The notes below the pieces were generated by a model. That model did not search any database. It was not told the origin of the DNA and was given only the letters and a program-made list of their open reading frames with translations. Of a stretch of 64,000 bases of DNA, positions 1 to 64,000 are shown one piece after another. The first letter of the stretch is position 1; the number at the start of each line of letters is the position of its first letter. A program made the translations under genes and the position numbers. The stretch is from Candidatus Campbellbacteria bacterium. Lineage in GTDB: Bacteria > Patescibacteriota > Minisyncoccia > Phycocordibacterales > UBA1006. The stretch covers positions 4,347 to 68,346 of the forward strand of contig NZWR01000004.1 of the NCBI GenBank assembly GCA_002698305.1. Direction: 5' to 3'.

Positions 1-777
1 CTCACGAAAGAAATGCTTAACAATGCGATCCTCTATGCTGTGGAAACTGATAATTACCAATTTTCCTTTTGAGTTCAGTCGTTTCATCGATGATGCAAGT
101 ATTTTTCTTAATACTTGCATTTCTTCATTTACCGCTATGCGAAGTGCCTGAAATGTTTGTGTTGCTGGGTGAATACCTTTTTTAGCAAAGCGCCGTGGTA
201 CTGCAGAGCTAATAATCGAAGCGAGCTCGGTAGTTGTTGTGATGCGTTTTTGGTCTCGTGTCTCAACAATAGCCCTCACAATTCTCCCTGTGAATCTTTC
301 TTCTCCGTAACCCTTGATAATGTCGTACAACGAGTCTTCAGACCAATCGTTAACAATTTCTTCAGCGGTGAACTGCATGTCACGTTCAGTATCGTTAAGC
401 CTCATATCAAGCGGCCCTTCATGCATAAATGAAAATCCTCTTTCTGGGTTTTCAAACTGATTACTACTCCAACCAAGGTCAAGAAGAAGCCTATCAAATG
501 ATGCTATTTTCAAATCGTCGAGGATTTTTTCAATATGCTGAGTATTATCGTGAATTAAATGGTACGGTACCTGATACTTTTCAAGGCGTGTATCTGTAAT
601 AACTAAACCTGAACTATCTTGATCAATACCGATAAAGACCCCTGAAGTATCCATACGCTGAACGATTTCTTCAGCATGACCTCCTCCGTTGACTGTTCCG
701 TCAATAATAATTTGCTGAGGCTGAATATCGAGGCCTTCAATCACTTCACTCATAAGAACTGGAATATGCTTTGACAT
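1..777 (-). CDS. rsmH: 16S rRNA (cytosine1402-N4)-methyltransferase RsmH/MraW; C-terminus runs off the window
   Basis: My own reverse translation from ATG (775-777) gives MSKHIPVLMSEVIEGL..GGGHAEEI..HPATQTFQALRIAVNEE..VIISFHSIEDRIVKHFFRE. It lies directly downstream of mraZ, as in dcw clusters. It is not in the ORF track because there is no stop in the window. Confidence 0.9.
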   Translation of the reverse strand, partial: MSKHIPVLMSEVIEGLDIQPQQIIIDGTVNGGGHAEEIVQRMDTSGVFIGIDQDSSGLVITDTRLEKYQVPYHLIHDNTQHIEKILDDLKIASFDRLLLDLGWSSNQFENPERGFSFMHEGPLDMRLNDTERDMQFTAEEIVNDWSEDSLYDIIKGYGEERFTGRIVRAIVETRDQKRITTTTELASIISSAVPRRFAKKGIHPATQTFQALRIAVNEEMQVLRKILASSMKRLNSKGKLVIISFHSIEDRIVKHFFRE

Positions 778-781
778 ACAC

Positions 782-1216
782 CTATATCATTCCAATATCA
801 CCAAGTTTTTCTGCCACATCATCGGCTTTTTTATCAAGTGATTTTTGGTACGCTTCCCATGACTCTTCACTCCATAGTTCAACGCGTTTGTTAACTCCAA
901 CAACCATAACTTTTGTTTGTAAATGTGCTAAGTCCTTCAAGAAATCCGGAATTAATATTCGCCCAGCTGAATCAATATCAACCTCGGCAGCCCCTCCAAG
1001 AAAATATCTTGCAAACGCTCGCGTATCACTTTTTCCCATTGATAATTCATCAAGTGATTCTGCGAATTTTTTCCATTCTTTAACTGAATATACAAAGAGA
1101 CATGAGTCTAACCCTTTTGTAATAACAACTGTCTTCCCTAATTCCTTACGGAATTTTGACGGAAGAGATAATCGTTTTTTACTATCAAGTGTATGTTTGT
1201 GTTCTCCAATTAACAT
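782..1216 (-). CDS. mraZ: Transcriptional regulator MraZ
   Basis: 144 aa, MLIGEHKHTLDSKKRLSLPSKFRKELG. Two-halved MraZ architecture, immediately upstream of rsmH. Confidence 0.9.
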   Translation of the reverse strand: MLIGEHKHTLDSKKRLSLPSKFRKELGKTVVITKGLDSCLFVYSVKEWKKFAESLDELSMGKSDTRAFARYFLGGAAEVDIDSAGRILIPDFLKDLAHLQTKVMVVGVNKRVELWSEESWEAYQKSLDKKADDVAEKLGDIGMI

Positions 1217-1418
1217 AATGGTATTAACAATCAGATCTCGCGAATATGACTATTACGGTAATCAAGCGGTAGATAACAGTGAAACAAATGAATTTATTGC
1301 TACATGAACACATTTGAGTGTTTCACCGTTATCTACCACTTCATCCCACTTATATTTTATCTCATCCCACAATAGTCTGCAAACATGAAACCTATTTCTT
1401 GGGGATAACTCTATACTC

Positions 1419-2366
1419 ATGCAGCAAATGTGGTTAAATACAGATATGACATTGCTCTCGTTATTCAAGAAAAAACCTAAAATCATTGTGATTTGTGGAC
1501 CTACCGCAACAGGAAAAACCTCACTTGCTATTGATCTTGCGCAGCAGTTTGATGGTGAAATTATCTCAGCAGATTCACGGCAGGTATACCAAGGACTTGA
1601 TATCGGCTCAGCCAAAGTTACAAAAGAAGAAATGCGGAATATTCCCCATCACATGATTGATGTGGCTGACCCGCGTAACCGCTATAGTGTTGCAGAATAC
1701 AAAGAGGAGGCTCAAAAAATTATTGATGAAATTATTAGCAACAAGAAGCTACCAATAATTTGTGGTGGTACTGGTATGTATATTGATGCCTTGGTTTTTA
1801 ACCATAGCTTTCCCGAAGTACCCGAAAATAAACCACTCCGTGCCAAGCTTGAAACCAAAAGCACTGAAGAACTTTTTACTCTCCTATTATCACGTGATTC
1901 CAGGCGCGCAAAATCAATTGATAAACACAATAAGGTCAGACTTATCAGGGCTCTTGAAATAATAGAGGCTCTTGGAAAAGTGCCGCAGCAAAAAACTCAT
2001 TCACCTTATTCTCCTCTATTCATTGGTCTTGATGTTGAAAATGATTTGTTGCATACAAGAATTAAAGAAAGAATTCTTGAGCGACTTAATAACCAGTCTA
2101 TGCTCGAAGAAGCTAAAACCCTTCACTATCAAGGAGTATCGTGGCAACGCATGGAAGAACTAGGTCTTGAGTATCGATATATGGCTCGCCACCTTCAAGG
2201 AGATATTAGTTTTCAGGATATGGTTAAGCAACTATCCATAGCAACCCGTCAGTTTGCAAAGAGACAGAGAACCTGGTTTAAACGCAATAGGAACATTCAC
2301 TGGTTTAATCCATTAATTGATAAAAACAATATTCGTAAGCTTGTCACACAATTTATAAAAAAATAA
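1419..2366 (+). CDS. miaA: tRNA dimethylallyltransferase MiaA
   Basis: P-loop IVICGPTATGKTSLAIDLA, then SADSRQVYQGLDIGSAK, and a C-terminal FAKRQRTWFKR. A TATACT box at 1412-1417 suggests the true start may be ATG 1428 or 1446. Confidence 0.9.
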   Translation: MQQMWLNTDMTLLSLFKKKPKIIVICGPTATGKTSLAIDLAQQFDGEIISADSRQVYQGLDIGSAKVTKEEMRNIPHHMIDVADPRNRYSVAEYKEEAQKIIDEIISNKKLPIICGGTGMYIDALVFNHSFPEVPENKPLRAKLETKSTEELFTLLLSRDSRRAKSIDKHNKVRLIRALEIIEALGKVPQQKTHSPYSPLFIGLDVENDLLHTRIKERILERLNNQSMLEEAKTLHYQGVSWQRMEELGLEYRYMARHLQGDISFQDMVKQLSIATRQFAKRQRTWFKRNRNIHWFNPLIDKNNIRKLVTQFIKK

Positions 2367-2385
2367 CAGCCTATATTCTAGGCTG

Positions 2386-3732
2386 TTATTTTTGAGACAA
2401 GATAAAATCACGCTCCATATCTTGCTTATTAAAACGATATCCTTCTCCTAGCATTTCAGTTACCGTCTCTGCATCTCGCATTCCGTTATACAAACACACT
2501 GAAGCTCCTGGAGAAGGCGTCATATTAAAAATGATATTATCTCCTATAATTTTTCCTTCGCCTAATTCAAGTGATTGGTTGTGAACATCAACTCTTTGAA
2601 GTCTCATACCACCAACACCTTTTCCAAGTCGTAAATCAGAAGCGGAGATTGATGGGACAATCTTTTTTACATTTTTAACAAATAATCGCTTCCCTATCCA
2701 TGGAATATCGTAACTTGCGCTCTTAAGAAAATATAAAAATCGAGTTCTATCAAACATTATTTTTGTTAACGCTTTAATAGCTTTCCATCTCCCTAAACTT
2801 GCTGATTTAAAGTAATCACCCATAGTCGACCATTTACCATCCTCAAGAACAGGATAAAATTTTGCTGTAGGTCCCCATCTTGTTGTATTGGGAACGAGAA
2901 TATCTGGATCGCCATGCACTCCCGCAAAGGGCAACTTTCTATCTTGCATTGGATACACCTTACCCTTCAATACTTCGTGGGTATAGTAAAAATTCGCACC
3001 AACAGGCACCAATGAGTATTCCTCCCCGTATCCCATTTGTTTTGCTAATAGTAAACTATATGAATCAGCGCAAACGATAACCACTTGTGCTTGAAATACA
3101 TGACTATTATTCATTTGAATATGATATGTCTCGTTATTTTTTGTTATCTTCGTCACCTCATGATTAAGAAAAACATCAGCATCTCTATTATAATTTACAG
3201 CTTCTTCAACAAAAGACTCAGACAAAGCTTGGTAATTAACCGCATGGCCGTCTGGGTTATATAAGGCTAAAATTGGTACATTAGGATTCCTATCTTTTGT
3301 AATATTGGGTTCTAAGCTTTGAATTTCATCTCTTTCTATTATTCGCTGATTTGGAAATAGTCCTTCAAACTCCTTAAAGCGTTCTTTCATCTCTTCAACC
3401 TCGCTTTTACCAACAGCCAAAGCCATTTTTTGAATCTTTTTTAGGATTGTTTCTGACTGTTGGGTGTTTAATGTTTTTAGATACTCTGGAATCATCATGG
3501 CTGCAGGCTTTACCTTCTCAGCTTTTTCTCGGGTATAGTGCATTTCAATATCTCCAACATGCAGTGACTGACTGTTATTACGTCCATGTGAATTTACTGA
3601 ACCTAGTTCACCATACTTTTCTACAAGTGCTAATGAACTAATATTAGAATACTTCGCTAAGGTATAGAGCAGAGCTGTTCCTGATGCTCCACCTCCAATG
3701 ATAAGTACATCGTATTTTTTTATTTCTTTCAT
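2386..3732 (-). CDS. FAD-dependent oxidoreductase, malate:quinone oxidoreductase (Mqo)-like
   Basis: 448 aa. N-terminal Rossmann motif YDVLIIGGGASGTALL followed by NSHGRNNSQSLHVGDIEMHYT, which resembles the Mqo motif (NAWNNAGTGHSALCELNYT). Family assignment is from memory only. Confidence 0.5.
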   Translation of the reverse strand: MKEIKKYDVLIIGGGASGTALLYTLAKYSNISSLALVEKYGELGSVNSHGRNNSQSLHVGDIEMHYTREKAEKVKPAAMMIPEYLKTLNTQQSETILKKIQKMALAVGKSEVEEMKERFKEFEGLFPNQRIIERDEIQSLEPNITKDRNPNVPILALYNPDGHAVNYQALSESFVEEAVNYNRDADVFLNHEVTKITKNNETYHIQMNNSHVFQAQVVIVCADSYSLLLAKQMGYGEEYSLVPVGANFYYTHEVLKGKVYPMQDRKLPFAGVHGDPDILVPNTTRWGPTAKFYPVLEDGKWSTMGDYFKSASLGRWKAIKALTKIMFDRTRFLYFLKSASYDIPWIGKRLFVKNVKKIVPSISASDLRLGKGVGGMRLQRVDVHNQSLELGEGKIIGDNIIFNMTPSPGASVCLYNGMRDAETVTEMLGEGYRFNKQDMERDFILSQK

Positions 3733-3847
3733 AATAATATTTGATGAATGTAACTGTCGTTACTGTATTAGATATATAACTACTCTTAGTATCATACCAT
3801 TTCCCTATTAGATATTTTTGAAATTTCATGTATATTATTTAACGACT

Positions 3848-3918
3848 GGGCGATTAGTTAAATGGTATAATAGAGGTCTCCAAAACCTTAGTTGGGAGTT
3901 CGATTCTCTCATCGCCCG
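3848..3918 (+). tRNA. tRNA-Trp (anticodon CCA)
   Basis: Hand fold: acceptor GGGCGAT/ATCGCCC, anticodon loop CTCCAAA, T-arm GGGAG-TTCGATT-CTCTC, discriminator G. No encoded CCA. Confidence 0.9.
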
Positions 3919-3925
3919 CTGCATG

Positions 3926-3955
3926 AAAAAAGTAGAGATTCTTCTCTACTTTTTT
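3926..3955 (+). terminator. Rho-independent terminator after tRNA-Trp
   Basis: Hairpin agtagaga-ttct-tctctact followed by a T-run. Confidence 0.65.
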
Positions 3956-3998
3956 CTGTGCCTGTAAGATTATAAAGGTAATCCGTCAGGTTTATGCT

Positions 3999-4034
3999 GG
4001 GAGCGTAGCGAGCGGTAATTCTCTCATCGCCCGC
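3999..4034 (+). repeat. Partial direct copy of the tRNA-Trp T-arm and 3' acceptor
   Basis: GGGAG + 14-nt insert CGTAGCGAGCGGTA + ATTCTCTCATCGCCCGC. The 17-nt 3' part is identical to 3903-3919 of tRNA-Trp. No matching 5' acceptor strand is present. Confidence 0.8.
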
Positions 4035-4041
4035 ATGATAT

Positions 4042-4075
4042 AAAAAGAAAATCCCTCTAGAGGGATTTTCTTTTT
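4042..4075. terminator. Bidirectional terminator hairpin
   Basis: gaaaatccctc-taga-gggattttc, flanked by an A-run and a T-run. Confidence 0.6.
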
Positions 4076-4085
4076 AAGAAATATA

Positions 4086-4262
4086 TTATTTCTTTTTGTG
4101 CATTTTTTTAGTTTCAGTAAATTCAACTCGCTTGCGGAGTTTTTTACTAAACTTCATTAATGAAAGCTTATCAGCATTAGCAAATTTCTTTTTGTTACGT
4201 GATGTAACTACATGCTCATCTGCCTTTTTTGAATATAGTGTTATAAGATTATCTTGTGACAT
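4086..4262 (-). CDS. Hypothetical small basic protein (58 aa)
   Basis: My own translation: MSQDNLITLYSKKADEHVVTSRNKKKFANADKLSLMKFSKKLRKRVEFTETKKMHKKK. Below the ORF-track size cutoff. Followed by the 4042-4075 terminator. No family recognised. Confidence 0.3.
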   Translation of the reverse strand: MSQDNLITLYSKKADEHVVTSRNKKKFANADKLSLMKFSKKLRKRVEFTETKKMHKKK

Positions 4263-4333
4263 AGTATTGTTCGTTATGCGATTACCTCGCTAATGTGTTC
4301 TACTTTAACTGAACTTCTAAAAAAATCAATTCA

Positions 4334-4732
4334 TTATACATCTTTGCAGCTCAAAGCTTCTCGATATACTATTTTAGTTTGGCAGGTTACCCCTGCGGCG
4401 TCAGCGCAATAATAGTGACCTTTTGAATACTCACCACAAATAAGAATCTTGTTATATGCTGGAGGATTAATATTACATGCTACAGACTTGGCTTTGGCTC
4501 GTAATTCATTTGTTAAATCAATTGTCTCGGCCTCGGTGCAGGTATTCTGAAATTGACCATTTCTAATATTCATAAAAAGAATTTCAGCTTGGATCCGTTG
4601 AATACTACTTTTAACAGCACTTTCGTTGTAAGAGCGATACATACGTAGCGATGTTGGTAACAGCGCGGCAAATAACGCGGCACCAAGAATAAATATTAAA
4701 AAATACGTAGATCCAACCCTAAAATTATTCAT
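4334..4732 (-). CDS. Type IV pilin-like paralog with a degenerate prepilin N-terminus
   Basis: 132 aa. RIQAEILFMNIRNGQFQNTCTEAE and HYYCADAAGVTC..SC align by eye with pilA (38983-39384) [22 protein letters not shown] and [14 protein letters not shown]. The N-terminus is RVGSTYFLIF instead of RGFTLIEL. Confidence 0.55.
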   Translation of the reverse strand: MNNFRVGSTYFLIFILGAALFAALLPTSLRMYRSYNESAVKSSIQRIQAEILFMNIRNGQFQNTCTEAETIDLTNELRAKAKSVACNINPPAYNKILICGEYSKGHYYCADAAGVTCQTKIVYREALSCKDV

Positions 4733-4823
4733 ACTTAAAATTATATCACTAATTTCTTAGTCACGAGTAGTCAAAATTAAATCCTATGCTATACTCTTTT
4801 TTGTTAATTTAATTAACAAATAT

Positions 4824-4906
4824 GCGTCGATGGCAGAGCGGTCAAATGCACGGGACTGTAAATCCTGCGACAATCGTCTACGGGGGTTCGAATCCCTCTC
4901 GGCGCA
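4824..4906 (+). tRNA. tRNA-Tyr (anticodon GTA), long variable arm
   Basis: Acceptor GCGTCGA/TCGGCGC, anticodon loop CTGTAAA, T-arm GGGGG-TTCGAAT-CCCTC, discriminator A. Confidence 0.9.
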
Positions 4907-4914
4907 CATATATA

Positions 4915-4946
4915 AAAATACCTCGCGAATGCGAGGTATTTTTTAT
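4915..4946. terminator. Bidirectional terminator shared by tRNA-Tyr and clpB
   Basis: aaaatacctcgc-gaat-gcgaggtatttt. Overlaps the clpB stop. Confidence 0.65.
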
Positions 4947-7627
4947 TTCTTACTTTTTGTTTTCACCTTCACGGGTGATCTCTTTCGTTTTGCCTGCTTT
5001 TTAATAACGACCTCGTCATCCTTATAATCAATAGTTATTTTACTATTTTCAGGAATTTCCTTCTTAATCATCTTCAGTGCAAGTGTGTTAAGAAGCTTGT
5101 TTTGAATGACACGCTTAAGTGGTCGCGCTCCATATTGTGGATCAAAACCAGTTTCAGCGAGATGTTTCACTAATTTTTTATTGAAACTTACAGTAATTTC
5201 TTTCTCCTTTAATCTTTCAGCTACAATAGCCAGTTCTTTCTCAACAATTTCTGCAATTACTTCTTCTGAAAGTGTATCAAAGACCACAATCTCATCTAAT
5301 CGATTAAGAAACTCTGGTCTAAAGAAATCTTTCAGTGTTTCTTTTACTTTTTTCTTGGTATCGCTGTAGGTATCAGACGCTTCGTTATTAGAGAATCCAA
5401 TTGACTGCATTTTTTGAATATGATGTGAACCAATATTTGATGTCATAATAATAATCGTATTTTTGAAATCAACTGTTCGCCCCTTTCCGTCAGTCAATCG
5501 CCCGTCATCAAGCACTTGCAAGAGCACATTAAAGACATCAGGATGAGCTTTTTCAATCTCATCAAACAGAACGACTGAATATGGTCTATGACGTACCGCT
5601 TCGGTAAAGCGTCCAGCATCTTCATGTCCAACATACCCTGGCGGTGAACCAATCAATTTTGAAACAGAATGCTTCTCCATAAACTCAGACATATCAACTC
5701 GCACTAATGCCTTTTCATCATCGAACATAAGTTCTGTAAGAGCTTTAGTAAGCTCGGTCTTCCCTACTCCTGTTGGACCAAGAAACATGAATGAACCAAT
5801 TGGTTTATTAGGATCACCAATCCCGACGCGAGAGCGACGAATGGCATGTGCTATTTTTTCAATTGCTTCATCCTGCCCCTTAACACGCTGTTTTAAATCT
5901 TCTTCCATACGCCCAAGTTTTTCTGTCTCTTCTTCGAGCATTCTATTGACCGGCACGCCCGTCCATTTTGCAACAACATGAGCGACGTCTTCATCGGTCA
6001 CTTCTTCACGAAGAATACGATTATTTTTTTGAACGCGTGATAATTTCTTAATCTCTTTTTCCAGACGTTTTTCTGTTACCGGAATAATACCGTAGACAAT
6101 TTCAGCTACTTTTCCAAGATCTGCTTCAACCTCTGCTTGCTCTGCTTCAAGTTTATATTTTTCAAGCTGCTCTTTAAGTTCAGCAATCGTTGTCAGCACT
6201 GTTTTTTCATTCTGCCATTTCAATTCAAGCTCACGTGTAGATTCACGAAGGTCGGCAATTTCCTGATCAATTTTTTGCGCCCTATCAATTGCTGACTTTT
6301 TTTCTTTTTCTATATCTTTTTGCAAGGCTTCTTTTTCAACCTCAAGCCGCATAATCTTTCGGTGTGACTCTTCAAGAGCTTGAGGTTTATTTTCTAATGA
6401 AATTTTTAATGCTGCTCCTGCTTCATCAATCAAATCAACAGCTTTATCTGGAAGATAGCGGTTAGTGATATATCGTGATGATAATGTCACAGCAGACACA
6501 ATAGCGTCATCAGTAATTTGAACACCGTGATACAGCTCATATTTTGACTTCAAGCCACGCAAGATGGCTACCGCGTCATCAATAGAAGGTTCTGCAATGG
6601 TAATTGGTTGGAAACGACGAACTAAGGCTGGATCTTTTTCAAAGTGTTTCTGGTATTCGTTAAGGGTTGTCGCCCCAATAGCTCTGAATTCACCGCGCGC
6701 AAGAGCTGGCTTCAACATGTTAGCTGCATCCATTGATCCTTCTGAAGACCCTGCGCCGATAATAGTATGAATTTCATCAATAAAGAGAATTACCTTTCCT
6801 TCAGACGCCTCAATTTCTTTCATTATTTTCTTCAGACGTTCTTCAAATTCCCCTCTGTACTTGGTCCCCGCAAGTAATAAGCCAAGATCAAGAAGAACGA
6901 GTTCTTTGTCTTTTAACGAATCAGGTACATCTCCTTTTGCCATACGCTGAGCCAAGCCTTCAACCACTGCCGTCTTCCCGGTCCCCGGTTCACCAATAAG
7001 AATTGGATTATTCTTTGTTCGACGCGACAAAATTTCAATTAAGCGCATGATTTCTTTGTCTCGGCCGATAACTGGGTCAAGTTTATCTCGCGTTGCCATT
7101 TCTGTTAGGTTACGTGAGAATTTTGAAAGATTCCGGAAAGCCTTGGTAAAACTGGTCTCCATTTGCTCTTCCATATCGCGTAAATCCTTCAGAGCTTTCT
7201 CTACCTTTGTGCGGGAAATATTAGCATCCTCTAAAAACGATTGAGCTGCATTTTCAACATCAAACAATGCCAAAAAGAGATGCTCGGTTGAAATAACCTC
7301 GTCCTTCATTTCTTTTGAAACTTTCATTGATCGTTCGATAATCTGAGCAAGATCAGGAGTTAAATACATCTGTACTGAACTATCAAGCGTATCATCAGTC
7401 TTCTCACCTTCCATATCATCAATCTCATCAACAATTCCTTCTGCGAATTCTTGTGCATTAACATCAATATTGTCGATAAGGGTGTACACCAGACTATCAT
7501 CTTGCAAGACGAGTGCTGCTAAAAGATGGATGGCATTTACATGGTTTTGACCACGCTCAATAGCCAACTCATGCGAGCGGCGGATTACTTCTTTTGCTTT
7601 TTTTGTAAAATTTTGAAATGGTGGCAT
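4943..7627 (-). CDS. clpB: ATP-dependent chaperone/disaggregase ClpB
   Basis: 894 aa. Clp N-domain, two AAA+ modules ([15 protein letters not shown]; [14 protein letters not shown]), a long coiled-coil middle domain, and [10 protein letters not shown]. Confidence 0.95.
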
Positions 7628-7666
7628 ATCAATATTATTATAAGTGAATAATGCTTGTATACCTAA

Positions 7667-7694
7667 ATTATATACATGAGCTTATTTTTGACAA
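7667..7694 (-). promoter_or_regulatory. Candidate sigma70-type promoter for clpB
   Basis: On the minus strand: TTGTCA, 16 nt, TATAAT, about 40 nt upstream of the clpB ATG. Confidence 0.4.
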
Positions 7695-7730
7695 GTTTTT
7701 CATGTTTATGAATTTTATGTAAAAAATACC

Positions 7731-8942
7731 TTATCTATACTTTTCATGTGTATTTTTCAGTTTATTATATTCATCCACAAATATCTTAATGAACTCAGTG
7801 CACTGTTTCTTGGTACTCTCTCTACCAAGTGAAATACGCAGTGATTCAGTATTATTTTCTCGCATAGCTTTAATTACATGAGAATCTCCTTCGGTATCAG
7901 ATTTACACGCCGATTTTGCGCTTATCATAAAACCGCGTGCATCCATTCGTATTACCATTTCTTCATGTGAAATATCGGGCACTGTTATATTAAGAATATT
8001 AGGTAGTTTCGATGCTGCAGATGAATTAACAAACATATTAGGAATTACCTTTTTCAATTCTTCTTCGATATATTGAACAAGTGGCGCTAGTTTTTTTGAA
8101 AAAACTTCTCGTGATTCACGAGCTATTTCTGCTGCAGTAACAAGCCCAATAATTCCTGGTACATTTTCTGTTCCTGGTCTTAATCCGCTTTCTTGTCCTC
8201 CCCCTACGATTACAGGATTAATCATATCTCTATCTTTAATAAAAGCTGCTGCTGTTTTTTTAGGACCGTACATTTTTGATCCACTAACGATACATACGTC
8301 ACAGCCAAGCGATGGCATGCGCACATCAGCAACATACTGAAACGCTTGCACCGCATCAACATGCAAAAGTGGATACCGGGAATTAAATTCTTTTCTCTTT
8401 TTTCGTATTAACTTAGCAACTTGCCGAACATCATGAACTGTTCCTATCTCACCATTAGCATATCCAATACTAACTAAAACAGTATTTTCTTTAATGAACT
8501 TTTTTAGCTCTTCATAGTTATAATCAGCAGATACAGCAAGAGGTAATAAATCATACTCAATCTCCCCTCTCTCACCTAGCATCTTTACAGATTCAATCGT
8601 AGACGAATGGTCACCAGCTCCAATAACAATGTGTGGTTTAGTGTTTGGATTTTCTGAAATATATCTATCGATAATCCCAAGTATTATCAGATTATTTGCT
8701 TCGGTTGCTCCATCATAAAAAACAATCGTATTTGGGCGCGCGTCAATAAGGTGTGCAAAAGCTCCACGAGCCTGCTCTACATCCTTTTTAACATCTACAG
8801 CTTCTTTGTATAAGGCGCTTGGGTTATGAAAATAGCTGCTAAAGTATGGCTTCATCGCGGTTACTACCTTTTGATTGATTGGCGTGGTTGATGCGTGGTC
8901 AAAAAAGACTCTTTTTTTTCTTGTAGAAAATAATGACAACAT
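7731..8942 (-). CDS. Cysteine desulfurase / class V aminotransferase (NifS/IscS-like)
   Basis: 403 aa. HVDAVQA..IVSGSKMYGPKK (PLP-lysine region) and the active-site loop SAKSACKSD. Confidence 0.8.
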   Translation of the reverse strand: MLSLFSTRKKRVFFDHASTTPINQKVVTAMKPYFSSYFHNPSALYKEAVDVKKDVEQARGAFAHLIDARPNTIVFYDGATEANNLIILGIIDRYISENPNTKPHIVIGAGDHSSTIESVKMLGERGEIEYDLLPLAVSADYNYEELKKFIKENTVLVSIGYANGEIGTVHDVRQVAKLIRKKRKEFNSRYPLLHVDAVQAFQYVADVRMPSLGCDVCIVSGSKMYGPKKTAAAFIKDRDMINPVIVGGGQESGLRPGTENVPGIIGLVTAAEIARESREVFSKKLAPLVQYIEEELKKVIPNMFVNSSAASKLPNILNITVPDISHEEMVIRMDARGFMISAKSACKSDTEGDSHVIKAMRENNTESLRISLGRESTKKQCTEFIKIFVDEYNKLKNTHEKYR

Positions 8943-9018
8943 ATAATTATGATAGATGACGTAACAAGTAATGCAACAAGATATTGATAATTAACGTATC
9001 TGCGCTAGTATCTGATAT

Positions 9019-9474
9019 ATGGATTACACTCTTATTGCACTTTTGGCACTCTGCCTTATCACGATAATTCTTATTATTATGATTATTAAGCTACACAAAC
9101 GTCTTGTAGCTTTTACTCGCGGAAACAACGGCTCATCCCTTGAAACAGTAATCACAGAGCTTCACAATACAACCAGTAAAGTTATTAATGATAATAAAAA
9201 ACAGCAACAAGCAATTAGCTCACTAACTAAAAAATCTGAAACAAGCTTGCGGGGTTTGGGAATCATTCGCTTTAATCCGTTTAAAGAAACTGGTGGAAAT
9301 CAAAGTTTTGCTCTTGCTCTTACTAATGAACGTGGTGATGGTGTTGTTATCTCGTCACTATACGCTCGTGAGCGATTGAACGTTTTTGCAAAACCTGTCG
9401 TGCGAGGAAGTTCCGAATATACGCTCAGCAATGAAGAACAGCAAGCATTATCAGAATCACTTAACTCAAACTAA
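9019..9474 (+). CDS. DUF4446-family membrane protein
   Basis: N-terminal TM helix, then IIRFNPFKETGGNQSFALALTNERGDGVVISSLYARE, the family signature as I recall it. Confidence 0.6.
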   Translation: MDYTLIALLALCLITIILIIMIIKLHKRLVAFTRGNNGSSLETVITELHNTTSKVINDNKKQQQAISSLTKKSETSLRGLGIIRFNPFKETGGNQSFALALTNERGDGVVISSLYARERLNVFAKPVVRGSSEYTLSNEEQQALSESLNSN

Positions 9475-9478
9475 CGCT

Positions 9479-10981
9479 ATGTCATCATCAGAAAATAATA
9501 TTATAGAACGCTCCCCTGTCGTTGCGATTATGGGTCACGTAGATCATGGTAAATCTACGCTATTAGACTACATCAGAAGCACCAATATTGTAGATGGCGA
9601 AGCTGGAGGAATCACCCAGCATATTTCAACCTACGAAGTCAGTCTCGATTCAGGGAAACGAATTACCTTTCTAGACACACCAGGTCATGCAGCCTTTGAT
9701 ACTATGCGTCACCGAGGTGGAACTATCGCTGATATCGCTATTTTAATTGTTTCAGCAGAAGACAGCGTAAAGAAACAAACTGAGCACGCAATAGAAGTAA
9801 TAAAAAAGAACAATATTCCATATATTGTTGCTATTAACAAAATTGATAAACCAAACGCAAACCCAGAAAAAGTTAAAACTGACCTTTTAGAGCACGGAAT
9901 TTATGTTGAAGGATATGGAGGTGATGTTCCGTTTAATCTTATCTCAGCAAAAAAAGGTGACGGAGTTGATGACCTTCTTGAATCACTCGTTCTTTTGTCA
10001 GAGCTTGAAGAATTCACAGGTGACACCAGGAAATTAGCAACGGGGTATGTTGTTGAATCCCATCGCGATCCTAAACAAGGAGTGTCAGCTACACTTGTTA
10101 TCAAAAACGGAAGCATCGGAAAGGGTCAATTTGTTGTCGTTGAAGATAGTATTACACCAACACGTATGCTTCAAGACTTTACCGGTAAAGCTATTGATGA
10201 GGCCCATTTTTCAACACCAATCACGCTTGTTGGATTTGATAAACTTCCTGCAGTAGGAAGCAGATTTAGTACCTTTGAAACTAAAAAAGATGCTGAAGAA
10301 GCAATAGCAGAATTTAAAGATATAGTAGCAGAAATCGAAGAGCAGCAGACCCTTCTTAACATTCCAGAAGGTGTTGCACTTATCCCAGTAATAATTAAAA
10401 CAGATGTAGCAGGTACCGGAGAAGCAATCCGAGAGCAAATTGAAGCCATGACGACAGATGATGTTATCTTTAAGGTTGTGAAGGTAGAAACTGGTGCTAT
10501 TAATGAGTCGGACGCCAAGCTTGCTCTTTCGGATCCGAACACTGTTATTGTAGGATTCCATGTTGATGAAGAAGCGGCTATTAAAAATCTGAACAATTAC
10601 GAAACACTCACCATTAAAACCTTTAATATTATTTACAAACTTACTGAGTGGTTTGAAGAATTGTACGAAGAACGTCGTATTAAAAAAGAAGTAGATACAG
10701 CTCTTGGTGAACTTAAGGTACTGAAAGTATTTTCATCTCAAAAAAATCAAACGCTCGTTGGTGGATCAGTTGCCTCAGGTACCCTTTCTAAAAAAGAATC
10801 ATGTAAAATTATTCGCAATAACGAACTGGTAGGAACAGGGACCGTCGTTGCTATCCAGCAAGGAAAAACAGCTGTTGATAAAATATCAGGTGCAGGAACT
10901 GAATGTGGAATAATGATAGAGAATGCTTCAGAAATTTTAGAAAAAGACCGTATTCAGACATTTGTAACTGAAGTTAAATAA
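9479..10981 (+). CDS. infB: Translation initiation factor IF-2 (short form)
   Basis: VVAIMGHVDHGKSTLLD, DTPGH, NKID. The start is placed at ATG 9479 (MSSSENNIIERSPV) because the track ORF start at 9386 overlaps the upstream gene by 89 nt. Confidence 0.93.
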   Translation: MSSSENNIIERSPVVAIMGHVDHGKSTLLDYIRSTNIVDGEAGGITQHISTYEVSLDSGKRITFLDTPGHAAFDTMRHRGGTIADIAILIVSAEDSVKKQTEHAIEVIKKNNIPYIVAINKIDKPNANPEKVKTDLLEHGIYVEGYGGDVPFNLISAKKGDGVDDLLESLVLLSELEEFTGDTRKLATGYVVESHRDPKQGVSATLVIKNGSIGKGQFVVVEDSITPTRMLQDFTGKAIDEAHFSTPITLVGFDKLPAVGSRFSTFETKKDAEEAIAEFKDIVAEIEEQQTLLNIPEGVALIPVIIKTDVAGTGEAIREQIEAMTTDDVIFKVVKVETGAINESDAKLALSDPNTVIVGFHVDEEAAIKNLNNYETLTIKTFNIIYKLTEWFEELYEERRIKKEVDTALGELKVLKVFSSQKNQTLVGGSVASGTLSKKESCKIIRNNELVGTGTVVAIQQGKTAVDKISGAGTECGIMIENASEILEKDRIQTFVTEVK

Positions 10982-10985
10982 CTAT

Positions 10986-11318
10986 ATGAAAGGAGACCGA
11001 CTGATAAAACTTAATAAGGAACTACAAAAAGCATTTGGTGCCTTCGTAGAGCGCGAATCAAACAAGGAGTCATTAATCACCGTAACTCGCTGTGACATTA
11101 GCCCGGACTTAAAAAACGTCATTGTATTTATCTCAGTATTTCCAGAAGATAAGGAGGATAGTGTCATTAAATTTCTAGAACGCAGAAAATGGGATGCCCG
11201 TGAGTATATTAAATCACGAATCACTACGCGAGTTATTCCATTTGTAGATTTTCAAATTGATTACGGTGACAAAAACAGACGTCATATTGATAGTCTTCTA
11301 AAAAAAGAAAATCTATAA
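10986..11318 (+). CDS. rbfA: Ribosome-binding factor A
   Basis: 110 aa, RLIKLNKELQKAFGAFVE..ITVTRCDISPDLKNVIVFISV. Follows infB, the conserved gene order. Confidence 0.85.
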   Translation: MKGDRLIKLNKELQKAFGAFVERESNKESLITVTRCDISPDLKNVIVFISVFPEDKEDSVIKFLERRKWDAREYIKSRITTRVIPFVDFQIDYGDKNRRHIDSLLKKENL

Positions 11319-11381
11319 CACCCTGATTTGTGAGCCGAGCTTTTGCATGATACTGTAGTAACAGCATATTCATGCGTTATT

Positions 11382-11453
11382 GGCGTGGTGGCGAAGTGGT
11401 AACGCTGCGGTCTGCAAAACCGCCATGCGCGGGTTCGAATCCCGCCCACGCCT
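11382..11453 (+). tRNA. tRNA-Cys (anticodon GCA)
   Basis: Acceptor GGCGTGG/CCACGCC, loop CTGCAAA, discriminator U73 (the Cys identity element). Confidence 0.9.
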
Positions 11454-11570
11454 CATATAAAAACCTTTTTAAGGTTTTTCCTTTATCTTTAAATGGGAAT
11501 GTTTCAAGGCTCAAAATCTAAACTTTTTTATATAAATTTTCTTTTTGGAAATCTATCGATGAGATACTTG

Positions 11571-11659
11571 TGGTGCCGAGAGCGGGGGTCGAACCCGCAC
11601 GCCAATAATTAGCAAGGGATTTTAAGTCCCTCGTGTCTACCAATTCCACCATCTCGGCA
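11571..11659 (-). tRNA. tRNA-Leu (anticodon TAA), CCA encoded
   Basis: The reverse complement folds with acceptor GCCGAGA/TCTCGGC, loop CTTAAAA, a long variable arm and a terminal ACCA. Confidence 0.9.
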
Positions 11660-11720
11660 TGATGATTATTATACACAGTTATCGTAAAACGAAAAATATG
11701 TAACGCTATTTTATAAATAA

Positions 11721-11750
11721 AAATCACAAACATAGATATGTTTGTGATTT
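11721..11750 (-). terminator. Terminator after the tRNA-Lys/tRNA-Leu(TAG) pair
   Basis: 14-bp perfect stem aaatcacaaacata/tatgtttgtgattt, with a T-rich tract on the minus strand. Confidence 0.6.
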
Positions 11751-11759
11751 ACTTATGTG

Positions 11760-11841
11760 TGCCCAAGAGAGGGCTCGAACCTCCACGCGTTGCCGCACTG
11801 GTTCCTAAGACCAGCGTGTCTACCAATTCCACCACCTGGGC
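11760..11841 (-). tRNA. tRNA-Leu (anticodon TAG)
   Basis: Acceptor GCCCAGG/CTTGGGC, loop CTTAGGA, long variable arm, discriminator A. Confidence 0.9.
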
Positions 11842-11862
11842 AGGTGTTTGTATTACCTCTTG

Positions 11863-11935
11863 TCCGCCTGGAAGGACTCGAACCTTCGACCGTCTGGTTA
11901 AGAGCCAGCTGCTCTACCGACTGAGCTACAAGCGG
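11863..11935 (-). tRNA. tRNA-Lys (anticodon CTT)
   Basis: Acceptor CCGCTTG/CAGGCGG, loop CTCTTAA, T-arm GAAGG-TTCGAGT-CCTTC. Confidence 0.88.
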
Positions 11936-12009
11936 TAACAGAAACGATTATATATCAACATTCATTTTGTGCAAGAACACATATAAAAAATACTCGTGAT
12001 TGAGTATTT

Positions 12010-12369
12010 TTAGCCAACAGATAAATCTCCGCCTGCAAATAAGTTAAAGGTTCGCCCAATAACCTGAATAATTCCCCATAGAGATAAAATGATAAATAAC
12101 CCAAGAAGTCCAGAAATGATTTGTTGTTTTCTTCCCTCTTTTGTTTGTGAATCGCTTTCAAGAATATAGCGTGTAATTGATACAATCGTGAAGAATAATG
12201 CCAGTGATACAAGAATCGGGATCACCAAATCATTAATAAATTTAGTTGCTGAACTTGCGACAGTCGTCACATTGCTTGAATCAATTTGCGCGTAGACTTT
12301 GCGTGCTGCAAAAAACCATGTCGATATACCAATCACAGCAGTCTTCTTTTGTGTAAAAAATTTCTTCAT
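12010..12369 (-). CDS. VirB2/TrbC-like (T4SS-pilin-like) small membrane protein, paralog 1
   Basis: Signal peptide ending YAQ, TM1 (LVIPILVSLALFFTIV), polar loop ESDSQTKEGRKQ, TM2 (IISGLLGLFIILSLWGII). The start is taken at MKKFF, one nt after the upstream stop. Confidence 0.6.
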   Translation of the reverse strand: MKKFFTQKKTAVIGISTWFFAARKVYAQIDSSNVTTVASSATKFINDLVIPILVSLALFFTIVSITRYILESDSQTKEGRKQQIISGLLGLFIILSLWGIIQVIGRTFNLFAGGDLSVG

Positions 12370-12370
12370 A

Positions 12371-12715
12371 TTAATTAGTGAACAGTTGTGGTAGGAATAC
12401 GTTTGTTCCAAAGAAGCTTTGAGTTACCACAGACGTCAGACTCAGGTATGCGATCATTGCAAACAGTGCGATGATTCCCCACAACATGCGCTGCTTCCCT
12501 TTTTTGCGTTGTTCTGGGTTATCTGACCCTTGAATAAACATAACAACGCCAAATATAAACCACGCAAGAGCTGCAGACATCAATAGCGGTACTACAACAT
12601 CACTAATCTTTACTACCTCTCCTACAGCATTTCTAAAGGTCTGTGCGCTTGTTATAGCTGGTATGAAGGGAGATGAAACTGCAATAGTTTTTTTGTTTAA
12701 TAGATATTTCATCAT
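12371..12715 (-). CDS. VirB2/TrbC-like small membrane protein, paralog 2
   Basis: Signal peptide ending SAQ, TM1, loop GSDNPEQRKKGKQRMLWG, TM2. Confidence 0.6.
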   Translation of the reverse strand: MMKYLLNKKTIAVSSPFIPAITSAQTFRNAVGEVVKISDVVVPLLMSAALAWFIFGVVMFIQGSDNPEQRKKGKQRMLWGIIALFAMIAYLSLTSVVTQSFFGTNVFLPQLFTN

Positions 12716-12719
12716 ACGA

Positions 12720-13139
12720 CTACCCTGTTATGGCTGTTACCGTTGCAAAGATCCCTTGAGCAATCGCATACGCCCCAAGAAGAATAGCAGCTCCTACAAC
12801 AATATAGATTAATGTTTGTTTTGCTGATTTTAGCTTTTCAGAATTTCCTTGCGCAGCAACAAATTTAAAACCAGCATAAATTAATGCAATAACAATTAAC
12901 GGTACCGCAACAGTTAATACAATATCCATAAAGGTCTCAACTAGAGTTGGGATGTCATCGACATTGTTTAGTGGGTTGTTAAGTTTTTCTGAACTAGGAT
13001 TTGTTATTCCTCCCTGTGGTTCAGGATTTGTTATTCCTCCCTGTGGTTCAGGATTATCACCTTGCGCAAACAAACTTTCTGCACTAAAAAGGGCTAAAAA
13101 AATTAAAGATGGTGCTAAAAAATTTTTTACTTTTTCCAT
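12720..13139 (-). CDS. VirB2/TrbC-like small membrane protein, paralog 3 (with NPEPQGGIT repeat)
   Basis: Signal peptide ending FAQ, duplicated NPEPQGGIT, TM1, loop AAQGNSEKLKSAKQ, TM2. Confidence 0.6.
   Translation of the reverse strand: MEKVKNFLAPSLIFLALFSAESLFAQGDNPEPQGGITNPEPQGGITNPSSEKLNNPLNNVDDIPTLVETFMDIVLTVAVPLIVIALIYAGFKFVAAQGNSEKLKSAKQTLIYIVVGAAILLGAYAIAQGIFATVTAITG
12996..13055. repeat. 27-bp in-frame tandem repeat, 2.2 copies
   Basis: aggatttgttattcctccctgtggttc occurs twice perfectly, followed by a 6-nt partial copy. It encodes NPEPQGGIT x2 in paralog 3. Confidence 0.95.
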
Positions 13140-13244
13140 ATCATAATATTAACATAAAATACGCGTAATCTTTCATAAAAATATTGACATAAAATATATA
13201 TAATATATAATATAATTAAACATAACCTTAAAAATTTCAGAACC

Positions 13245-13625
13245 ATGGTAAGAAAAATATTAGTTGCTTTCTTTAGCATTGTATTAACCTTTTTCTTAAT
13301 TTGGCTTTTCCTTAAGCCATCTGAAAAAGAAATTCCTAAAAAACTGATTCAGGATAAAGAAGAAGTAATAAAGTTTTCATACAATGAAAACTTAACATCT
13401 GATTCAATATTAAAAATACCTGTTTTTTATACCTCATTTTACCAATCTTTTTCACCACGAGACGCAGTAAGCTGCGTTAAGGTAAGAAACGGTAGCCGAG
13501 GTAAATGGACTGGCGCAAATAAGTTTCAGTCAGCGAATGTAGATAGTAATGTCTACTATAAAATAATGTGTAACCACTTCGATCATGAAAACATTACTGT
13601 ACATGTTAGAAGTCAAAATAACTAA
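13245..13625 (+). CDS. Hypothetical membrane-anchored protein
   Basis: 126 aa with one N-terminal TM helix. No family recognised. Confidence 0.4.
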   Translation: MVRKILVAFFSIVLTFFLIWLFLKPSEKEIPKKLIQDKEEVIKFSYNENLTSDSILKIPVFYTSFYQSFSPRDAVSCVKVRNGSRGKWTGANKFQSANVDSNVYYKIMCNHFDHENITVHVRSQNN

Positions 13626-13628
13626 ATT

Positions 13629-14993
13629 ATGACAGTAGATAGAAAAAAAGTTGAAGGGCTTATAAAAGACCAAAAAGAATGTATAGAAATATTTGCCAAA
13701 GAAAAAGAACAAGAAGGTAAAGGTGTCTATGAAATTCATGATGACACACAATCCTTTTGGAACTCTGTAATGCTATATGCAGCCGCTTCATTTGCTGTGG
13801 TTGTGTTGCTCTACATCATTTCAGGATCCGATAAGAGTTTCTGGTTATGCTTTCTCATTGGGCCAATTCCAGGTTTAATCCTTGGTTTTCTTGATGCAGA
13901 AACAATTCCACGGAATCGACTTAAAACAATTTTTGACTATAAAAATCAAAAAGCAGTGTGTGTAGCCAAAGAGGGTTATCACCCAAGAAGATTTTTTACG
14001 ATTGCTGAGTCAGGAAATTATCCTGCTCAACCATTTTTTGTAAAAATTCCGCTCTCTGGTTTTATAACTAAAGATGAAGTTGAGATTACTAAGGGGCAGA
14101 TGGTTTTAACCGTCCAGCATATTAATCCTCTACTTTTTGAAGATCGGGGTTCAAATGCCAGTAGTTCAATGCTTTCGACCAACAAATCGGGAGTAAAGAG
14201 TAGTGATAGTGATGGTATAAATTTTGTACGAAACGAAGCACTAGATGCTGCTCAAAACTATATAGTTGAGCGAGATTATAAATTTATTGAAAAAGAATCA
14301 AAAAATCTCATAGGTTTATTCCTTAAAGATGAAGATTCTGACACTACTGACACAGTAGCGAAATTTAATGAATTTAAATACGAGATTAATTATGCAGGGA
14401 TGGTTGTACATAAAATCGATATCGTTGGACTTGATCCAGAGGAAGATTACAAAAAAGCACGTACTCAGCCAAAAAGAGAAAAATTAAAGGCAGAGTCAGT
14501 TGCAATTGAGACAGATAATTTACGGAAACTTGCAAATGATCAAGTACTGGAAGAAATAGTGAATCATCAACCAAATAGCTCGATCAAAGACGCACAAGAT
14601 TTCTTAGACGAAGCATATGAAAAAATCAAGGATGAACCCAAAATGAAAATTTATTTAGGGATAGCTGATGATGATGAAAAAAAGATGTATCCAGGTATTG
14701 AGAAATCTCTTGAAAAATTTGAACAAGAGCAGGTAAAAACTGCTATTCAGATTGCGTTAAGAACTGCAGTTCATGTTAAACCAGATGGTTCAACATATTC
14801 TGTTTCTGGAGGAGACGTGAGACATTGGAGAACTGAAGCTCTGAAAAATGTTAAAATTATCAATGGAAAAAGTGCTCAACGTTATAATGAGAACTCGTTT
14901 GATGGTGGTGAAAACATGGATCCAGCAGCCAAGGCTTATGCCATGGGACAAATTATGGCCGATAACGCCCGGGAAAGTAGCGCAAAAGATTAA
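13629..14993 (+). CDS. Hypothetical membrane protein, weakly SPFH/band-7-like
   Basis: 454 aa with two TM helices near residues 45-95. The stretch GMVVHKIDIVGLDPEEDYKKA..KLKAESVAIETDNLRKLA is reminiscent of the SPFH core plus the following helix. Assessed by eye only. Confidence 0.35.
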   Translation: MTVDRKKVEGLIKDQKECIEIFAKEKEQEGKGVYEIHDDTQSFWNSVMLYAAASFAVVVLLYIISGSDKSFWLCFLIGPIPGLILGFLDAETIPRNRLKTIFDYKNQKAVCVAKEGYHPRRFFTIAESGNYPAQPFFVKIPLSGFITKDEVEITKGQMVLTVQHINPLLFEDRGSNASSSMLSTNKSGVKSSDSDGINFVRNEALDAAQNYIVERDYKFIEKESKNLIGLFLKDEDSDTTDTVAKFNEFKYEINYAGMVVHKIDIVGLDPEEDYKKARTQPKREKLKAESVAIETDNLRKLANDQVLEEIVNHQPNSSIKDAQDFLDEAYEKIKDEPKMKIYLGIADDDEKKMYPGIEKSLEKFEQEQVKTAIQIALRTAVHVKPDGSTYSVSGGDVRHWRTEALKNVKIINGKSAQRYNENSFDGGENMDPAAKAYAMGQIMADNARESSAKD

Positions 14994-15047
14994 TACACCT
15001 TAAGGTATCACAAATATTTAATTGAATTTATTTTAATTAAATCATAC

Positions 15048-15077
15048 AAAGCCAGTTGCAATGCAACTGGCTTTTTT
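15048..15077 (+). terminator. Terminator of the 13245-14993 unit
   Basis: aaagccagttgc-aat-gcaactggcttt followed by a T-run. Confidence 0.7.
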
Positions 15078-15081
15078 ATTT

Positions 15082-15108
15082 AAAAAACAACATCCAAGAT
15101 GTTGTTTT
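15082..15108 (-). terminator. Terminator of the convergent minus-strand gene
   Basis: aaaacaacatc-caa-gatgttgtttt, with a T-run on the minus strand. Confidence 0.65.
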
Positions 15109-15118
15109 ATTAATAGTA

Positions 15119-15490
15119 CTATTGCCCAGGCCTGAGTCCAGAAAAATCAGCGGATTCATCTGGGTTAATACGGTCTAGACCCAAGGTTCCTCCAATGAAA
15201 TTCATAATACCGAATACCGATACCATAATAGCCATACCGATAATTCCCCACACCATATTACGCTTCCCTTTTTTAAGTGCCTCGTCTGAGCCACCATCAC
15301 CACTTTGTGCTTGGAAAAAATTAAACAAACCAACCAAGAATAAAATGATTGCAGCCGTAAACATTAAAATAATCAACGGGTTTAATAACTGTTCATTAAT
15401 CTTTCCCATAAGCGTTACCACCTCTTCTGGAGCCTGTGCGTGTGCAACAGGGATCGCGATATATTCTTTAATAAAAGACGAAATATTCAT
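15119..15490 (-). CDS. VirB2/TrbC-like small membrane protein, paralog 4
   Basis: Leader ending HAQ, TM1, loop AQSGDGGSDEALKKGKRNMVWG, TM2. Confidence 0.6.
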   Translation of the reverse strand: MNISSFIKEYIAIPVAHAQAPEEVVTLMGKINEQLLNPLIILMFTAAIILFLVGLFNFFQAQSGDGGSDEALKKGKRNMVWGIIGMAIMVSVFGIMNFIGGTLGLDRINPDESADFSGLRPGQ

Positions 15491-15543
15491 ATCACAACTA
15501 TACCATCTGGTGATGTATTTTTCTATACAACAAAAAAAACCTT

Positions 15544-15927
15544 TTATGAAAGGTTTTTTGTTTCAAAGGTATCTTCAAATGTATATTCAATACCTGGTAG
15601 GTATTGATTTTCAATCGTACCTCCATCAAGTCCAAATGTTCGTTGCACAACCCCAATCAGTCCGCGAACTGAAAAGATAACAATCAAACCGATAATTCCA
15701 TTGATAACAATTCTTCGAGCGTCACCCTTGGCATCTGAATCTTTAGCAGTAATGAATTTTACTACTCCGTAGATAAAGAAGAGCATTGCTGCACCAACCA
15801 AAATTGGTGTTGCAAGCTGAATTAGGTTTCCAATTGTCGCCAAAATAGACGTAGCGTCTTGAGCGTGTGCAAACATCGGTAATGATGCTGATACAAGTAA
15901 GGTTCCTTTTAATAGATGTTTTAGCAT
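15544..15927 (-). CDS. VirB2/TrbC-like small membrane protein, paralog 5
   Basis: Signal peptide ending HAQ, TM1, loop AKDSDAKGDARR, TM2. Confidence 0.6.
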   Translation of the reverse strand: MLKHLLKGTLLVSASLPMFAHAQDATSILATIGNLIQLATPILVGAAMLFFIYGVVKFITAKDSDAKGDARRIVINGIIGLIVIFSVRGLIGVVQRTFGLDGGTIENQYLPGIEYTFEDTFETKNLS

Positions 15928-16032
15928 GTTCTAAATATAATTATGTAAATAAATAATAGCTGCTTCATTGGATGCCCAAGAAGTTGAATATATTATACCA
16001 TCCTGTGGCGATTTTCGGCAAGACATTTAGTA

Positions 16033-17337
16033 TTAAATCTGTTCTAGGTAATATGCATCGTTCTCAGATGAAGTATCATAACCGAGCGTCGCTACAACCG
16101 TACGCACCAAGAGCCATGCACCCAAGACCACCGCAATCCCGATAATAAGGCTGGTCATTGCTTTTTTAGCAAGATCCCTCTTTCGGCTATTTCCTCCACT
16201 AGTTAGAAACAAGAATCCTGTGTACGCTAACACAATAACAGCAATCGGAAGGATTAAAATAATAATCCATGTAACAACATTATTTAAAAGCCTAATAAAA
16301 TCATCAAACCCGCATGCATCTGAAATGCTTGCCAAATTATATCCGCAATCAGTCGATACAATACCTGAAGCGAGAGTTTGTTGCTGATCCGTATTAAAGA
16401 CTGAGCCAGAGCTTCCTGGGGCGGTAGGATCGGTTCCACCAGATTGATTTCCACCCGAAGGATCAGGATCTGCCGGATCACCTGGGTTAGAAATAACAGG
16501 AGTCTCTAGATTCGTCACGGGGCTTACTGCCCGAGGATCGTTTACCCTATCTGAAAAATATAATGAATATGCGAACCCTGGTTCAATCCCCCAATCAACA
16601 ACTGATAGATTATTAACATCGCAATCCCCGTTTATATCAGCAAGAACGGGTGTTGGTAGACACACTCTAAATAATTGAGGTTCATAGGTTCCTAAAAATT
16701 GGTATGTTGTTTCCCCTGCTGGCGATACTTTTTGTAGAACAAGGTAGACCGGATCACCTGCATTTTTTGCTATATTTGATTGGCTTTTAAGATGATAAGT
16801 ATAGGTTCCATTTGACTGAGTGATCAAATCTTTTTTCTCCCACGTAAGATCAGTAACAGTAACAGACGGAGGTAATTCTTCTAATAAATTTTGTATTAGA
16901 TACGGTGGAGTGAGCGAGATAATATCGTATGTTTCTGGGATAATTTCGTTAGGAACGATTGCCTCTGCTATGATTTGATCGTACTCAACATCACCACCAG
17001 GAATAATTTTTGTAATAATTCCTGATTGACTTACATTATATTCATTTTCTGATAGCTCTATAACAGCTGAAACTGGTTGTTGCGCTCCTTGAATACCTCC
17101 TTGACTGATATCAAACTGACTTCCTGTCGCTGCGTTTCTTAAAATAATTGCCACCGCGGTTTCTTCAAGATTGGCTGTAAGCTGAACATTAACGGAGTCA
17201 CTATCAACGCTGATAGATTCTATATAATTATTGACATTCGTAGATTGGAGAGCTTGTTGTGCATGCGTGCTCTGGCTAGCCACCGCAATAGCAAAAAGAC
17301 CAAGTACCAAAAGGACACGTGAAATACTTTTTTTCAT
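16033..17337 (-). CDS. Secreted ~330-aa domain fused to a C-terminal VirB2/TrbC-like two-helix module (paralog 6)
   Basis: 434 aa. Signal peptide ending HAQ. Contains a dockerin/EF-hand-like DINGDCDVNNLSVVD and a P/G/D-rich linker. The C-terminus reads VVTWIIILILPIAVIVLAYTGFLFLTSGGNSRKRDLAKKAMTSLIIGIAVVLGAWLL. Confidence 0.55.
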   Translation of the reverse strand: MKKSISRVLLVLGLFAIAVASQSTHAQQALQSTNVNNYIESISVDSDSVNVQLTANLEETAVAIILRNAATGSQFDISQGGIQGAQQPVSAVIELSENEYNVSQSGIITKIIPGGDVEYDQIIAEAIVPNEIIPETYDIISLTPPYLIQNLLEELPPSVTVTDLTWEKKDLITQSNGTYTYHLKSQSNIAKNAGDPVYLVLQKVSPAGETTYQFLGTYEPQLFRVCLPTPVLADINGDCDVNNLSVVDWGIEPGFAYSLYFSDRVNDPRAVSPVTNLETPVISNPGDPADPDPSGGNQSGGTDPTAPGSSGSVFNTDQQQTLASGIVSTDCGYNLASISDACGFDDFIRLLNNVVTWIIILILPIAVIVLAYTGFLFLTSGGNSRKRDLAKKAMTSLIIGIAVVLGAWLLVRTVVATLGYDTSSENDAYYLEQI

Positions 17338-17374
17338 ACCAACAGTATATCAAAAAAATGAGAAATAATTCTCA

Positions 17375-18694
17375 TTAGTTGTTTAAGGTCTGGTTAATTG
17401 AATTTTCTAGTACATCGTTAAGTGCGGTGTGTGTTCTTCGTACCGCTTCATTAGTGGTAAGTGCAGACGCATTGACGTTTCGCACTAGTGTTCGTAGTAA
17501 TGATTCAGTTTGATTACGCTCAGGATCAATCCAACCATCAGATATAATTGCCGAATTGTATACCAGCGTTCCGAAAGTATCATCAGGTTTCACTCGCAAG
17601 AGTGATTTATGAGCAGGTGCCATCAGCATAGCGTCAGCTATTTTCCCAGCTACCTCAGGACCAGCAATGAGCGCAGAAACCGTCGCTGCTCCTATAGGAT
17701 TTTGTGTCTGCTTACTCATTGCAATACCAATCATTGACCCATGGGTTCGTTTTATGGTTGTGTCTCTAATTTGTGGAAACAGTTCAATACCAAAATCAAG
17801 GTTTGGATTTTTCTTCCTGATTTCTTCTACCTCGCTTGCCTTTCCAAAATAGATAGCAAGTTCTCCAGCGATAAATTTATTTTTTGAATCAATAAGAGCC
17901 TCGTTCCATGAATAAGTATTACTACTGAAATCTGCAAACGATGTGTAGAAATCAATAGCCTGGACGGTTTTATTAGTGAGTCCTTCATCCAAAGCTAAGA
18001 CTGATTGATATGTATCATTAATAGGATTAATGCCTACCATCGGGTTATCATTTTGCAATATTAATGCGGTAATAATCTCTTTAGCGTTTTCAATATTATC
18101 AAAGGTTCCCATGGCAACAGCACTAATAGCAACATCTCCTGACCCTGAGGCATCAGTTATTTGGGGTGCGAAATCAATCATTTCATCCCAATACTGAGGG
18201 ACGTCTAAAATAAATGACGAGTTAATCAATGATTTGTTGTAGTACATAATAATCGGATCAACCACCATAGGAACTGCTAAAATACCGGTGTCAGTTAAAA
18301 ATAGCTTTGATTGATTAATATATGTAGATTCATATTGAGCTTTGGGGAAATTAGCATACGGTACCTCAAAAATTTTATCTTTGTGCCTCAGAATATTTTC
18401 GTGTGGCATTAAAAATAAATCTGGACCACTTCCTGCAGCAAATGCATTGATGAGTTCAGACTCATAGGTTGACTCATCTTTTTCTTCATAACTAATTCGT
18501 AGGTCTTGATTTCTTAAAGAGTCAATTTGTGGAAGCATCACAGATGATGGTACCGTTCCCCATATCTCAACACTTCCTCGCGCAACAGAGGTATCTTCAG
18601 AAAGTTTAATCGCCCCAGAGAAAATCAAAAAAGCGATTATTGCCGCAACGGCAAAAATTCCGATTATGATGTTTTTTATTCCTATATCTTTCAT
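17375..18694 (-). CDS. Extracellular solute-binding protein (ABC family-1 type), TM-anchored, orphan
   Basis: 439 aa with an N-terminal TM helix. GSVEIWGTVP..AFAAGSGPDLFLMPHE is typical of sugar-type SBPs. No permease or ATPase is adjacent. Confidence 0.6.
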   Translation of the reverse strand: MKDIGIKNIIIGIFAVAAIIAFLIFSGAIKLSEDTSVARGSVEIWGTVPSSVMLPQIDSLRNQDLRISYEEKDESTYESELINAFAAGSGPDLFLMPHENILRHKDKIFEVPYANFPKAQYESTYINQSKLFLTDTGILAVPMVVDPIIMYYNKSLINSSFILDVPQYWDEMIDFAPQITDASGSGDVAISAVAMGTFDNIENAKEIITALILQNDNPMVGINPINDTYQSVLALDEGLTNKTVQAIDFYTSFADFSSNTYSWNEALIDSKNKFIAGELAIYFGKASEVEEIRKKNPNLDFGIELFPQIRDTTIKRTHGSMIGIAMSKQTQNPIGAATVSALIAGPEVAGKIADAMLMAPAHKSLLRVKPDDTFGTLVYNSAIISDGWIDPERNQTESLLRTLVRNVNASALTTNEAVRRTHTALNDVLENSINQTLNN

Positions 18695-18704
18695 AATGTA
18701 TGTT

Positions 18705-19244
18705 TTACGCTTTCTTAAAAATTAAACCAAAATGATGTTCGCCAGCATCGATATTCTTAACGAATTCAAATCCTTTTTTTTGTGCCATCTCTTTTACCTG
18801 ATCAGTGTTCATAATCTCTGATTCTTTGGGCCCAATGTTTCCAAATGAATCTGACCAATCTACTACCAAACACAAAGCTTCTGGTTTGAGCACTCGATAC
18901 GCTTCATGTATAACTGCCGCTGGATCATCTGTTTGAAATAACATGTTCGCGATACACACCATATCAATAGAGTCATCTCGCAACTGAGAACCTTTGTCAG
19001 ACTCCAAATCTGACCATACCGTATGGACAACTTCATGTTTTTGTTCAGGGAGATCTCCGTGCAGAGATTCTAATAATTCCTTTTGGACATCAATTGCATA
19101 TACCCGCCCACTTCTATTAGACGATAAACTTTCTACGAGAGCTTTGGTATAGGCACCTGAACCCGCTCCAAAATCAGCAACGTGATAGTGTGCATCAATC
19201 GGTAGACTTTCAATAATTTTTTTAGGGTCTGAGAATGTATTCAT
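18705..19244 (-). CDS. Class I SAM-dependent methyltransferase
   Basis: 179 aa, motif I VADFGAGSGAYT. Post-I and motif II are spaced as in class I methyltransferases. Confidence 0.7.
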   Translation of the reverse strand: MNTFSDPKKIIESLPIDAHYHVADFGAGSGAYTKALVESLSSNRSGRVYAIDVQKELLESLHGDLPEQKHEVVHTVWSDLESDKGSQLRDDSIDMVCIANMLFQTDDPAAVIHEAYRVLKPEALCLVVDWSDSFGNIGPKESEIMNTDQVKEMAQKKGFEFVKNIDAGEHHFGLIFKKA

Positions 19245-19298
19245 AGATTAATCTAAGTATATCAAACCTTTATACAAAAAAACACACGTGAGTGTGTT

Positions 19299-21746
19299 TT
19301 AGATAATCGTAAGTGAAGCAACAGAATCACCATCACGTAACTTCATAACCCTGACTCCTTGTGTTGCTCTACCAAGTTTCGAAACTGAGTCTAGTGATGT
19401 TCGAATCACTTGTGATTGTTGTGACATAGCAAGAATCTCTGTTTGAGTGTCGACTATTTTTGCCCCGGCAATGCGACCTGTTTTATTGGTGACATTCAAG
19501 GTTTTAATTCCTGACCCTCCTCGGTTTTGATTTTTGTATTCACTAATTGCTGTACGTTTTCCGTATCCATTTTCGGTAAGTACCAATAAATCAGCTGATT
19601 CGAGCGTATGGGAAATAATTCCTAATCCAACAACCTCGTCATCCTTTTTAAGCTTAATTCCTCTTACCCCTCCAGCAGTTCGTCCCATCGTTCTAAAATC
19701 TGAAACATGTGAACGAATTGATTGGCCATCTCTGGTAACTAATATTGATTCATCTTTTTCATGAACAAGACGTACTGACCATAGTTCGTCATCTGCTTTC
19801 AGATTAATTGCAATCAGTCCATTTGAGCGGACATTTTTGAATGCCTCAGCTTCAACACGTTTTACAACTCCTTTTTTGGTTGCAAACAACAAAGTCAAAT
19901 CATGTAGTTCTTTATCTTTTGGTATTGAAAGGATTGAGGTGATTTTCTCTTCTCCTTCAAGTGGTAAGAAATTCTTGATTGATTTTCCTTTTGTTGAGCG
20001 TCGCCCTTCTGGCAAGTCATACATTTTTGTTTGATATACTTTTCCAGCGTCAGAGAAGAACAGCATGTCACTGTGAGAATTTGCAATTACAAAATGAGTG
20101 ACAATATCGTCATCTTTAGTATCTAGATCAATGACTCCTACCCCACCTCGTTTTTGAGATTTGTATTCAGTTGGGTCAGTTCGCTTGATGTATCCGTTTT
20201 CTGTGTACACCATTGCAAATTCTTTTTGCGGAATAAGGTCCTCATCCTTGATTGAATTAACAGCACCTTCAACAATTCGTGTACGTCTTTCGTCTGCATA
20301 CCTCTCTTTGATTTCAAGAAGCTCGTCTTTAATAACCGCAAGCATTTTAGGAACGCTTTTAAGCAAGGATTTCAACTCTTTAATATATTTTAGAATCTCC
20401 TTTAATTCATCTTCAATTTTCTTGCGTTCAAGACCTGCCAGTTTCTGTAATTTCATATCTAGAATTGCCTGAGCTTGAATTTCAGAAAACTTGAACTTCT
20501 TCATAAGGTTTGTCTTGGCTGTCTTTGAATCCTTTGATTTTTTAATCAGTGCGATTACCTCATCAATATGATCAAGAGCAGTATTTAATCCTTCTAAGAT
20601 ATGTGCTCTCGCCTCTGCTTTTTTTAAATCATATTCGGTACGCCGCCTGACGACCTCTTGTCTATGAGTAATAAAATGTTCAAGAATATCTTTAAGACCG
20701 AGGGTCTGCGGAACTCCATCAACCAGACACACAACGTTAAAGTTAAAGTTCTCTTGTAGTTGAGTATGCTTGTAGATATAGTTCAAAACACGCCTAGGTT
20801 GTGCTGATGATTTTAAGTCAATCACGACACGAATATCTTTAGTAGATTCATCTCGAAGTCCTTTAATTCCTTTAATTTTTTTGTCACGGACTAAGTCTGC
20901 GATTTTAACAATAAGATTTTGTTTATTTACACGGAACGGAATAGAACTAATGATAATCTGGTGTCCGCCTTTTTTTGTTTCAATAATTTCAGCTTCACCA
21001 CGTGTTACAACCCGGCCACGACCACTTGCGTAGGCATTTTTAATATCTTCAACATTATAAGCAATTCCTCCAAGCGGAAAATCAGGCCCCTTTACATGCT
21101 CAAGAAGATCATCAACGGTCGACTTTGGATCATCAATAAGAGCAACAGTAGCGTCAATAACTTCTCCTAGGTTGTGCGGGGGAATATTTGTCGCCATTCC
21201 GACTGCAATACCAAGTCCACCATTAAGAAGCAAGGTTGGAATTGCTGTTGGTAGTACCGTTGGTTCTTGCTGAGAGTCATCGTAGTTAGGGATAAAATTA
21301 ACCGTATCCTTTTCAATATCACGCAGCATTTCCCCTGTTATTTTTTGCATTTTAGCTTCGGTATAACGCATTGCCGCAGGACTATCTCCATCAATTGACC
21401 CAAAGTTTCCTTGTCCCCATACCATTGGGTAACGCGTTGAAAAATCTTGTGCAAGGTTTACCATTGCATCATATACAGACGTATCTCCGTGTGGGTGATA
21501 TTTACCAAGCACCTCTCCTACAACCGTTGCTGATTTTCGGAAACGTGATGATGCTGAAAGATTTAAATCATTCATGGCATAGAGAATACGCCTGTGCACC
21601 GGCTTCAAGCCGTCGCGAACATCAGGTAGTGCACGCGAAGTAATTACACTCATTGCATATGCAATGAAGGACTCTTTCATTTCTGAGGTAATACTCATTG
21701 GTACAATATTTGATCTTTTTGTGTTGTTTGTATCGTTTTCTGCCAT
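19299..21746 (-). CDS. gyrA: DNA gyrase subunit A
   Basis: 815 aa. [34 protein letters not shown], and C-terminal beta-pinwheel repeats. Confidence 0.95.
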
Positions 21747-21747
21747 A

Positions 21748-22092
21748 TTAATTTTGTTCTTCGTTATCTGCTTCTGCTTCTGCTTCTGCTTCTGCTTCTG
21801 CTTCTGCTTCTGCTTCTGCTTCTGCTTCTGCTTCTGCTAATTCTGAATCTTCAACTTCATAATTTGGAAATTCAATGTTGTTAAATTCTTCAGAGCTTTT
21901 TGAAAATATTTCACCCAATCCATCAATTAAGGATGGATTATTTGCATTAGTAGCTGGCTCGCCTGCAAAAACTATCCTTAACAAAATATACACAACGACA
22001 ATAATACCAATAACAATAAATGCCATTATCTTTGCCATATGCTTCTTTTTTTCAGGATGAGCTTCACGAGCCTTATCTAAAATCTTTTTCAT
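21748..22092 (-). CDS. Hypothetical single-pass membrane protein with an (EA)n tail
   Basis: 114 aa with one TM helix and a C-terminal AEAEAEA.. tract. Its stop lies 1 nt before the gyrA ATG. Confidence 0.5.
21767..21838. repeat. Hexanucleotide microsatellite (TCTGCT)x12, in-frame
   Basis: 72 nt of perfect tctgct units, encoding the 23-residue alternating Ala/Glu tract. Confidence 0.95.
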
Positions 22093-22095
22093 ATC

Positions 22096-22734
22096 TTATT
22101 GAGCCTCTAGAATCACCACATGGCTGGTTAAGGTATCGAGGTCACTTTTCTTGAACACATATTTTTCAATAGGCGCTGGTGACGAAGACATTTCTTTTTT
22201 AAAGACCTCTAATGTAGCTGGATCGCGGTCTTTTCCATAATCCATTGGTATAATAATTTTTGGTGAGAAAAATTTTAAAACCTTGGCTGCCTCTTGAGGG
22301 CTTAATGTCCCCTCTCCACCAATTGGTACAAAAATAACATCAACTGACTCTATATGTTCTTTTGTTTTTTGATCAATATCTGGGGAATGGAGGTCGCCTA
22401 TAAAACAAAAACTGATACCTTCTGCTTTAAAAAAATAAATAGTGTTTAAATATTCTTTTCCGTCAATCAGTGCTTTTGATCCATGCCCGACGTAAGTATT
22501 ATCTTTCACTTCATAGTTTCCTGGACCATAAATTTTAAATGGCTCATTGCCATTATATTCGGTCATATCAAACCCATCATAGTTAGGATGACGAACGCTA
22601 CATAAGGTTACATCTGCGCCAAATTTTGTTGTTGGCAATCCTGCAGGATTATCTTTTGCAAGTGGATTAACTGCAATAGTTAAATCACCTTGCTGAATCT
22701 TAAAAAATTGCTTTCCGTGGTATGTAATTATCAT
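22096..22734 (-). CDS. MBL-fold metal-dependent hydrolase (UPF0173-like)
   Basis: 212 aa, MIITYHGKQFFKIQQGDLTIAVNP. His/Asp-rich motifs are spaced as in small beta-lactamase-fold hydrolases. Confidence 0.6.
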   Translation of the reverse strand: MIITYHGKQFFKIQQGDLTIAVNPLAKDNPAGLPTTKFGADVTLCSVRHPNYDGFDMTEYNGNEPFKIYGPGNYEVKDNTYVGHGSKALIDGKEYLNTIYFFKAEGISFCFIGDLHSPDIDQKTKEHIESVDVIFVPIGGEGTLSPQEAAKVLKFFSPKIIIPMDYGKDRDPATLEVFKKEMSSSPAPIEKYVFKKSDLDTLTSHVVILEAQ

Positions 22735-23108
22735 GCTACTAGTATATCACAAAGGGTCTAGAATCCCTTATTTTTTCCGCTGAAATAAAAACTCATTAAT
22801 ATGCTCAAAATAGAGCCATTCTAGGCGATTGTAGAGGTTTAGTAGTATAAAATTTACCTAAAATCTAAAAAATACAGCTTTGTGCCTTATTTTAAGTCCT
22901 GAAATTAACATCTTAGATAAAATCCATTACCTATAAAGCAAATATTTTATTTGCATTCACAGTAAATATCCGTAATATGAATATCAACCTAATATTATTA
23001 GCGGTTTAAACGTAACCCTTCCCTTTCGCATTATGATAGAGACAGATAAAGGAAAGAGCGTTTAACTATTTAGGAACACCGCGACTTTTTAGTTGCGGAA
23101 TTTATATT

Positions 23109-24185
23109 ATGGAAAATGAAAATCTAAACACTCCTCTAGGGAAAATTCTTTCTCAAGAAGAGCATGTTACACCTGAAGTCGGAGAACTGATCGAAGGAAA
23201 CGTTATCAGCATTCAAGGAACACAAGTTTTTGTAGACCTGCACCCACACGGAACAGGAATTATCTACGGAAAAGAGTATTTGACCGCTCGGGATATGATT
23301 CGAGCACTTAATGCTGGCGACACCATCAAGGCAAAAATCGTAGAACTTGAAAATGAAGATGGCTACATCGAATTATCTCTCAAAGAAGCAAAACAAGCTC
23401 TTGCTTGGGGAGAAGCTGAAGAAGCAATCAAAGAAGGAACAACACTTGAAATTATTGTTAAAGAAGCTAACAAAGGAGGGCTTATGCTTGACTGGAATGG
23501 TATTTCTGGATTCCTTCCAGCATCTCAATTAAATGCTGAGCACTACCCACGAGTAGAGTCAGGTGATAAAGATGCTATTGTTAACCAATTAAAAAAATTA
23601 GTTGGTCAAAAACTATCAGTTAACGTATTGTCACTGAATCCAAAAGAAGGAAAACTTATTTTCTCTGAGAAAGGTGAAAAAGCTGGATCACGAGAGAAAT
23701 CGGTCCCATCTAAATACAGCGTTGGTGACGTCCTTGAATGTGAAGTTACTGGTATCGTAGATTTTGGAATCTTCTTGAAACTTGAAGAAGGTGTTGAAGG
23801 ATTAGTTCACATTTCTGAGCTGGACTGGTCGCTGGTTGATAACCCTCGAACATTGTACAAAGTTGGAGACACAGTAAAAGCAAAAATTATTGAAATTAAA
23901 GATGGGAAAATTTCATTCTCAATCAAAACGCTAACTGAAAACCCATGGACCACTGTTGAAGGTAAATATACCGTTGGTGATACGGTTAACGGTGCAGTTA
24001 TCAAGCACAATAAACACGGAGCTCTTGTTTCTATTGAACAAGGAGTTGCTGGACTGGTTCATATTTCAGAATTTGAATCAGAGAAAGACCTCAAATCAAC
24101 ACTTGGTCTTGGTCAATCATATGAATTTACCATCACCACTTTTGATCCAAAAGACGAAAAACTTACTCTTTCGTTCACTCAATAA
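23109..24185 (+). CDS. rpsA: 30S ribosomal protein S1 (four S1 domains)
   Basis: 358 aa. The S1 motifs (G.V..I...G.FV.L) repeat four times. Confidence 0.85.
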   Translation: MENENLNTPLGKILSQEEHVTPEVGELIEGNVISIQGTQVFVDLHPHGTGIIYGKEYLTARDMIRALNAGDTIKAKIVELENEDGYIELSLKEAKQALAWGEAEEAIKEGTTLEIIVKEANKGGLMLDWNGISGFLPASQLNAEHYPRVESGDKDAIVNQLKKLVGQKLSVNVLSLNPKEGKLIFSEKGEKAGSREKSVPSKYSVGDVLECEVTGIVDFGIFLKLEEGVEGLVHISELDWSLVDNPRTLYKVGDTVKAKIIEIKDGKISFSIKTLTENPWTTVEGKYTVGDTVNGAVIKHNKHGALVSIEQGVAGLVHISEFESEKDLKSTLGLGQSYEFTITTFDPKDEKLTLSFTQ

Positions 24186-24186
24186 T

Positions 24187-24211
24187 AAAAACACGACTAT
24201 GTCGTGTTTTT
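24187..24211. terminator. Bidirectional terminator (rpsA / convergent pseudogene)
   Basis: aaaaacacgac-tat-gtcgtgttttt. Confidence 0.7.
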
Positions 24212-24456
24212 ATTATTGTTAAATTGCGTATATATCTCATCAATATGTTTAGCTAATACTTTATCTGTATCAGTTATCATATTCCTTCATCGTGCGTTGT
24301 TAGCTGCACAGAAACTTTATTATACGTATTTGACCATGACGGATGATGATTCATTTCCTTAGCAAGCTGTGCAACCTGCTCCATAAATGACCACGCTTCA
24401 TTAAAATCTTTAAAGGTAAAATCTTGTATTAATGTATTGTTCTTCTCTCTCCACAT
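24197..24456 (-). pseudogene. Pterin-4a-carbinolamine dehydratase (PCD/DCoH-like) interrupted by a 1-nt frameshift
   Basis: Frame 1 (24456 to stop 24277-24279): [59 protein letters not shown]. The family C-terminus continues in another frame from 24283: [28 protein letters not shown] (stop 24197-24199). Confidence 0.7.
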
Positions 24457-24462
24457 ATATAA

Positions 24463-25014
24463 TTATTTTGTATTATGTATATTCATTGTCTTCTCTAAGC
24501 CATCGCTTGTGAGGCTTTTAATAATTCGCTCTACCTGAGGTGTGACTGTATCAGCTATAAATTGCCTCTCTTTGCTAGCAAAATTACTGAGAACATTCGG
24601 TTTTATCATTCTTCCGTCTTCTAGTAATCGCGATACTCCAATTCGAATTCTAATACTTTTTTTTGAGCCGAGGTGCTCGGTAATGGATTTAACCCCATTA
24701 TGACCTCCATCACCTCTGTCATAAGAAATACGAATCTGACCAAGAGGTAGATCAACGTCATCATAGATAACAAGTACCTGTTCAGGGTTTAATTTCTCTT
24801 CTTTTTTAAGAAAGGAGATGACTTCACCTGATTTGTTCATAAATGTCTGAGGCTTAATATAGAGCCCATCATGGCCAGTTTTTACTTCGGCATTCATGTA
24901 TTTATGAAAGGTCCACCCTTCAGGAAACAACGAATCGAGAATAATCCATGCTACATTATGAATATTCAAAGCGTATTTTTCTCCAGGATTTCCTAATCCG
25001 ATAATATACTTCAT
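24463..25014 (-). CDS. pth: Peptidyl-tRNA hydrolase
   Basis: MKYIIGLGNPGEKYALNIHNVAW, GHNG. The start is taken at the conserved MKYIIGLGNPG rather than the longer track ORF. Confidence 0.9.
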   Translation of the reverse strand: MKYIIGLGNPGEKYALNIHNVAWIILDSLFPEGWTFHKYMNAEVKTGHDGLYIKPQTFMNKSGEVISFLKKEEKLNPEQVLVIYDDVDLPLGQIRISYDRGDGGHNGVKSITEHLGSKKSIRIRIGVSRLLEDGRMIKPNVLSNFASKERQFIADTVTPQVERIIKSLTSDGLEKTMNIHNTK

Positions 25015-25058
25015 ACTATTGAGTATATATTTTAAAGGCAAATAAAAAAAGCATAAGG

Positions 25059-26390
25059 CTAAGTCACCTTATGCTTTAGTATTCTGCGATTTGAAATTTC
25101 GCTCTTTAATTGTGAAAGATAATCTACAAAATCATTCAAGTCACCTTGTGTCGTGTTTGGGTTAACAGCAACAAAGCGTAGAACAAATGTACCCTTCCAA
25201 TATCCTTTTGCAATTTTAAAATCTGATTCTTTTTCTATTCTATAAAAAATTTGCTCAGTTAGTTCACTGCTCGTTATCGTCTCGTTAGCTGAAACAATCT
25301 GTATACAAATATTAAGATAGTGTTTCTTGAGTATCTGAATATCTGCAGCTTTGGAAAAAATATCCTCAGCAGTCTCATAAATATCATATAAATGATTCAT
25401 AAGACCTGACAGACCATCAACACCTAGCTCCTTGTACATAAAATAAAAACCTAATGAACCGGCATCCCTCCCACATGATTGATTTGTGTTAATAAGATTA
25501 TACTCATCATATTCAGGACGCTCTTTGGCTATATAGGAAACATTACAATCATTCGCCTTTCGTAATAACTTAGGGCGAGTAGTCAAGAAATAGGCATTTG
25601 TAAGACCGGCTCCAAGAGCCTTATGGGCATCAAAGGTTAATGAATCAACATTACTCATTCCTTGAAAAAGGTTCTTTTTTTTACCAAAAACTGCAGCTCC
25701 TCCCCATGAGGCATCGACGTGATGGTAAATATTACGTCCTTGTATGCATTGATTTATTTCTTGAACATTATCAAACTGGCCACCGATAGTAGCACCTGCG
25801 GTTGAAAAAATAGCAACTACATTCACGTTTTCAGCCTCACTTTCATCAAGAACTTGTTGTATATGTCTTATGGACATTTGACCCTGATGATCTGTTTTTA
25901 TTTTTACCATTGACGAAACTCCCAAGCTCATAAATAGAGCACTTTTGGTTATTGAATAGTGACTGTTCTCTGAAACAAGTATTTTTACGGGTTTTGTTTG
26001 AATCCCTGTTGTCAAAAAATCTGGAAATCTTTTAGTCAAGGCCATAAAAATCGCCATTGCATTTGCATAACTTCCTCCAGGAACAACAGTGCCTCCACCA
26101 ATCATGCCAAATTGATTAAGGAGCATAGAAATAATATTTTTCTCTATCACTGCTAGGGCAGGAAAAGCACTAAGAGTATTTCCTGCCGCATTTAGCTCAA
26201 CAGCTTTTATTCTTCCTTTACGTGCAGCTGGATGTATCTGTGAATATAATCTGCCGAAATTTTTCCCATCAGAATTGTTTGGTGTCGTTAGATCTAAATA
26301 ATCACAGAGCTTATCAAGCGTCTGTATGTTCTTAAGATCATAATCAATCTCTTCTGGTTTCTTTTGAGTAAATAAATTTTTACTTTGCAT
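25059..26390 (-). CDS. PLP-dependent group II amino-acid decarboxylase
   Basis: 443 aa. HVDASWGGA and SLTFDAHKALG (PLP-lysine motif). Substrate not assignable. Confidence 0.65.
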   Translation of the reverse strand: MQSKNLFTQKKPEEIDYDLKNIQTLDKLCDYLDLTTPNNSDGKNFGRLYSQIHPAARKGRIKAVELNAAGNTLSAFPALAVIEKNIISMLLNQFGMIGGGTVVPGGSYANAMAIFMALTKRFPDFLTTGIQTKPVKILVSENSHYSITKSALFMSLGVSSMVKIKTDHQGQMSIRHIQQVLDESEAENVNVVAIFSTAGATIGGQFDNVQEINQCIQGRNIYHHVDASWGGAAVFGKKKNLFQGMSNVDSLTFDAHKALGAGLTNAYFLTTRPKLLRKANDCNVSYIAKERPEYDEYNLINTNQSCGRDAGSLGFYFMYKELGVDGLSGLMNHLYDIYETAEDIFSKAADIQILKKHYLNICIQIVSANETITSSELTEQIFYRIEKESDFKIAKGYWKGTFVLRFVAVNPNTTQGDLNDFVDYLSQLKSEISNRRILKHKVT

Positions 26391-26451
26391 AATTTATTTT
26401 TTAAGTGTTTGTGTGTAGATTATCATTGATAATAAAAAAACCAACCCGAGG

Positions 26452-26976
26452 TTAGTTTTCTTCTAAAAATGTGACCATTCCCTGAAGTGTGTTAGGTCCA
26501 ACACGACCATCACCCCCATTAAGCTCTTCTTGTTGGAATTCCTGAACAAGATTTTTTGTTCCCGGACCAAAATCACCATCAATTGTTATGTCTTGATCAT
26601 GATAAATCGCTAAAAATTCTTGAACTGTTCGTACAGCCTCACCGCTTGATCCGTTATTAAGCATTGTTTCTGAATCAGCCAAGTCATTCAATCGATCAAT
26701 CAGATCAGACGTATCCAATGTATTATCATCTTCTGAAGGAACGTCATTGTTCTCATCATTACTTTCATCAGGAATATCTGTAGTATCACTCGTATCTACT
26801 ACTGGTGGTTCAGTAACATCATCAACAGGTAGTTGATTTCCTTCATCTATTATTGCAACCCTATCTTCACGTTCATAGCTCATGCCAGAATCAAGGTTAG
26901 TAAATGCCCAATACGCTCCAAATCCAAGAAGCAAAAGAAAAATCAACTGAGTAATTTGGTATTTAAATTCATTCAT
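26452..26976 (-). CDS. Membrane-anchored protein with a C-terminal peptidoglycan-binding (PG_binding_1-like) domain
   Basis: N-terminal TM helix, acidic D/E/T-rich linker, then GSSGEAVRTVQEFL..IDGDFGPGTKNLVQEFQ. Confidence 0.6.
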   Translation of the reverse strand: MNEFKYQITQLIFLLLLGFGAYWAFTNLDSGMSYEREDRVAIIDEGNQLPVDDVTEPPVVDTSDTTDIPDESNDENNDVPSEDDNTLDTSDLIDRLNDLADSETMLNNGSSGEAVRTVQEFLAIYHDQDITIDGDFGPGTKNLVQEFQQEELNGGDGRVGPNTLQGMVTFLEEN

Positions 26977-27051
26977 GCAGATAGTATACCAAAAAATGGT
27001 AGCACTCAAAACTCTTGGTTTTTCGGGAGCTTTTGATAGTATTGTGTGTAT

Positions 27052-27285
27052 ATGAATCTTATAGATATTTTACCGTACATTCAGATAGTACTTTCAATAC
27101 TTCTTGTTATTGTTATTTTACTTCAAAAATCTGACGAATCATTAGGTGGTGCTTTTGGAGGATCAGACTCAGTAGATACCGTTAAGACAACACGTCGCGG
27201 AAGTGAAAAAACACTTTTTAATACTGCGATTATTGTTGCAGTGCTCTTTACTATTGTTTCCATTATTGTCGTTATTACCAAGTAA
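27052..27285 (+). CDS. secG: Preprotein translocase subunit SecG
   Basis: MNLIDILPYIQIVLSILLVIVILLQKSDESLGGAFGG with a second TM helix. The track ORF begins at GTG 27046. The TAGTAT box at 27037-27042 favours ATG 27052. Confidence 0.8.
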   Translation: MNLIDILPYIQIVLSILLVIVILLQKSDESLGGAFGGSDSVDTVKTTRRGSEKTLFNTAIIVAVLFTIVSIIVVITK

Positions 27286-27287
27286 CT

Positions 27288-28910
27288 ATGAAGAAATTAC
27301 TACGAAATCAACATCATTCGCGTCTCTTTCGCGCTTTTTTGATTATTGGAATAATCGGTATTCTCACTTTACTCTACCAGCTTCACAAAGAAATTACTGT
27401 CCCAGTAATAACTCCAGGTGGATCCTACACCGAGGGCTTGGTAGGTGCACCACGTTTTATTAATCCGATCCTCGCACAAACAATCACCGACCAGGATGTG
27501 ACACGCCTTGTATTCACACCTATTTTGCAAATAACCAATAATTCTACTGAGTACCTATTAGCTGAATCATTTGAAAAAAATTCTTCAGGAAATAAATACA
27601 CGCTAGTACTTAAAGATAATTTGTATTTCAGCGATGGGAATAAACTCGACGCCAATGACGTATTTTTTACGATTAGTCAAATCCAAAATCCTGAAATAAA
27701 CAGCCCTCTTTACCGGCAATGGCAAGGTGTCACAGTAACAAAAATCGATGATCTCACTCTTGAATTCAATTTAGCAGCTGCATACCAGGATTTCATTTAC
27801 AATTTTGAAATTGGCGTTCTTCCCGAACACCTATGGTCACAAACCCTAGGTTCTGATTTTATTTTTGAAAACCTGAATCTCGATCCAATCGGTAATGGTC
27901 CTTTTGCTGTATCATCTTTGAATAGCAATACAAAAAACCTTTCAGCTGAATACACACTTACAAGAAACGAATTAGCTTATGAAAAAGCATATTTAGATCA
28001 CATTCATCTAAAATTCTATGAAAATGTAGGTGCTCTTGAAGAAGCATTAAATAAAGGTAATGTCGATGCTGCCTATGGAATATCAGCTTCAGAAGATCAA
28101 GAGTATGAGGTAAGTAAATCAGTGCTTCCTCGCTCTTTTGGTATCTTCTTCAATACCAAAAACCAAAGCCCTGTATTTACCCAAGAGATACGGAGAGCTA
28201 TCTCCCATGCAATCAATCGAGATGCTTTGGTAAGCGATATTTTTGACAACCAAGCTATCGGACATAATCAATATACGCGATACCAAGCAAGCTCAGAAAA
28301 TATCTATAATCCAACGCTCGCACGAGAGTTAATTAGTAATGAAGGGTTTACTTTGGGAGCTGATAATATTTACCAGAAAGATAACCGCCCGTTGAGTTTT
28401 GAACTGTCAGTTCCGAATGTCGAAGAACTGAACCAGGTTGCTGAATTTGTTAAAAATTCACTTACCAGTATTGGAGTAGAGGTTATTATTGAAACATTTG
28501 ATCAGGGAAATTTTGTCCAAGAAGTACTGCGTCCGCGAGATTATGATGCTATTCTCTATGGTTATGAATTACTCAGACCAAGTGATCTGTATGCATTTTG
28601 GCACTCATCTCAAATAAATGAACCAGGTCTTAACGTCAGCATGTTTGAGTCGAAATCTCTAGATACACACCTAGAGGATCTCCGAAAAGATGGTAGCCAA
28701 GAAGAACTATTATCAGAAATCTCTGAAAGCCTTGTGCAAGCACATCCTGCGATCATATTGTACTCCCCTCTTGGTAGATATATTACAGCTCCACATGTTA
28801 AGGGAATCAGCGCAACCGTCGAGCAGTCGCAAGATAGGTTTGCTGATGTAGCATCATGGTACACAAAAACAAGACGTATGTGGCCATTTTTCACTGATTC
28901 AACCTTATGA
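27288..28910 (+). CDS. ABC-type substrate-binding protein, family 5 (peptide/nickel type), TM-anchored, orphan
   Basis: 540 aa with an N-terminal TM helix. Length and motifs are consistent with SBP_bac_5. No transporter genes adjacent. Confidence 0.6.
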   Translation: MKKLLRNQHHSRLFRAFLIIGIIGILTLLYQLHKEITVPVITPGGSYTEGLVGAPRFINPILAQTITDQDVTRLVFTPILQITNNSTEYLLAESFEKNSSGNKYTLVLKDNLYFSDGNKLDANDVFFTISQIQNPEINSPLYRQWQGVTVTKIDDLTLEFNLAAAYQDFIYNFEIGVLPEHLWSQTLGSDFIFENLNLDPIGNGPFAVSSLNSNTKNLSAEYTLTRNELAYEKAYLDHIHLKFYENVGALEEALNKGNVDAAYGISASEDQEYEVSKSVLPRSFGIFFNTKNQSPVFTQEIRRAISHAINRDALVSDIFDNQAIGHNQYTRYQASSENIYNPTLARELISNEGFTLGADNIYQKDNRPLSFELSVPNVEELNQVAEFVKNSLTSIGVEVIIETFDQGNFVQEVLRPRDYDAILYGYELLRPSDLYAFWHSSQINEPGLNVSMFESKSLDTHLEDLRKDGSQEELLSEISESLVQAHPAIILYSPLGRYITAPHVKGISATVEQSQDRFADVASWYTKTRRMWPFFTDSTL

Positions 28911-29611
28911 TTCGTATAGAAAAATACCTCTCAGAAAACGGGATTATGTCGCGAAGAGAGGCGAAGAAAATGCTTCTTGAAGGAAACATACTTCTCAACA
29001 ATACGCGAGCTCAACCAGGTGACAAACTTAATCCAAAAAAAGATACTTTACAGTATACAGACAAAGTACAGGAATTCTTGGAGAAAAAAGAAACAGTACT
29101 GGTTCACAAACCTCGTGGAGTCGTATCATCAAAAGATAGTGATGGTGAGAAAAATATCTTTGATGTTTTTCCTCAATATGCTCATCTTAATACCGTAGGA
29201 AGACTTGATAAAGAAAGTGATGGACTTATTCTTTTATCAAATGATGGCATGGTAACCAAAGCAATAACAGGAAGAGACCATCTTATTGAAAAAGAATATT
29301 ATGTCACAGTACGAGAAAAAGTTACTAACGATATGATGAGAAAAATGTCTGAAGGTATTAAAATTGAAGATGGATGGACTTTACCAGCAGTTGCAAAGAA
29401 GCGAGGGCCCCATGCTTTTTCAATTGTTTTAAAAGAAGGTCGTAAGCATCAGATCAGACGCATGGCTAATGCTGTCAAACTGACGATTAATTCGTTAACA
29501 AGAGTGCGTATAGACACAATAACTGCACCTAAAATGCTACCAGGAAATTTTAGAACTCTTACTCATAAAGAGATGACGTCATTAAAAGCTGCAACACAAA
29601 AGAAGGTGTAA
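28907..29611 (+). CDS. Pseudouridine synthase, RsuA/RluB family, with S4 domain
   Basis: 234 aa. S4-like N-terminus, catalytic GRLDKESDGLILLSNDG, KHQIRRM. Confidence 0.85.
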   Translation: MIRIEKYLSENGIMSRREAKKMLLEGNILLNNTRAQPGDKLNPKKDTLQYTDKVQEFLEKKETVLVHKPRGVVSSKDSDGEKNIFDVFPQYAHLNTVGRLDKESDGLILLSNDGMVTKAITGRDHLIEKEYYVTVREKVTNDMMRKMSEGIKIEDGWTLPAVAKKRGPHAFSIVLKEGRKHQIRRMANAVKLTINSLTRVRIDTITAPKMLPGNFRTLTHKEMTSLKAATQKKV

Positions 29612-29624
29612 ACACCTTCTTTTT

Positions 29625-30188
29625 TTATTTATCTGAACCAGCTTGGAAATCAAGTTGATTATCAGTTTCAAGCTCAAATGCCAATTCTTGCCCATTAATA
29701 TCTACAACATAGACACCTGCAGGTAAGCCAATTGTTTCCAGAACAATTCGTTCTTCAAAAGCAATTGGTTCAGTACCACAGCTTCCGCTATCTTCTATAC
29801 GAGTAGTGAGTAATACATTGAAGACATTACCATCACGCGTTTGCTCTGAATTGTTCAAATAAACACAATCATTTGCCAACGTTCCATTTACCACCAAAGT
29901 ATGACTTGCTGGGAAACCTTCTGAACTTTCAATTGAAGTTTGATCAATAGATGGAATATTCAAAGGCAAGGCCCCATCACCAATACCATTATCTTGTTCT
30001 ACAGGAATACGGTCATCTGCACTAGGAGCGCTGCCAAACCATCCTTGTGAGTACCCAAGCCATCCAAGAACAGCTAGTAATAGAATAGCAACAATTACAT
30101 ACCAAAGTGTATTATTACCTGAATTCTTTTCTTGTAGTACGACTCCTTCTTGAGAGACGTTATTTTTATCATTGTTATATGGTTCCAT
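29625..30188 (-). CDS. Hypothetical membrane-anchored extracytoplasmic protein
   Basis: 187 aa with a single TM helix (LWYVIVAILLLAVLGWLGY). No family recognised. Confidence 0.4.
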   Translation of the reverse strand: MEPYNNDKNNVSQEGVVLQEKNSGNNTLWYVIVAILLLAVLGWLGYSQGWFGSAPSADDRIPVEQDNGIGDGALPLNIPSIDQTSIESSEGFPASHTLVVNGTLANDCVYLNNSEQTRDGNVFNVLLTTRIEDSGSCGTEPIAFEERIVLETIGLPAGVYVVDINGQELAFELETDNQLDFQAGSDK

Positions 30189-30283
30189 ATTTTTTTTATT
30201 ATTCGGCTAATGTCAATACCATTATATCAAAGTTTAACACCCTGTCATTTAAAAATATTCTAAATAAAGAGGTCTATAGTGTG

Positions 30284-30357
30284 AGCCACCTCCCGGAATT
30301 GAACCGGGGACCTCTGCCTTACCATGGCAACGCTCTAACCAACTGAGCTAAGGTGGC
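30284..30357 (-). tRNA. tRNA-Thr (anticodon GGT)
   Basis: Acceptor GCCACCT/AGGTGGC, anticodon loop ATGGTAA, T-arm CCCGG-TTCAATT-CCGGG. Confidence 0.88.
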
Positions 30358-30382
30358 AAATCTCGAGATGAGATTTTAAGTG

Positions 30383-30456
30383 TGTCGAGGGTGGGAATTG
30401 AACCCACGACCTTAGGTTTATGAGTCCTACGCTCTAACCAACTGAGCTACCCCGAC
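30383..30456 (-). tRNA. tRNA with anticodon CAT, elongator type (Met or Ile2)
   Basis: Acceptor GTCGGGG/CCTCGAC with a paired 1:72, so not an initiator. Loop CTCATAA. Confidence 0.85.
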
Positions 30457-30543
30457 ATGAGTTCCAAGATACCATACTGACAATGATTTTCAACTTTAGA
30501 CGGCTATTGCAAAGGTGTTCTAATATGCTATATTTATCTCGTT

Positions 30544-30620
30544 GCGCTGGTAGCTCAACTGGTTAGAGCACCCGCCTGTCACGCGGGAGGTTGCGGGTTC
30601 GAGTCCCGTCTGGCGCGCCA
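30544..30620 (+). tRNA. tRNA-Asp (anticodon GTC), CCA encoded
   Basis: Acceptor GCGCTGG/CTGGCGC, loop CTGTCAC, terminal GCCA. Confidence 0.9.
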
Positions 30621-30802
30621 GCAACATAGTAAAACATACCTTACATGTACTCCTAGAGTGCAGAAAAAAATAAAACTGAAAGCTTTGCTTTCAGTTTTAT
30701 TTTATATAAAGACAAGTATCCTTCATAAAATTTTGACATATACATTACCCAAATGAAATAAAAACAAAAATCTGAGGGAGAACTTCAGATTTCTGTTAAA
30801 TG

Positions 30803-30873
30803 TTGCGGGGGCTCGATTCGAACGAGCGTCTTCAGGTTATGAGCCTGATGAGATACCATTACTCCACCCCGCG
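30803..30873 (-). tRNA. Initiator tRNA-fMet (anticodon CAT)
   Basis: Acceptor CGCGGGG/CCCCGCA gives the C1:A72 mismatch characteristic of bacterial initiators. Loop CTCATAA. Confidence 0.8.
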
Positions 30874-30904
30874 ATGTGATAGTTATATTACATTAAAATC
30901 ACAT

Positions 30905-31405
30905 TTACGCAAGAAAGCCCGATCCGAGCAAAATACTTTCATAAATCTTAAAAGCACGGAATGCCTCCCTATTATTGAGCTTAAATTGTGCACCTTGATG
31001 AGCTATTTTATTACGCGTCAAGTGAACGTCCCACGCAGAATCCACCCAACTCACTCCTTGACGCTGCATCGCCTTGAGTTTCTCCCCAAAGGTTTCACCG
31101 GGGTACCCTAAGCTTGTTACAAATTCTTCTAACAAAGCATCTGCATTAATAATAGCAATCTTCCATAACTCAGGATCAGAACTATTAAATTGACTTGCAA
31201 TATTTTCCCACACTTTCATTTTTTCACTTTTAACCTGAGGTTCCTTGTTAAAACGCTTAAAGTGATTAAGAAAATCAGTATCATTCTTTTTAGTTATTTC
31301 ACCTAATTCATAAAGAAGATATATTCCAATGAGCAAAAAAACCACTGTCAAAAAAATTGAAAGTGATTGAACGGTTGTCCCTAGTGAACTAAAAAATTCC
31401 TCCAT
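30905..31405 (-). CDS. TM-anchored protein with a DUF4145/HEPN-like C-terminal domain
   Basis: 166 aa with an N-terminal TM helix. The helical C-domain reads AIINADALLEEFVTSLGYPGETFGEKLKAM..AWDVHLTRNKIAHQG and contains an R-x4-H motif. Confidence 0.4.
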   Translation of the reverse strand: MEEFFSSLGTTVQSLSIFLTVVFLLIGIYLLYELGEITKKNDTDFLNHFKRFNKEPQVKSEKMKVWENIASQFNSSDPELWKIAIINADALLEEFVTSLGYPGETFGEKLKAMQRQGVSWVDSAWDVHLTRNKIAHQGAQFKLNNREAFRAFKIYESILLGSGFLA

Positions 31406-31407
31406 GA

Positions 31408-32799
31408 TTATAGTATAGCACGTTCAAAGTCCTTCCCGACCTCAAAAAGTTTTTCTTCACAAAACATCGGTGCAGTAAAATGCATGGCAAATGGCAAGCC
31501 ATTATCATTGAATCCACTTGGAATAGAGATAGCTGGGTTCCCAGAAAGATTATATGGAACAGTAAAAATATCTTCGAGATATAAAGTTATTGGGTCTTTT
31601 TTTTCTCCAAACTTAAAAGGTAAGCTTGGTGCAGTTGGCGTAGCGATAATATCTACTTTTTCAAAAGCTTTTTTGATTTCATCTGTAATTTTTTTTCTTA
31701 ATTTTTGTGCTTTATAGTAATATTCATCGTGATATCCAGAAGAAAGTACATAGGTACCAAGCATAATTCGACGTTGGACTTCTTTTCCAAACCCTTCCCC
31801 TTTGGTATTTTTATACATTTCTTCCAGCGTTGCTCCATCCTTATGCAGACCAAAACGTACTCCATCGTACCGTGCAAGATTTGAAGACGCTTCAGCAGGT
31901 TGAAGAATATAATATACAGCTAGTGCATATTGAATATGGGGAAGTTCAATATCAACCATAGTGTATCCAGCATCCCTCAAAGCATCCAATGATGTTTGAA
32001 AGTTTGCTTTTACCTCATCACTAACTCCTTCACCATTTACAAATGAACGTGGTACTCCGATAACTTTGTTATTAACATTTTTCACCTTAAAAGGCGCTCT
32101 TTTTTCTTCTGGAATACAAGTACTATCTAGCGGATCATAGGTATTAATAGCATTAAAAACAATCTCAGCATCGCGCACATTATTTGTAATAGGACCAATA
32201 ACATCCAAAGAAGATGCCATTGCAATGAGCCCATTACGAGATACTGACCCATAACTTGGTTTTAAACCTACAACACCACACATAGCAGCGGGTTGGCGGA
32301 TAGATCCTCCCGTATCACTTCCCAAGCTGTAGTTAACCATTCCTGCTGCCACAGCCGCAGCTGGGCCGCCTGAAGAGCCTCCTGGGACACGTGTTAGATC
32401 TATTGGATTTTTTGTTGGCCCGTAGTATGAAGATTCTGTCGATGTACCCATTGCTGAGTCATCCATGTTTAATCTTCCTACAATAGTTGCACCATGTTTT
32501 TTAAGCTCTGAAACAACATGTGAATCATAGCTTGCTGTATAGTTTTCTAGAATTTTTGATGCTGCTGATGCACCTCGCCCTTTATATAAAATATTATCCT
32601 TTATCCCCATTGGAATCCCTGAAAGAAGCGTGTCTTTGGTACTATTAGTTTCAATATCTTTGTAAACTTCAACAAAGGCATTAATGTCACTGTCTTTTTT
32701 ATTAATTACATCTAGTGCTGTTTCTAATAGCTCCTCTTTCGAAAATTTATTTTTAGAGAGCGCTGTATATAATTGCTCAATTGTTTGTTGTAAATTCAT
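31408..32799 (-). CDS. gatA: Asp/Glu-tRNA(Asn/Gln) amidotransferase subunit A
   Basis: 463 aa. Amidase signature GGSSGGPAAAVAAG..GSDTGGSIRQPA. Confidence 0.93.
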   Translation of the reverse strand: MNLQQTIEQLYTALSKNKFSKEELLETALDVINKKDSDINAFVEVYKDIETNSTKDTLLSGIPMGIKDNILYKGRGASAASKILENYTASYDSHVVSELKKHGATIVGRLNMDDSAMGTSTESSYYGPTKNPIDLTRVPGGSSGGPAAAVAAGMVNYSLGSDTGGSIRQPAAMCGVVGLKPSYGSVSRNGLIAMASSLDVIGPITNNVRDAEIVFNAINTYDPLDSTCIPEEKRAPFKVKNVNNKVIGVPRSFVNGEGVSDEVKANFQTSLDALRDAGYTMVDIELPHIQYALAVYYILQPAEASSNLARYDGVRFGLHKDGATLEEMYKNTKGEGFGKEVQRRIMLGTYVLSSGYHDEYYYKAQKLRKKITDEIKKAFEKVDIIATPTAPSLPFKFGEKKDPITLYLEDIFTVPYNLSGNPAISIPSGFNDNGLPFAMHFTAPMFCEEKLFEVGKDFERAIL

Positions 32800-33074
32800 A
32801 GTACCTTTTTTACTTGTATGTATGCGGCTTCACGCTGTGGCGCTTCACTCAAAAGTGTTTCAGTAAATACCCCTGATTGATATGCCTCTTCATCACTTCT
32901 CATTGTATTGTCATTTGGACTCCTGCCAGTATGTTCTTCATCAACCTCAACAGAATTAATCAAATCAATATAGCCCAAGATACCCTTAAAATCCTGTGCA
33001 TACTGCTCAAGATCACTATCATCTATCTTAATTTTAGATAAATGAGCTAATTGTTGTATTTCTTCTTTATTCAT
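32796..33074 (-). CDS. gatC: Asp/Glu-tRNA amidotransferase subunit C
   Basis: 92 aa, IQQLAHLSKIKIDDSDLEQY. 4-nt overlap with gatA. Confidence 0.85.
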   Translation of the reverse strand: MNKEEIQQLAHLSKIKIDDSDLEQYAQDFKGILGYIDLINSVEVDEEHTGRSPNDNTMRSDEEAYQSGVFTETLLSEAPQREAAYIQVKKVL

Positions 33075-33106
33075 ACTGTTTAGTATACAAAAATCTATCG
33101 TAATGG

Positions 33107-35092
33107 CTACGATAGATAAGTATTGGTAAAGTTTTGAATATCCATAATAGGGATATCAAGTTCACGTGCCTTAACAAGCTTTGATCCTGCCTTGTTCCCA
33201 GCAAGAACAAAACTTGTTTTACTACTTATGGATGACGTCACCTTACCTCCTCTCCTAGAAATAATTTCCTTTAACTCATCCCTTGAGAAGTTTTCAAAAC
33301 TTCCCGTAATTACTACGGTAGTATCATCAAGGCTAGTATCAATGGTCTCATCCTTCTGTTCTAGTTGTATATGTGTGAGTAGATGAGTTATTATTTTTTG
33401 AGTCGCATCGTTATGAAGATAATCATATAACGAGCGAGCTGTCTTTTCTCCGATTCCATGAATTGCCGCTATTTCTTTTAGGGTTGCATTCATTAGTTCA
33501 TCTACGGTAGTAAATGCTTGCGCTATTAATACAGCAGCTTCTCCTCCAACATGACGAATACCAAGCGCGCGAAGTATAACGTGAAAGGGTCTTCTTTTGG
33601 CTCGGTTAATTGCAGAGATAATATTATTTACAGACTTTTCTTCAAATCCCGGAAGTTTTTTAATCTCTTCTGCCTTAAGAGTATAAAAATCAGCCGGTTC
33701 AGTAATAAAACCTTGATCGTAAAAAAGTTCAACTATTTTTTTTCCGAGCCCTTCAATATCCATTCCATTTTTTGAAGCAAAGAATATTAACTGCCTTTTC
33801 TTTTGGATGACATTATCACCCTTAATATATACATGACTGACTCCGTTTTCAGATGTCTGTGTATGGATCGTGTAGTCGTTTTCTAAAGCCCATGCCTCTA
33901 CATCAATAGGTTTCTCAGAACCATCTCGTAATTCCTTAAGCACTGCCGTTATTTTAGGAATAATATCTCCCGCTTTTTCAAGAATAACCGTATCACCTAC
34001 CTGTAAACCTAAGCGTTCAATCTCGTCAAAATTATGAAGCGTAGCTCTTTGAACCAAAGAACCATCAACCCTAACAGGTTCAACATTTGCAACTGGGGTA
34101 ACAACTCCTGTTCGCCCAATCTGGAACCTTACTGAAGTAACACGAGTTGTTACACTTTCAGCTGGGAATTTATACGCAATAGCATATCGTGGCCCCTTTG
34201 CTGTGTATCCAAGCTGTTGTGCTATTTTTTTATCGTTGAGCTTAATGACCATACCATCGATTCCATATGGTTGATCACTGCGCTTCTCTACCCACGACTC
34301 ATACCATGACTGAATTTCATCAAGCGAAGATGTTACAAGGTAATCGTTATTTACATTGAAACCTTGTTTCTTGAGAAAATTGAGTTCATCAATGTGGTAA
34401 TCAAAAGATTTACTATCTGAATTCAAGTCATAAAAATATGTCGTAAGATTTCTTTTTTTGACTTTATCGCTATCAATTTGCCTTAAGGTACCTGCAGCTA
34501 AATTTCGTGGATTCGCATAGATTTTCTCATTTTTTAACTTCTGTTTTTTATTGATAACTATAAACTCTTCTTTTGAAATCCAAGCTTCTCCAATACATGA
34601 AATATACTCAGGATCAGATATTGTATGAGGAATATCATTAATCGCCTTAATATTATCAGTAATTTTCTCACCTTGAACACCATCACCTCGAGTTGCACCA
34701 TACAAAAGCTTTCCATGTTCATAATCTACAATAACCTTCAGACCATCTATTTTTAATTCGCACACATACTCAAGAGCTGTACGTATATCAATACCAGCTC
34801 TTCTTTTTAATTTTTTATCCCACGCAACAAGTTCTTGAAATGAAAAAACATTATCAAAAGACCACTGCCGATAGCGGTGGTCAACTTTCTCAAAATTACG
34901 ACTCGAAGATGCTCCAATGCTAGAAAATTGCTCTTCCTCACTTGCCACCATATGGTTATAGCGTTCAACCAAACTATCATAGGCAGTGTCGCTTATCTCT
35001 GGTGCGTCCTGATCGTGATACAACTTGTTATGTCGCTCTATTTCCTGGCGCATTTTTTGAATCATATCTTTTTTTGTATCTTTTTGATTCAT
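33107..35092 (-). CDS. ligA: NAD-dependent DNA ligase
   Basis: 661 aa. Adenylation motif CELKIDG, OB fold, HhH repeats and a C-terminal BRCT (VVITGSF..SR.ELK). Confidence 0.95.
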   Translation of the reverse strand: MNQKDTKKDMIQKMRQEIERHNKLYHDQDAPEISDTAYDSLVERYNHMVASEEEQFSSIGASSSRNFEKVDHRYRQWSFDNVFSFQELVAWDKKLKRRAGIDIRTALEYVCELKIDGLKVIVDYEHGKLLYGATRGDGVQGEKITDNIKAINDIPHTISDPEYISCIGEAWISKEEFIVINKKQKLKNEKIYANPRNLAAGTLRQIDSDKVKKRNLTTYFYDLNSDSKSFDYHIDELNFLKKQGFNVNNDYLVTSSLDEIQSWYESWVEKRSDQPYGIDGMVIKLNDKKIAQQLGYTAKGPRYAIAYKFPAESVTTRVTSVRFQIGRTGVVTPVANVEPVRVDGSLVQRATLHNFDEIERLGLQVGDTVILEKAGDIIPKITAVLKELRDGSEKPIDVEAWALENDYTIHTQTSENGVSHVYIKGDNVIQKKRQLIFFASKNGMDIEGLGKKIVELFYDQGFITEPADFYTLKAEEIKKLPGFEEKSVNNIISAINRAKRRPFHVILRALGIRHVGGEAAVLIAQAFTTVDELMNATLKEIAAIHGIGEKTARSLYDYLHNDATQKIITHLLTHIQLEQKDETIDTSLDDTTVVITGSFENFSRDELKEIISRRGGKVTSSISSKTSFVLAGNKAGSKLVKARELDIPIMDIQNFTNTYLS

Positions 35093-35099
35093 GGTAAAT

Positions 35100-35699
35100 T
35101 TAGCTGTTATCTTGAGTATACGTGATACTTATTCTTCTTTCTACAAGACGTGGATCATTGAAATCAGGGAAAATCATATCCCCACTGTTGGTACCATTAT
35201 CATCGACACACACATTAAAACCAACAGCAGTCACGCGAACGTGAACGAGTGCTGGATTTAAATTTGATCTTAAGTTTTTTTCAATTAACGCATACGCACA
35301 CCCACCTTCTGCTTCTTGATTAAGGTATCTCATAACATACGGTGTCGTATACAAATCAGTTCCTCCACTTTCTGATAAATGATAAGAATTGACCGTTCCG
35401 TTTCCGCATGAAAATGATCGTGGTTCTCTACTTCCAGGTGCAGGAGTTGGACTAAAGGGAGTAACTGGATTTGGTGAACCAATACCCTTAAGATCAACAT
35501 ACAAAGCACATTCAAGTGTGGCATCAGCAGCATAGAAGGCAAGCTGTGATTCCCTTGATGACGATGATAGAATTGATGATTTCTGCGTAACATTAAAAAT
35601 TCCTACTGCCATTAGCAAGATAAGTGAAGAAATAAGCACTGCAAAAAGAATAACAAAGCCTTTTTTGTCGCTATTCAATTTTTGATATGTTATAGCCAT
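35100..35699 (-). CDS. PilX-like minor pilin/pseudopilin (hydrophobic N-helix, no canonical cleavage motif)
   Basis: MAITYQKLNSDKKGFVILFAVLISSLILLMAVGIF. Last gene of the minor-pilin run; it overlaps the upstream gene by 10 nt. Confidence 0.4.
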   Translation of the reverse strand: MAITYQKLNSDKKGFVILFAVLISSLILLMAVGIFNVTQKSSILSSSSRESQLAFYAADATLECALYVDLKGIGSPNPVTPFSPTPAPGSREPRSFSCGNGTVNSYHLSESGGTDLYTTPYVMRYLNQEAEGGCAYALIEKNLRSNLNPALVHVRVTAVGFNVCVDDNGTNSGDMIFPDFNDPRLVERRISITYTQDNS

Positions 35700-36229
35700 A
35701 AATATAAATCTTGGGCGTAGGATACTGAACCTCCTGACCACTCAACAAAGACCTCCATAATAATTTCATCTGGATTAGAGCCGAGTTGATTAAGAGTTAT
35801 TCTGCGCGTGAACGCTGTATCCTCATATCCCGTTCCAGGGTTATCATTCACAAATTGTTTATAATCTCTAAAATTAGGGTGGTAAAAGACTTCACATGAA
35901 TTACATGGCCTTAAGGTAATGTCACTTCCTGAGAGAATAAGTGAGCAATTCCCACCTGAAGAAAGGCAATTATCTTGATCAAAAATATCATCCCAAGTAG
36001 TACTTTCATTCACTAGAACAAGTTGAGTGTCACGAATATTCCGAGCACCCTCTACTGCTTCTAGAGCCAAATACTCAGCAATAACCTGATTCTGTGACTC
36101 TCGTGACGACTTCAGCCCGCCAGCAGCAATATTCATAAGGGCCACCAGTGCAAGTGTAAAAATAAATACAGCCACCATCATCTCAATCATCGTAAAACCT
36201 TGTTTAGTTGTATTAAAATTATACATCAT
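35690..36229 (-). CDS. Type IV minor pilin (prepilin-type N-terminal cleavage/methylation motif)
   Basis: KQG|FTMIEMMVAVFIFTLAL. Confidence 0.7.
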   Translation of the reverse strand: MMYNFNTTKQGFTMIEMMVAVFIFTLALVALMNIAAGGLKSSRESQNQVIAEYLALEAVEGARNIRDTQLVLVNESTTWDDIFDQDNCLSSGGNCSLILSGSDITLRPCNSCEVFYHPNFRDYKQFVNDNPGTGYEDTAFTRRITLNQLGSNPDEIIMEVFVEWSGGSVSYAQDLYLWL

Positions 36230-36798
36230 ATATTTAATGTTCTCTGGGAAACAAGTGTCTGTACTACCGTTGAAACTTGGTCGGTATCACGGACATCATG
36301 ACCTGCTAAGGTTATCCAAACTCTTGGTTGTCTATTGTTTCCGCTCGGGGTTTGGCTATTACCGCTTATAGTAAATGATAATTCGTCAATTTGTACTGAA
36401 GTACTATCAGTTAAAGAAAATGTTCCGTTTAATCGAGGAATACTTGCCCCTGACCTATCAAGAACCACGGCCCCGCCACTGAGTGAATAGCGAACTTCCC
36501 CCCTATTATCTGTTGCATCAAAGGTGATCTCATTATTTGTACCATCCCCTGAGCCAATTCCGTCATAGCCATAATTCTTACCAAGTCTAATTTCACGCAC
36601 CATTGTATCAAGGGCATAATTGAGAGCTTGATTAAGATTTTTCTGTTGTTGGGTTTTTTGATATGAATCAAGAATAGTGACAAGTGCACCAATCCCAGAA
36701 GTAATAATAATTGCAAAAATAGCAACAGATACAATGATTTCAACCAAAGTAAATCCTTTTGTTGTGTTTTTCTTTTTATTCATACTCTCTTTTTGCAA
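36226..36798 (-). CDS. Type IV minor pilin
   Basis: TKG|FTLVEIIVSVAIFAIII. 4-nt overlap with the next gene. Confidence 0.7.
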   Translation of the reverse strand: MQKESMNKKKNTTKGFTLVEIIVSVAIFAIIITSGIGALVTILDSYQKTQQQKNLNQALNYALDTMVREIRLGKNYGYDGIGSGDGTNNEITFDATDNRGEVRYSLSGGAVVLDRSGASIPRLNGTFSLTDSTSVQIDELSFTISGNSQTPSGNNRQPRVWITLAGHDVRDTDQVSTVVQTLVSQRTLNI

Positions 36799-37441
36799 TT
36801 ATCCTCCCTGCTGCGGTTACCTCTACATAGAAAGAAACTGATCCATCATTGACGAGTATAGAAGCAAAATCAAAAGTTGTTGAAGGGTTTCCATTAATAC
36901 TTATAAAGGCTTCTGAATAAGGTCTCTGAAAAGCTATGAGTACTGGGTCAGTAACAATATTCCCGCAGTTTGGTGCATTATCACACAAATCAATACCAGA
37001 AATAGATATGCCTGAAGCAATAACTGATCGCTCATCAATCACCCTATCTCCTCCGCTTTGATACACAAAGTTTCTGTTAATATCCTCAAAAATAATCATG
37101 CTATTTGATGCTGGTTCTATATATACCCCTCGTACCGCTCGGTCATCGGCGATATTTGAAATCTCATCATTAAATCCAAATAAGTCATCAGCGTTTGTTC
37201 CTGTGTCGAGTTCCTCGTTACCAATATTTCTATCTGACGACGCGATTCCGTACACCTGAGCTTGTCGTATCGTTAGCGCAACATCTTGAGCCACATTTGT
37301 TTTTTTAATTTCATCTCGGTACTGGTTATAGTTAAAAATTGAAACACCAGACATAATCGAAAAAATAGTGAGCACTACGACGAATTCGATAAGTGAGAAT
37401 CCTTTATTATTTTTTATCTTAGATCTTAGTAATTGTTTCAT
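36776..37441 (-). CDS. Type IV minor pilin (FimT/GspH-like)
   Basis: NKG|FSLIEFVVVLTIFSIM. Confidence 0.7.
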   Translation of the reverse strand: MKQLLRSKIKNNKGFSLIEFVVVLTIFSIMSGVSIFNYNQYRDEIKKTNVAQDVALTIRQAQVYGIASSDRNIGNEELDTGTNADDLFGFNDEISNIADDRAVRGVYIEPASNSMIIFEDINRNFVYQSGGDRVIDERSVIASGISISGIDLCDNAPNCGNIVTDPVLIAFQRPYSEAFISINGNPSTTFDFASILVNDGSVSFYVEVTAAGRIIAKREYE

Positions 37442-38268
37442 AGTGTAAATAAATTAAGTGTAGTTATTACCACAAGCCATGTGCCCAAAATAAGAAATGG
37501 AGCAAATGGAACCTCTGCCTTCATTATACGGGTATTAGAACCGAGCAGCAATCGTTTGCTTGATATTTTATTCACTATCATAATTATTACAGCGTAGGCT
37601 GCCCCTGCCCAAAATGAAAAGATAACAGCACTAAAGCCTGCGGAGACACCTAACAACAAACCAATACCTACCATAAGTTTTGGGTCACCCAGCCCAATAA
37701 GCTTTCCTTTTGAAAAAAGCCAAATTAATGCAAATGGAAGCGGGACGATAATCCCAGCAAGTACATGCATCCAGTCAATCGCTAAAGCTGTTGAAAGAAC
37801 AAAACCAGCATCGAAAAAGAAAATACTTAGGAAGGAGAGGAACCCGAAAGCAAGCGAAAGACTGTCAGGAATTATTTTATGTCTTAGATCGTAGAGCAAA
37901 ATAATAACAAGGATACTAAATAACAGAGAGAGGAAAATCGTTCCTATAAGATAAGAAAATGATAGAACATTAGCTATATCATAAAAGAATGCTCTGAACG
38001 CAATACCTGCAAAAAGCAATCCTGTCGTAAGTTCTCCAAAAACATACATTGGACTAATTTTACTTTTACATGACCGACATCTTCCTTTTTGAAAAAGCCA
38101 AGAAAAAACTGGAAATAATTCATACCATCGCAGCTGATGCCCACAGGAATAGCACCCGGAACGACCCTCAAGACTTTTACCAGTATTAAAACGCAGCGCA
38201 ACAACGTTTAAAAAACTTCCTATTAAAAAACCAAGGACACCCCAAATAATTGTAAAAGGAACTAGCAT
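37438..38268 (-). CDS. pilD: Prepilin peptidase / N-methyltransferase (A24 family)
   Basis: 276 aa, polytopic. CysxxCys pairs CYSCGHQL..CRSCKSKI and conserved Asp-containing TM segments. Confidence 0.85.
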   Translation of the reverse strand: MLVPFTIIWGVLGFLIGSFLNVVALRFNTGKSLEGRSGCYSCGHQLRWYELFPVFSWLFQKGRCRSCKSKISPMYVFGELTTGLLFAGIAFRAFFYDIANVLSFSYLIGTIFLSLLFSILVIILLYDLRHKIIPDSLSLAFGFLSFLSIFFFDAGFVLSTALAIDWMHVLAGIIVPLPFALIWLFSKGKLIGLGDPKLMVGIGLLLGVSAGFSAVIFSFWAGAAYAVIIMIVNKISSKRLLLGSNTRIMKAEVPFAPFLILGTWLVVITTLNLFTL

Positions 38269-38274
38269 ACACTG

Positions 38275-38910
38275 TTATTGATTGTTCGTACTTCTAAAAT
38301 CGTATAGTCCCCAGTCATCATCATCTTCAGGATTGGCTGAGCCAAAATCATTATTCGACCCCTGACATCTTTGGGCATCGGTTCCTCCTGGCCGTAGTGC
38401 CTGCCTATCTTCAAAATCATGATCATCATTAAGATATATCGACCTATCTTCTCCTTTTTCAATTGCATGCTCAAGCTCAGTACCTATATGGTATTCATAA
38501 CATGGTCCGCCAAGGCTATCTGAGAGTGCCGCATAGAAAAATCCTTCAGGAGTAATTGATCCCGAGTCGACAAGTCCAGCCGATACTGTTTCAAAACCAT
38601 CCGGTAACTCAGGTAGTGTTGGTAGTTCGGCTATTACGTCACCTAAACTAAAGGGTTGACCATTGAGGGTACAGGTACCAAATTTTGCATTGTTAGCACT
38701 GAGATCTAGCTCATTTGGATAGGCATTACAGATGCGACGATATTCTTCTAATGCAAGTCGCACTTCATCAATTCCTGCTACCCGTAGATTTTCACGTGAA
38801 TTCTTTTTAGTATCTCCGAGGCTTGCTAAAACCATCGTCAGCAATATTGCAATTCCAGCTATTACCACCATAAGCTCAACAATAGTAAATCCTTGTTTAT
38901 TATTTCTCAT
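38275..38910 (-). CDS. Type IV pilin (second, larger pilin)
   Basis: KQG|FTIVELMVVIAGIAILL. Confidence 0.75.
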   Translation of the reverse strand: MRNNKQGFTIVELMVVIAGIAILLTMVLASLGDTKKNSRENLRVAGIDEVRLALEEYRRICNAYPNELDLSANNAKFGTCTLNGQPFSLGDVIAELPTLPELPDGFETVSAGLVDSGSITPEGFFYAALSDSLGGPCYEYHIGTELEHAIEKGEDRSIYLNDDHDFEDRQALRPGGTDAQRCQGSNNDFGSANPEDDDDWGLYDFRSTNNQ

Positions 38911-38948
38911 GGCTTGATTATACCAGATAGATCATTAAATTTCTGCAT

Positions 38949-38973
38949 AAAAAAAACTCATATAGATGAGTTT
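38949..38973 (-). terminator. Terminator after pilA
   Basis: aaactcat-atag-atgagttt, with a T-run on the minus strand. Confidence 0.65.
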
Positions 38974-38982
38974 AATTTAAGC

Positions 38983-39384
38983 TTAACAAGATGTTCCTGT
39001 TGGTGCTGCTGCTTGATCTAGTTCTCCTGCAAACCCTGTTGAGTCAGCACAGAAGAATACTGTGTTAGTACCAGCTTTGTTCATTTGAGATTGGATCATG
39101 AATCCATTAGCATCGTCTGTACAAGTAGCTGTTCCTGGTGAATCTGCTGTAGCAGATGCTACGATAGCAACAATTTGTGAATCTGTACAAACTGCGTCGT
39201 AGTTTCCATCATTAACTGCAACAAGTTCTGCTTGCGCTCGTGACGCTGAGATTGATGCTGAGATTGATGAATCTCGAGCTGAATCTCGAGCTGAACCTAG
39301 TGATGTAAGAACAATTGCTGATAGAATTCCGATAATCGCAATCACAACAAGAAGTTCAATAAGAGTAAATCCTCGTTTTTTCAT
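38983..39384 (-). CDS. pilA: Major type IV pilin
   Basis: 133 aa, MKKRG|[19 protein letters not shown], with a C-terminal Cys pair. It has its own promoter and terminator. Confidence 0.8.
39245..39292. repeat. Two adjacent 12-bp tandem duplications inside pilA
   Basis: gctgagattgat x2 followed by gaatctcgagct x2. Together they encode [17 protein letters not shown]. Confidence 0.9.
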
Positions 39385-39452
39385 TTCTGTAAAAAGTTAA
39401 ATAAATAATAATAAATAACCGAAATTCCTTCTTCTCAGAATTGGTTAACTTT

Positions 39453-39482
39453 ATTATAGCAAAGACCTATATAGATTCACAA
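39453..39482 (-). promoter_or_regulatory. Candidate pilA promoter
   Basis: On the minus strand: TTGTGA, 18 nt, TATAAT, about 65 nt upstream of the pilA ATG. Confidence 0.4.
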
Positions 39483-39584
39483 TTTTAGTGTATTGACATA
39501 GTTAATTATTAGTTGTGATTCAATTATGTACAATAGATGGTCTTATCAAAACACAGCGCCTGAGGATGATCATTTAAAAAAATA

Positions 39585-39607
39585 AAACAAGTCAACATGA
39601 CTTGTTT
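39585..39607 (-). terminator. Terminator after pilC
   Basis: aaacaagtca-aca-tgacttgttt, with a T-run on the minus strand. Confidence 0.65.
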
Positions 39608-39612
39608 ATAAT

Positions 39613-40818
39613 TTAAATATTTCCCGCAACACTGTAAATTGGAATCATCACTGACATGAGGAGACCTCCAACTCCAAGTCCAAGCAGAATAATCATAGCA
39701 GGCTCAATTAATCCAATCAAAGTGTCAACCGCACCTGTTACTTCTTTGTTATAAAAGTTCGCAAGGGTCTTAAGAATTTTACCAACTGACCCAGTCTCTT
39801 CTCCAACCTTAATCATTTGCACCATAATCTGAGGAATCTCTTCGTGCCTATCAAAAGCACTTGAAAGACTATTACCTCCTTTTACCTGCTCAACAGCGTC
39901 TTCAAGCACCTCTTGGAATACTTTATTCCCAACAACGTCCCCCGCAATTTCAAGCGTTCGTACGACTGGGATACCTGAGGTCAACATCGTATTGATGTTA
40001 TCTGAAATACGTGCAAGATAAATTTTTCGGTACAGATTACCAAAACCAGGAAGACTGATCTTTAATCTATCAAACCACGCACGCCCTGATTCAGTAGCAA
40101 GAACACGCCCAATAGCAGCTCCGGCCACTACCACCAAAATAAGAAGTACCCATCCGTAGTTAACAAAAAAATCAGAAATACCGAGGGTAACCTTAGTATA
40201 GGCTGGAATTTCACTTCCTTGCCCTTCGAGGATTCCTGCAATCTGAGGAATTACCTTTACCAACATAAGAATCATGACTCCAATGAAGGTAGTAATAATA
40301 AATGATGGATACACCAAGGCATTTTTTGTTTTAGAGGTGAGCGCGTAACTCCGCTCAAGGTAATCAGCCAAGAAGATAAAGGTCTCGGTTAACTGCCCTG
40401 ACTCTTCTCCTGCTCGAACCATATTTACATAGAAGTTAGAAAAGACCTTTGGCTGTTTTGCCATGGCTCCAGAAATTGATGTTCCTCCTCTAATATCATC
40501 CGTCACTTGGGCGAGTGCTTTTTGAATACCTTTACTTTCAGAGTTTTGCCCCAATAGCTCAAAGGTTTTCACCGCTGAAACTTGCGCTTCAAATAATGTT
40601 GAAGCTTGTTTTGACATTAACACAATGTCTTTCATCTTTACCCCCCCTAAAAATGGAATATCTCCCCCGAAAATACCTCCTTGTTTATCAGGAACGACTG
40701 ATACGACAACATATTCACGACGTTGGAGTGTTGCAACAGCAATCTCACTTGAGGCTGCTTCAATTTGCCCTTTTTTTTCTTGCCCCTCTTTGGTGACAAC
40801 TTTGTAGTTAAATAACAT
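39613..40818 (-). CDS. pilC: Type IV pilus platform protein PilC
   Basis: 401 aa with two T2SSF-type repeats and three TM segments. Confidence 0.88.
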   Translation of the reverse strand: MLFNYKVVTKEGQEKKGQIEAASSEIAVATLQRREYVVVSVVPDKQGGIFGGDIPFLGGVKMKDIVLMSKQASTLFEAQVSAVKTFELLGQNSESKGIQKALAQVTDDIRGGTSISGAMAKQPKVFSNFYVNMVRAGEESGQLTETFIFLADYLERSYALTSKTKNALVYPSFIITTFIGVMILMLVKVIPQIAGILEGQGSEIPAYTKVTLGISDFFVNYGWVLLILVVVAGAAIGRVLATESGRAWFDRLKISLPGFGNLYRKIYLARISDNINTMLTSGIPVVRTLEIAGDVVGNKVFQEVLEDAVEQVKGGNSLSSAFDRHEEIPQIMVQMIKVGEETGSVGKILKTLANFYNKEVTGAVDTLIGLIEPAMIILLGLGVGGLLMSVMIPIYSVAGNI

Positions 40819-40825
40819 ATGACAA

Positions 40826-41884
40826 TTATATCATTGAATCGAGTAATTTAGGATTAAGTGAATGCTGATAGGCCTGATCAACAGTAATATGACCTCGTTC
40901 AACAAGATCAATAAGTGATTTATTCATATCAATCATTCCCTTTTCACTTCCTGTTTCAATCACGGTGTTAATTTCATGGGTTCGTCCTTCCCGAATAAGA
41001 TTTGCAACTGCTTTAGTGTTAATCATAAGCTCGTATGCTGGAACCATTCCACCACGCTGTGATTTAAGTAATCGTTGTGAGAAAATTCCAATTAATGAAC
41101 CAGCTAGTTGTGCTCGAACCTGATTTTGTTGATTTGCTGGAAACGAATCAATGATTCTATCAATTGTTTGTGCCGCGCTATTGGTGTGGAGTGTTGAGAA
41201 CACAAGGTGTCCTGTCTCGGCAGCCGTTACTACCGTGTTGATGGTTTCTGAGTTTCTCATCTCTCCTACCATGATAACGTTTACATCTTGCCTAAAGACT
41301 GCTTTTAATCCCGTTTCAAATGACAAGGTGTCAATACCAACCTCTCGTTGATCAATAATTGATTGATCATCTTTGAAAATATATTCAATAGGGTTTTCAA
41401 TAGTAACAATATGTTCTTTGCGGGTTTGATTAATCATCGAAAGCATAGCCGCCATAGTCGTTGATTTTCCTTGTCCAACAGGACCTACCACCAAGAAGAG
41501 CCCTTGTTCTTTTTGGGTAAACTGATTAAGAATTTCAGGTAGATTCAGTTCACTCATTTCACGAACTTCTTGAATAACCCTAAATGTTAAGTTAATTCCC
41601 CCACTCTGAACATACGCTGTTGAACGAAGGCGCAGCTCGTCATGGAATGAATATGAAAAATCAATTTCCTCAAGATTCATAACCTTAGTGAGTTTCTCCT
41701 CATTTACAATCTCCTTAAGAATACCAAAGGTATCTTCTTTACTTAATACTTCCCTGGCTTCAAGAGTAATTAATTCACCTTCAACACGCATAATAGGTTT
41801 TCTATTAGGTGATAAATGAAGATCAGAGGCATTCTCTCGTTCAACAGTTAGTAATAAATTTTCAAGTAATTGTTTATAGTTCAT
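40826..41884 (-). CDS. pilT: Type IV pilus retraction ATPase PilT
   Basis: 352 aa. Walker A GPVGQGKSTT and PilT-type AVANLIREGRTHE. Confidence 0.85.
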   Translation of the reverse strand: MNYKQLLENLLLTVERENASDLHLSPNRKPIMRVEGELITLEAREVLSKEDTFGILKEIVNEEKLTKVMNLEEIDFSYSFHDELRLRSTAYVQSGGINLTFRVIQEVREMSELNLPEILNQFTQKEQGLFLVVGPVGQGKSTTMAAMLSMINQTRKEHIVTIENPIEYIFKDDQSIIDQREVGIDTLSFETGLKAVFRQDVNVIMVGEMRNSETINTVVTAAETGHLVFSTLHTNSAAQTIDRIIDSFPANQQNQVRAQLAGSLIGIFSQRLLKSQRGGMVPAYELMINTKAVANLIREGRTHEINTVIETGSEKGMIDMNKSLIDLVERGHITVDQAYQHSLNPKLLDSMI

Positions 41885-41887
41885 ATA

Positions 41888-43606
41888 TTATAATTCGTTA
41901 ATTTCACTAAACGGAACTTCTTTATCTAAACCTTTCAGAATAGCAGCTTCTTTTAGGGTGATCATTCCTTTTCTTCGCGCTGCCTGATAAATATTTTGTT
42001 CTGTTGGGTCATTTAAAATGATATTCTCCATTTCTTTATCAACCTCATACATTTCAAGAATCGCAGCTCGACCAGACATCCCGTTCGGTGCATCTTTAGT
42101 TGGTTGAACGGTGTACAGATTTCTATCAAGATCATATTTTACTTTATGTTCTTCAGGCATATCTGCAAATTGTTCTTCAATCATTTTCTTAACACTCGCC
42201 TCTTCTTTAACAGGTACTGCTGCTCCTGGTGCAATTCTACGAAGTAATCGCTGAGCAACACCTAAAATAAGAGTAGGAGCAATAAGGTATGGATCAACCC
42301 CCATATCCACCAGACGCGGAATAATACCGAAGGAACTATTGGTGTGGAGTGTCGCGAATACCAAGTGACCAGTCAGCGCTGCCTGAATAGCAAGATTTGC
42401 GGTTTCTTTATCACGAATCTCCCCCACCATAATTACATCTGGATCCTGACGCACGATACTTCGCAATCCTTCAGCAAAGGTATACCCAATATCAGCACGC
42501 ACCTGAGATTGGTTTACCCCCGGGAATTGATATTCAATTGGGTCTTCAAGAGATACCACATTCTTTGTATCCCTATCCACCTCTCCAAGCATCGAATACA
42601 GCGTGGTGGTCTTACCTGATCCAGTAGGTCCAGTAATAAGAATCAGTCCATGCGGTCGATCAATTGCGTACCGAATCATTCGCTCCTGTTCTTCTGAAAG
42701 GCCAAGCTTATCTAATTTTCTAATTCCTTTTTGAGAATCCAAAACACGAATTACTACTTTTTCACCGTGATAGGTAGGCATAATAGAGACACGAAATGAG
42801 ATTTTTCTTCCTTCAATAATTGCCTGAAAACGTCCATCCTGAGGCTTTCTTCGCTCATCAAGTTTCATCGATTTCGTCATAATCTTGATGCGAGCTACCA
42901 CCGCTGCATGAGTAGCCTTCGGCACCTCAAGAAATACTGACAGCTGTCCATCGATTCTAAATCGAACCTTCACATCTTCACCAGTGTGTTCAATGTGAAT
43001 ATCTGAAGCATTTTCAGCTACTGCATGCTTGATAATAGCTGCAACCATTTTAGTAATCGGGGCATCTTCTTTAATAGTCTCACCTTTTGAAGGATCTGCT
43101 TGCTGGTCTTCTTCTGGAGTCTGAGGGATATCTATGTCAACATATTCGTGAACCACATCACTTACCTGACCTGAAAGCCCAGAGTAGCTTTCCATAATGG
43201 TTTCATACCCATGCTCAGTAATCGCATACATCTCATAGGGTATTCCTGTTTCAGCAGTAATAAACTGCAGAACATTTTGAGCCTCGATATTTCGAGGGTT
43301 AAGCATTCCAACCTGCAGAATACCATCTTCCGTCTTACCAAAAGCAACCATTTGATACGTGCGTGCGCTGTCTTCCGGAATTAGTTTTACAATATCATCA
43401 TCTACTTCGTTGTAATCAATTTGATATTTCTTGAGACCGAAGTAACTACTTTTTGCATCTAAAAGAGCCTGGTCATTAATTCCCATTTCTTTAAGAATCT
43501 TCTCAATCGTTAAATTTTCTTTTGTTGTGCGTTCTACGATTTCATCAATTTGATATCTATTGATGAGCCCACGTTCCACCAGACTTTCAAGGAAATTCAT
43601 AATCAT
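41888..43606 (-). CDS. pilB: Type IV pilus assembly ATPase PilB (GspE family)
   Basis: 572 aa. N-terminal T2SSE_N-like domain and Walker A GPTGSGKTTT. Confidence 0.88.
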   Translation of the reverse strand: MIMNFLESLVERGLINRYQIDEIVERTTKENLTIEKILKEMGINDQALLDAKSSYFGLKKYQIDYNEVDDDIVKLIPEDSARTYQMVAFGKTEDGILQVGMLNPRNIEAQNVLQFITAETGIPYEMYAITEHGYETIMESYSGLSGQVSDVVHEYVDIDIPQTPEEDQQADPSKGETIKEDAPITKMVAAIIKHAVAENASDIHIEHTGEDVKVRFRIDGQLSVFLEVPKATHAAVVARIKIMTKSMKLDERRKPQDGRFQAIIEGRKISFRVSIMPTYHGEKVVIRVLDSQKGIRKLDKLGLSEEQERMIRYAIDRPHGLILITGPTGSGKTTTLYSMLGEVDRDTKNVVSLEDPIEYQFPGVNQSQVRADIGYTFAEGLRSIVRQDPDVIMVGEIRDKETANLAIQAALTGHLVFATLHTNSSFGIIPRLVDMGVDPYLIAPTLILGVAQRLLRRIAPGAAVPVKEEASVKKMIEEQFADMPEEHKVKYDLDRNLYTVQPTKDAPNGMSGRAAILEMYEVDKEMENIILNDPTEQNIYQAARRKGMITLKEAAILKGLDKEVPFSEINEL

Positions 43607-43652
43607 TTACATTGTAACAAAAAAAGCACGTGTTGAAACGTACTTAGCTCTA

Positions 43653-44120
43653 TTATACTTGAGGAATATCACTCTGCCCTCCGGTATCTGTTGTCCCGGC
43701 GCTTCCAGAGCTACCAGCACCTCCCGATAGACTTGAATCAGGAAGCGTTTCATTTTGGAATTGACTATTTGCCGCAAAGTCAAAGCCAATAGGGAGAAAC
43801 GGGTTTGGCCGTCCAGCAGGGCCTGGAGCTGGAATCCTAAACCGACTGTCTTCGAGCATAGCAAAGACTGGATTTGAAAAAATTTCATCATCCAAAGCAA
43901 TAGTTCTGATATTACCGAGAATGCGGAGAATATCAGCATTTGCAAGCTGTGTGTCTGTTTCTTTAATTTGTCCGTAGGTATCTGAATTTACGATAGAACT
44001 CAATGTACCACTATCTGTTGGAACATCAGGGTTACCATTTACAAACGCATACCCAGCTACAAGCACTATTGCCACAAAAAGTCCGATAATAATATTTCTT
44101 ATTGTTTTCTTATTTTTCAT
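43653..44120 (-). CDS. Hypothetical TM-anchored protein within the pilus operon
   Basis: 155 aa with an N-terminal TM helix and a G/S/T-rich tail. It occupies the slot between pilO-like and pilB. Confidence 0.4.
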   Translation of the reverse strand: MKNKKTIRNIIIGLFVAIVLVAGYAFVNGNPDVPTDSGTLSSIVNSDTYGQIKETDTQLANADILRILGNIRTIALDDEIFSNPVFAMLEDSRFRIPAPGPAGRPNPFLPIGFDFAANSQFQNETLPDSSLSGGAGSSGSAGTTDTGGQSDIPQV

Positions 44121-44133
44121 AGTAGTGGCTCTT

Positions 44134-44691
44134 TTAAATGTTATCTTTTAACCAGTAAGTATCAACGGTGATATCAAAGCTAAATGATGTTGTTGAATCT
44201 CCATTAGGTGAAATATTGATAGCTTTGATATCAGTTATGCGAAGATTTTTTTCTATATCTTTTAAGAATAAAATAAAATCTTGATAATCACCTTCGATAG
44301 TAAAATCAAGTGTTACCACCCCGTAGTCATTAGTCTCTACGTCGAAGCTTGTATTTTGTGAATCATCTTCCTCCTCTTTGTCTGCAGCAGCTGCAGCAAT
44401 TTCAAGGTTTCTCCGCCCTGCAATTTGCTCAAATTCTAAAATTAACCGAACATTATCTGCTGAGTCAGGGATAAGTTTTTCAAGACGAGCTATATCAACT
44501 GCTTGTAGAGCTTGCTCTTTTTCAAGAAGATCATCTCGTAATGCCCGCAACGTTCGTGCATTATCAAGAACATCATCAAGCTCTGAACCTTTTGTCTGAA
44601 GCTCTTGTACTTCAGCATACTGAGGTTGAACAACGAGAACGAAGGTCGCTATTGACACCAGGGTTACAATTATTGGAATAATATTTTTCAT
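44134..44691 (-). CDS. pilO: PilO-like pilus assembly protein
   Basis: 185 aa with an N-terminal TM helix and a coiled coil (AEVQELQTKGSELDDVL). Synteny after the pilN-like gene. Confidence 0.45.
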   Translation of the reverse strand: MKNIIPIIVTLVSIATFVLVVQPQYAEVQELQTKGSELDDVLDNARTLRALRDDLLEKEQALQAVDIARLEKLIPDSADNVRLILEFEQIAGRRNLEIAAAAADKEEEDDSQNTSFDVETNDYGVVTLDFTIEGDYQDFILFLKDIEKNLRITDIKAINISPNGDSTTSFSFDITVDTYWLKDNI

Positions 44692-44703
44692 AATAACAAT
44701 CGA

Positions 44704-45402
44704 TTAATTAGTAAATGCTCCGAAGTTAATGTCTTCTCCTTCTTGAAACTGATCACCGTTATTATCAATTTCAATAATAGCTGAATCAGGTACGATAATA
44801 TCTGATTCATCTCTATCATTTGACTGACCAAAGATAAGGAGTTCTGGATTTACGGTGAAATCTAAGCTGAATGATATTCTTCCTATATCAGTTTTTGCAA
44901 AATCTTGGAAGATATGATTTTGAATATATCGGTTGTCTTCGTAAATATCAGATTGCTGGGCAATTTGAAGATATCCACGTGCTTCACCTGAAAGAGACAC
45001 AGTGGATCCTTCTGGATCATATTCAAAAGATAAATCATTGAAGCTTACATCAGGCAGTGTAGATGCAGCAAATGATTCTAGAAATCCTGAGACGGCGATA
45101 TGCCTTTCCAAAAGTTCAGTTCCCGCTTGTAAACGGATATCGAGCTCTTTGAGTTTCAATATTGCTTGTGGTTCAAATTCACGTTCTACCGAATTAATAT
45201 CTTCAATATCTGCCTTGATTGATTCTGCAACACTAAATTTATATACATACACAACAGCTGTTGAAATAATAGCTACGATAAAAAGAAGAATAGACAAAAG
45301 ACTAAAGAGACTTCTTCGTGATTTTGATTTTACACTTTCAGTTTTTGGAACACTGGAAAGGTTCTTTTTTGGTATAAACGTTGTTTTAAATTCTTTATCC
45401 AT
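44704..45402 (-). CDS. pilN: PilN-like pilus assembly protein
   Basis: 232 aa. Short cytoplasmic N-terminus, one TM helix, periplasmic-type domain. Directly follows pilM. Confidence 0.45.
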   Translation of the reverse strand: MDKEFKTTFIPKKNLSSVPKTESVKSKSRRSLFSLLSILLFIVAIISTAVVYVYKFSVAESIKADIEDINSVEREFEPQAILKLKELDIRLQAGTELLERHIAVSGFLESFAASTLPDVSFNDLSFEYDPEGSTVSLSGEARGYLQIAQQSDIYEDNRYIQNHIFQDFAKTDIGRISFSLDFTVNPELLIFGQSNDRDESDIIVPDSAIIEIDNNGDQFQEGEDINFGAFTN

Positions 45403-45424
45403 ATTAAATAATACTTACTAATAA

Positions 45425-46537
45425 CTACTCAAGTCCCTGTAATGCTAATCCCGTCGCCACTGCAAATTCTGGTCCCGCCTGCCGCAAGACGTCTTCCAGA
45501 AACTCTGGAGATAATGCCTTACTGAAAGGGTTTGCATGTACGGTATTAATATTAAATCGTGCCTCTATAGTAGGTTGAATGTTTTTTAAGAGAGCACCTC
45601 CTCCGGTCAAAATAATTTTACTAATTGGCTTTTTGTATTCTTTTTCAAAATCAAAGATAACATTTTTAAGTTCAGAGAAAATATACTCTGTTCCGACCTC
45701 AATAACATTATAAGCTTCTGAGTTTGTTGCACTTTTATCAAGCCCTATTTCTCTCTTCATTGCCTCCGCTTCTTTAAAAGGTATCTCAAAAGATTTCTGA
45801 AGTGATGAAGAAATATATGCTGAACCTCTACTGATTGCTCTAAATTTTCTAACAACCCCATGCTCAACAATGCTCATACGTGTTCCTGAAGCTCCTAAAT
45901 CAATAATCATGACAGGTGATAATTCATGCTTTAGTGAGCCACGAAGTGCACTAAAGGTTTCAATTTCATATTGAATATCATTAAAAGAAAGAGATTTAGA
46001 AACGGTATTGTATCGGGTTACTACCTCATTTCGAACCGCTGCAACCAAAACATCAATGGTACTATCTTTTGATGAACCAGAGTGGTCATCACTATATGAT
46101 TCATTTTTCGGAATCATCCAATAATCAAGCGAAACTTCTGTCAGTGGTACAGGAATATATTTACGAGCTTCGTTTTGAATGACTCCTGATAATTCACGTT
46201 GGCTTATTTGTGGAACCTTGAGAATAAAAATAAGACTGGTTGCTGAAGAAATAGAGATCAAGGCGTTCGTAGCTGTTACGTTAGCCTGACTTAGTAAATT
46301 TTTAATCGCCTTGGTTAGTGGTTCAATTTCAAGGTTGGTCAATTCACCTGCTACCCCATCTTCTTTTTGATATGGACCCAAGGCCACTTCACCATAGGTA
46401 TCAAGAAGAATTCGCCCCTTTTCTTTTTTTAGTTGAACAACCTTAATGGCTGAAGAACCTATATCAATCCCGACGAAGCTATCTTTTTTTGAGCCTAAGC
46501 CGGAAAATGCTGACTGAAGGCTGTCTAATATACTCAT
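45425..46537 (-). CDS. pilM: Type IV pilus assembly ATPase-like protein PilM (actin/HSP70 fold)
   Basis: 370 aa, FVGIDIGSSAIKVVQLKKEKG..IIDLGASGTRMS. Confidence 0.85.
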   Translation of the reverse strand: MSILDSLQSAFSGLGSKKDSFVGIDIGSSAIKVVQLKKEKGRILLDTYGEVALGPYQKEDGVAGELTNLEIEPLTKAIKNLLSQANVTATNALISISSATSLIFILKVPQISQRELSGVIQNEARKYIPVPLTEVSLDYWMIPKNESYSDDHSGSSKDSTIDVLVAAVRNEVVTRYNTVSKSLSFNDIQYEIETFSALRGSLKHELSPVMIIDLGASGTRMSIVEHGVVRKFRAISRGSAYISSSLQKSFEIPFKEAEAMKREIGLDKSATNSEAYNVIEVGTEYIFSELKNVIFDFEKEYKKPISKIILTGGGALLKNIQPTIEARFNINTVHANPFSKALSPEFLEDVLRQAGPEFAVATGLALQGLE

Positions 46538-46580
46538 GAAAAAAGTATACCATACTTAACCCATGGTAAAATAGTGTGTA

Positions 46581-47198
46581 ATGAAAAAAGTATTCATATA
46601 TATGTATCGTTTTCTTTTTCCAAGTCCGTATACAGCGACAACTCTTAAAACTATCCCCCTCGCGCCTCAGCCAAATCTTGATTGGCTCTATAGTTTGTAC
46701 AGCTATCATTCTACTATGGGAAGAAAATTATTATACGATTTTAAAAGAAGAAAGGATCTTGTTCGCGACTACAATTTGGCTATTGAATTAGCAGATTCAT
46801 TGAAGGAGATCTTGTCAGAAAAACAGCAGTATGGATATTTTCTACATCCAATAATTATCACCGTACCTTTGTCGAAAATGTCTCGTAAGGAACGTGGTTT
46901 CCATCAAGTCAAGATACTTGCTCGATATTGTGCGAACATTATTGATGCCATGTACATACACAAAGCTGTAAATACAACTAGAGCTGTTCAAAAGCAAGCA
47001 CTTCTTAGTAAAAAAGAGAGGTATAAAAATGTATATAAAGCTTTTGAAATTAAACAAAAGTACATAGAACACATTGCTTATAAAGATGTGCTTATTCTTG
47101 ATGATATTATTACAAGTGGTGCAACCATGGAAGAAATACGAAGAGTTCTTAAAAGTGCAGGAGCACGAGAAATAATAGGCGTATCTATTGCGCACTAA
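46581..47198 (+). CDS. comF: ComF family protein (phosphoribosyltransferase domain)
   Basis: 205 aa. PRTase motif VLILDDIITSGATMEE. Divergent from pilM. The N-terminal zinc-finger region is not evident. Confidence 0.7.
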   Translation: MKKVFIYMYRFLFPSPYTATTLKTIPLAPQPNLDWLYSLYSYHSTMGRKLLYDFKRRKDLVRDYNLAIELADSLKEILSEKQQYGYFLHPIIITVPLSKMSRKERGFHQVKILARYCANIIDAMYIHKAVNTTRAVQKQALLSKKERYKNVYKAFEIKQKYIEHIAYKDVLILDDIITSGATMEEIRRVLKSAGAREIIGVSIAH

Positions 47199-47632
47199 TC
47201 TCTATGATATGGGTGATTGTTTTGTATGGTTTTTGAACGGTAGAGTGCTTCGGTGAGTATTAGCGTTGCTATGTCATGCGGATAGGTTAAGCGAGAAAGT
47301 GAAATCATAAGGTGAGCATCTTTTTTAAGATCTTCAGTGTGACCATCTGGTCCACCAATAATAAAAAATATATCGCCATATACTGATTCTAAATGAGTAA
47401 TTTTATTAGATAATTCACGTGATGACAAAAGATCTCCAGCTTCATCAAGTAATACCATAACACCACCGGAAACTTTCTTTCTTATTAACGCATCTACTGC
47501 TGATGCTTTTTTTTGGGTAATCTCATGAATACTAATCTTAGAAAATCGAGATAGTCGCTTGATATATTCACCTATACCCTGTCTTGCGAAAGGAAGTTCT
47601 GGTGAGCCAACGGTTATGATGTGTAGTGCCAT
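47195..47632 (-). CDS. rlmH: 23S rRNA (pseudouridine1915-N3)-methyltransferase RlmH
   Basis: 145 aa SPOUT protein, IIGGPDGHTEDL..LSLSRLTYPH. Confidence 0.88.
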   Translation of the reverse strand: MALHIITVGSPELPFARQGIGEYIKRLSRFSKISIHEITQKKASAVDALIRKKVSGGVMVLLDEAGDLLSSRELSNKITHLESVYGDIFFIIGGPDGHTEDLKKDAHLMISLSRLTYPHDIATLILTEALYRSKTIQNNHPYHRD

Positions 47633-47661
47633 ATTATTTCAATTATATAAAAAAGATGACC

Positions 47662-48486
47662 TTAGTCATCTTTTTGCATATGAACCACACGCTGAGGAAA
47701 TGGAATATCAATCCCTGCTTCATCCAACCTACGTTTTGCAGCTTCATACAAATCAAAACGAACAGCATAATAGCTCTCTGCGGTTGTCCATGGCTCCATT
47801 CTAATAACAACAGCACTATCTCCAAGCTCAGTAACCCGAACTTGAGGTTTCGGATCACTCATAACCTTATCGTGTTTTTCCATAACCTCTATAAGAATAT
47901 CTCGAGCTACATCGATAGGTGCAGCATATCCAATTCCAATGGATACATCGCTTCGAATTTTTCCTTCTTTGGAATAATTGGTTATTACATCATTAGAAAG
48001 TTTTCCATTTGGAATAATGTGGATTTTATTTTGAACACCAAGAAGACAAGTCTGGAAAATTTGAATATCTTGAACAAAACCAGTCACGCCCTGAGCTTCA
48101 ATAAGATCACCGCTCTTAAATGGTTTGAATAAAAAGATAATAACGCCTCCAGCAAAATTTGAAAGTGATCCCTGTAGTGAAAGACCAATAGCAAGACCAA
48201 CGGCACCCAAAATAGCTGCCATTGATGTTGTTACGATTCCTAGCTGAGACAGTACTGTAACAAACAGCAGAATCCGCAGTGCCCATGCAACCAATCTGAG
48301 AATAAAAGTTTCAACAATTCGATCTAAATGTCGCGCTCGTACTGCTTTTTTTAGCAGTTTAATAATTTGCCTAATCAACCACAACCCCCCAACAATCAAA
48401 ACAATAGCACCTATAACTCGTGGACCGTAATCAAAGAGAAATGCTATTGCTTGGTCATAATATGTCTGTACCGTTTCTTGTTCCAT
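47662..48486 (-). CDS. mscS: Small-conductance mechanosensitive channel (MscS family)
   Basis: 274 aa. Three TM helices followed by FKPFKSGDLIE..G.V..I....T. Confidence 0.85.
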   Translation of the reverse strand: MEQETVQTYYDQAIAFLFDYGPRVIGAIVLIVGGLWLIRQIIKLLKKAVRARHLDRIVETFILRLVAWALRILLFVTVLSQLGIVTTSMAAILGAVGLAIGLSLQGSLSNFAGGVIIFLFKPFKSGDLIEAQGVTGFVQDIQIFQTCLLGVQNKIHIIPNGKLSNDVITNYSKEGKIRSDVSIGIGYAAPIDVARDILIEVMEKHDKVMSDPKPQVRVTELGDSAVVIRMEPWTTAESYYAVRFDLYEAAKRRLDEAGIDIPFPQRVVHMQKDD

Positions 48487-48546
48487 ATATCTCTATCGTA
48501 CCATAGACCCTTCACACGCTATACGATAACCGTTATAGTTATTCAT

Positions 48547-49296
48547 ATGTACATACTTTTTCACGACATTACCGAGTCGGATAAAACAAAAGCAATAGAT
48601 TCGCTTATACATGACTCTGCACCTAAACCATCTTTTTTCTTTTTGGTCATCATGTCAGTTTTGATGGCAAGTTTCGGGCTTTTGATTAACAATGCATCGG
48701 TGATTATTGGATCAATGCTGATTGCTCCGATTCTCTCCCCTATTCTTTCTATAGCTCTTGGGATAACTCTTGGTGATAATAAGCTTATTTCCGCTTCTGG
48801 TTATACCATCTTGAAATCTCTTTTCTATTCGATAAGTCTCTCAGCCCTTACCACCTGGCTTTTATGGAGTGTGATTGGTGCTGGGGAATTACGTGATGTC
48901 CTTAATCCTGAGATTCTTTCAAGAATTGAGCCAAATATTGTATATCTCTTTATTGCTATTGTGGCTGGTCTTGCTACAGCATATGCACGGGTAAAGCCGG
49001 AATTAAACGAAGCACTTCCGGGAACAGCTATTGCTGTTGCCTTGGTTCCGCCTATTGCCACTATTGGAATAGGTATCGCCTTTTGGAACCTTACTATTAT
49101 TTCTGGAGCCTTATCACTGTTTATTCTCAATGCTATTGGTATTATCTTAGCAGCGATGGTTATGTTTTCGCTTATGAATATTTATTCAAAAAAGCGTGCG
49201 GTTGAGTCAGCGTTAAAAAAAGTTGAAAAAGAAAAGAAAGATCTAGAGAAAAAAGTCCAAAAACTTAAGCAAGATGAAGAAAAAAAAGAAGCCTAG
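48547..49296 (+). CDS. DUF389-family integral membrane protein
   Basis: IGSMLIAPILSPILSIALG and a repeated TM core. The start is at ATG 48547, 7 nt after a TATAGT box. The longer track ORF overlaps mscS. Confidence 0.6.
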   Translation: MYILFHDITESDKTKAIDSLIHDSAPKPSFFFLVIMSVLMASFGLLINNASVIIGSMLIAPILSPILSIALGITLGDNKLISASGYTILKSLFYSISLSALTTWLLWSVIGAGELRDVLNPEILSRIEPNIVYLFIAIVAGLATAYARVKPELNEALPGTAIAVALVPPIATIGIGIAFWNLTIISGALSLFILNAIGIILAAMVMFSLMNIYSKKRAVESALKKVEKEKKDLEKKVQKLKQDEEKKEA

Positions 49297-49329
49297 TGCT
49301 TCTTTTTTTTCTTCATCAAACAATATAAT

Positions 49330-49722
49330 TTATGACTCGTAGCTCCCCCTTAAAACCTGCTCCACATGATCAACTATTTTTTTTAATTTTGTTGATGATT
49401 TAACAAAAAATGAAACAGGATTATTTTCAAAAACGGTTTTTGCTACATTCTTTTCAGCCAAACTAAAGTTCGTAAGAATAACCACCTTAGCATCTTTCCC
49501 CCAATCATCTTTACGTAATTCAACAAGAAACTCTTCACCACTCATAACCGGCATCAAAAGATCAAGTAAAATAATATCGGGCTTCACCTTAAGTGCATGT
49601 TCAAGCCCTTCCTTGCCATGATAGGCTTGAATAATTTCCCATTGAGGGCCGTCAAACGCGGCCGCAAGAGCGTTATTTAATGATGCTTCATCTTCAATTA
49701 TTAAAATTGTATTTTTTTTCAT
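49330..49722 (-). CDS. Stand-alone response-regulator receiver domain (CheY-like)
   Basis: 130 aa. ILIIEDE, phospho-acceptor context DIILLDLLMP, ILTN and FVKS are all present. Confidence 0.8.
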   Translation of the reverse strand: MKKNTILIIEDEASLNNALAAAFDGPQWEIIQAYHGKEGLEHALKVKPDIILLDLLMPVMSGEEFLVELRKDDWGKDAKVVILTNFSLAEKNVAKTVFENNPVSFFVKSSTKLKKIVDHVEQVLRGSYES

Positions 49723-49734
49723 AATAGTTGTTGA

Positions 49735-50535
49735 TTAGTGACTACTTACTCGCTTATCTGAATAATGATGATCAAGTATTACATTAAGATGTTTACCTGA
49801 TATCTCGTGATACTTTTGCATAAGCACTGGGATAATATCTACAATAGGTGCAGAAATTTCTAGCACATGCTCTCCATCATCACTCATACGCAGCCCCGGT
49901 ATATTTTTACTAATTCTCTTGATAGCATCGTCACCAACATGATAATGAAGTTCATGAATAATACCGTGAATAATTTCATAGTAGATACGTTCATCTTCAG
50001 AAACATGTGTGTACGTGGTTGGCCCATGTTTTTGTGTGAATATAGATTTTTGTAAGAAAATCACAAGAAGCACTATTACCAATAGAATAAGTAGTGCATT
50101 AATCCAATGAGTAATAGGATATCCAAAAGCCTTCCGCACCACAACAAAACCGCTTTCAGACAATGCTGGGAAAATTTGACCTTGGTAGCGTACATCAACA
50201 GAAATAGAGTAATCACCATAAGGAAAATCATTTGGAATAATAATATCCCGATTAAATGAAGCTGTTGTCTCAACCGCAACCGTTTCGGTCGTTCTAAATA
50301 ATTCAGCTCCATTTTCCTTATACGTAATACTATATACAAGGGTTGCGTCAACCCGCTCATTTGGGGTACCAAAGTTTACCAACTGTATTTCAACGGGCAA
50401 TTCCTCCCCTCTTCCAATTTCTGTAATCCGCAATTCACCAGCCGAGAAGACTTTTGGTTCTGTTTGAGCATACCCATTACCTGCAACAATGAAGGTTAGT
50501 GCACATATAAAAATGTAGAGTAATTTATTTTTCAT
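49735..50535 (-). CDS. Hypothetical secreted/membrane protein
   Basis: The start is taken at MKNKLLYIFICALTFIVAGNGYAQ (signal peptide). It has a beta-rich ectodomain, one TM helix and a His-rich cytoplasmic tail. Confidence 0.45.
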   Translation of the reverse strand: MKNKLLYIFICALTFIVAGNGYAQTEPKVFSAGELRITEIGRGEELPVEIQLVNFGTPNERVDATLVYSITYKENGAELFRTTETVAVETTASFNRDIIIPNDFPYGDYSISVDVRYQGQIFPALSESGFVVVRKAFGYPITHWINALLILLVIVLLVIFLQKSIFTQKHGPTTYTHVSEDERIYYEIIHGIIHELHYHVGDDAIKRISKNIPGLRMSDDGEHVLEISAPIVDIIPVLMQKYHEISGKHLNVILDHHYSDKRVSSH

Positions 50536-51892
50536 AATAAGAAACATATTTATCTTCTTTTTGATGTAAGTATTTGATAAGACGAATAAGACCGAAAATA
50601 AATAGACCAATTCCCCCAACAACAATATATGGGAAGGTATTATTTGACTCATTACTTGTGAGGGTATTTCTCAAGAAAACATCAAATAATGGATTTTTCA
50701 TAGGTCTTAAACTTGCCTGTTCCTCTTGATTATCAATTTTTGTTATTGCTAACGTTTGACTTTGCCTGGTCGAATTTTGATATCTATTTTGAATAAATAT
50801 TCTTGTTATTTGGTTTTCAAGAACATCGGCTGGAAGATTAATTTGAAATCGCCCGTTTCTGTCAGTAGCCACATTCTGATACAAGATGCCCCCAAGATAC
50901 AGAGCAATCTGACTGTTTGGAATACCGTAACCAAAGGCAACAACATCATCAACAACATTTTCATTAATCGTCTCGTAATTCACATATAAAGTAGGAGGGA
51001 TAATAATTGTATCGAGGAAAATATATTCACCATCTCGTACCGTAAACGTTTGATTTACCGAAGGAGACGCTGTGCCAAGCACATCATTTCCAATTAATGT
51101 CAGTGTATGGTCACCGTCAGCAAGATTTGTTGTTATAAAAAAGAATTCACCACTCTCACTACTTCGAACAGAATCATAGAACACTCCATCAATAAGAACT
51201 CTTACAATTCCGTCTGGGTAAGAAAAGCCTCTTACCTGCAAGAATCCCTGAACGTCATCTGGGTTTGCAATAAGGATACCGCAGGTAGCACATGCATCAT
51301 TAGCACCAAAACCTCTTCGGTTTGAACTACTAGAACCTCCTCCCCCGCCATTATTACCTCCTGGATTCACCACAGGAGGCCCCTGGACTTCTGCACCAAT
51401 AAAGATACTTGAGTCTCGGATAATAATTGACCGAGCGACCCCACTATAGGTACCAAACGGGTCTTCGAGATCAATTTCTGTTTGACCAACGTTTGATATA
51501 TTTTGAACCTTGTTAGTACTCGTTCCTATTTCAACAATAAAGGTATCGCCTACACTGTGGGTCGTAAAGAAATTTATCGATACCGTTTGACCAATTACAG
51601 AACTACTGTAATCACCTAAGGGCAACAATGTTCCGTTTTTAGCTACGCTAACATCCGATGATGTAATAGTACTAAGATTATATCCCGCTGGGTAAATAAT
51701 CTCTAAGGTATCACCACTTGTAATTGCATCTGTGGTTGTAAAAGAAATTGTTTGGATAGATTCACCACCAGCTGTTTGGTTAGAAAAATCAACGCGCTCA
51801 TCATCCAGAGTAAAAGCTAAAGCTGTATTAGCAGCGAAGAAAACAGTAATTATTCCTATACTATACAATGCTTTTTTAACAAGGCATTTCAC
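50525..51892 (-). CDS. Hypothetical cell-surface protein with Ig-like/beta-sandwich repeats and a C-terminal TM anchor
   Basis: 455 aa. Signal peptide ..ANTALA, a poly-G/S linker (GGNNGGGGGSSSS), and a C-terminal helix IVVGGIGLFIFGLI. Confidence 0.45.
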   Translation of the reverse strand: MKCLVKKALYSIGIITVFFAANTALAFTLDDERVDFSNQTAGGESIQTISFTTTDAITSGDTLEIIYPAGYNLSTITSSDVSVAKNGTLLPLGDYSSSVIGQTVSINFFTTHSVGDTFIVEIGTSTNKVQNISNVGQTEIDLEDPFGTYSGVARSIIIRDSSIFIGAEVQGPPVVNPGGNNGGGGGSSSSNRRGFGANDACATCGILIANPDDVQGFLQVRGFSYPDGIVRVLIDGVFYDSVRSSESGEFFFITTNLADGDHTLTLIGNDVLGTASPSVNQTFTVRDGEYIFLDTIIIPPTLYVNYETINENVVDDVVAFGYGIPNSQIALYLGGILYQNVATDRNGRFQINLPADVLENQITRIFIQNRYQNSTRQSQTLAITKIDNQEEQASLRPMKNPLFDVFLRNTLTSNESNNTFPYIVVGGIGLFIFGLIRLIKYLHQKEDKYVSYYEK

Positions 51893-52090
51893 ACTTTTAG
51901 TATACCATGTGAAATGAGTGTGGTTACTTAATTACAAGAGGTTTACTGCTTACTACACCTCAAGAGTACTTGTAAAACATAATCGCTACTACTCTTTGTT
52001 TTTGAGCCCGCTTCCAGTATAAACTTGATGGAGTAGCCAAGGTCTCAAAAATATAAAAACCGAAACGCCTTGCGTTTCGGTTTGCAGTTG

Positions 52091-52177
52091 CGGAGAGTAA
52101 GGGATTCGAACCCTTGAAACCTTTGACAGTTTACTTCGTTAGCAGTGAAGCGCTTTCGACCACTCAGCCAACTCTCC
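52091..52177 (-). tRNA. tRNA-Ser (anticodon GCT)
   Basis: Acceptor GGAGAGT/ACTCTCC, loop CTGCTAA, long variable arm, T-arm AAGGG-TTCGAAT-CCCTT, discriminator G. Confidence 0.88.
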
Positions 52178-52194
52178 GTGTTTTTTAAATATAA

Positions 52195-52316
52195 TGAAGA
52201 GTGGTCGAACCAGTTCGCCTGTTTTGATCTGATCATGTACATTCACAACGATCAATCACTTCGCGACCACCTGAAACGATACGCAGGTATCCTTTCAGCC
52301 ACTCAGCCAACTCTCC
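52195..52316 (-). other. Aberrant 122-nt tRNA-Ser-like element (not a foldable canonical tRNA)
   Basis: The first 18 nt are identical to tRNA-Ser, and 23 of the first 27 match. The 3' end ACTCTTC-A pairs with the 5' GGAGAGT. Internally it has a 12-bp hairpin and a GGTCG/CGACC helix instead of anticodon and T arms. Confidence 0.4.
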
Positions 52317-52382
52317 ATTACCAGTCATCCTACCATGCTCACTTGGCATTTCAACTGTTTAAAGTTTGCTATACTAAGCTAT

Positions 52383-52541
52383 ATGCCAGCAGATTCAGAA
52401 CAACAGCGCCGTGCAGCCGGTGCAGCATTATCAGCAAAACGTGATGACACCCGCGTATCAGACCTCAAAGGAGCCTCAAAAGAAATGTATGACTCAATGA
52501 CAGAAGAAGAATTGTCAGACATGGCTAGTAAAGATGAGTAA
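52383..52541 (+). CDS. DUF3008-family small protein
   Basis: MPADSEQQRRAAGAALSAKRDDTRVSDLKGASKEMYDSMTEEELSDMA. ATG 52383 lies 7 nt after a TATACT box. Confidence 0.6.
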   Translation: MPADSEQQRRAAGAALSAKRDDTRVSDLKGASKEMYDSMTEEELSDMASKDE

Positions 52542-52598
52542 TCATCTTTTTTATTTTAAAAATAAGAATAGAAAGTAAAAATAGTTTATACTGAGTAA

Positions 52599-52949
52599 AT
52601 GGCATATCAAAATAAAATTCTCATTATTGAACATGATGATTTTTTGCGAGAACTCATCGGAAACCTTCTACATAAAAAAGGTGGGTATATTTTAAATGGT
52701 CACACAATCAAACGCGGGATTCAAAATAGTCATAATCATGAAATTTCTACGATAATTCTTGGTAATAGCTGTCCATCATTTAAAGGAAAGCAGACGCTGC
52801 ATTATCTTAAAAAGGAATTAAACGCTCCCACGCTCGATATTTTTCTCCTTAATCATCACCCAAAGAGTGCTGATTATATTCCTGAAGACCATCAATTCAT
52901 GACTAATGAATTGTCAGTAAAAGAAATTCTAGATAGAATACCTGTCTAG
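52599..52949 (+). CDS. Receiver-like domain lacking the phospho-acceptor Asp (pseudo-receiver)
   Basis: 116 aa. KILIIEHDD is conserved, but the beta3 position reads TIILGNSCP instead of ..D..MP. Confidence 0.5.
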   Translation: MAYQNKILIIEHDDFLRELIGNLLHKKGGYILNGHTIKRGIQNSHNHEISTIILGNSCPSFKGKQTLHYLKKELNAPTLDIFLLNHHPKSADYIPEDHQFMTNELSVKEILDRIPV

Positions 52950-52976
52950 TTTTTTTATTTGGTATACTTCACGTAC

Positions 52977-55172
52977 GTGAAAAATCTCAATCTACAATCA
53001 GATATTGTTGGAAATTTCAGAACGACTGATACCCAAAAAAAGGCATTACAACGTCTTGGTATTAAAACGGTGCGTGATCTTTTGTACTACTTCCCTACCC
53101 GTTACAGCCATATGAGTGAAGTCACTACGATTGAAATGGCGACACCAGGAGAACTGGTTACTGTATACGGGATTATCAGTAATCCAAAAACTGGAAAAAC
53201 CTACACAACCAAGGTTCCAACTGCTAGCGCGACCTTAACTGACATCAACGGTGATACGATAAAAATTACATGGTTTAACCAAGCCTTCATTGCAAAAAAA
53301 ATACAAAACGGGGAGTCTGTAAAACTAACTGGAAAAATAACAGAATCCAAAGGCATGCGGACAATGGTTAACCCTGAATTTGAACAGGTGCCTAATATGC
53401 CGATTGATATTCATGACTCACTCTTCAAAAATCATGACACAGAAGTAGTAGCTTTTGGATATCCTATCTACCGCGAGTCGCGAGGCATCAGCAGCAAATG
53501 GATGTATCACACGATTATAAAAATAATGTCATCTGGGATGTTAGAACATCTTGAAGATCCACTGCCTGAATATTTGCTAAAAAAATACAGTCTCCCCTCT
53601 CTTCAAACAGCACTTGTTTGGATTCACGCACCAAAAAAACAACGCGATGCTGACGCAGCAAAAAAACGATTTGCTTTTGAAGAAATATTTTTTATTCAAT
53701 TACGTAACCAGCAAAGACGGGCGCGGCACAGAAAGGTTCATGCATATGATTTGGCAGTAGATGAAAATAAGACGCAGCGGTTCATGGATTCTTTTCCATT
53801 CACACCAACCGACGCGCAGGCATCAGCGATTGAATCAATTATTGCTGATATGACCAGTGATATACCTATGACACGGCTCCTTGAAGGGGATGTAGGTTCT
53901 GGTAAAACCTTTGTTGCAGCAGTCGCCGCTCACGCTGCTATTCAAAATAGACCAAAGAAAAAAACCGGTGGGAGCTATGATTTTGGGCGTATGCAGGTTG
54001 CTTATATGGCCCCGACGGAAGTATTAGCGACACAATTATTTGAAAATTTTGTTGAATATTTTGAAAATACCGGGATTCAAATTGGGCTTATGACCGGTGG
54101 TGGCTGCAGGAAATATCCATCAAAAGTTCCAGGTGAATCATGGACCACCATTTCAAAAAACCAATTACTTAAATGGGTGAAAAATGGTGAGGTGCCGATT
54201 GTTATCGGAACGCATGCTCTTATTCAAAAGAAAGTAGAATTCCAAGATTTAGCCCTGGTTATTATTGACGAACAACATAGGTTTGGGACCAAACAACGTA
54301 TGAAATTATCGAGTAAAGACAACCGACTCCCTCACTACTTATCAATGACAGCAACGCCCATTCCACGTACCCTTGCTCTAACTATCTACGGTGATCTTGA
54401 TTTATCAATCGTTGATCAAATGCCGTCAGGACGTAAACAGGTTATTACAGAAATCGTCCCACCCAAACCCGAGGCGCGTGATAAAGTCTACGTAGATATG
54501 CGGGAACGACTTGCGGAAGGACGCCAATGTTATGTTATTTGTCCGCGTATTGCAGAACCTGATCCAGAGAAAGAAAATGCTCTCCAATTAAAATCAGTTA
54601 CAGCTGAAGCCAAGCGGCTACAAACGACTGAGTTTAAAGACTACCGCGTAGATATCATGCACAGCAAAATGAAGAAAGCAGAGAAAGAAGCCGTCATGAA
54701 TCGATTCTACGCTCATGAAATTGATGTGCTTGTTTCTACCTCTGTAGTCGAGGTTGGAGTGAACGTTCCTAATGCAACCAGCATTATTATTGAAGGAGCC
54801 GAGCGATTCGGGCTTGCCCAACTTCATCAATTGCGTGGGCGTGTTATTAGATCAAACCATCAAGCTTATTGTTATCTCTTTGCTGATGCTAAATCAGAAA
54901 AAACAATTGATCGATTAAACGCGATCGTGGAAGCAAAAAATGGATTTGAACTTGCAGAAATTGACCTCTCTCTGCGTGGGGCTGGAGACCTTGCAGGACA
55001 AAAACAATGGGGCATGTCAGACCTTGCCATGGAAGCCATTAAAAATATCAAAATGGTTGAATATGCCAGAGACGAAGCAAAAAATATTATTGAACATGAT
55101 GAAGCGCTAGAAAGCTATCCCGAGTTGAAACAAATCATTGATCAAGACATCTACCACATTCATTTTGAATAA
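52977..55172 (+). CDS. recG: ATP-dependent DNA helicase RecG
   Basis: Wedge domain plus helicase motifs GDVGSGKT, DEQHRFG and QLRGRV. The track ORF starts at TTG 52959. A TATACT box at 52963-52968 favours GTG 52977. Confidence 0.92.
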   Translation: MKNLNLQSDIVGNFRTTDTQKKALQRLGIKTVRDLLYYFPTRYSHMSEVTTIEMATPGELVTVYGIISNPKTGKTYTTKVPTASATLTDINGDTIKITWFNQAFIAKKIQNGESVKLTGKITESKGMRTMVNPEFEQVPNMPIDIHDSLFKNHDTEVVAFGYPIYRESRGISSKWMYHTIIKIMSSGMLEHLEDPLPEYLLKKYSLPSLQTALVWIHAPKKQRDADAAKKRFAFEEIFFIQLRNQQRRARHRKVHAYDLAVDENKTQRFMDSFPFTPTDAQASAIESIIADMTSDIPMTRLLEGDVGSGKTFVAAVAAHAAIQNRPKKKTGGSYDFGRMQVAYMAPTEVLATQLFENFVEYFENTGIQIGLMTGGGCRKYPSKVPGESWTTISKNQLLKWVKNGEVPIVIGTHALIQKKVEFQDLALVIIDEQHRFGTKQRMKLSSKDNRLPHYLSMTATPIPRTLALTIYGDLDLSIVDQMPSGRKQVITEIVPPKPEARDKVYVDMRERLAEGRQCYVICPRIAEPDPEKENALQLKSVTAEAKRLQTTEFKDYRVDIMHSKMKKAEKEAVMNRFYAHEIDVLVSTSVVEVGVNVPNATSIIIEGAERFGLAQLHQLRGRVIRSNHQAYCYLFADAKSEKTIDRLNAIVEAKNGFELAEIDLSLRGAGDLAGQKQWGMSDLAMEAIKNIKMVEYARDEAKNIIEHDEALESYPELKQIIDQDIYHIHFE

Positions 55173-55178
55173 AAGACC

Positions 55179-55730
55179 TTACACAAGGTCTTTTAGTTTG
55201 TGAAGTTTCTCTTTAAAAACATGTATCATTGTTTTATTGTCAAAATACCTTTCAAAGTTGACTAGAGAATTTTCAAAATATTGCGTATAGCCTTTTCTGT
55301 CAAAAGTTTTCCATACGTCAGCTGTATTTGAATCATTAATGAGACTCATCATGTTATGAATCCTATCTGCGCACATAACGGTTAATGATTTTTGAGACGC
55401 GTGCTCCATCTTACCTAGATATAATTCTTTTCTGCGTTTTTTGTCTGTTATTGATTTATCTTCACTGCATTCAAGTACTATTTTGATCACCTCAGCACCA
55501 AACGTTTCTTCGATAACGTCTGCAGAATACTCAGGTTTATATACATCTTCAACTACATCATGAAACAAAGCTGCTATAAGAGTAGCCTCGTCCTGTGCAA
55601 ACTCAGAACAGATTAATGCTACAGAAAAAGGGTGTGAGATATATGGAGTTCCCGTGTTCTTCCGCAGCTGACTATCATGAGCACGAGCAGCAAAATTTAC
55701 TGCCTCATACATTTTTGGTGTAAAAATCAT
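55179..55730 (-). CDS. HD-domain (p)ppGpp hydrolase-like protein (small alarmone hydrolase type)
   Basis: 183 aa, AHDSQLRKNTGTPYISHPFSVA..ALFHDVVEDV. Confidence 0.7.
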   Translation of the reverse strand: MIFTPKMYEAVNFAARAHDSQLRKNTGTPYISHPFSVALICSEFAQDEATLIAALFHDVVEDVYKPEYSADVIEETFGAEVIKIVLECSEDKSITDKKRRKELYLGKMEHASQKSLTVMCADRIHNMMSLINDSNTADVWKTFDRKGYTQYFENSLVNFERYFDNKTMIHVFKEKLHKLKDLV

Positions 55731-55889
55731 GCCAGCAGTATAACAAAACTGATGTGATTAAGAAATTTACTAGATTTTTATAACATAACTGAGCAGATAA
55801 ATAAAATAATTAAAAAACCTTTGTTTTTGATTACAAAGGTTTTTAAAAAATAAACTGCATCAATTGATAATTATGTGCTCGTTGAGGAT

Positions 55890-56942
55890 TTAAGGTGTAG
55901 TAACTGATTCTAAAGAATCTTCCACAATTAAATCAGATTCATCGGCTTCGCGCTTTGCTTCTTCTCGAGTATCGACAATTTCATCTGTTTCATCGACAAT
56001 TTCACCTACCAATTGCTCAAGCACGTCTTCAAGTGTTACCAAACCACTCGTTCCCTCAAATTCATCTTTCACAATGGCGATATGTTCACGTCTTTTGAGA
56101 AATAGCTGCAACAAATCATCCACGCGCATATTTTCACCAACATAGAGTACGTCATGCATAAAAGATTTAATGGTTCGATTATCTTCATCTTTTGCTAAAG
56201 CAATCAATAAATCTCGGCGATAACACAACCCTAAAATATCATCATAATCTTCTCCATACACAGGAAGCCGTGAATTTGTTAATTCAAAAATCTCGTCACG
56301 AGCATCGGTAAGCGTTGCGTCTACCTGGAATCCAACCATCATCCTACGAGGGGTCATAATGTCACGTGCCGTTATATCATTCAACGTGAAAACTCTTTGA
56401 ATAAGATCACGCTCATCTTCTTCGATACTTCCCTCAAGGTGCCCAAGTTCAGATAACATATGTAACTCCTCTTCTGATACTACTTTTCTAATAACACTGA
56501 ATCGTTTGGTTAATTGTTCAAGTAGCCATACCAAGGGTGAAAATATTTTAATAGCTACAGTAAGAGGTCTCGACACAAGGAGCCCTATTTTTTCCGAATT
56601 ATTTTCACCAATTGTTTTTGGCAAAATTTCACCAAAAATAATAATGAAGAAAGTAAGCAGTGCAGAAACAATACCAATCATTGCATCACCTAAGATATTG
56701 GTTGCAACTACCCCAACAAAAATAGAACCAACAATATTTACAATATTATTAGCAATAACAATTACAATAATAGCTTTTTGTGGATTTTCTTTTATGTCAG
56801 CGAGTGCTGCTGCTCCTGTTTTATTTTGCTCTTTTAAAAGAAGAACTCGTGAATGCGGTACCGAGAAAAGTGCCGCCTCAATTCCTGAAAATAGTCCTGA
56901 ACCGATAACAACTGCCAGTGCAAGTAAAATAAGTGTAGTCAT
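55890..56942 (-). CDS. CNNM/hemolysin-family transporter (DUF21 + CBS pair)
   Basis: 350 aa. N-terminal 4-TM DUF21 domain followed by two CBS repeats. No CorC_HlyC tail. Confidence 0.75.
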   Translation of the reverse strand: MTTLILLALAVVIGSGLFSGIEAALFSVPHSRVLLLKEQNKTGAAALADIKENPQKAIIVIVIANNIVNIVGSIFVGVVATNILGDAMIGIVSALLTFFIIIFGEILPKTIGENNSEKIGLLVSRPLTVAIKIFSPLVWLLEQLTKRFSVIRKVVSEEELHMLSELGHLEGSIEEDERDLIQRVFTLNDITARDIMTPRRMMVGFQVDATLTDARDEIFELTNSRLPVYGEDYDDILGLCYRRDLLIALAKDEDNRTIKSFMHDVLYVGENMRVDDLLQLFLKRREHIAIVKDEFEGTSGLVTLEDVLEQLVGEIVDETDEIVDTREEAKREADESDLIVEDSLESVTTP

Positions 56943-57018
56943 GATTATAGTTTAAAGTATACATAGAATTTTATTTTTGGTAACAAAAAACCCACTTTAG
57001 CGGGTTTTTTATGTGGGA

Positions 57019-57219
57019 CTAAACTTTTGAAACGTTTACTGCTGAAAGTCCTTTTGGTCCTTCTTCAGTTTCGAATTCAACTTTGTCTCCATCTCGTAGA
57101 TCGTCAAAGTGAGCGTTTTGAACTTCGTTCATGTGGAAGAAAAGATCTTTTTCTTGTCCTTCTACAGCGATAAATCCATACCCTTTGTCCATCAAACGTG
57201 CGACTGTTCCTTGTTGCAT
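57019..57219 (-). CDS. cspA: Cold-shock protein (CspA family)
   Basis: 66 aa. RNP1 KGYGFI and RNP2 LFFHM. Confidence 0.9.
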   Translation of the reverse strand: MQQGTVARLMDKGYGFIAVEGQEKDLFFHMNEVQNAHFDDLRDGDKVEFETEEGPKGLSAVNVSKV

Positions 57220-57410
57220 TGTATTTTAGAAATTATTTCGAATAAACTTCAAACACCAGGTAAAACGAAATACTTCTTTCTACAAACTATTTGATACCTT
57301 GTATACTACGTCAAGGCTGTTCTAAGTCAAGGAACATCTGGGTAAAAACAGCACATTGAAAAAATCTTTAAGTCCGCTATTCTATATACGAGCACAACCA
57401 TGTGCCATCA

Positions 57411-57484
57411 TGCGCCTATAGCTCAATTGGCTAGAGCGCCGAGCTTATTCCTCGGATGTTGGGGGTTCGAGTCCCTCTGGGCGT
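57411..57484 (+). tRNA. tRNA with anticodon TAT (nominally Ile) and a non-canonical anticodon loop
   Basis: Acceptor GCGCCTA/TGGGCGT (G1:U72 wobble), perfect stem CCGAG/CTCGG, loop CTTATTC (U37, C38), T-arm GGGGG-TTCGAGT-CCCTC. Confidence 0.6.
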
Positions 57485-57551
57485 ACTAAAAATTTTAGAA
57501 CATAACGCGTTGCGTTATGTTCTTTAATTTTCTACGCCCAGAGGGACTCGA
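57465..57551. repeat. 87-nt near-perfect palindrome built on the 3' end of the tRNA(UAU)
   Basis: The 20-nt ttcgagtccctctgggcgta (57465-57484) recurs as a perfect inverted copy at 57532-57551. The centre is a 12-bp hairpin at 57496-57522. Confidence 0.9.
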
Positions 57552-57804
57552 AAAGAATGAAGCGGTATACAAGACGAGCGAAAGCGAGTGCTTGTCGCGA
57601 ACGCCCAGCCTAGGACGATGAGTGCTAAGACGAATCTTTGCACCACAGGAGTATTTCTAAAAATATATTCACTATGTTCATTATTTTTATGTCATTCTAG
57701 TCGTGAGCCATCGTGGTAGGTGAGTCTTCAAAAATAGAGCTTTCGCGGAAAAACACGTATGTGTTTTATCTGTGACCGAGTCCTTATTTATGCAAAAAAA
57801 AGAC

Positions 57805-59748
57805 CTACGCGGTCTTTTCTTCTTTTATTTTTGGTAATTCTTTTAGAGCTATACCATGCTTGGTCAATATTTCGTTATATTCTTTTTGTTCGAGTGTTTC
57901 TACTTTGATTAACGTTTCTGCAATCTCTACAAATGCATCATGGTATTCATTCAACACTTCTCGAGCTCGATTGAGACCTCTTTGAATAATCTTTGAAACT
58001 TCTGCATCAATCGTTTCAAGCATCTTTTCGCTACGATGATTACCTTCTACGCGATTACCAAACATTGTTTGTGCTGGTTTTCCGTCAACAACGATTGGAC
58101 CTATTTCAGATAACATTCCAAATTTCATCACCATATCACGAGCCGTTGCTGATACCACCTTCAAATCATTAGATGGACCTGTTGAGATATCACCATAGAT
58201 TTTTTCTTCTGCCGCGTATCCACCAAGCCCCATAGCAATATCATCCTCATAGGCTGATTTTGTTGGGAGTTTACGCTCATCAAGCGGCAGCTTCATGGTA
58301 AACCCTCCTGCTTTTGCTCGTGGAATAATAGTTACTTTGTGCACCGGATCAGCATCAGGTAATACCGATGCAACAATGGCGTGCCCTGCTTCGTGATAGG
58401 CTGTTTTCTTCTTCTCTTTTTCTCCTGCAAGGTGTGACTGGCGTTTTGGACCAATCATTACTTTTTCAAGCGCTTCAAGAAGGTCATCTTGATTAATAGT
58501 TTTTCTATCATGCAGTGCTGCAATAATTGCTCCTTCATTCATTAATGACTCTAGGTCAGCTCCAGAAAATCCAGCGGTTCGTTCAGCAATCGTTGTTAAA
58601 TTAACTGCATCAGCCAAAGGTTTTTTAGCTGCATGGATCTCTAGAATCTTTTTTCTATCGCGCCGGTCTGGTAAATCAAGCGTTACCCTTCGGTCAAAGC
58701 GACCAGGGCGCAGCAGTGCTGGATCAAGAACATCAGACCGATTGGTTGCTGCCATAACGATTAATTTTTCATTAGCCTCAAATCCATCCATTTCAACAAG
58801 GATTTGATTCAAGGTCTGTTCACGTTCATCGTTTCCCCCTCCGATTCCAACACCACGTGATCGTCCTACCGCATCAATTTCGTCAATAAAGATAATGGCT
58901 GGCGACATTTTTTTTGCCATCTTGAATAAATCACGCACACGTGATGCACCAACCCCAACAAACATTTCGACAAAATCTGAACCAGATAGGTAGAAAAATG
59001 GGACTTTTGCTTCACCAGCAACTGCTCGGGCCAGCATAGTCTTTCCTGTTCCTGGTCGCCCTGTCATTAATACTCCTTTTGGAATTTTTGCCCCCATTGA
59101 AATAAATTTCTTTGGGTTTTTCAAAAACTCAACCATTTCTTCGAGCTCTTTTTTGGCTTCTCTATTTCCAGCAACGTCCTTAAATGTAACGCGTTTTGCC
59201 TTGTTGTTTGGTAAAATGACGCGGGCTTTTGAGTTTCCAAAATTCATGGCCTTTCCATTCGTACCTTTTACCTGGCGCATAAAGAACCAAATAATAAAGA
59301 TAAGTCCTGCAAGTGGTAGCAAAAATGGAGCAAGTTGACCAAACCAATATCCAAACCCTGACGGCTCATCAATCTCAATATCTACTGTCTGCAAAGCCTC
59401 ATTGGTAACCCCATAGTTCACCAAAGACTCTGACAAAGCTGTGCCTACTTCTTTTTTAGATTCTTTAATAATTGGCTCTTGCCCTTCTTCTGCTGTTAAG
59501 GTAATTTCAAGATTTTCTCCTTTGACAAGTATTTTTTCAACCTGCCCTTCTGCAACAAGCATTGCTGTTTCAGAAATACTGATATTTATATCGTCATCTT
59601 GCGGTGCAAATGAATCAATCAATAAACTAAAAGCGAAAAAAATAATCAGACCCAACAATATCTGCATCGACAGATTTGGTCGTTGGTTTTTTCCTTTGGA
59701 TTTCTTCTTTTTTTTATTATTTCCAATTGGTTGTAATGGTAGTTTCAT
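57805..59748 (-). CDS. ftsH: ATP-dependent zinc metalloprotease FtsH
   Basis: Two N-terminal TM helices, AAA module [17 protein letters not shown] and zinc site HEAGHAI. The start is at ATG 59748, 7 nt after a TATAAT box. The track ORF extends to 59787. Confidence 0.95.
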
Positions 59749-59823
59749 AGTTTCGATTATAGCTATTCCCTGTGTACGTGCAATCAATATGGATGATGTT
59801 ATTAGTTTAGGTATACTACGAAT

Positions 59824-60267
59824 ATGAATTTACTCGTGAATAAAACCTTACGGCAAAAATATGAAGTGCTTGATACCTATGAATCGGGAATAAAACTCTC
59901 TGGCTGGGAGGTTAAAAGCTTGCGGCAAAAGCATGGCTCACTGAAAGAAGCCTATATTTCAGTTGATGCTGAGGTTTGGTTAAAAAACTGTTTTATTCCA
60001 ATATACCAACCTGGACACAAAGACCATGAAGGTCTTGATCCATATCAGCAAAGAAAATTGTTACTGAAGAATAAGGAAATTGAAAAAATATATGCACAGC
60101 AAAAACAACAAGGTCTCACTGTTGTACCTGTCCGCATCTATGAAAAAGAAAATCTTATTAAAATAGAAATTGCTGTAGCACGAGGGAAAAAATTGTATGA
60201 TAAGCGTAAAGATATGAGGGATAGAACAAGCAAAAGAGACGCCGAGCGAGCTGCAAAGAACTTTTGA
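59824..60267 (+). CDS. smpB: SsrA-binding protein SmpB
   Basis: 147 aa, YETGIKLSGWEVKSLR..IAVARGKKLYDKR. Confidence 0.92.
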   Translation: MNLLVNKTLRQKYEVLDTYESGIKLSGWEVKSLRQKHGSLKEAYISVDAEVWLKNCFIPIYQPGHKDHEGLDPYQQRKLLLKNKEIEKIYAQQKQQGLTVVPVRIYEKENLIKIEIAVARGKKLYDKRKDMRDRTSKRDAERAAKNF

Positions 60268-60286
60268 TTTTATTTTAATAAGATAC

Positions 60287-60314
60287 TTGACATATTAATT
60301 TTGAAGTGTATATT
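60287..60314 (+). promoter_or_regulatory. Strong sigma70-like promoter with no obvious gene
   Basis: TTGACA (60287-60292), 16 nt, TATATT (60309-60314). The next terminator is at 60446-60477. Confidence 0.45.
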
Positions 60315-60445
60315 TATGTTAATTCATTCACATATTGTTTATGAAGGAGGGTAATTCCTCAAAAAATAAAATAACTTAAATATCAGGAAATGAAAAAATA
60401 CCTGAGATCAAAATTTAACATCAAAAAGATCCCGAATTAAGGATT

Positions 60446-60477
60446 AAAACCATGTCTACACAACATGGTTTTATTTT
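60446..60477 (+). terminator. Rho-independent terminator
   Basis: aaccatgt-ctacaca-acatggtt followed by ttatttt. Confidence 0.6.
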
Positions 60478-60502
60478 ATATGAATGATTGCGTAGCTCCT
60501 TT

Positions 60503-60650
60503 AAACAGTTCTCAAAAAATTAACAAGTCTTGCAGCTATTTTTTATGCATCACGATGATATGTAGTTCTCCTTAACCTACCTCGACTACGCTCGAAGAGG
60601 TCTCAGACAGTCCGCAGGCCATACTTTATTCTCTTGTATGGTATTTTTAT
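60503..60650 (+). other. Possible decayed partial copy of the ssrA upstream/5' region, ending in a terminator
   Basis: AAACAGTTCTCAAAAAATT (60503-60521) matches AAACAATTCTCAAGAATT (60728-60745). Loosely collinear blocks ACAAGTCTTGCAGCTA, GTAGTTCTCCTTAAC and a hairpin follow. There is a terminator hairpin at 60619-60648. Confidence 0.3.
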
Positions 60651-60751
60651 TTGAGTATCATATATTACATAGCTCGCTCTGCCTGCTTCGCTGTCGCTCA
60701 GATTGGCAGTTACAGGCAACCGCGCTCAAACAATTCTCAAGAATTGTTTTC

Positions 60752-61130
60752 GGGGATGACAGGCTTCGCTAAGAAGATTGTTGTTCCTTAATTGCATATC
60801 GTGATTGACGCGATCACGTTAAACAGTGTCACTCCTTAAATGGAAAATCAATTGCTTCACCCTACAAGGTGAACACTCTAGCAATCGCGTAACAAACCTC
60901 GCGGCTAGTGCACCCTACCCTAATGTTCATACGGGGTAATGGTGTATCATAACCTTTGAACTAGATAGATAGAGCTTTCTCCTCTATCCACTCGAAGTAC
61001 AGAAGAATCGAGTAACTATCGCTTTTGTTTATCTTTTAGATAACTTGCTCTAAATAAATTAAGGTAGACTATATATGTAGACGTTAAGGGATTTCCTTTT
61101 TACACGGCGGTTCGATTCCGCCCATCTCCA
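60752..61130 (+). ncRNA. ssrA: tmRNA (SsrA), one-piece
   Basis: The 5' GGGGATG pairs with the 3' CATCTCC, including G3:U70. T-arm GGCGG-TTCGATT-CCGCC, discriminator A. The internal tag frame ends ..NTLAIA-TAA (stop 60890-60892). Adjacent to smpB. Confidence 0.85.
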
Positions 61131-61137
61131 CATCGGG

Positions 61138-61164
61138 AGAGCCATCTTCGGATGGTTCTTTTTT
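61138..61164 (+). terminator. Terminator after ssrA
   Basis: agagccatc-ttcg-gatggttct followed by a T-run. Confidence 0.7.
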
Positions 61165-61180
61165 AAGTTATACTATATAT

Positions 61181-61543
61181 ATGAAAAATTTTTTGAAAAA
61201 ATATTGGCCGTATATTATCATTGCAATTATTCTACTTCAGACATTGAGGTATAAATTTACTGCTCACCCTGAATCAGTCGCATTATTTACAGAACTATCC
61301 CTCTTTGGACAATCTGAAGCATATGGAAGAATTGGATCTGGTATCGTAGAACTTCTCGTAGCTATTGGCCTCTTTATTAGGCCATTGCGTCAGATTTCTC
61401 TCCTTGGTGTTGTTACTTTGATGGGTGGTGCATTATATTTCCATATTACAAAACTTGGATTTGAAGGAAACAACTTACCTCTTGCAATCTCAGCTGGAGT
61501 AGCATTAGTTTTAGCAACATATACATTGGCGCGTAAAAAATAG
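61181..61543 (+). CDS. DoxX-like membrane protein
   Basis: 120 aa with about 4 TM helices. LRYKFTAHPESVALFTEL..GRIGSGIVELLVAIGL. Confidence 0.5.
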   Translation: MKNFLKKYWPYIIIAIILLQTLRYKFTAHPESVALFTELSLFGQSEAYGRIGSGIVELLVAIGLFIRPLRQISLLGVVTLMGGALYFHITKLGFEGNNLPLAISAGVALVLATYTLARKK

Positions 61544-61655
61544 CATTATGCATGCTGTTTTTTTCTGTATTAATGATACATATATGCTAAAATGTACATG
61601 TATTACATAATACAACCTAAAAAATAATAGGTATTTATACATTAAAATAATTTAT

Positions 61656-62090
61656 ATGAAAAAATATTTAAAATTCTTGCCACAGGTATTATTTGCAGCG
61701 GGACTCCTCTTTATTGGAGCCATTGGAAAACTAACAGGGGCAGAACCTGCTGTTGCAATGTTTCAACAAATTAACTTGTTTGAACAAGGTGAAGCATTTG
61801 GGCGCATCCTTGTAGGTCTAACTCAGTTATTCGCAGCCATTGGTGTATTCTTTAGACCAACACGTAAAATTGCAGCGCTAGCTGGTATCGTCACCATGAT
61901 TGGTGCAATTTACTTCCACTTAACTCTTTTCGGTGGAACAATAATAATGCCAGTAATTGTTCTTCTTCTTGGCGCTTGGATTTTTATCAAAGGAGGGTGT
62001 GGATGCTGTGGTAATAAGTGTGGTTCAAAAAATTGCACAAGTGGAACGTGTTCAGTAGAAGAACCTGAATCACACGAATCTACAGAATAA
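61656..62090 (+). CDS. DoxX-like membrane protein paralog with a Cys-rich C-terminal tail
   Basis: 144 aa with the same fold pattern (GKLTGAEPAVAMFQQI..GRILVGLTQLFAAIGV), plus the tail KGGCGCCGNKCGSKNCTSGTCS. Confidence 0.5.
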   Translation: MKKYLKFLPQVLFAAGLLFIGAIGKLTGAEPAVAMFQQINLFEQGEAFGRILVGLTQLFAAIGVFFRPTRKIAALAGIVTMIGAIYFHLTLFGGTIIMPVIVLLLGAWIFIKGGCGCCGNKCGSKNCTSGTCSVEEPESHESTE

Positions 62091-62124
62091 TACAAAAATA
62101 AAACACCTATAGGTGTTTTATTTT

Positions 62125-64000
62125 TTATGAATTGATAACTTCCCAACCGGCATCAAGATAACTTTGCAATTTTTTCTTTTTTACGATTCGTTGTTCTCCT
62201 TTTTTGATAATTTTAACTGAATCAGCATCAAAAACTGGACTTTCTTCTTTGTTGTCGTTTTCTTGTTTTTGTTCTCGCTGATTTTTTACTTCAACATGTG
62301 CAAGTAGTTCTGCAACTTTATTAGTGAAGGTATCTCCCATTTCTTGATAAAGACGAAGTCCTTCTTTTTTGTATTCAACTAATGGATCACGTTGCGCATA
62401 AGCACGGAGGTTTACTGATTGCCGCGTATAGTCCATGACCTGTAAGTGCTGCATCCACAGCATATCGGTCACGTACAAACTGATTTGCACCAGTACATTT
62501 TCAAACTGCTCTTTGGTAAGCTCTTGTTTCTTAGCAGTTATCATCTCTGACCATTCGTCTTTGACGTTCATGACATCAGACTCAATTTCTTTTAGAATGT
62601 CCTGATCTCTGAATAATATCTTTTGGCGACGTTCGTAGACAGTATCTCGTTGATATGACAACACATTATCATAATCAAGCACTGATTTTCGGCCATCAAA
62701 ATGGAATCCTTCAACTTTTTCTTGGGCCCCTTCTAATTGACGCGAAATCATTTTATTTTGAATAGCCTCATCATCTTTCAAACCAAGAGTTTTCACAATA
62801 TTTTTGATGCGATCTCCTCCGAAAATTTTCATGATTGGATCGTCCATCGATACGTAAAACTGGGTTTCCCCTGCATCTCCCTGACGTCCAGCACGACCAC
62901 GTAACTGGTCATCAATACGACGCGCATCATGACGCTCGGTTCCAAGCACAAAGAGTCCACCAAGATCTTTTACTTCTTGTTCTTGCTCCGGGGTTGCTGG
63001 ATTTCCTCCGAGTTTGATATCTACCCCACGCCCTGCCATATTCGTAGCAATAACCACTGAACCAGGTTTTCCTGCTTGGGCAATAATTTCCCCTTCTCTT
63101 TCATGGTTTTTTGCATTTAATGCCTGATGAGGAACACCAAGTTGATTAAGGTATGCAGATAACAGCTCATTCTTTTCAACAGAAGCGGTACCAATCAACA
63201 CTGGTTGACCCTTTTTCTGTTTTTCTTTTACTTTTTGTGCAATTGCTTTGAATTTTGCTTCTTCGTTTTGGTAAATCAGGTCAGTTTCATCAATACGTTT
63301 GATTGGTCGGTGCGTCGGGATAACCACAACATCAAGCCCATATACCTTTTGAAATTCTTCTTCTGAAGATTTTCCAGTACCCGTCATACCAGAGAGTTTG
63401 GTATAGAATTTGAAATAATTCTGATAGGTAATTGATGCCATGGTCTTTGATTCTTGTTGAATAGGAACACGTTCTTTTGCCTCAAGTGCCTGGTGTAATC
63501 CGTCAGAATAGCGTCTCCCCTCTTGCAAGCGCCCAGTAAACTGATCAACAATAAGCACCTCATTATTTTGAATAACGTAATCCTTGTCACGTTTAAATAC
63601 CGCATGAGCACGCAGAGATGTTTCAAGGTGATGCACTAATTTAATATTATCTTGCGTATAAATATTTTTAATTTTTAAGAGTTTTTCTGCCTTGCTAATC
63701 CCCTCATCAGTAATTGAAACAGCTCGCAATTTTTCATCTACCGTGAAATCAACATCCCTCTTCATAGCTTTGGCAACATTATTCATGGCTGTATATAAGC
63801 CCTCAGCATTATCTGCAGCAGTAGAAAGAATCAATGGTACTCGGGCTTCGTCGATGAGGATCGAATCAACCTCATCTATAACGACATAATGATGATCTCG
63901 CTGAACCACATTTTCACGCCTTTGGGTTGTGTGGTCACGCAAATAATCAAAACCAAATTGATTATTGGTACCATAGGTAATATCACACTGGTATGATTCT
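62125..64000 (-). CDS. secA: Preprotein translocase ATPase SecA; N-terminus runs off the window
   Basis: VVIDEVDSILIDEARVPLILS, TNMAGRGVDIKLGG. The frame stays open upstream to the window edge (..ITYGTNNQFGFDYLRDH..), so the track's M at 63942 is internal. Confidence 0.93.
   Translation of the reverse strand, partial: ESYQCDITYGTNNQFGFDYLRDHTTQRRENVVQRDHHYVVIDEVDSILIDEARVPLILSTAADNAEGLYTAMNNVAKAMKRDVDFTVDEKLRAVSITDEGISKAEKLLKIKNIYTQDNIKLVHHLETSLRAHAVFKRDKDYVIQNNEVLIVDQFTGRLQEGRRYSDGLHQALEAKERVPIQQESKTMASITYQNYFKFYTKLSGMTGTGKSSEEEFQKVYGLDVVVIPTHRPIKRIDETDLIYQNEEAKFKAIAQKVKEKQKKGQPVLIGTASVEKNELLSAYLNQLGVPHQALNAKNHEREGEIIAQAGKPGSVVIATNMAGRGVDIKLGGNPATPEQEQEVKDLGGLFVLGTERHDARRIDDQLRGRAGRQGDAGETQFYVSMDDPIMKIFGGDRIKNIVKTLGLKDDEAIQNKMISRQLEGAQEKVEGFHFDGRKSVLDYDNVLSYQRDTVYERRQKILFRDQDILKEIESDVMNVKDEWSEMITAKKQELTKEQFENVLVQISLYVTDMLWMQHLQVMDYTRQSVNLRAYAQRDPLVEYKKEGLRLYQEMGDTFTNKVAELLAHVEVKNQREQKQENDNKEESPVFDADSVKIIKKGEQRIVKKKKLQSYLDAGWEVINS

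Follow-up and report, generated by a model that had tools for sequence, protein, structure and literature searches.

The tRNA gene with anticodon UAU at positions 57412-57485 (plus strand) of the window, as the whole 64-kb stretch of DNA analysed here is called, appears to be functional and probably encodes an AUA-reading tRNA-Ile in which U37 and the G1-U72 pair are derived features. Downstream it is followed by a putative two-way terminator, which seems to have been lengthened by an inverted copy of the tRNA 3′ end, likely a relic of recombination within a cassette that flips between orientations. Taken as a whole, this is the interpretation that we favour, with somewhat better than even confidence. 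It would apply to a clade of marine Paceibacteria, represented by MAGs labelled 'Campbellbacteria' or 'Pacebacteria', in which the UAU tRNA would read AUA and in which A37 would have changed to U37 and G1-C72 to G1-U72. The inner hairpin would act between the convergent tRNA and ftsH genes as a stop for transcription arriving from either side, and the stem is 20 bp longer because an inverted copy of the segment from the T-loop to the discriminator lies just past the T-run. The inverted copy would be a recombination relic inside a cassette that consists, in order, of a promoter, the tRNA, the hairpin, the inverted 3′ fragment, a spacer of ~220 nt and a remnant of a direct 3′ fragment. The cassette is common to several lineages, in either orientation between ftsH and csp, and what keeps the copy in step with the tRNA would be correction of one palindrome arm by the other or else selection for pairing.

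The window, part of a Patescibacteria (CPR) genome, has a GC content of 37-38%, and its CNNM/CBS protein (55890-56942) is 100% identical to a protein from a marine 'Candidatus Campbellbacteria' MAG, the nearest relatives being labelled Pacebacteria, Paceibacteria or Patescibacteria. Around the tRNA the genes run in the order recG (plus), an HD-domain gene (minus), CNNM (minus), csp (minus), the tRNA (plus), ftsH (minus), smpB (plus) and the tmRNA (plus); lying on the plus strand between two minus-strand genes, the tRNA thus points away from csp and towards ftsH. The ftsH-csp intergenic region of 586 nt is 100% identical across 10 independent assemblies of the same species, and the palindrome and the tRNA are therefore not an assembly artefact; the 10 out of 10 agreement likewise speaks against an active inversion. 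Related loci were gathered via the neighbouring proteins, via a D-arm/anticodon DNA pattern in genomes and via a similar pattern in metagenomes, and ARAGORN was run on the loci retrieved; the labels L001-L048 denote locus types from related lineages. The junction combinations A-X, A-Y and B-Y in the HKST-UBA43 MAG, which would be the signature of an inversion, were set aside, since the A-Y contig may be a chimera in which two CNNM paralogues are joined through the 74-nt tRNA.

The tRNA is called by ARAGORN as tRNA-Ile(tat) at 57412-57486 and matches the Rfam family RF00005 at 57412-57485 with 61.3 bits, well above the gathering score of 29; it ranks 8th among the 12 tRNAs of the window, in the lower part of their range. 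The acceptor stem GCGCCUA/UGGGCGU contains two wobbles, G1-U72 and U6-G67, the D-arm reads GCUC-AAUUGGCUA-GAGC, the anticodon arm CCGAG-CUUAUUC-CUCGG and the T-arm GGGGG-UUCGAGU-CCCUC. Within the anticodon loop (57444-57450), U34, A35 and U36 occupy 57446-57448, followed by U37 at 57449 and C38 at 57450. The discriminator is A73, the CCA end is not encoded by the gene, and the canonical signatures U8, A14, G18G19, U33, T54-Psi55-C56 and A58 are all present. The original prediction had described a tRNA(UAU) with U37, C38, a G1-U72 wobble and a CCGAG/CTCGG anticodon stem, all of which is borne out by the sequence, ARAGORN and Rfam, automated folding returning the same UAU anticodon, while the start moves from 57411 to 57412. 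Upstream, a consensus scan predicts a sigma-70-like promoter (TTGAAA-16-TATTCT, 57356-57383, plus strand), and an arrangement of TTGAAWAA and TATTCT or TATCCT precedes the tRNA in the relatives whichever way the cassette is oriented.

The gene is clearly conserved beyond the species. The loop CTTATTC is identical in ~16 related patescibacterial locus types (the window, L001, L002/3, L009/19/23, L028, L010, L013, L015, L017, L018, L020, L021, L022/44, L026, L043 and L047), whose CNNM and FtsH proteins are 74-85% and 72-89% identical, respectively, to those of the window. All four stems of the cloverleaf are 100% paired over nine distinct variants, with both sides changed in 10 of the 21 pairs; the covariation score was reached in none of 500 shuffles, and slid registers came nowhere close. 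Compensated variants are found in the anticodon stem (CCGAG/CUCGG, CUGAG/CUCAG and UCGAG/CUCGA, which with the flanking base read GCCGAG/CTCGG, GCTGAG/CTCAG and ATCGAG/CTCGA in the DNA) and in the T-stem (GGGGG/CCCUC and CCAGG/CCUGG), and pair 6-67 is U-G or C-G. Promoter-like and terminator signals accompany the gene throughout the relatives. Fully paired stems, compensatory changes and retained signals together imply that the gene is selected, and on these comparative grounds it is under purifying selection and not a pseudogene, the outcome that the original prediction had kept in reserve and that the conservation and the compensatory changes contradict. A decaying pseudogene next to a chance or artefactual palindrome is thus very improbable. 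The unusual U37 and C38, the two acceptor-stem wobbles and the low rank of the Rfam score would agree with decay, but every stem has been kept paired by compensation, the promoter and terminator persist, the 10 assemblies are identical and other lineages, too, have the inverted match seen here at 20/20.

Six more distant ftsH-linked tRNA-Ile(UAU) locus types (L014/L016 from Spechtbacteria, L024, L008/L029, L046 and L048; FtsH 53-76% identical) have the loop CTTATAC, with A37 and C38, and in these types the 1-72 pair is Watson-Crick (G/C1-C/G72), from which it follows that U37 and G1-U72 are the derived states. Position 37 is A or G in all 18 other distinct tRNAs from the window and the loci, U37 being unique to the UAU tRNA, and the combination of U37/C38 with G1-U72 likewise occurs, among the tRNAs examined, in the UAU tRNA alone. 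The purine that canonical elongator tRNAs carry at position 37 is replaced by the U at 57449, and by the same base in the ~16 lineages. The comparison makes a solid case that tRNA(UAU), rare in bacteria, exists throughout the clade as a derived and selected variant with U37 and G1-U72. The derived state of U37 across the clade had gone unnoticed in the earlier examination of the sequence.

AUA is a common isoleucine codon in this organism, as judged from its frequency and alignment. In 63 ORFs of the window ATA is used at 16.6 per 1000 codons, which amounts to 19% of the Ile codons, and 217 of 332 ATA codons align with Ile codons of relatives, compared with 15 of 332 that align with ATG (Met). 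The UAU anticodon, A73 and a genome that uses AUA for Ile all agree with a tRNA-Ile2(UAU) that decodes AUA, but the t6A37 of such a decoder cannot be made, since it needs A37 and the gene encodes U37. The t6A37 modification is considered important for the reading of A-starting codons and for recognition by IleRS, and decoding tRNAs are regarded as invariably having a purine, as a rule a hypermodified one, at position 37. Among the recognition elements of the E. coli IleRS (C4-G69, U12-A23, C29-G41, A37, A38 and A73), the UAU tRNA has C4-G69, U12-A23 and A73 and lacks A37, A38 and C29-G41. Codon pairing by the UAU anticodon should be weak, as it consists of three A-U pairs without a purine at position 37, and this sits oddly with the heavy use of AUA. 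We suggest that the missing stacking purine or t6A, together with C32-C38, may make binding so weak that a U-G wobble on AUG is rejected.

Two CAU tRNAs are encoded in the window, an initiator at 30802-30873 (C1xA72) and an elongator-type tRNA at 30382-30456, which could be either Met or Ile2 (A31-A39 mismatch). No ORF with a PP-loop (SGGxDS), a candidate for tilS, was found within the 64-kb window or the fetched related loci, and a literature search returned nothing on AUA decoding or lysidine in Patescibacteria. We infer that the U37 tRNA is charged with isoleucine and decodes AUA without t6A; that the tRNA(UAU) reads AUA seems moderately likely, and the bulk of AUA decoding may fall to another tRNA. 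A different role has to be weighed here, in which a specialised, non-proteinogenic tRNA is kept out of bulk translation by U37 and the weak G1-U72 pair and donates its amino acid elsewhere or acts in regulation, AUA being read by a lysidine-modified tRNA-Ile2(CAU), for which the elongator-type CAU tRNA is a candidate. We regard this as unlikely, and retain it because the only precedent found for a pyrimidine at position 37 is the non-proteinogenic staphylococcal tRNA-Gly(UCC) (PMC6103715) and because G1-U72 is co-derived with U37 in the clade. Against it, the elbow signatures of the UAU tRNA are canonical, unlike those of the cell-wall tRNAs, and the gene occupies the ancestral ftsH-linked tRNA-Ile(UAU) site, where relatives have an ordinary A37. 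Neither a Fem-type, MprF-type nor similar transferase adjoins the tRNA in any of the loci, and a specialised function would have to be reconciled with the invariance of the anticodon loop over ~16 lineages and with the heavy AUA use.

Downstream of the tRNA, the core hairpin at 57497-57523 consists of 12 bp, five of them GC pairs, and a GTT loop. It is matched by the terminator scan on both strands, with the tails TTAATTTTCT on the plus and AAAATTTTTA on the minus strand, and with a hairpin and a T-run for each of the convergent tRNA (plus) and ftsH (minus) genes the inner hairpin is predicted to be a two-way intrinsic terminator between them. In L015, which has the closest homologous architecture, the core is 44% identical, and the five substitutions in each arm are compensated 5/5 by Watson-Crick pairs, a strictness to be expected if the hairpin has to fold from either strand, or if one arm is corrected by the other in the DNA. 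A precursor that ends in the T-run is predicted to fold into the cloverleaf and a separate hairpin. The bidirectional nature of the hairpin core had not been recognised in the original prediction.

Around this core, the palindrome is extended by the tRNA itself. The left outer arm (57466-57485, plus strand) is the exact 20-mer TTCGAGTCCCTCTGGGCGTA, which spans the tRNA from the T-loop to the discriminator (nt 54-73), and the right outer arm (57533-57552, minus strand) is its perfect inverted copy; the repeat finder reports 25-nt arms at 57466-57490 and 57528-57552 with 92% identity and an inner hairpin at 57489-57508 and 57512-57531. A perfect inverted 20-mer within 70 nt is far beyond chance. 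No comparable inverted copy of the 3′ end is found at the other 11 tRNAs of the window or at the tmRNA, and the palindrome can be ruled out as a general property of the tRNA terminators of this genome, the copy being specific to the UAU tRNA. A second inverted match to the acceptor 3′ strand, the 8-mer ACGCCCAG at 57601-57608 (minus strand), exceeds chance only weakly when taken on its own, is absent from L015 and is possibly either a decayed second copy or a chance match. Both the inverted 20-nt copy around a 12-bp hairpin and the recurring 8-mer had been noted in the original prediction, and both exist, each interval lying one position further along than the predicted 57465-57484, 57532-57551 and 57600-57607. 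As for other explanations of the copy, a decayed convergent tRNA on the minus strand was rejected, as there is no tRNA-like match beyond the 20-mer and no similarity to the tRNA body after CTCGAA. An Rfam search of 57486-57805 at E <= 10 for known RNA families returned only long-hairpin noise from miRNA precursors and the antisense of the tRNA, and ten related loci gave only tRNA and tmRNA matches.

Inverted copies of the tRNA 3′ end are also present in L015, where 19 of 20 positions are kept, and in L002/L003, L017, L047 and L048, in each case matched to the local tRNA and in both orientations of the cassette. In L002/L003 and L017, another hairpin stands after the tRNA, and next come GGTACGCCCAGAG, a small inserted hairpin that is compensated, and GGGAYTCGAA, which amounts to a copy from T54 to the 3′ end split between C62 and C63. 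L047, which has the T-stem CCAGG/CCTGG, carries CACCAGGACTCGAA after its hairpin, matching its own T-stem, and in the distant A37 lineage L048 the terminator palindrome extends 6 nt into a different 3′ end of its own (ACGGAC/GTCCGT). Since the fragment is kept at 19-20 of 20 positions while the core is only 44% identical, active homogenisation or an unrecognised function explains it better than a neutral relic would. We infer that the outer arms are a maintained inverted relic of the tRNA 3′ end, which would have arisen as a relic of recombination or by gene conversion.

The copy could alternatively be maintained as part of a functional RNA element, with pairing in the read-through transcript marking faulty precursors for degradation of the RNase III type or tuning the output of mature tRNA. 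The read-through RNA is indeed predicted to form a 38-bp stem (-77.5 kcal/mol, z = -10) that takes in the 3′ half of the T-arm and the acceptor 3′ strand, the potential for pairing between the 3′ end and its complement is kept in three tRNA types (the window, L047 and L048), and the single distal substitution in the copy of L002 (GGATTCGAA) preserves a G-U pair on the tRNA-sense RNA. However, the copy lies beyond the T-run, and hence only a read-through RNA would have its tRNA 3′ end sequestered; sequestration of the acceptor 3′ strand, as originally proposed, is thus predicted for the read-through fold, whereas a terminated precursor keeps its cloverleaf. With a good terminator in front of the copy, most transcripts should lack it, and most lineages do well with a plain terminator, including L001, L009, L010, L013, L018 and L022. 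The substitutions in the core are moreover all strictly Watson-Crick, a better fit to a constraint at the DNA level or on both strands than to one on the RNA of one strand. Overall, a functional RNA stem seems quite unlikely, and a recombination relic is the preferred explanation of the outer arms.

Beyond the palindrome, the spacer has a conserved start at 57553-57600 (plus strand), AAGAATGAAGCGGTATACAAGACGAGCGAAAGCGAGTGCTTGTCGC, with a small hairpin ACAAGAC/GTGCTTGT, 77% identical to L015 over these first 48 nt, and is followed at 57743-57783 (plus strand) by the remnant of a direct copy of the tRNA 3′ end, CGCGGAAAAACACGTATGTGTTTTATCTGTGACCGAGTCC, in which the T-loop CGAGTCC (57777-57783) comes after a small insertion. 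Over 40 nt this element shares 90% identity with its counterpart in L002, which is carried along with the inverted cassette, and GAGCGAA-type motifs recur 3′ of the tRNA-Ile(UAU) in L002, L024, L008 and L047. The order in the window, in which the inverted copy precedes a spacer that opens with AAGAAT, and this in turn GTGAC|CGAGTCC (57772-57783), is paralleled in L047 by an inverted copy, a spacer of ~120 nt starting AAGAGT and then GAC|CGAGTCCTGGTGGGCGTAC; here the GTGAC|CGAGTCC junction continues as a full direct copy of the 3′ end of the L047 tRNA. Direct copies are further found 140-160 nt downstream in L008 and L024, as GAGTCCTGGTGCGCGCAC at 160 nt in the former and as a diverged T-arm and acceptor copy in the latter. 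The recurrence of inverted and direct 3′ fragments shows the palindrome of the window to be a component of a cassette in which repeats of the tRNA 3′ end abound. This wider conserved setting of the inverted copy is an observation additional to the original prediction, which had proposed that the palindrome records an inverted duplication or recombination event at the tRNA, a proposal supported by the occurrence of the cassette in either orientation and by the recurring fragments.

The orientation of the cassette varies among relatives. The entire block that runs from the promoter through the tRNA, the hairpin, the fragment and the spacer to GTGACCGAGTC is common to the window and L002, in opposite orientation. 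The tRNA is co-directional with and located after ftsH in L014, L024, L046, L047 and L048, and also in the U37 lineages L002, L022, L026, L028 and L021, and the co-directional arrangement is, as judged from this comparison, the ancestral one; convergence with ftsH is found in the window, L001, L009, L010, L013, L015, L019 and L043. In the CNNM and FtsH trees, the lineages that have the palindrome are dispersed, which implies either an ancestral architecture that has often been lost or cassettes that move between lineages.

Further traces of rearrangement come from nested copies. L021, L043, L047 and L048 each have a copy that is interrupted directly behind CTTAT and encloses a complete tRNA-Ile(UAU), the inserts comprising 70-160 nt in addition to the inner tRNA, with left and right arms that pair and show compensatory differences between loci. 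A 3-nt TAT duplication is seen at the nested junctions of L021 and L048. The two alleles of L021 are unlike, the inner one being of the ATCGAG type and the outer one of the window type, and the outer copy is also cut in the T-loop (TTCGAG|), at the same point where the fragment in the window starts. The tRNA bodies at the ftsH-linked site are strongly different between L046 and L047, despite FtsH proteins that are 72-76% identical to that of the window. These features suggest repeated replacement of the resident tRNA by incoming copies, which would explain the many tRNA fragments. A group I intron was considered for the nested inserts and rejected, as they have no consistent U / omega-G boundary and no Rfam match.

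It is conceivable, if rather unlikely, that a mobile cassette is at work, a small tRNA-Ile(UAU) element that inserts in the anticodon loop or T-loop of the resident gene in either orientation and replaces it, so that the inverted 3′ fragment would be a remnant of the displaced copy and perhaps still a recombination site. The nested tRNAs with their paired insert arms, the TAT duplications, the coincident T-loop cut in L021, the divergent tRNA bodies of L046 and L047 and the flips in orientation all speak for mobility, and the unlike inner allele of L021 implies import from another lineage. A large serine recombinase is located 85 nt from the tRNA in L020. It is, however, the only recombinase near the tRNA among the loci, none being found in the window or in most loci, and it does not appear to use the tRNA as its att site, since comparison of L020 with L018 places the junction of the recombinase element beyond the tRNA terminator and outside the tRNA. 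Neither orientation nor sequence is polymorphic in the 10 same-species assemblies, no viral contig was found that carries the tRNA, which also sets aside a phage-borne origin, and an inverted insertion would leave a 5′ half downstream, whereas a 3′ fragment is seen. The favoured reading remains that of a recombination relic in a flipping cassette next to a selected tRNA gene.

A bolder combination of these ideas, to which we give a rather low probability, is that AUA is decoded solely by a UAU tRNA free of purine-37 and t6A, the allele of which resides on a small self-targeting cassette that replaces the resident gene via insertion in the anticodon loop or T-loop and leaves behind nested split copies and 3′ fragments, including the palindrome of the window. 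Sole decoding of AUA by a U37 tRNA, if true, would be a previously unseen solution to the discrimination of AUA from AUG. A clade with a selected U37 tRNA(UAU) in which AUA makes up a fifth of the Ile codons would offer a natural test of the contribution of purine-37 and t6A, and such a system would also show how AUA and AUG can be told apart when lysidine is lacking, as well as the co-adaptation of IleRS and the ribosome in reduced genomes. The locus and its relatives further present a tRNA gene that has been flipped, copied piecewise and nested in itself, and they may reveal a new mode of tRNA-allele replacement.

The one characterised bacterial tRNA-Ile(UAU) is the tRNA-Ile2(UAU) of Mycoplasma mobile, which carries t6A37 and an unmodified U34 and functions with an adapted IleRS in an organism without tilS (Taniguchi et al. 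2013, PMC3575796). The two tRNAs are alike in having an encoded UAU anticodon, A73, elongator character and a setting in which AUA stands for Ile, M. mobile having a small, AT-rich genome, but the tRNA described here differs in its U37, which precludes t6A, in C38 and in the G1-U72 pair. With the staphylococcal cell-wall tRNA-Gly(UCC), which has an unmodified U34, C37 and a reduced affinity for EF-Tu (PMC6103715), it shares the pyrimidine at position 37 and U34. The staphylococcal tRNAs, which are donors for the cell-wall pentaglycine, have, however, lost their elbow signatures, have T-stem pairs that bind EF-Tu weakly and coexist with proteinogenic isoacceptors, whereas here the D-loop and T-loop are canonical; the T-stem pairs are G49-C65, G50-U64 and G51-C63 in the window type and C-G, C-G and A-U in the L001 type.

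The downstream element resembles bidirectional intrinsic terminators in that a hairpin with GC pairs lies between an A-tract and a T-tract, which gives a stem and a U-run on each strand, and differs from them in that the stem is extended by 20 bp, outside the T-runs, by the tRNA 3′ end and its inverted copy. The duplicated segment, from the T-loop to the discriminator, is that of the att cores in tRNA genes, and direct versions of it exist in the A37 relatives L008 and L024. Unlike att sites, the copy in the window has the inverted orientation, is separated by just 47 nt and is accompanied by neither an integrase nor an island, and the repeats enclose either a hairpin or a spacer of ~150-220 nt; an inverted copy and a window free of recombinases do not make an attL/attR scar of an integrative element. 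Finally, quasipalindrome correction or extension by intramolecular template switching would explain the perfect arms, the compensated core and a copy that tracks the tRNA, and the identical boundary at T54 in several lineages argues for one old event followed by maintenance rather than for repeated extension.

The spacer that follows the tRNA-Ile(UAU) gene in the window (57553-57772) has counterparts in the related Patescibacteria loci L002, L015, L024, L008, L047 and L048, and the spacer motifs GAGCGAA(A)GCGA(A)G, GGNGATGAG, AGCCGGGGTCG and GTGAC|CGAGTCC recur over deeply diverged lineages. Such conservation is unexpected in non-coding DNA. The spacer found no match in Rfam; one portion can be read as the decayed 3' half of a tRNA whose T-loop has gained a small insertion. 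It also includes a 33-nt AT-rich stretch, CTAAAAATATATTCACTATGTTCATTATTTTTA (57657-57689), which occurs once in the window and is 94% identical to L002:11756-11788, located about 90 nt downstream of a tRNA-Ser(GCU) gene.

Several other tRNA and tmRNA genes deserve mention. The tmRNA gene of L002 (806-1347, minus strand) matches Rfam over 542 nt, as opposed to 374 nt in the model, and was not called by ARAGORN; this suggests an insertion of some 165 nt within the gene. Next to it is a GIY-YIG ORF (L002:1504-1767). The window itself encodes an elongator-type tRNA(CAU) (30382-30456, minus strand) whose anticodon stem has a mismatch, A31-A39, at its bottom end; this tRNA may be either a Met or a lysidine-type Ile2 tRNA. 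At 11382-11658, a tRNA-Cys gene on the plus strand and a tRNA-Leu(UAA) gene on the minus strand converge with a spacing of 116 nt, thus convergent tRNA pairs are present in this genome.

In L020, the tRNA is followed after 85 nt by the end of a large serine recombinase of 434 aa with Resolvase, Recombinase and Zn-ribbon domains (6344-7648, minus strand). The ORFs that come after the recombinase gave no Pfam match. The sequence downstream of the tRNA in L026 is as in L020, without the recombinase gene and with the cassette of tRNA and accompanying elements in the opposite orientation. Large serine recombinases are also present in L025 and L027. Perfect inverted repeats directly flank the tRNA in two loci: they are 12-13 nt long in L046 (4630-4740; TAGTATACATAG/CTATGTATACTA) and 32 nt long in L012 (830-1020), where they surround both promoter and tRNA. 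L012 may be an assembly chimera joining two paralogues of the neighboring CNNM/CBS protein gene.

Nested tRNA-Ile(UAU) genes are found in L021 (1420-1675, minus strand), L043 (2689-2967, minus strand), L047 (4599-4860, plus strand) and L048 (about 4420-4790, plus strand). In all four, a full tRNA lies within the anticodon loop of a split second copy, which is cut after CTTAT, and the insert has two arms that base-pair; in L021 and L048, a 3-nt duplication of TAT lies at the junctions. The outer copies are decayed to varying degrees, being intact in L048, altered by one mutation in L043, and, in L021, of a different allele and truncated within the T-loop. In L047, two short palindromic insertions rich in GC, cctgcctgccggcaggcaggg and cttgtctgccggctgaggcag, interrupt the outer 5' half (4608-4660); they look like miniature mobile hairpin elements.

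Follow-up and report, generated by a model that had tools for sequence, protein, structure and literature searches.

A probable stack of ssrA promoter-leader cassettes in the smpB-ssrA spacer of a Candidatus Campbellbacteria genome

Introduction

Why does a streamlined genome keep almost half a kilobase of non-coding DNA directly in front of its tmRNA gene? In the 64,000-nt stretch of Candidatus Campbellbacteria DNA analysed here (the window), the spacer between smpB and ssrA (60268-60751) measures 484 nt and is the largest of 64 gaps, whose median is 51 nt. An earlier reading of the sequence without database searches (the sequence-only reading) had contrasted it with the very short spacers elsewhere, divided it into promoter-to-terminator modules and suggested that part of it might be a degenerate duplicate of the ssrA 5' region. 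We find the modules, and we propose another origin for the copies: the spacer is probably a stack of ssrA expression cassettes, comprising a live copy (M3), fossil copies (M2, M1 and perhaps M0) and an orphan promoter-terminator unit (Table 1). Such a stack would account for the largest non-coding stretch of the window.

Results

The gene on the left border, named SsrA-binding protein of Candidatus Campbellbacteria by NCBI, gives a Pfam SmpB match in an identical metagenome copy. Past the right border, the ssrA gene is followed by a G+C-containing stem and then a T-run, as expected of an intrinsic terminator. Between them, the promoter-to-terminator layout is borne out, and the smpB-ssrA spacers of relatives are visibly modular too. 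Three hairpins fold as previously described (60445-60473, 60618-60642 and 60728-60749), but the third is not a terminator and lies 2 nt, not 1 nt, from G1 of the tmRNA. The Rfam scan that had been suggested yields no family fitting the spacer or the cassettes: cmscan against Rfam release 15 at E <= 10 reports in the spacer only the true tmRNA gene and chance hairpin matches, and at E <= 1 the cassettes of five relatives give nothing beyond such matches; a plant miRNA and a plastid UTR are among the families hit in this way. Aligning the spacers of relatives, also suggested, reveals both conservation and covariation, in the form of a cassette with two covarying helices.

Table 1 Features of the smpB-ssrA locus (positions in the window).
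Feature	Position	Strand	Remarks
smpB (SsrA-binding protein)	59824..60267	+	Left edge of spacer; 147-aa ORF
M0 (tentative), T-run and -10-like remnant of a possible still older cassette	60268..60294	+	Right after smpB stop
Orphan sigma-70 promoter, near consensus, probable	60287..60314	+	TTGACA-16-TATATT; 11/12 match
A-rich orphan segment, candidate body of an sRNA, or what is left of a lost cargo gene	60315..60444	+	No open frame, no homologue
M1, putative oldest recognisable fossil cassette	60445..60521	+	Collinear pieces match M3 and relatives
Terminator 1 (predicted)	60445..60480	+	11-bp hairpin and TTTTATTTTAT; doubles as M1 left end; terminator scan
M2, putative second fossil cassette	60522..60618	+	Type Ic-like core; ends in left arm and loop CTCAGACAGTCCGCAGG
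M3 head	60618..60652	+	Hairpin GCCATAC/GTATGGT and T-run TATTTTTATTT; -8.6 kcal/mol, z = -2.8
M3, putative live cassette	60619..60751	+	Matches relatives' ssrA-proximal cassettes
Putative ssrA promoter	60634..60661	+	TTGTAT-16-TATCAT; exact pattern match; -10 at 60656-61
Predicted structured 5' leader of pre-tmRNA	60668..60751	+	~84 nt; long stem 60671-60726 and hairpin B
Hairpin B	60728..60749	+	AAACAATTC / GAATTGTTT; ends 2 nt before tmRNA G1
ssrA (tmRNA)	60752..61131	+	Tag ASPYKVNTLAIA*; ARAGORN; Rfam RF00023, 106.7 bits
ssrA terminator	61135..61165	+	Predicted; 12-bp hairpin and TTTTTT; -15.2 kcal/mol, z = -4.3

The comparison with relatives defines the unit. A cassette of ~130 nt precedes ssrA in 12 related lineages of Paceibacteria (designated here by L numbers). 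It opens with a hairpin and T-run carrying the -35 (TTGTAT) on the 3' arm, continues with a 16-nt spacer, a -10 (TATCAT, conserved at the TAnnnT positions) and a ~85-nt leader containing a covarying helix, and closes with a covarying hairpin that abuts tmRNA G1. Extra copies lie upstream in seven lineages, each cut inside the last hairpin. An nhmmer profile trained on ssrA-proximal leaders only, with the upstream copies outside the training set, matches leaders of relatives at E values of 1e-11 to 1e-24. It also recovers upstream copies in L100 (E 1.7e-14), L102 (1.8e-12) and L098 (2.3e-12), and partially in L101 and L104. For the out-of-sample lineage L106-L109, proximal copies score 1e-16 to 8e-23 and an upstream copy 5e-8. 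The profile has no match elsewhere in the 64-kb window, and a literature search brought up no relevant account of a tmRNA leader or cassette from Patescibacteria.

M3 is the window's representative of this proximal cassette. Its head hairpin has a 7-bp stem and an 11-nt loop, above the loop limit of our terminator scan, and the same hairpin/T-run arrangement heads the cassettes of L001, L101, L102, L104 and L106. As a fold, this second hairpin agrees with the sequence-only reading, which missed its other role: the 3' arm would serve as the -35 and the T-run as the 16-nt spacer of the ssrA promoter, while the whole structure would halt transcription arriving from upstream. The predicted ssrA promoter matches the consensus at 8/12 positions, under the scan cut-off, and combines hexamers in the 16-18-nt spacing range with the conservation that a sigma-70 promoter would be expected to show. 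Across 11 lineages, the -10 never varies at positions 1 and 6 and hardly at position 2, in an otherwise variable stretch. The same kind of promoter in front of a leaderless gene elsewhere in the window (see Discussion) also favours the prediction. A candidate promoter within hairpin B (AAGAAT, 7 nt 5' of G1) was rejected; it has no -35 and is not conserved in relatives.

Transcription would begin near 60668 and yield a leader in which the long stem is followed by hairpin B; RNase P would then cut at 60751/60752 and release the tmRNA. The leader has a minimum free energy of -26.9 kcal/mol (z = -3.0), and hairpin B by itself reaches -6.9 kcal/mol (z = -5.2). In hairpin B, 10/12 aligned pairs show compensatory changes across 11 lineages. 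Taking the leader helices together, 91.8% of cells are paired and 15/17 pairs have changed on both sides, while none of 500 shuffles is as good and slid controls reach 28-51%; helix P2 is 94% paired across 14 copies, four upstream copies included. Compensatory changes across lineages of this kind support the leader as a putative structured cis-acting RNA. Hairpin B, on the other hand, lacks the features of an intrinsic terminator, with a single G-C pair and its T's within the stem, and its orthologues in five relatives (L001, L098, L103, L104 and L106) run directly into GGGG with no T-run. What had been read as a third terminator is instead a conserved, covarying leader hairpin.

As a negative control, we took distant tmRNA loci of unrelated bacteria from a metagenome scan with an SmpB alignment (SmpBs at 40-49% identity). 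An abutting hairpin was present in 0/23 of them, showing that it is specific to this lineage. Individual folds also show P1, a helix that closes the structure, and P3, a hairpin inside it; their alignment between cassette types is inconsistent and we do not claim them. Counts of G-U versus C-A asymmetry in the hairpins, which bear on RNA- versus DNA-level selection, are too small and balanced. Regarding a self-cleaving ribozyme at the leader/tmRNA junction, neither the spacer nor the cassettes of five relatives contain an Rfam ribozyme match; only five columns outside the promoter and the tmRNA are invariant, and there is no strongly conserved unpaired ribozyme core.

Immediately upstream of M3, M2 is homologous to the cassettes of relatives and visibly damaged: its -10 reads CATCAC instead of TATCAT, and 16 nt are deleted internally. 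The profile search in a 0.5-Mb database finds it at E = 0.15 only, and the call needs pairwise tests. Positions 60538-60602 align with the L103 cassette at z = 5.9 and with L100A at z = 3.8, positions 60595-60618 are identical to L100B at 21/24 sites (z = 5.9), and global alignment to the cassettes of relatives gives z = 6.8. In concordance with a gradient of decay, M2 folds no better than its shuffles (z = +0.8, compared with -3.0 for the M3 leader).

Taken against these data, the notion that the spacer is mere AT-rich filler with chance hairpins, a promoter-like match and short repeats is hardly credible. It draws on the fact that promoter-like sites matching at least 9/12 positions are no commoner than in shuffles (10 observed versus 11.1) and that several repeats of the region are short and AT-rich; it does not explain the profile matches across lineages, the compensatory changes, the conserved -10 positions or the z-scores of 5.9-6.8 for M2.

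M1 is older in appearance. In the order of a cassette it contains the hairpin/T-run, a decayed promoter (CAACAT-16-AATGAT), GCGTAGCTCC, an internal deletion, and the left arm and loop of the hairpin (60503-60521). Its terminator and half hairpin match relatives at p = 0.008-0.02 and each piece reaches ~0.01-0.03; the assignment depends on the order of pieces that are individually of modest significance. The upstream copy of L104 has an internal deletion of the same kind. The half hairpin is the repeat that had been noticed upstream of ssrA and again at ~60503-60521. It is real, with 14/16 identities between 60503-60518 and 60728-60743, by itself only modestly above chance (p = 0.013-0.02), and corresponds to the left arm of that hairpin in the leader. 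At the far end, M0 is perhaps a still older copy: it shares 21/26 positions with 'TTTATTTTAGTATCATACATAACATA' of L102C, a z-score of 3.3 that is weak allowing for 13 comparisons, and it is 74% identical to 60645-60671 of the window itself.

We thus read M2, M1 and perhaps M0 as probable older cassette copies, cut inside hairpin B and increasingly decayed with distance from ssrA, as judged by dead -10 boxes, internal deletions and lost folding. In each round, a new cassette would be set beside ssrA and the resident one pushed upstream. The contig turns up in TARA and other marine samples; ten metagenomic copies of the locus are 100% identical to the window and carry no polymorphism signal, and the SmpB of the nearest relative is 72% identical.

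The sequence-only reading was right that a decayed duplicate of the sequence adjoining ssrA lies within the spacer, and the duplicate matches the cassettes upstream of ssrA in relatives. It went further and offered, as a candidate interpretation, a pseudo-ssrA remnant, which would make 60495-60620 the product of a duplication of the gene start. There were reasons to consider this: the 16-18-mer just 5' of ssrA is found again at 60503-60521, a gapped match of ACAAGTCTTGCAGCTA to ACAGGCTTCGCTA can be drawn by eye, and the tRNA-Ser gene of the same window is preceded by a genuine duplicate of its own 5' fragment, so duplications of gene 5' fragments do occur there. Alignment with the tmRNA body, for which we used the region 60746-60880, nevertheless stays at chance level. 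The proposed collinearity gives a local z of 1.3 (p = 0.14) and, for 60522-60600 against 60746-60830, a global z of 0.85 (p = 0.20), and the shared 9-mer TTAAACAGT is merely the best chance match of that comparison. The same DNA aligns with the leader cassettes of relatives at z = 5.9-6.8, and upstream copies in seven relatives also end in the leader hairpin and lack GGGGATGA. A cmscan search for a second tmRNA-like stretch in 60200-60800 at E <= 10 finds only the 5' end of the true gene, and the GGGGATGAC motif is found nowhere else. A pseudo-ssrA is therefore very improbable; the segment holds two decayed copies of a promoter-leader cassette with no detectable tmRNA sequence.

Might the upstream copies still be functional? 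They could be tandem small RNAs, paralogues of the leader with their own promoters and ended by the terminator of the next cassette. Copies L098A, L100A and L102B have a good -10 (TAATAT or TATCAT) and an intact P2 helix, and their identity to proximal copies of other genomes is 81-92%, against only 78-85% for the tmRNAs; this could point to functional RNAs rather than relics, as could the alternative hairpin of type I copies described at the end of this section. Recent displacement of a strongly conserved proximal leader explains the high identity equally well, however. In the window, the promoters of M2 and M1 are dead, both copies have suffered internal deletions and neither folds beyond expectation; L101A, L104A, L106A and L102A are truncated or broken; and copy number and type order vary freely among genomes. 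We consider tandem small RNAs unlikely and retain the reading of the copies as displaced cassettes.

The promoter-terminator unit upstream of M1 is a separate matter. Its promoter, near consensus as first described, has hexamers within the 16-18-nt spacing of sigma-70 promoters. Matches of at least 11/12 number four in 64 kb (shuffles 2.5 +/- 1.6), of which the other three share the 16-nt spacing and all front real genes, each 33-40 nt 5' of a real ORF start; the spacer would hold at least one such match by chance with a probability of about 3%. We regard the promoter as probably real. At the looser threshold of 9/12 such sites are not enriched. No sizeable ORF follows, in line with the earlier claim: none of at least 20 aa occurs before 60465 and all three frames are closed. 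For the A-rich DNA at 60268-60450, blastn-short and tblastx against relatives and the rest of the window reveal no homologue, and six-frame reading of the A-rich segment reveals no relic ORF. The segment has a positive AT skew, as does the smpB coding stretch just 5' of it, and in relatives its slot holds small cargo genes. Terminator 1 ends the unit. Its hairpin at 60445-60473 (-12.3 kcal/mol, z = -4.2) is the sole one of the three rated terminator-like by the scan, its 11 pairs followed by TTTTATTTTAT have the form of an intrinsic terminator, and it is homologous to the AAACCATTGTATGGTTTTT hairpins heading the cassettes of L001, L101 and L102 (p = 0.008-0.03).

The unit could be either a species-specific small RNA of ~155 nt or what remains of a gene since lost. 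That promoter and terminator 1 delimit a functional small RNA, with the fossil cassettes perhaps separate from it, is possible, if on balance somewhat unlikely. The quality and spacing of the promoter and the low chance of such a match favour it, together with a strong terminator ~130 nt downstream, a z-score of -2.9 for the fold of the 161-nt stretch and the retention of the spacer in a genome with such short gaps. Most of that z-score is supplied by the terminator hairpin, however; none of the 12 related lineages has a homologue, and the ten identical metagenomic copies offer no covariation signal. Since relatives carry cargo genes in this slot, the leftover promoter and terminator of a deleted gene account for the unit equally well.

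How did the stack come about? In the SmpB and FtsH trees, which are otherwise weakly resolved, L100 (order Ic-II-ssrA) is sister to L103 (Ic-ssrA, hairpin B intact), and L103 also has the tmRNA closest to that of L100 (85%). One of two sister genomes has thus gained a cassette. The type order is II then Ib in L106, and Ib or Ic then II in L102 and L100. Because the order differs between genomes and one of the two sisters gained a cassette, we infer that insertions have occurred repeatedly beside ssrA. Differential loss from a fixed ancestral array (III-I-II) was rejected because L106 carries II upstream of Ib; under that scheme L103 would also have had to rebuild its 3' arm of hairpin B. There is no sign that the type II cassette of L100 arrived together with the ssrA 5' end: over the first 60 columns the tmRNA of L100 is closest to that of its sister L103, and over the first 120 L103 and L102 tie (105/110 each).

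Mobile elements offer a familiar route, in which an integrase-borne prophage or island would have integrated repeatedly in hairpin B, brought a replacement promoter-leader and later lost its body, leaving attachment-site scars. The co-oriented, displaced and ever more decayed fragments beside a tmRNA gene are reminiscent of the arrays of tandem fragments known from tRNA and tmRNA genes; hairpin B, an inverted repeat around a short core, has the form of a recombinase site; and the smpB-ssrA interval is a hot spot of variable cargo genes. Among the islands in Islander, those with a 5' fragment displaced upstream form a known but small minority (159 of 3,919; PMC4383910). Yet no integrase gene lies near ssrA in the window or in any relative flank examined, and old and new copies lie 0-40 nt apart, with no element body in any of nine junctions. 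Cargo genes occur upstream of the oldest copy and never between copies. Judged as Islander fragments (PMC4383910), the displaced pieces contain no part of the tmRNA gene and enclose neither integrase nor island body. In addition, truncation points vary between arrays (after GCA, GCAG, GCAGG, GGGA and GGGGA), unlike a fixed crossover site. All in all, an origin as attachment-site scars appears improbable. A further and rather speculative reading is that the ~130-nt unit itself is laterally mobile among Campbellbacteria-like Patescibacteria and has been delivered repeatedly to a single spot, the 3' arm of hairpin B, which borders ssrA on its 5' side. Such delivery would be an island-free, 5'-side counterpart of the traffic at the tmRNA 3' end, by a hairpin-targeted or homology-anchored mechanism that would be undescribed.

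By sequence reading, type I copies left without the 3' arm of hairpin B retain an alternative hairpin (GCGGG..CCCGC).

Discussion

In E. coli and B. subtilis, RNase P reportedly removes a 5' leader from the ssrA pre-tmRNA. Our locus shares with these a stretch, here predicted to be transcribed, that precedes G1 and has to be removed before the tRNA-like acceptor end is free, and an ssrA with its own promoter downstream of smpB. In contrast to the handful of nucleotides there, the predicted leader is long and folded, with two covarying helices, and a hairpin ends 0-2 nt from the presumed cleavage site, an arrangement absent from the 23 distant loci. Bacterial RNase P substrates do not usually carry a stable hairpin directly at the cleavage site, and processing of the 5' end might therefore take another course here. 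Linked to the reading of a laterally moving cassette is the possibility that the abutting hairpin alters maturation of the tmRNA 5' end.

Integrase-borne islands are said to leave displaced gene fragments at the tmRNA gene. The window shows the same kind of co-oriented stack at a tmRNA gene, with the presumably newest member adjoining it and older ones outward and damaged. Unlike the island arrays, the stack stands on the 5' side and is made of promoter and leader fragments with no tmRNA sequence, integrase genes and island bodies between fragments are missing, and truncation points vary. Stable-RNA operons provide another parallel in the tandem promoters P1 and P2 of rrn, also serial promoters upstream of a highly expressed stable RNA gene. 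Here, on the contrary, a terminator-like hairpin comes after every upstream promoter, and with its upstream copies inactivated the window probably gains no ssrA expression from them.

Bacterial regulatory regions are reported to be replaced laterally, in what has been called regulatory switching, and homology-facilitated illegitimate recombination reportedly provides a way to integrate foreign DNA. As in regulatory switching, closely related genomes here differ in the type of their non-coding promoter region, and the gene beside it follows vertical descent; as in homology-facilitated illegitimate recombination one end could anchor in the invariant first 20 nt of ssrA. The difference is that the resident region is kept upstream in truncated form rather than replaced, and that the events would recur at one spot inside a hairpin.

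The stacking of fossils of differing type suggests insertion, and not point mutation, as the way in which an essential stable RNA renews its expression signals. If confirmed, this would offer a compact natural record of regulatory-region replacement and possibly a new site-specific insertion process. The analysis also corrects a tempting misreading as a pseudo-tmRNA and adds a previously uncatalogued, covarying tmRNA leader/promoter cassette from an uncultured candidate-phylum lineage. For organisms without experimental mapping, the cassette supplies a predicted promoter and predicted processing signals, and its profile could aid in placing ssrA starts and promoters in metagenome-assembled Paceibacteria genomes. 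In the window, a sister promoter, TTGnAT-16-TATCAT, at 8976-8949 (-) fronts a leaderless gene whose ATG lies 7 nt past the -10.

The smpB-ssrA spacer is not a pseudo-ssrA

The window is part of a metagenome-assembled genome of a marine Candidatus Campbellbacteria (Paceibacteria, Patescibacteria), the SmpB being so named at NCBI, and the same contig was found again in TARA and other marine assemblies. ARAGORN and Rfam are concordant on the tmRNA gene (ssrA). At 484 nt, the smpB-ssrA spacer is the largest of the 64 gaps in the window (median 51 nt).

A sequence-only reading had proposed here a promoter with no ORF behind it, three hairpins with T-runs and a repeat opening a possible decayed copy of the ssrA 5' end. 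The features themselves are real, and most are non-random. All three hairpins fold (-12.3, -8.6 and -6.9 kcal/mol; z = -4.2, -2.8 and -5.2), and the terminator scan accepts the first and neither of the others. The repeat, 60503-60518 and 60728-60743, is present with 14/16 identity and is, taken alone, modestly unusual (p = 0.013-0.02). The sequence following it aligns with the ssrA body at chance level, both locally (z = 1.3, p = 0.14) and globally (60522-60600 versus 60746-60830; z = 0.85, p = 0.20), and the tmRNA model gives no second match at E <= 10. The pseudo-ssrA reading is wrong.

A structured promoter-leader cassette precedes ssrA in related lineages

Ten exact metagenomic copies of the locus are identical from smpB to ssrA and thus uninformative; the nearest other SmpBs show at most 72% identity. 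We fetched 12 related lineages (loci L001, L002, L097, L098 and L100-L105, with L106-L109 added later as an out-of-sample test). Their spacers contain a repeated unit consisting of a hairpin and T-run with TTGTAT or TTTACG in the 3' arm, TATCAT 16 nt after that motif, about 85 conserved nt, and a hairpin abutting the GGGG of tmRNA. One such cassette is found in L001, L103, L105 and L097, two in L098, L100, L101, L104 and L106, and three in L102. Every upstream copy breaks off within its last hairpin, either in the loop or in the 3' arm, and is directly joined to the hairpin and T-run of the next unit.

An nhmmer profile built from ssrA-proximal leaders only picks up unseen upstream copies in L100 (E = 1.7e-14), L102 (1.8e-12) and L098 (2.3e-12), and partial ones in L101 and L104. 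In the out-of-sample lineage the proximal copy scores E = 1e-16 to 8e-23 and the upstream copy E = 5e-8; the rest of the 64-kb window gives no other match.

Two helices are supported, both by RNAalifold and by counting pairs explicitly: the internal leader helix P2, and hairpin B, which abuts G1 of the tmRNA. Together they have 91.8% of cells paired, with changes on both sides in 15/17 pairs, while 0/500 shuffles were as good and slid controls reached 28-51%. P2 is 94% paired across 14 copies, four upstream ones included. At the -10 hexamer, T1, A2 and T6 are the invariant or near-invariant columns of an otherwise variable upstream part, which is the sigma-70 -10 signature. An Rfam scan recovers the tmRNA gene and no family on the cassettes, and a hairpin abutting G1 occurs at none of 23 tmRNA loci of distant bacteria.

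At 8949-8976, TTGnAT-16-TATCAT also precedes a leaderless gene, its ATG starting 7 nt past the -10. By this spacing, transcription from the predicted cassette promoter would start near 60668. We assume RNase P cleavage beside a stable hairpin. Intact upstream copies, well conserved in some relatives, might be functional RNAs there.

Cassette copies decay with distance from ssrA

Judged from sequence comparison, the spacer appears to hold one live (M3) and two to three fossil copies (M2, M1, M0) of this lineage-specific cassette, plus an unassigned promoter-terminator unit.

Features of the smpB-ssrA interval, with examples of -10 boxes from the whole window (window positions, unless a locus is named)
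Feature	Position	Description
smpB	59824-60267	
M0	60268-60294	T-run and -10-like remnant directly 3' of smpB stop; z = 3.3, modest statistics
Orphan unit		60287 promoter, 130 nt A-rich sequence and M1's intact terminator; slot holding cargo genes in relatives
M1	60445-60521	strong hairpin and T-run, degraded promoter, short GCTC piece, internal deletion, left arm and loop of hairpin
M2	60522-60618	aligned to three cassettes of relatives
M3	60619-60751	complete cassette
M3 head		hairpin GCCATAC/GTATGGT and T-run
M3 promoter (predicted)	60634-39, 60656-61	TTGTAT, 16 nt, TATCAT
M3 leader		84 nt; folds at -26.9 kcal/mol, z = -3.0
Hairpin B	60728-60749	
tmRNA (ssrA)	60752-61131	
-10 box before ATG	59806-59826	example
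-10 box before ATG	61163-61183	example
-10 box before ATG	8942-8976	example
Interval with cargo	L002 4447-4743	
Interval with cargo	L094 2946-3176	
Interval with cargo	L097 2977-3609	
Interval with cargo	L101 1816-2529	
Interval with cargo	L104 2981-3930	
Interval with cargo	L105 2970-3887	
Interval with cargo	L103 2950-3023	
Interval with cargo	L106 2997-3227	

M2 aligns with the L103 cassette (z = 5.9; global z = 6.8) and the L100 upstream copy (z = 3.8), and its end, CTCAGACAGTCCGCAGG, matches the L100 proximal hairpin arm at 21/24 positions (z = 5.9). Its -10 has become CATCAC, 16 nt are missing and its fold is no better than shuffles (z = +0.8). The M1 hairpin and T-run are homologous to the heads of relatives' cassettes, on modest statistics (p = 0.008-0.03); its internal deletion resembles that of the L104 upstream copy, and its closing left arm and loop of the leader hairpin are the repeat noticed earlier. 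M0 may, tentatively, be a fourth and oldest trace. From the state of the copies, decay grows with distance from ssrA.

The orphan promoter stands as described: TTGACA-16-TATATT at 60287-60314 is an 11/12 match, with no open frame downstream in any frame; the A-rich 130 nt behind it have no homologue. Such quality is rare: it is reached four times in the 64-kb window, the other three matches each lying 33-40 nt 5' of a real ORF start, and in 3% of dinucleotide shuffles of the spacer. All four have a 16-nt spacer. The unit could encode a species-specific sRNA, a reading we hold to be rather doubtful, or be the ghost of a deleted gene.

Probable repeated placement of new cassettes beside ssrA

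Leaders were classified as types Ia, Ib, Ic, II and III. Both the SmpB and the FtsH tree place L100 (Ic-II-ssrA) as sister to L103 (Ic-ssrA), and the tmRNA closest to that of L100 is that of L103 (85%). The Ic hairpin is complete in L103 and has its 3' arm reduced to GGGGA in L100, indicating that a type II cassette was added beside ssrA in the L100 lineage. The other most similar tmRNA pairs, L098/L101 and L001/L105 (88% each), differ in the type of their proximal cassette. Differential loss from one fixed ancestral order is excluded by L106, where II lies 5' of Ib, the opposite of the order in L100 and L102. Truncation points vary from array to array. From these comparisons of trees, types, order and truncation we infer that new cassettes were repeatedly placed at the ssrA 5' border, the residents being pushed upstream and then decaying. 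None of the junctions contains an integrase or an element body. In a recombination event, one end could be anchored by the highly conserved ssrA 5' end. The arrangement is a variation on known themes, namely stable-RNA leaders, regulatory-region turnover and fragment stacks at tmRNA genes.

In relatives the same interval is a hot spot where small cargo genes of varying kind occur, always 5' of the oldest cassette. L002 carries a GIY-YIG nuclease (Pfam E = 3.4e-12), and others carry DUF1653, DUF2071, a 2OG-Fe(II) oxygenase, an unknown 210-aa ORF or tRNA-Thr.

Other observations

Window genes lack a Shine-Dalgarno sequence. In front of many, a -10 box (TATACT, TATCAT, TATAAT) ends 6 nt short of the ATG, implying that leaderless mRNAs are widespread.

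The first 25 nt (52153-52177) of a tRNA-Ser(GCT) gene (52090-52177, - strand) are duplicated at 52292-52316 (92% identity), 139 nt upstream in the same orientation, with a T-loop/acceptor-like GGTTCGACCACTCTTC between. The tRNA model does not match the duplicate, which looks like a decayed tRNA-Ser paralogue or like a 5' fragment displaced by the rare class of islands that leave such pieces upstream (PMC4383910). Adjoining it, the hairpin CTGAAACGATACGCAGGTATCCTTTCAG (52271-52298) shares base, loop and outline, with a different middle, with relatives' type I leader hairpin CTGAAACTTCCCGCAGGGGAAGTTTCAG. It is the sole match to the type I pattern in 64 kb (0.06 expected; at least one match in 5/100 shuffles) and could belong to a palindrome family associated with the 5' flanks of tRNA-like genes, or be coincidence.

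A tRNA-Ile with anticodon TAT (UAU), an unusual way of reading AUA, lies at 57412-57486 near ftsH/smpB, as in L001, L002, L096, L103 and L104. The L103 tmRNA gene (3223-3760), missed by ARAGORN and scoring 76.5 bits with Rfam, has an insertion of about 175 nt (3516-3690) flanked by inverted repeats of 29 nt that are 90% complementary and enclose another palindrome, of 22 nt. The insertion is reminiscent of a miniature inverted-repeat element or of an expanded helix in a pseudoknot region. The L001 flank (7715-7841) matches LOOT RNA (RF03000) at 47.3 bits (gathering score 46.4).

An 18-mer in the 3' part of the tmRNA, TTAAGGTAGACTATATAT (61059-61076), recurs with 89% identity at 61163-61180, directly after the ssrA terminator, and there forms the -10 region for a leaderless gene at 61181; the similarity stops at the 18-mer and is probably due to chance, the sequence being AT-rich. 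That gene (61181-61543) and its neighbour (61656-62090) encode small membrane proteins, weak DoxX-like paralogues (Pfam E = 6e-4 to 3e-3, under the curated cut-off).
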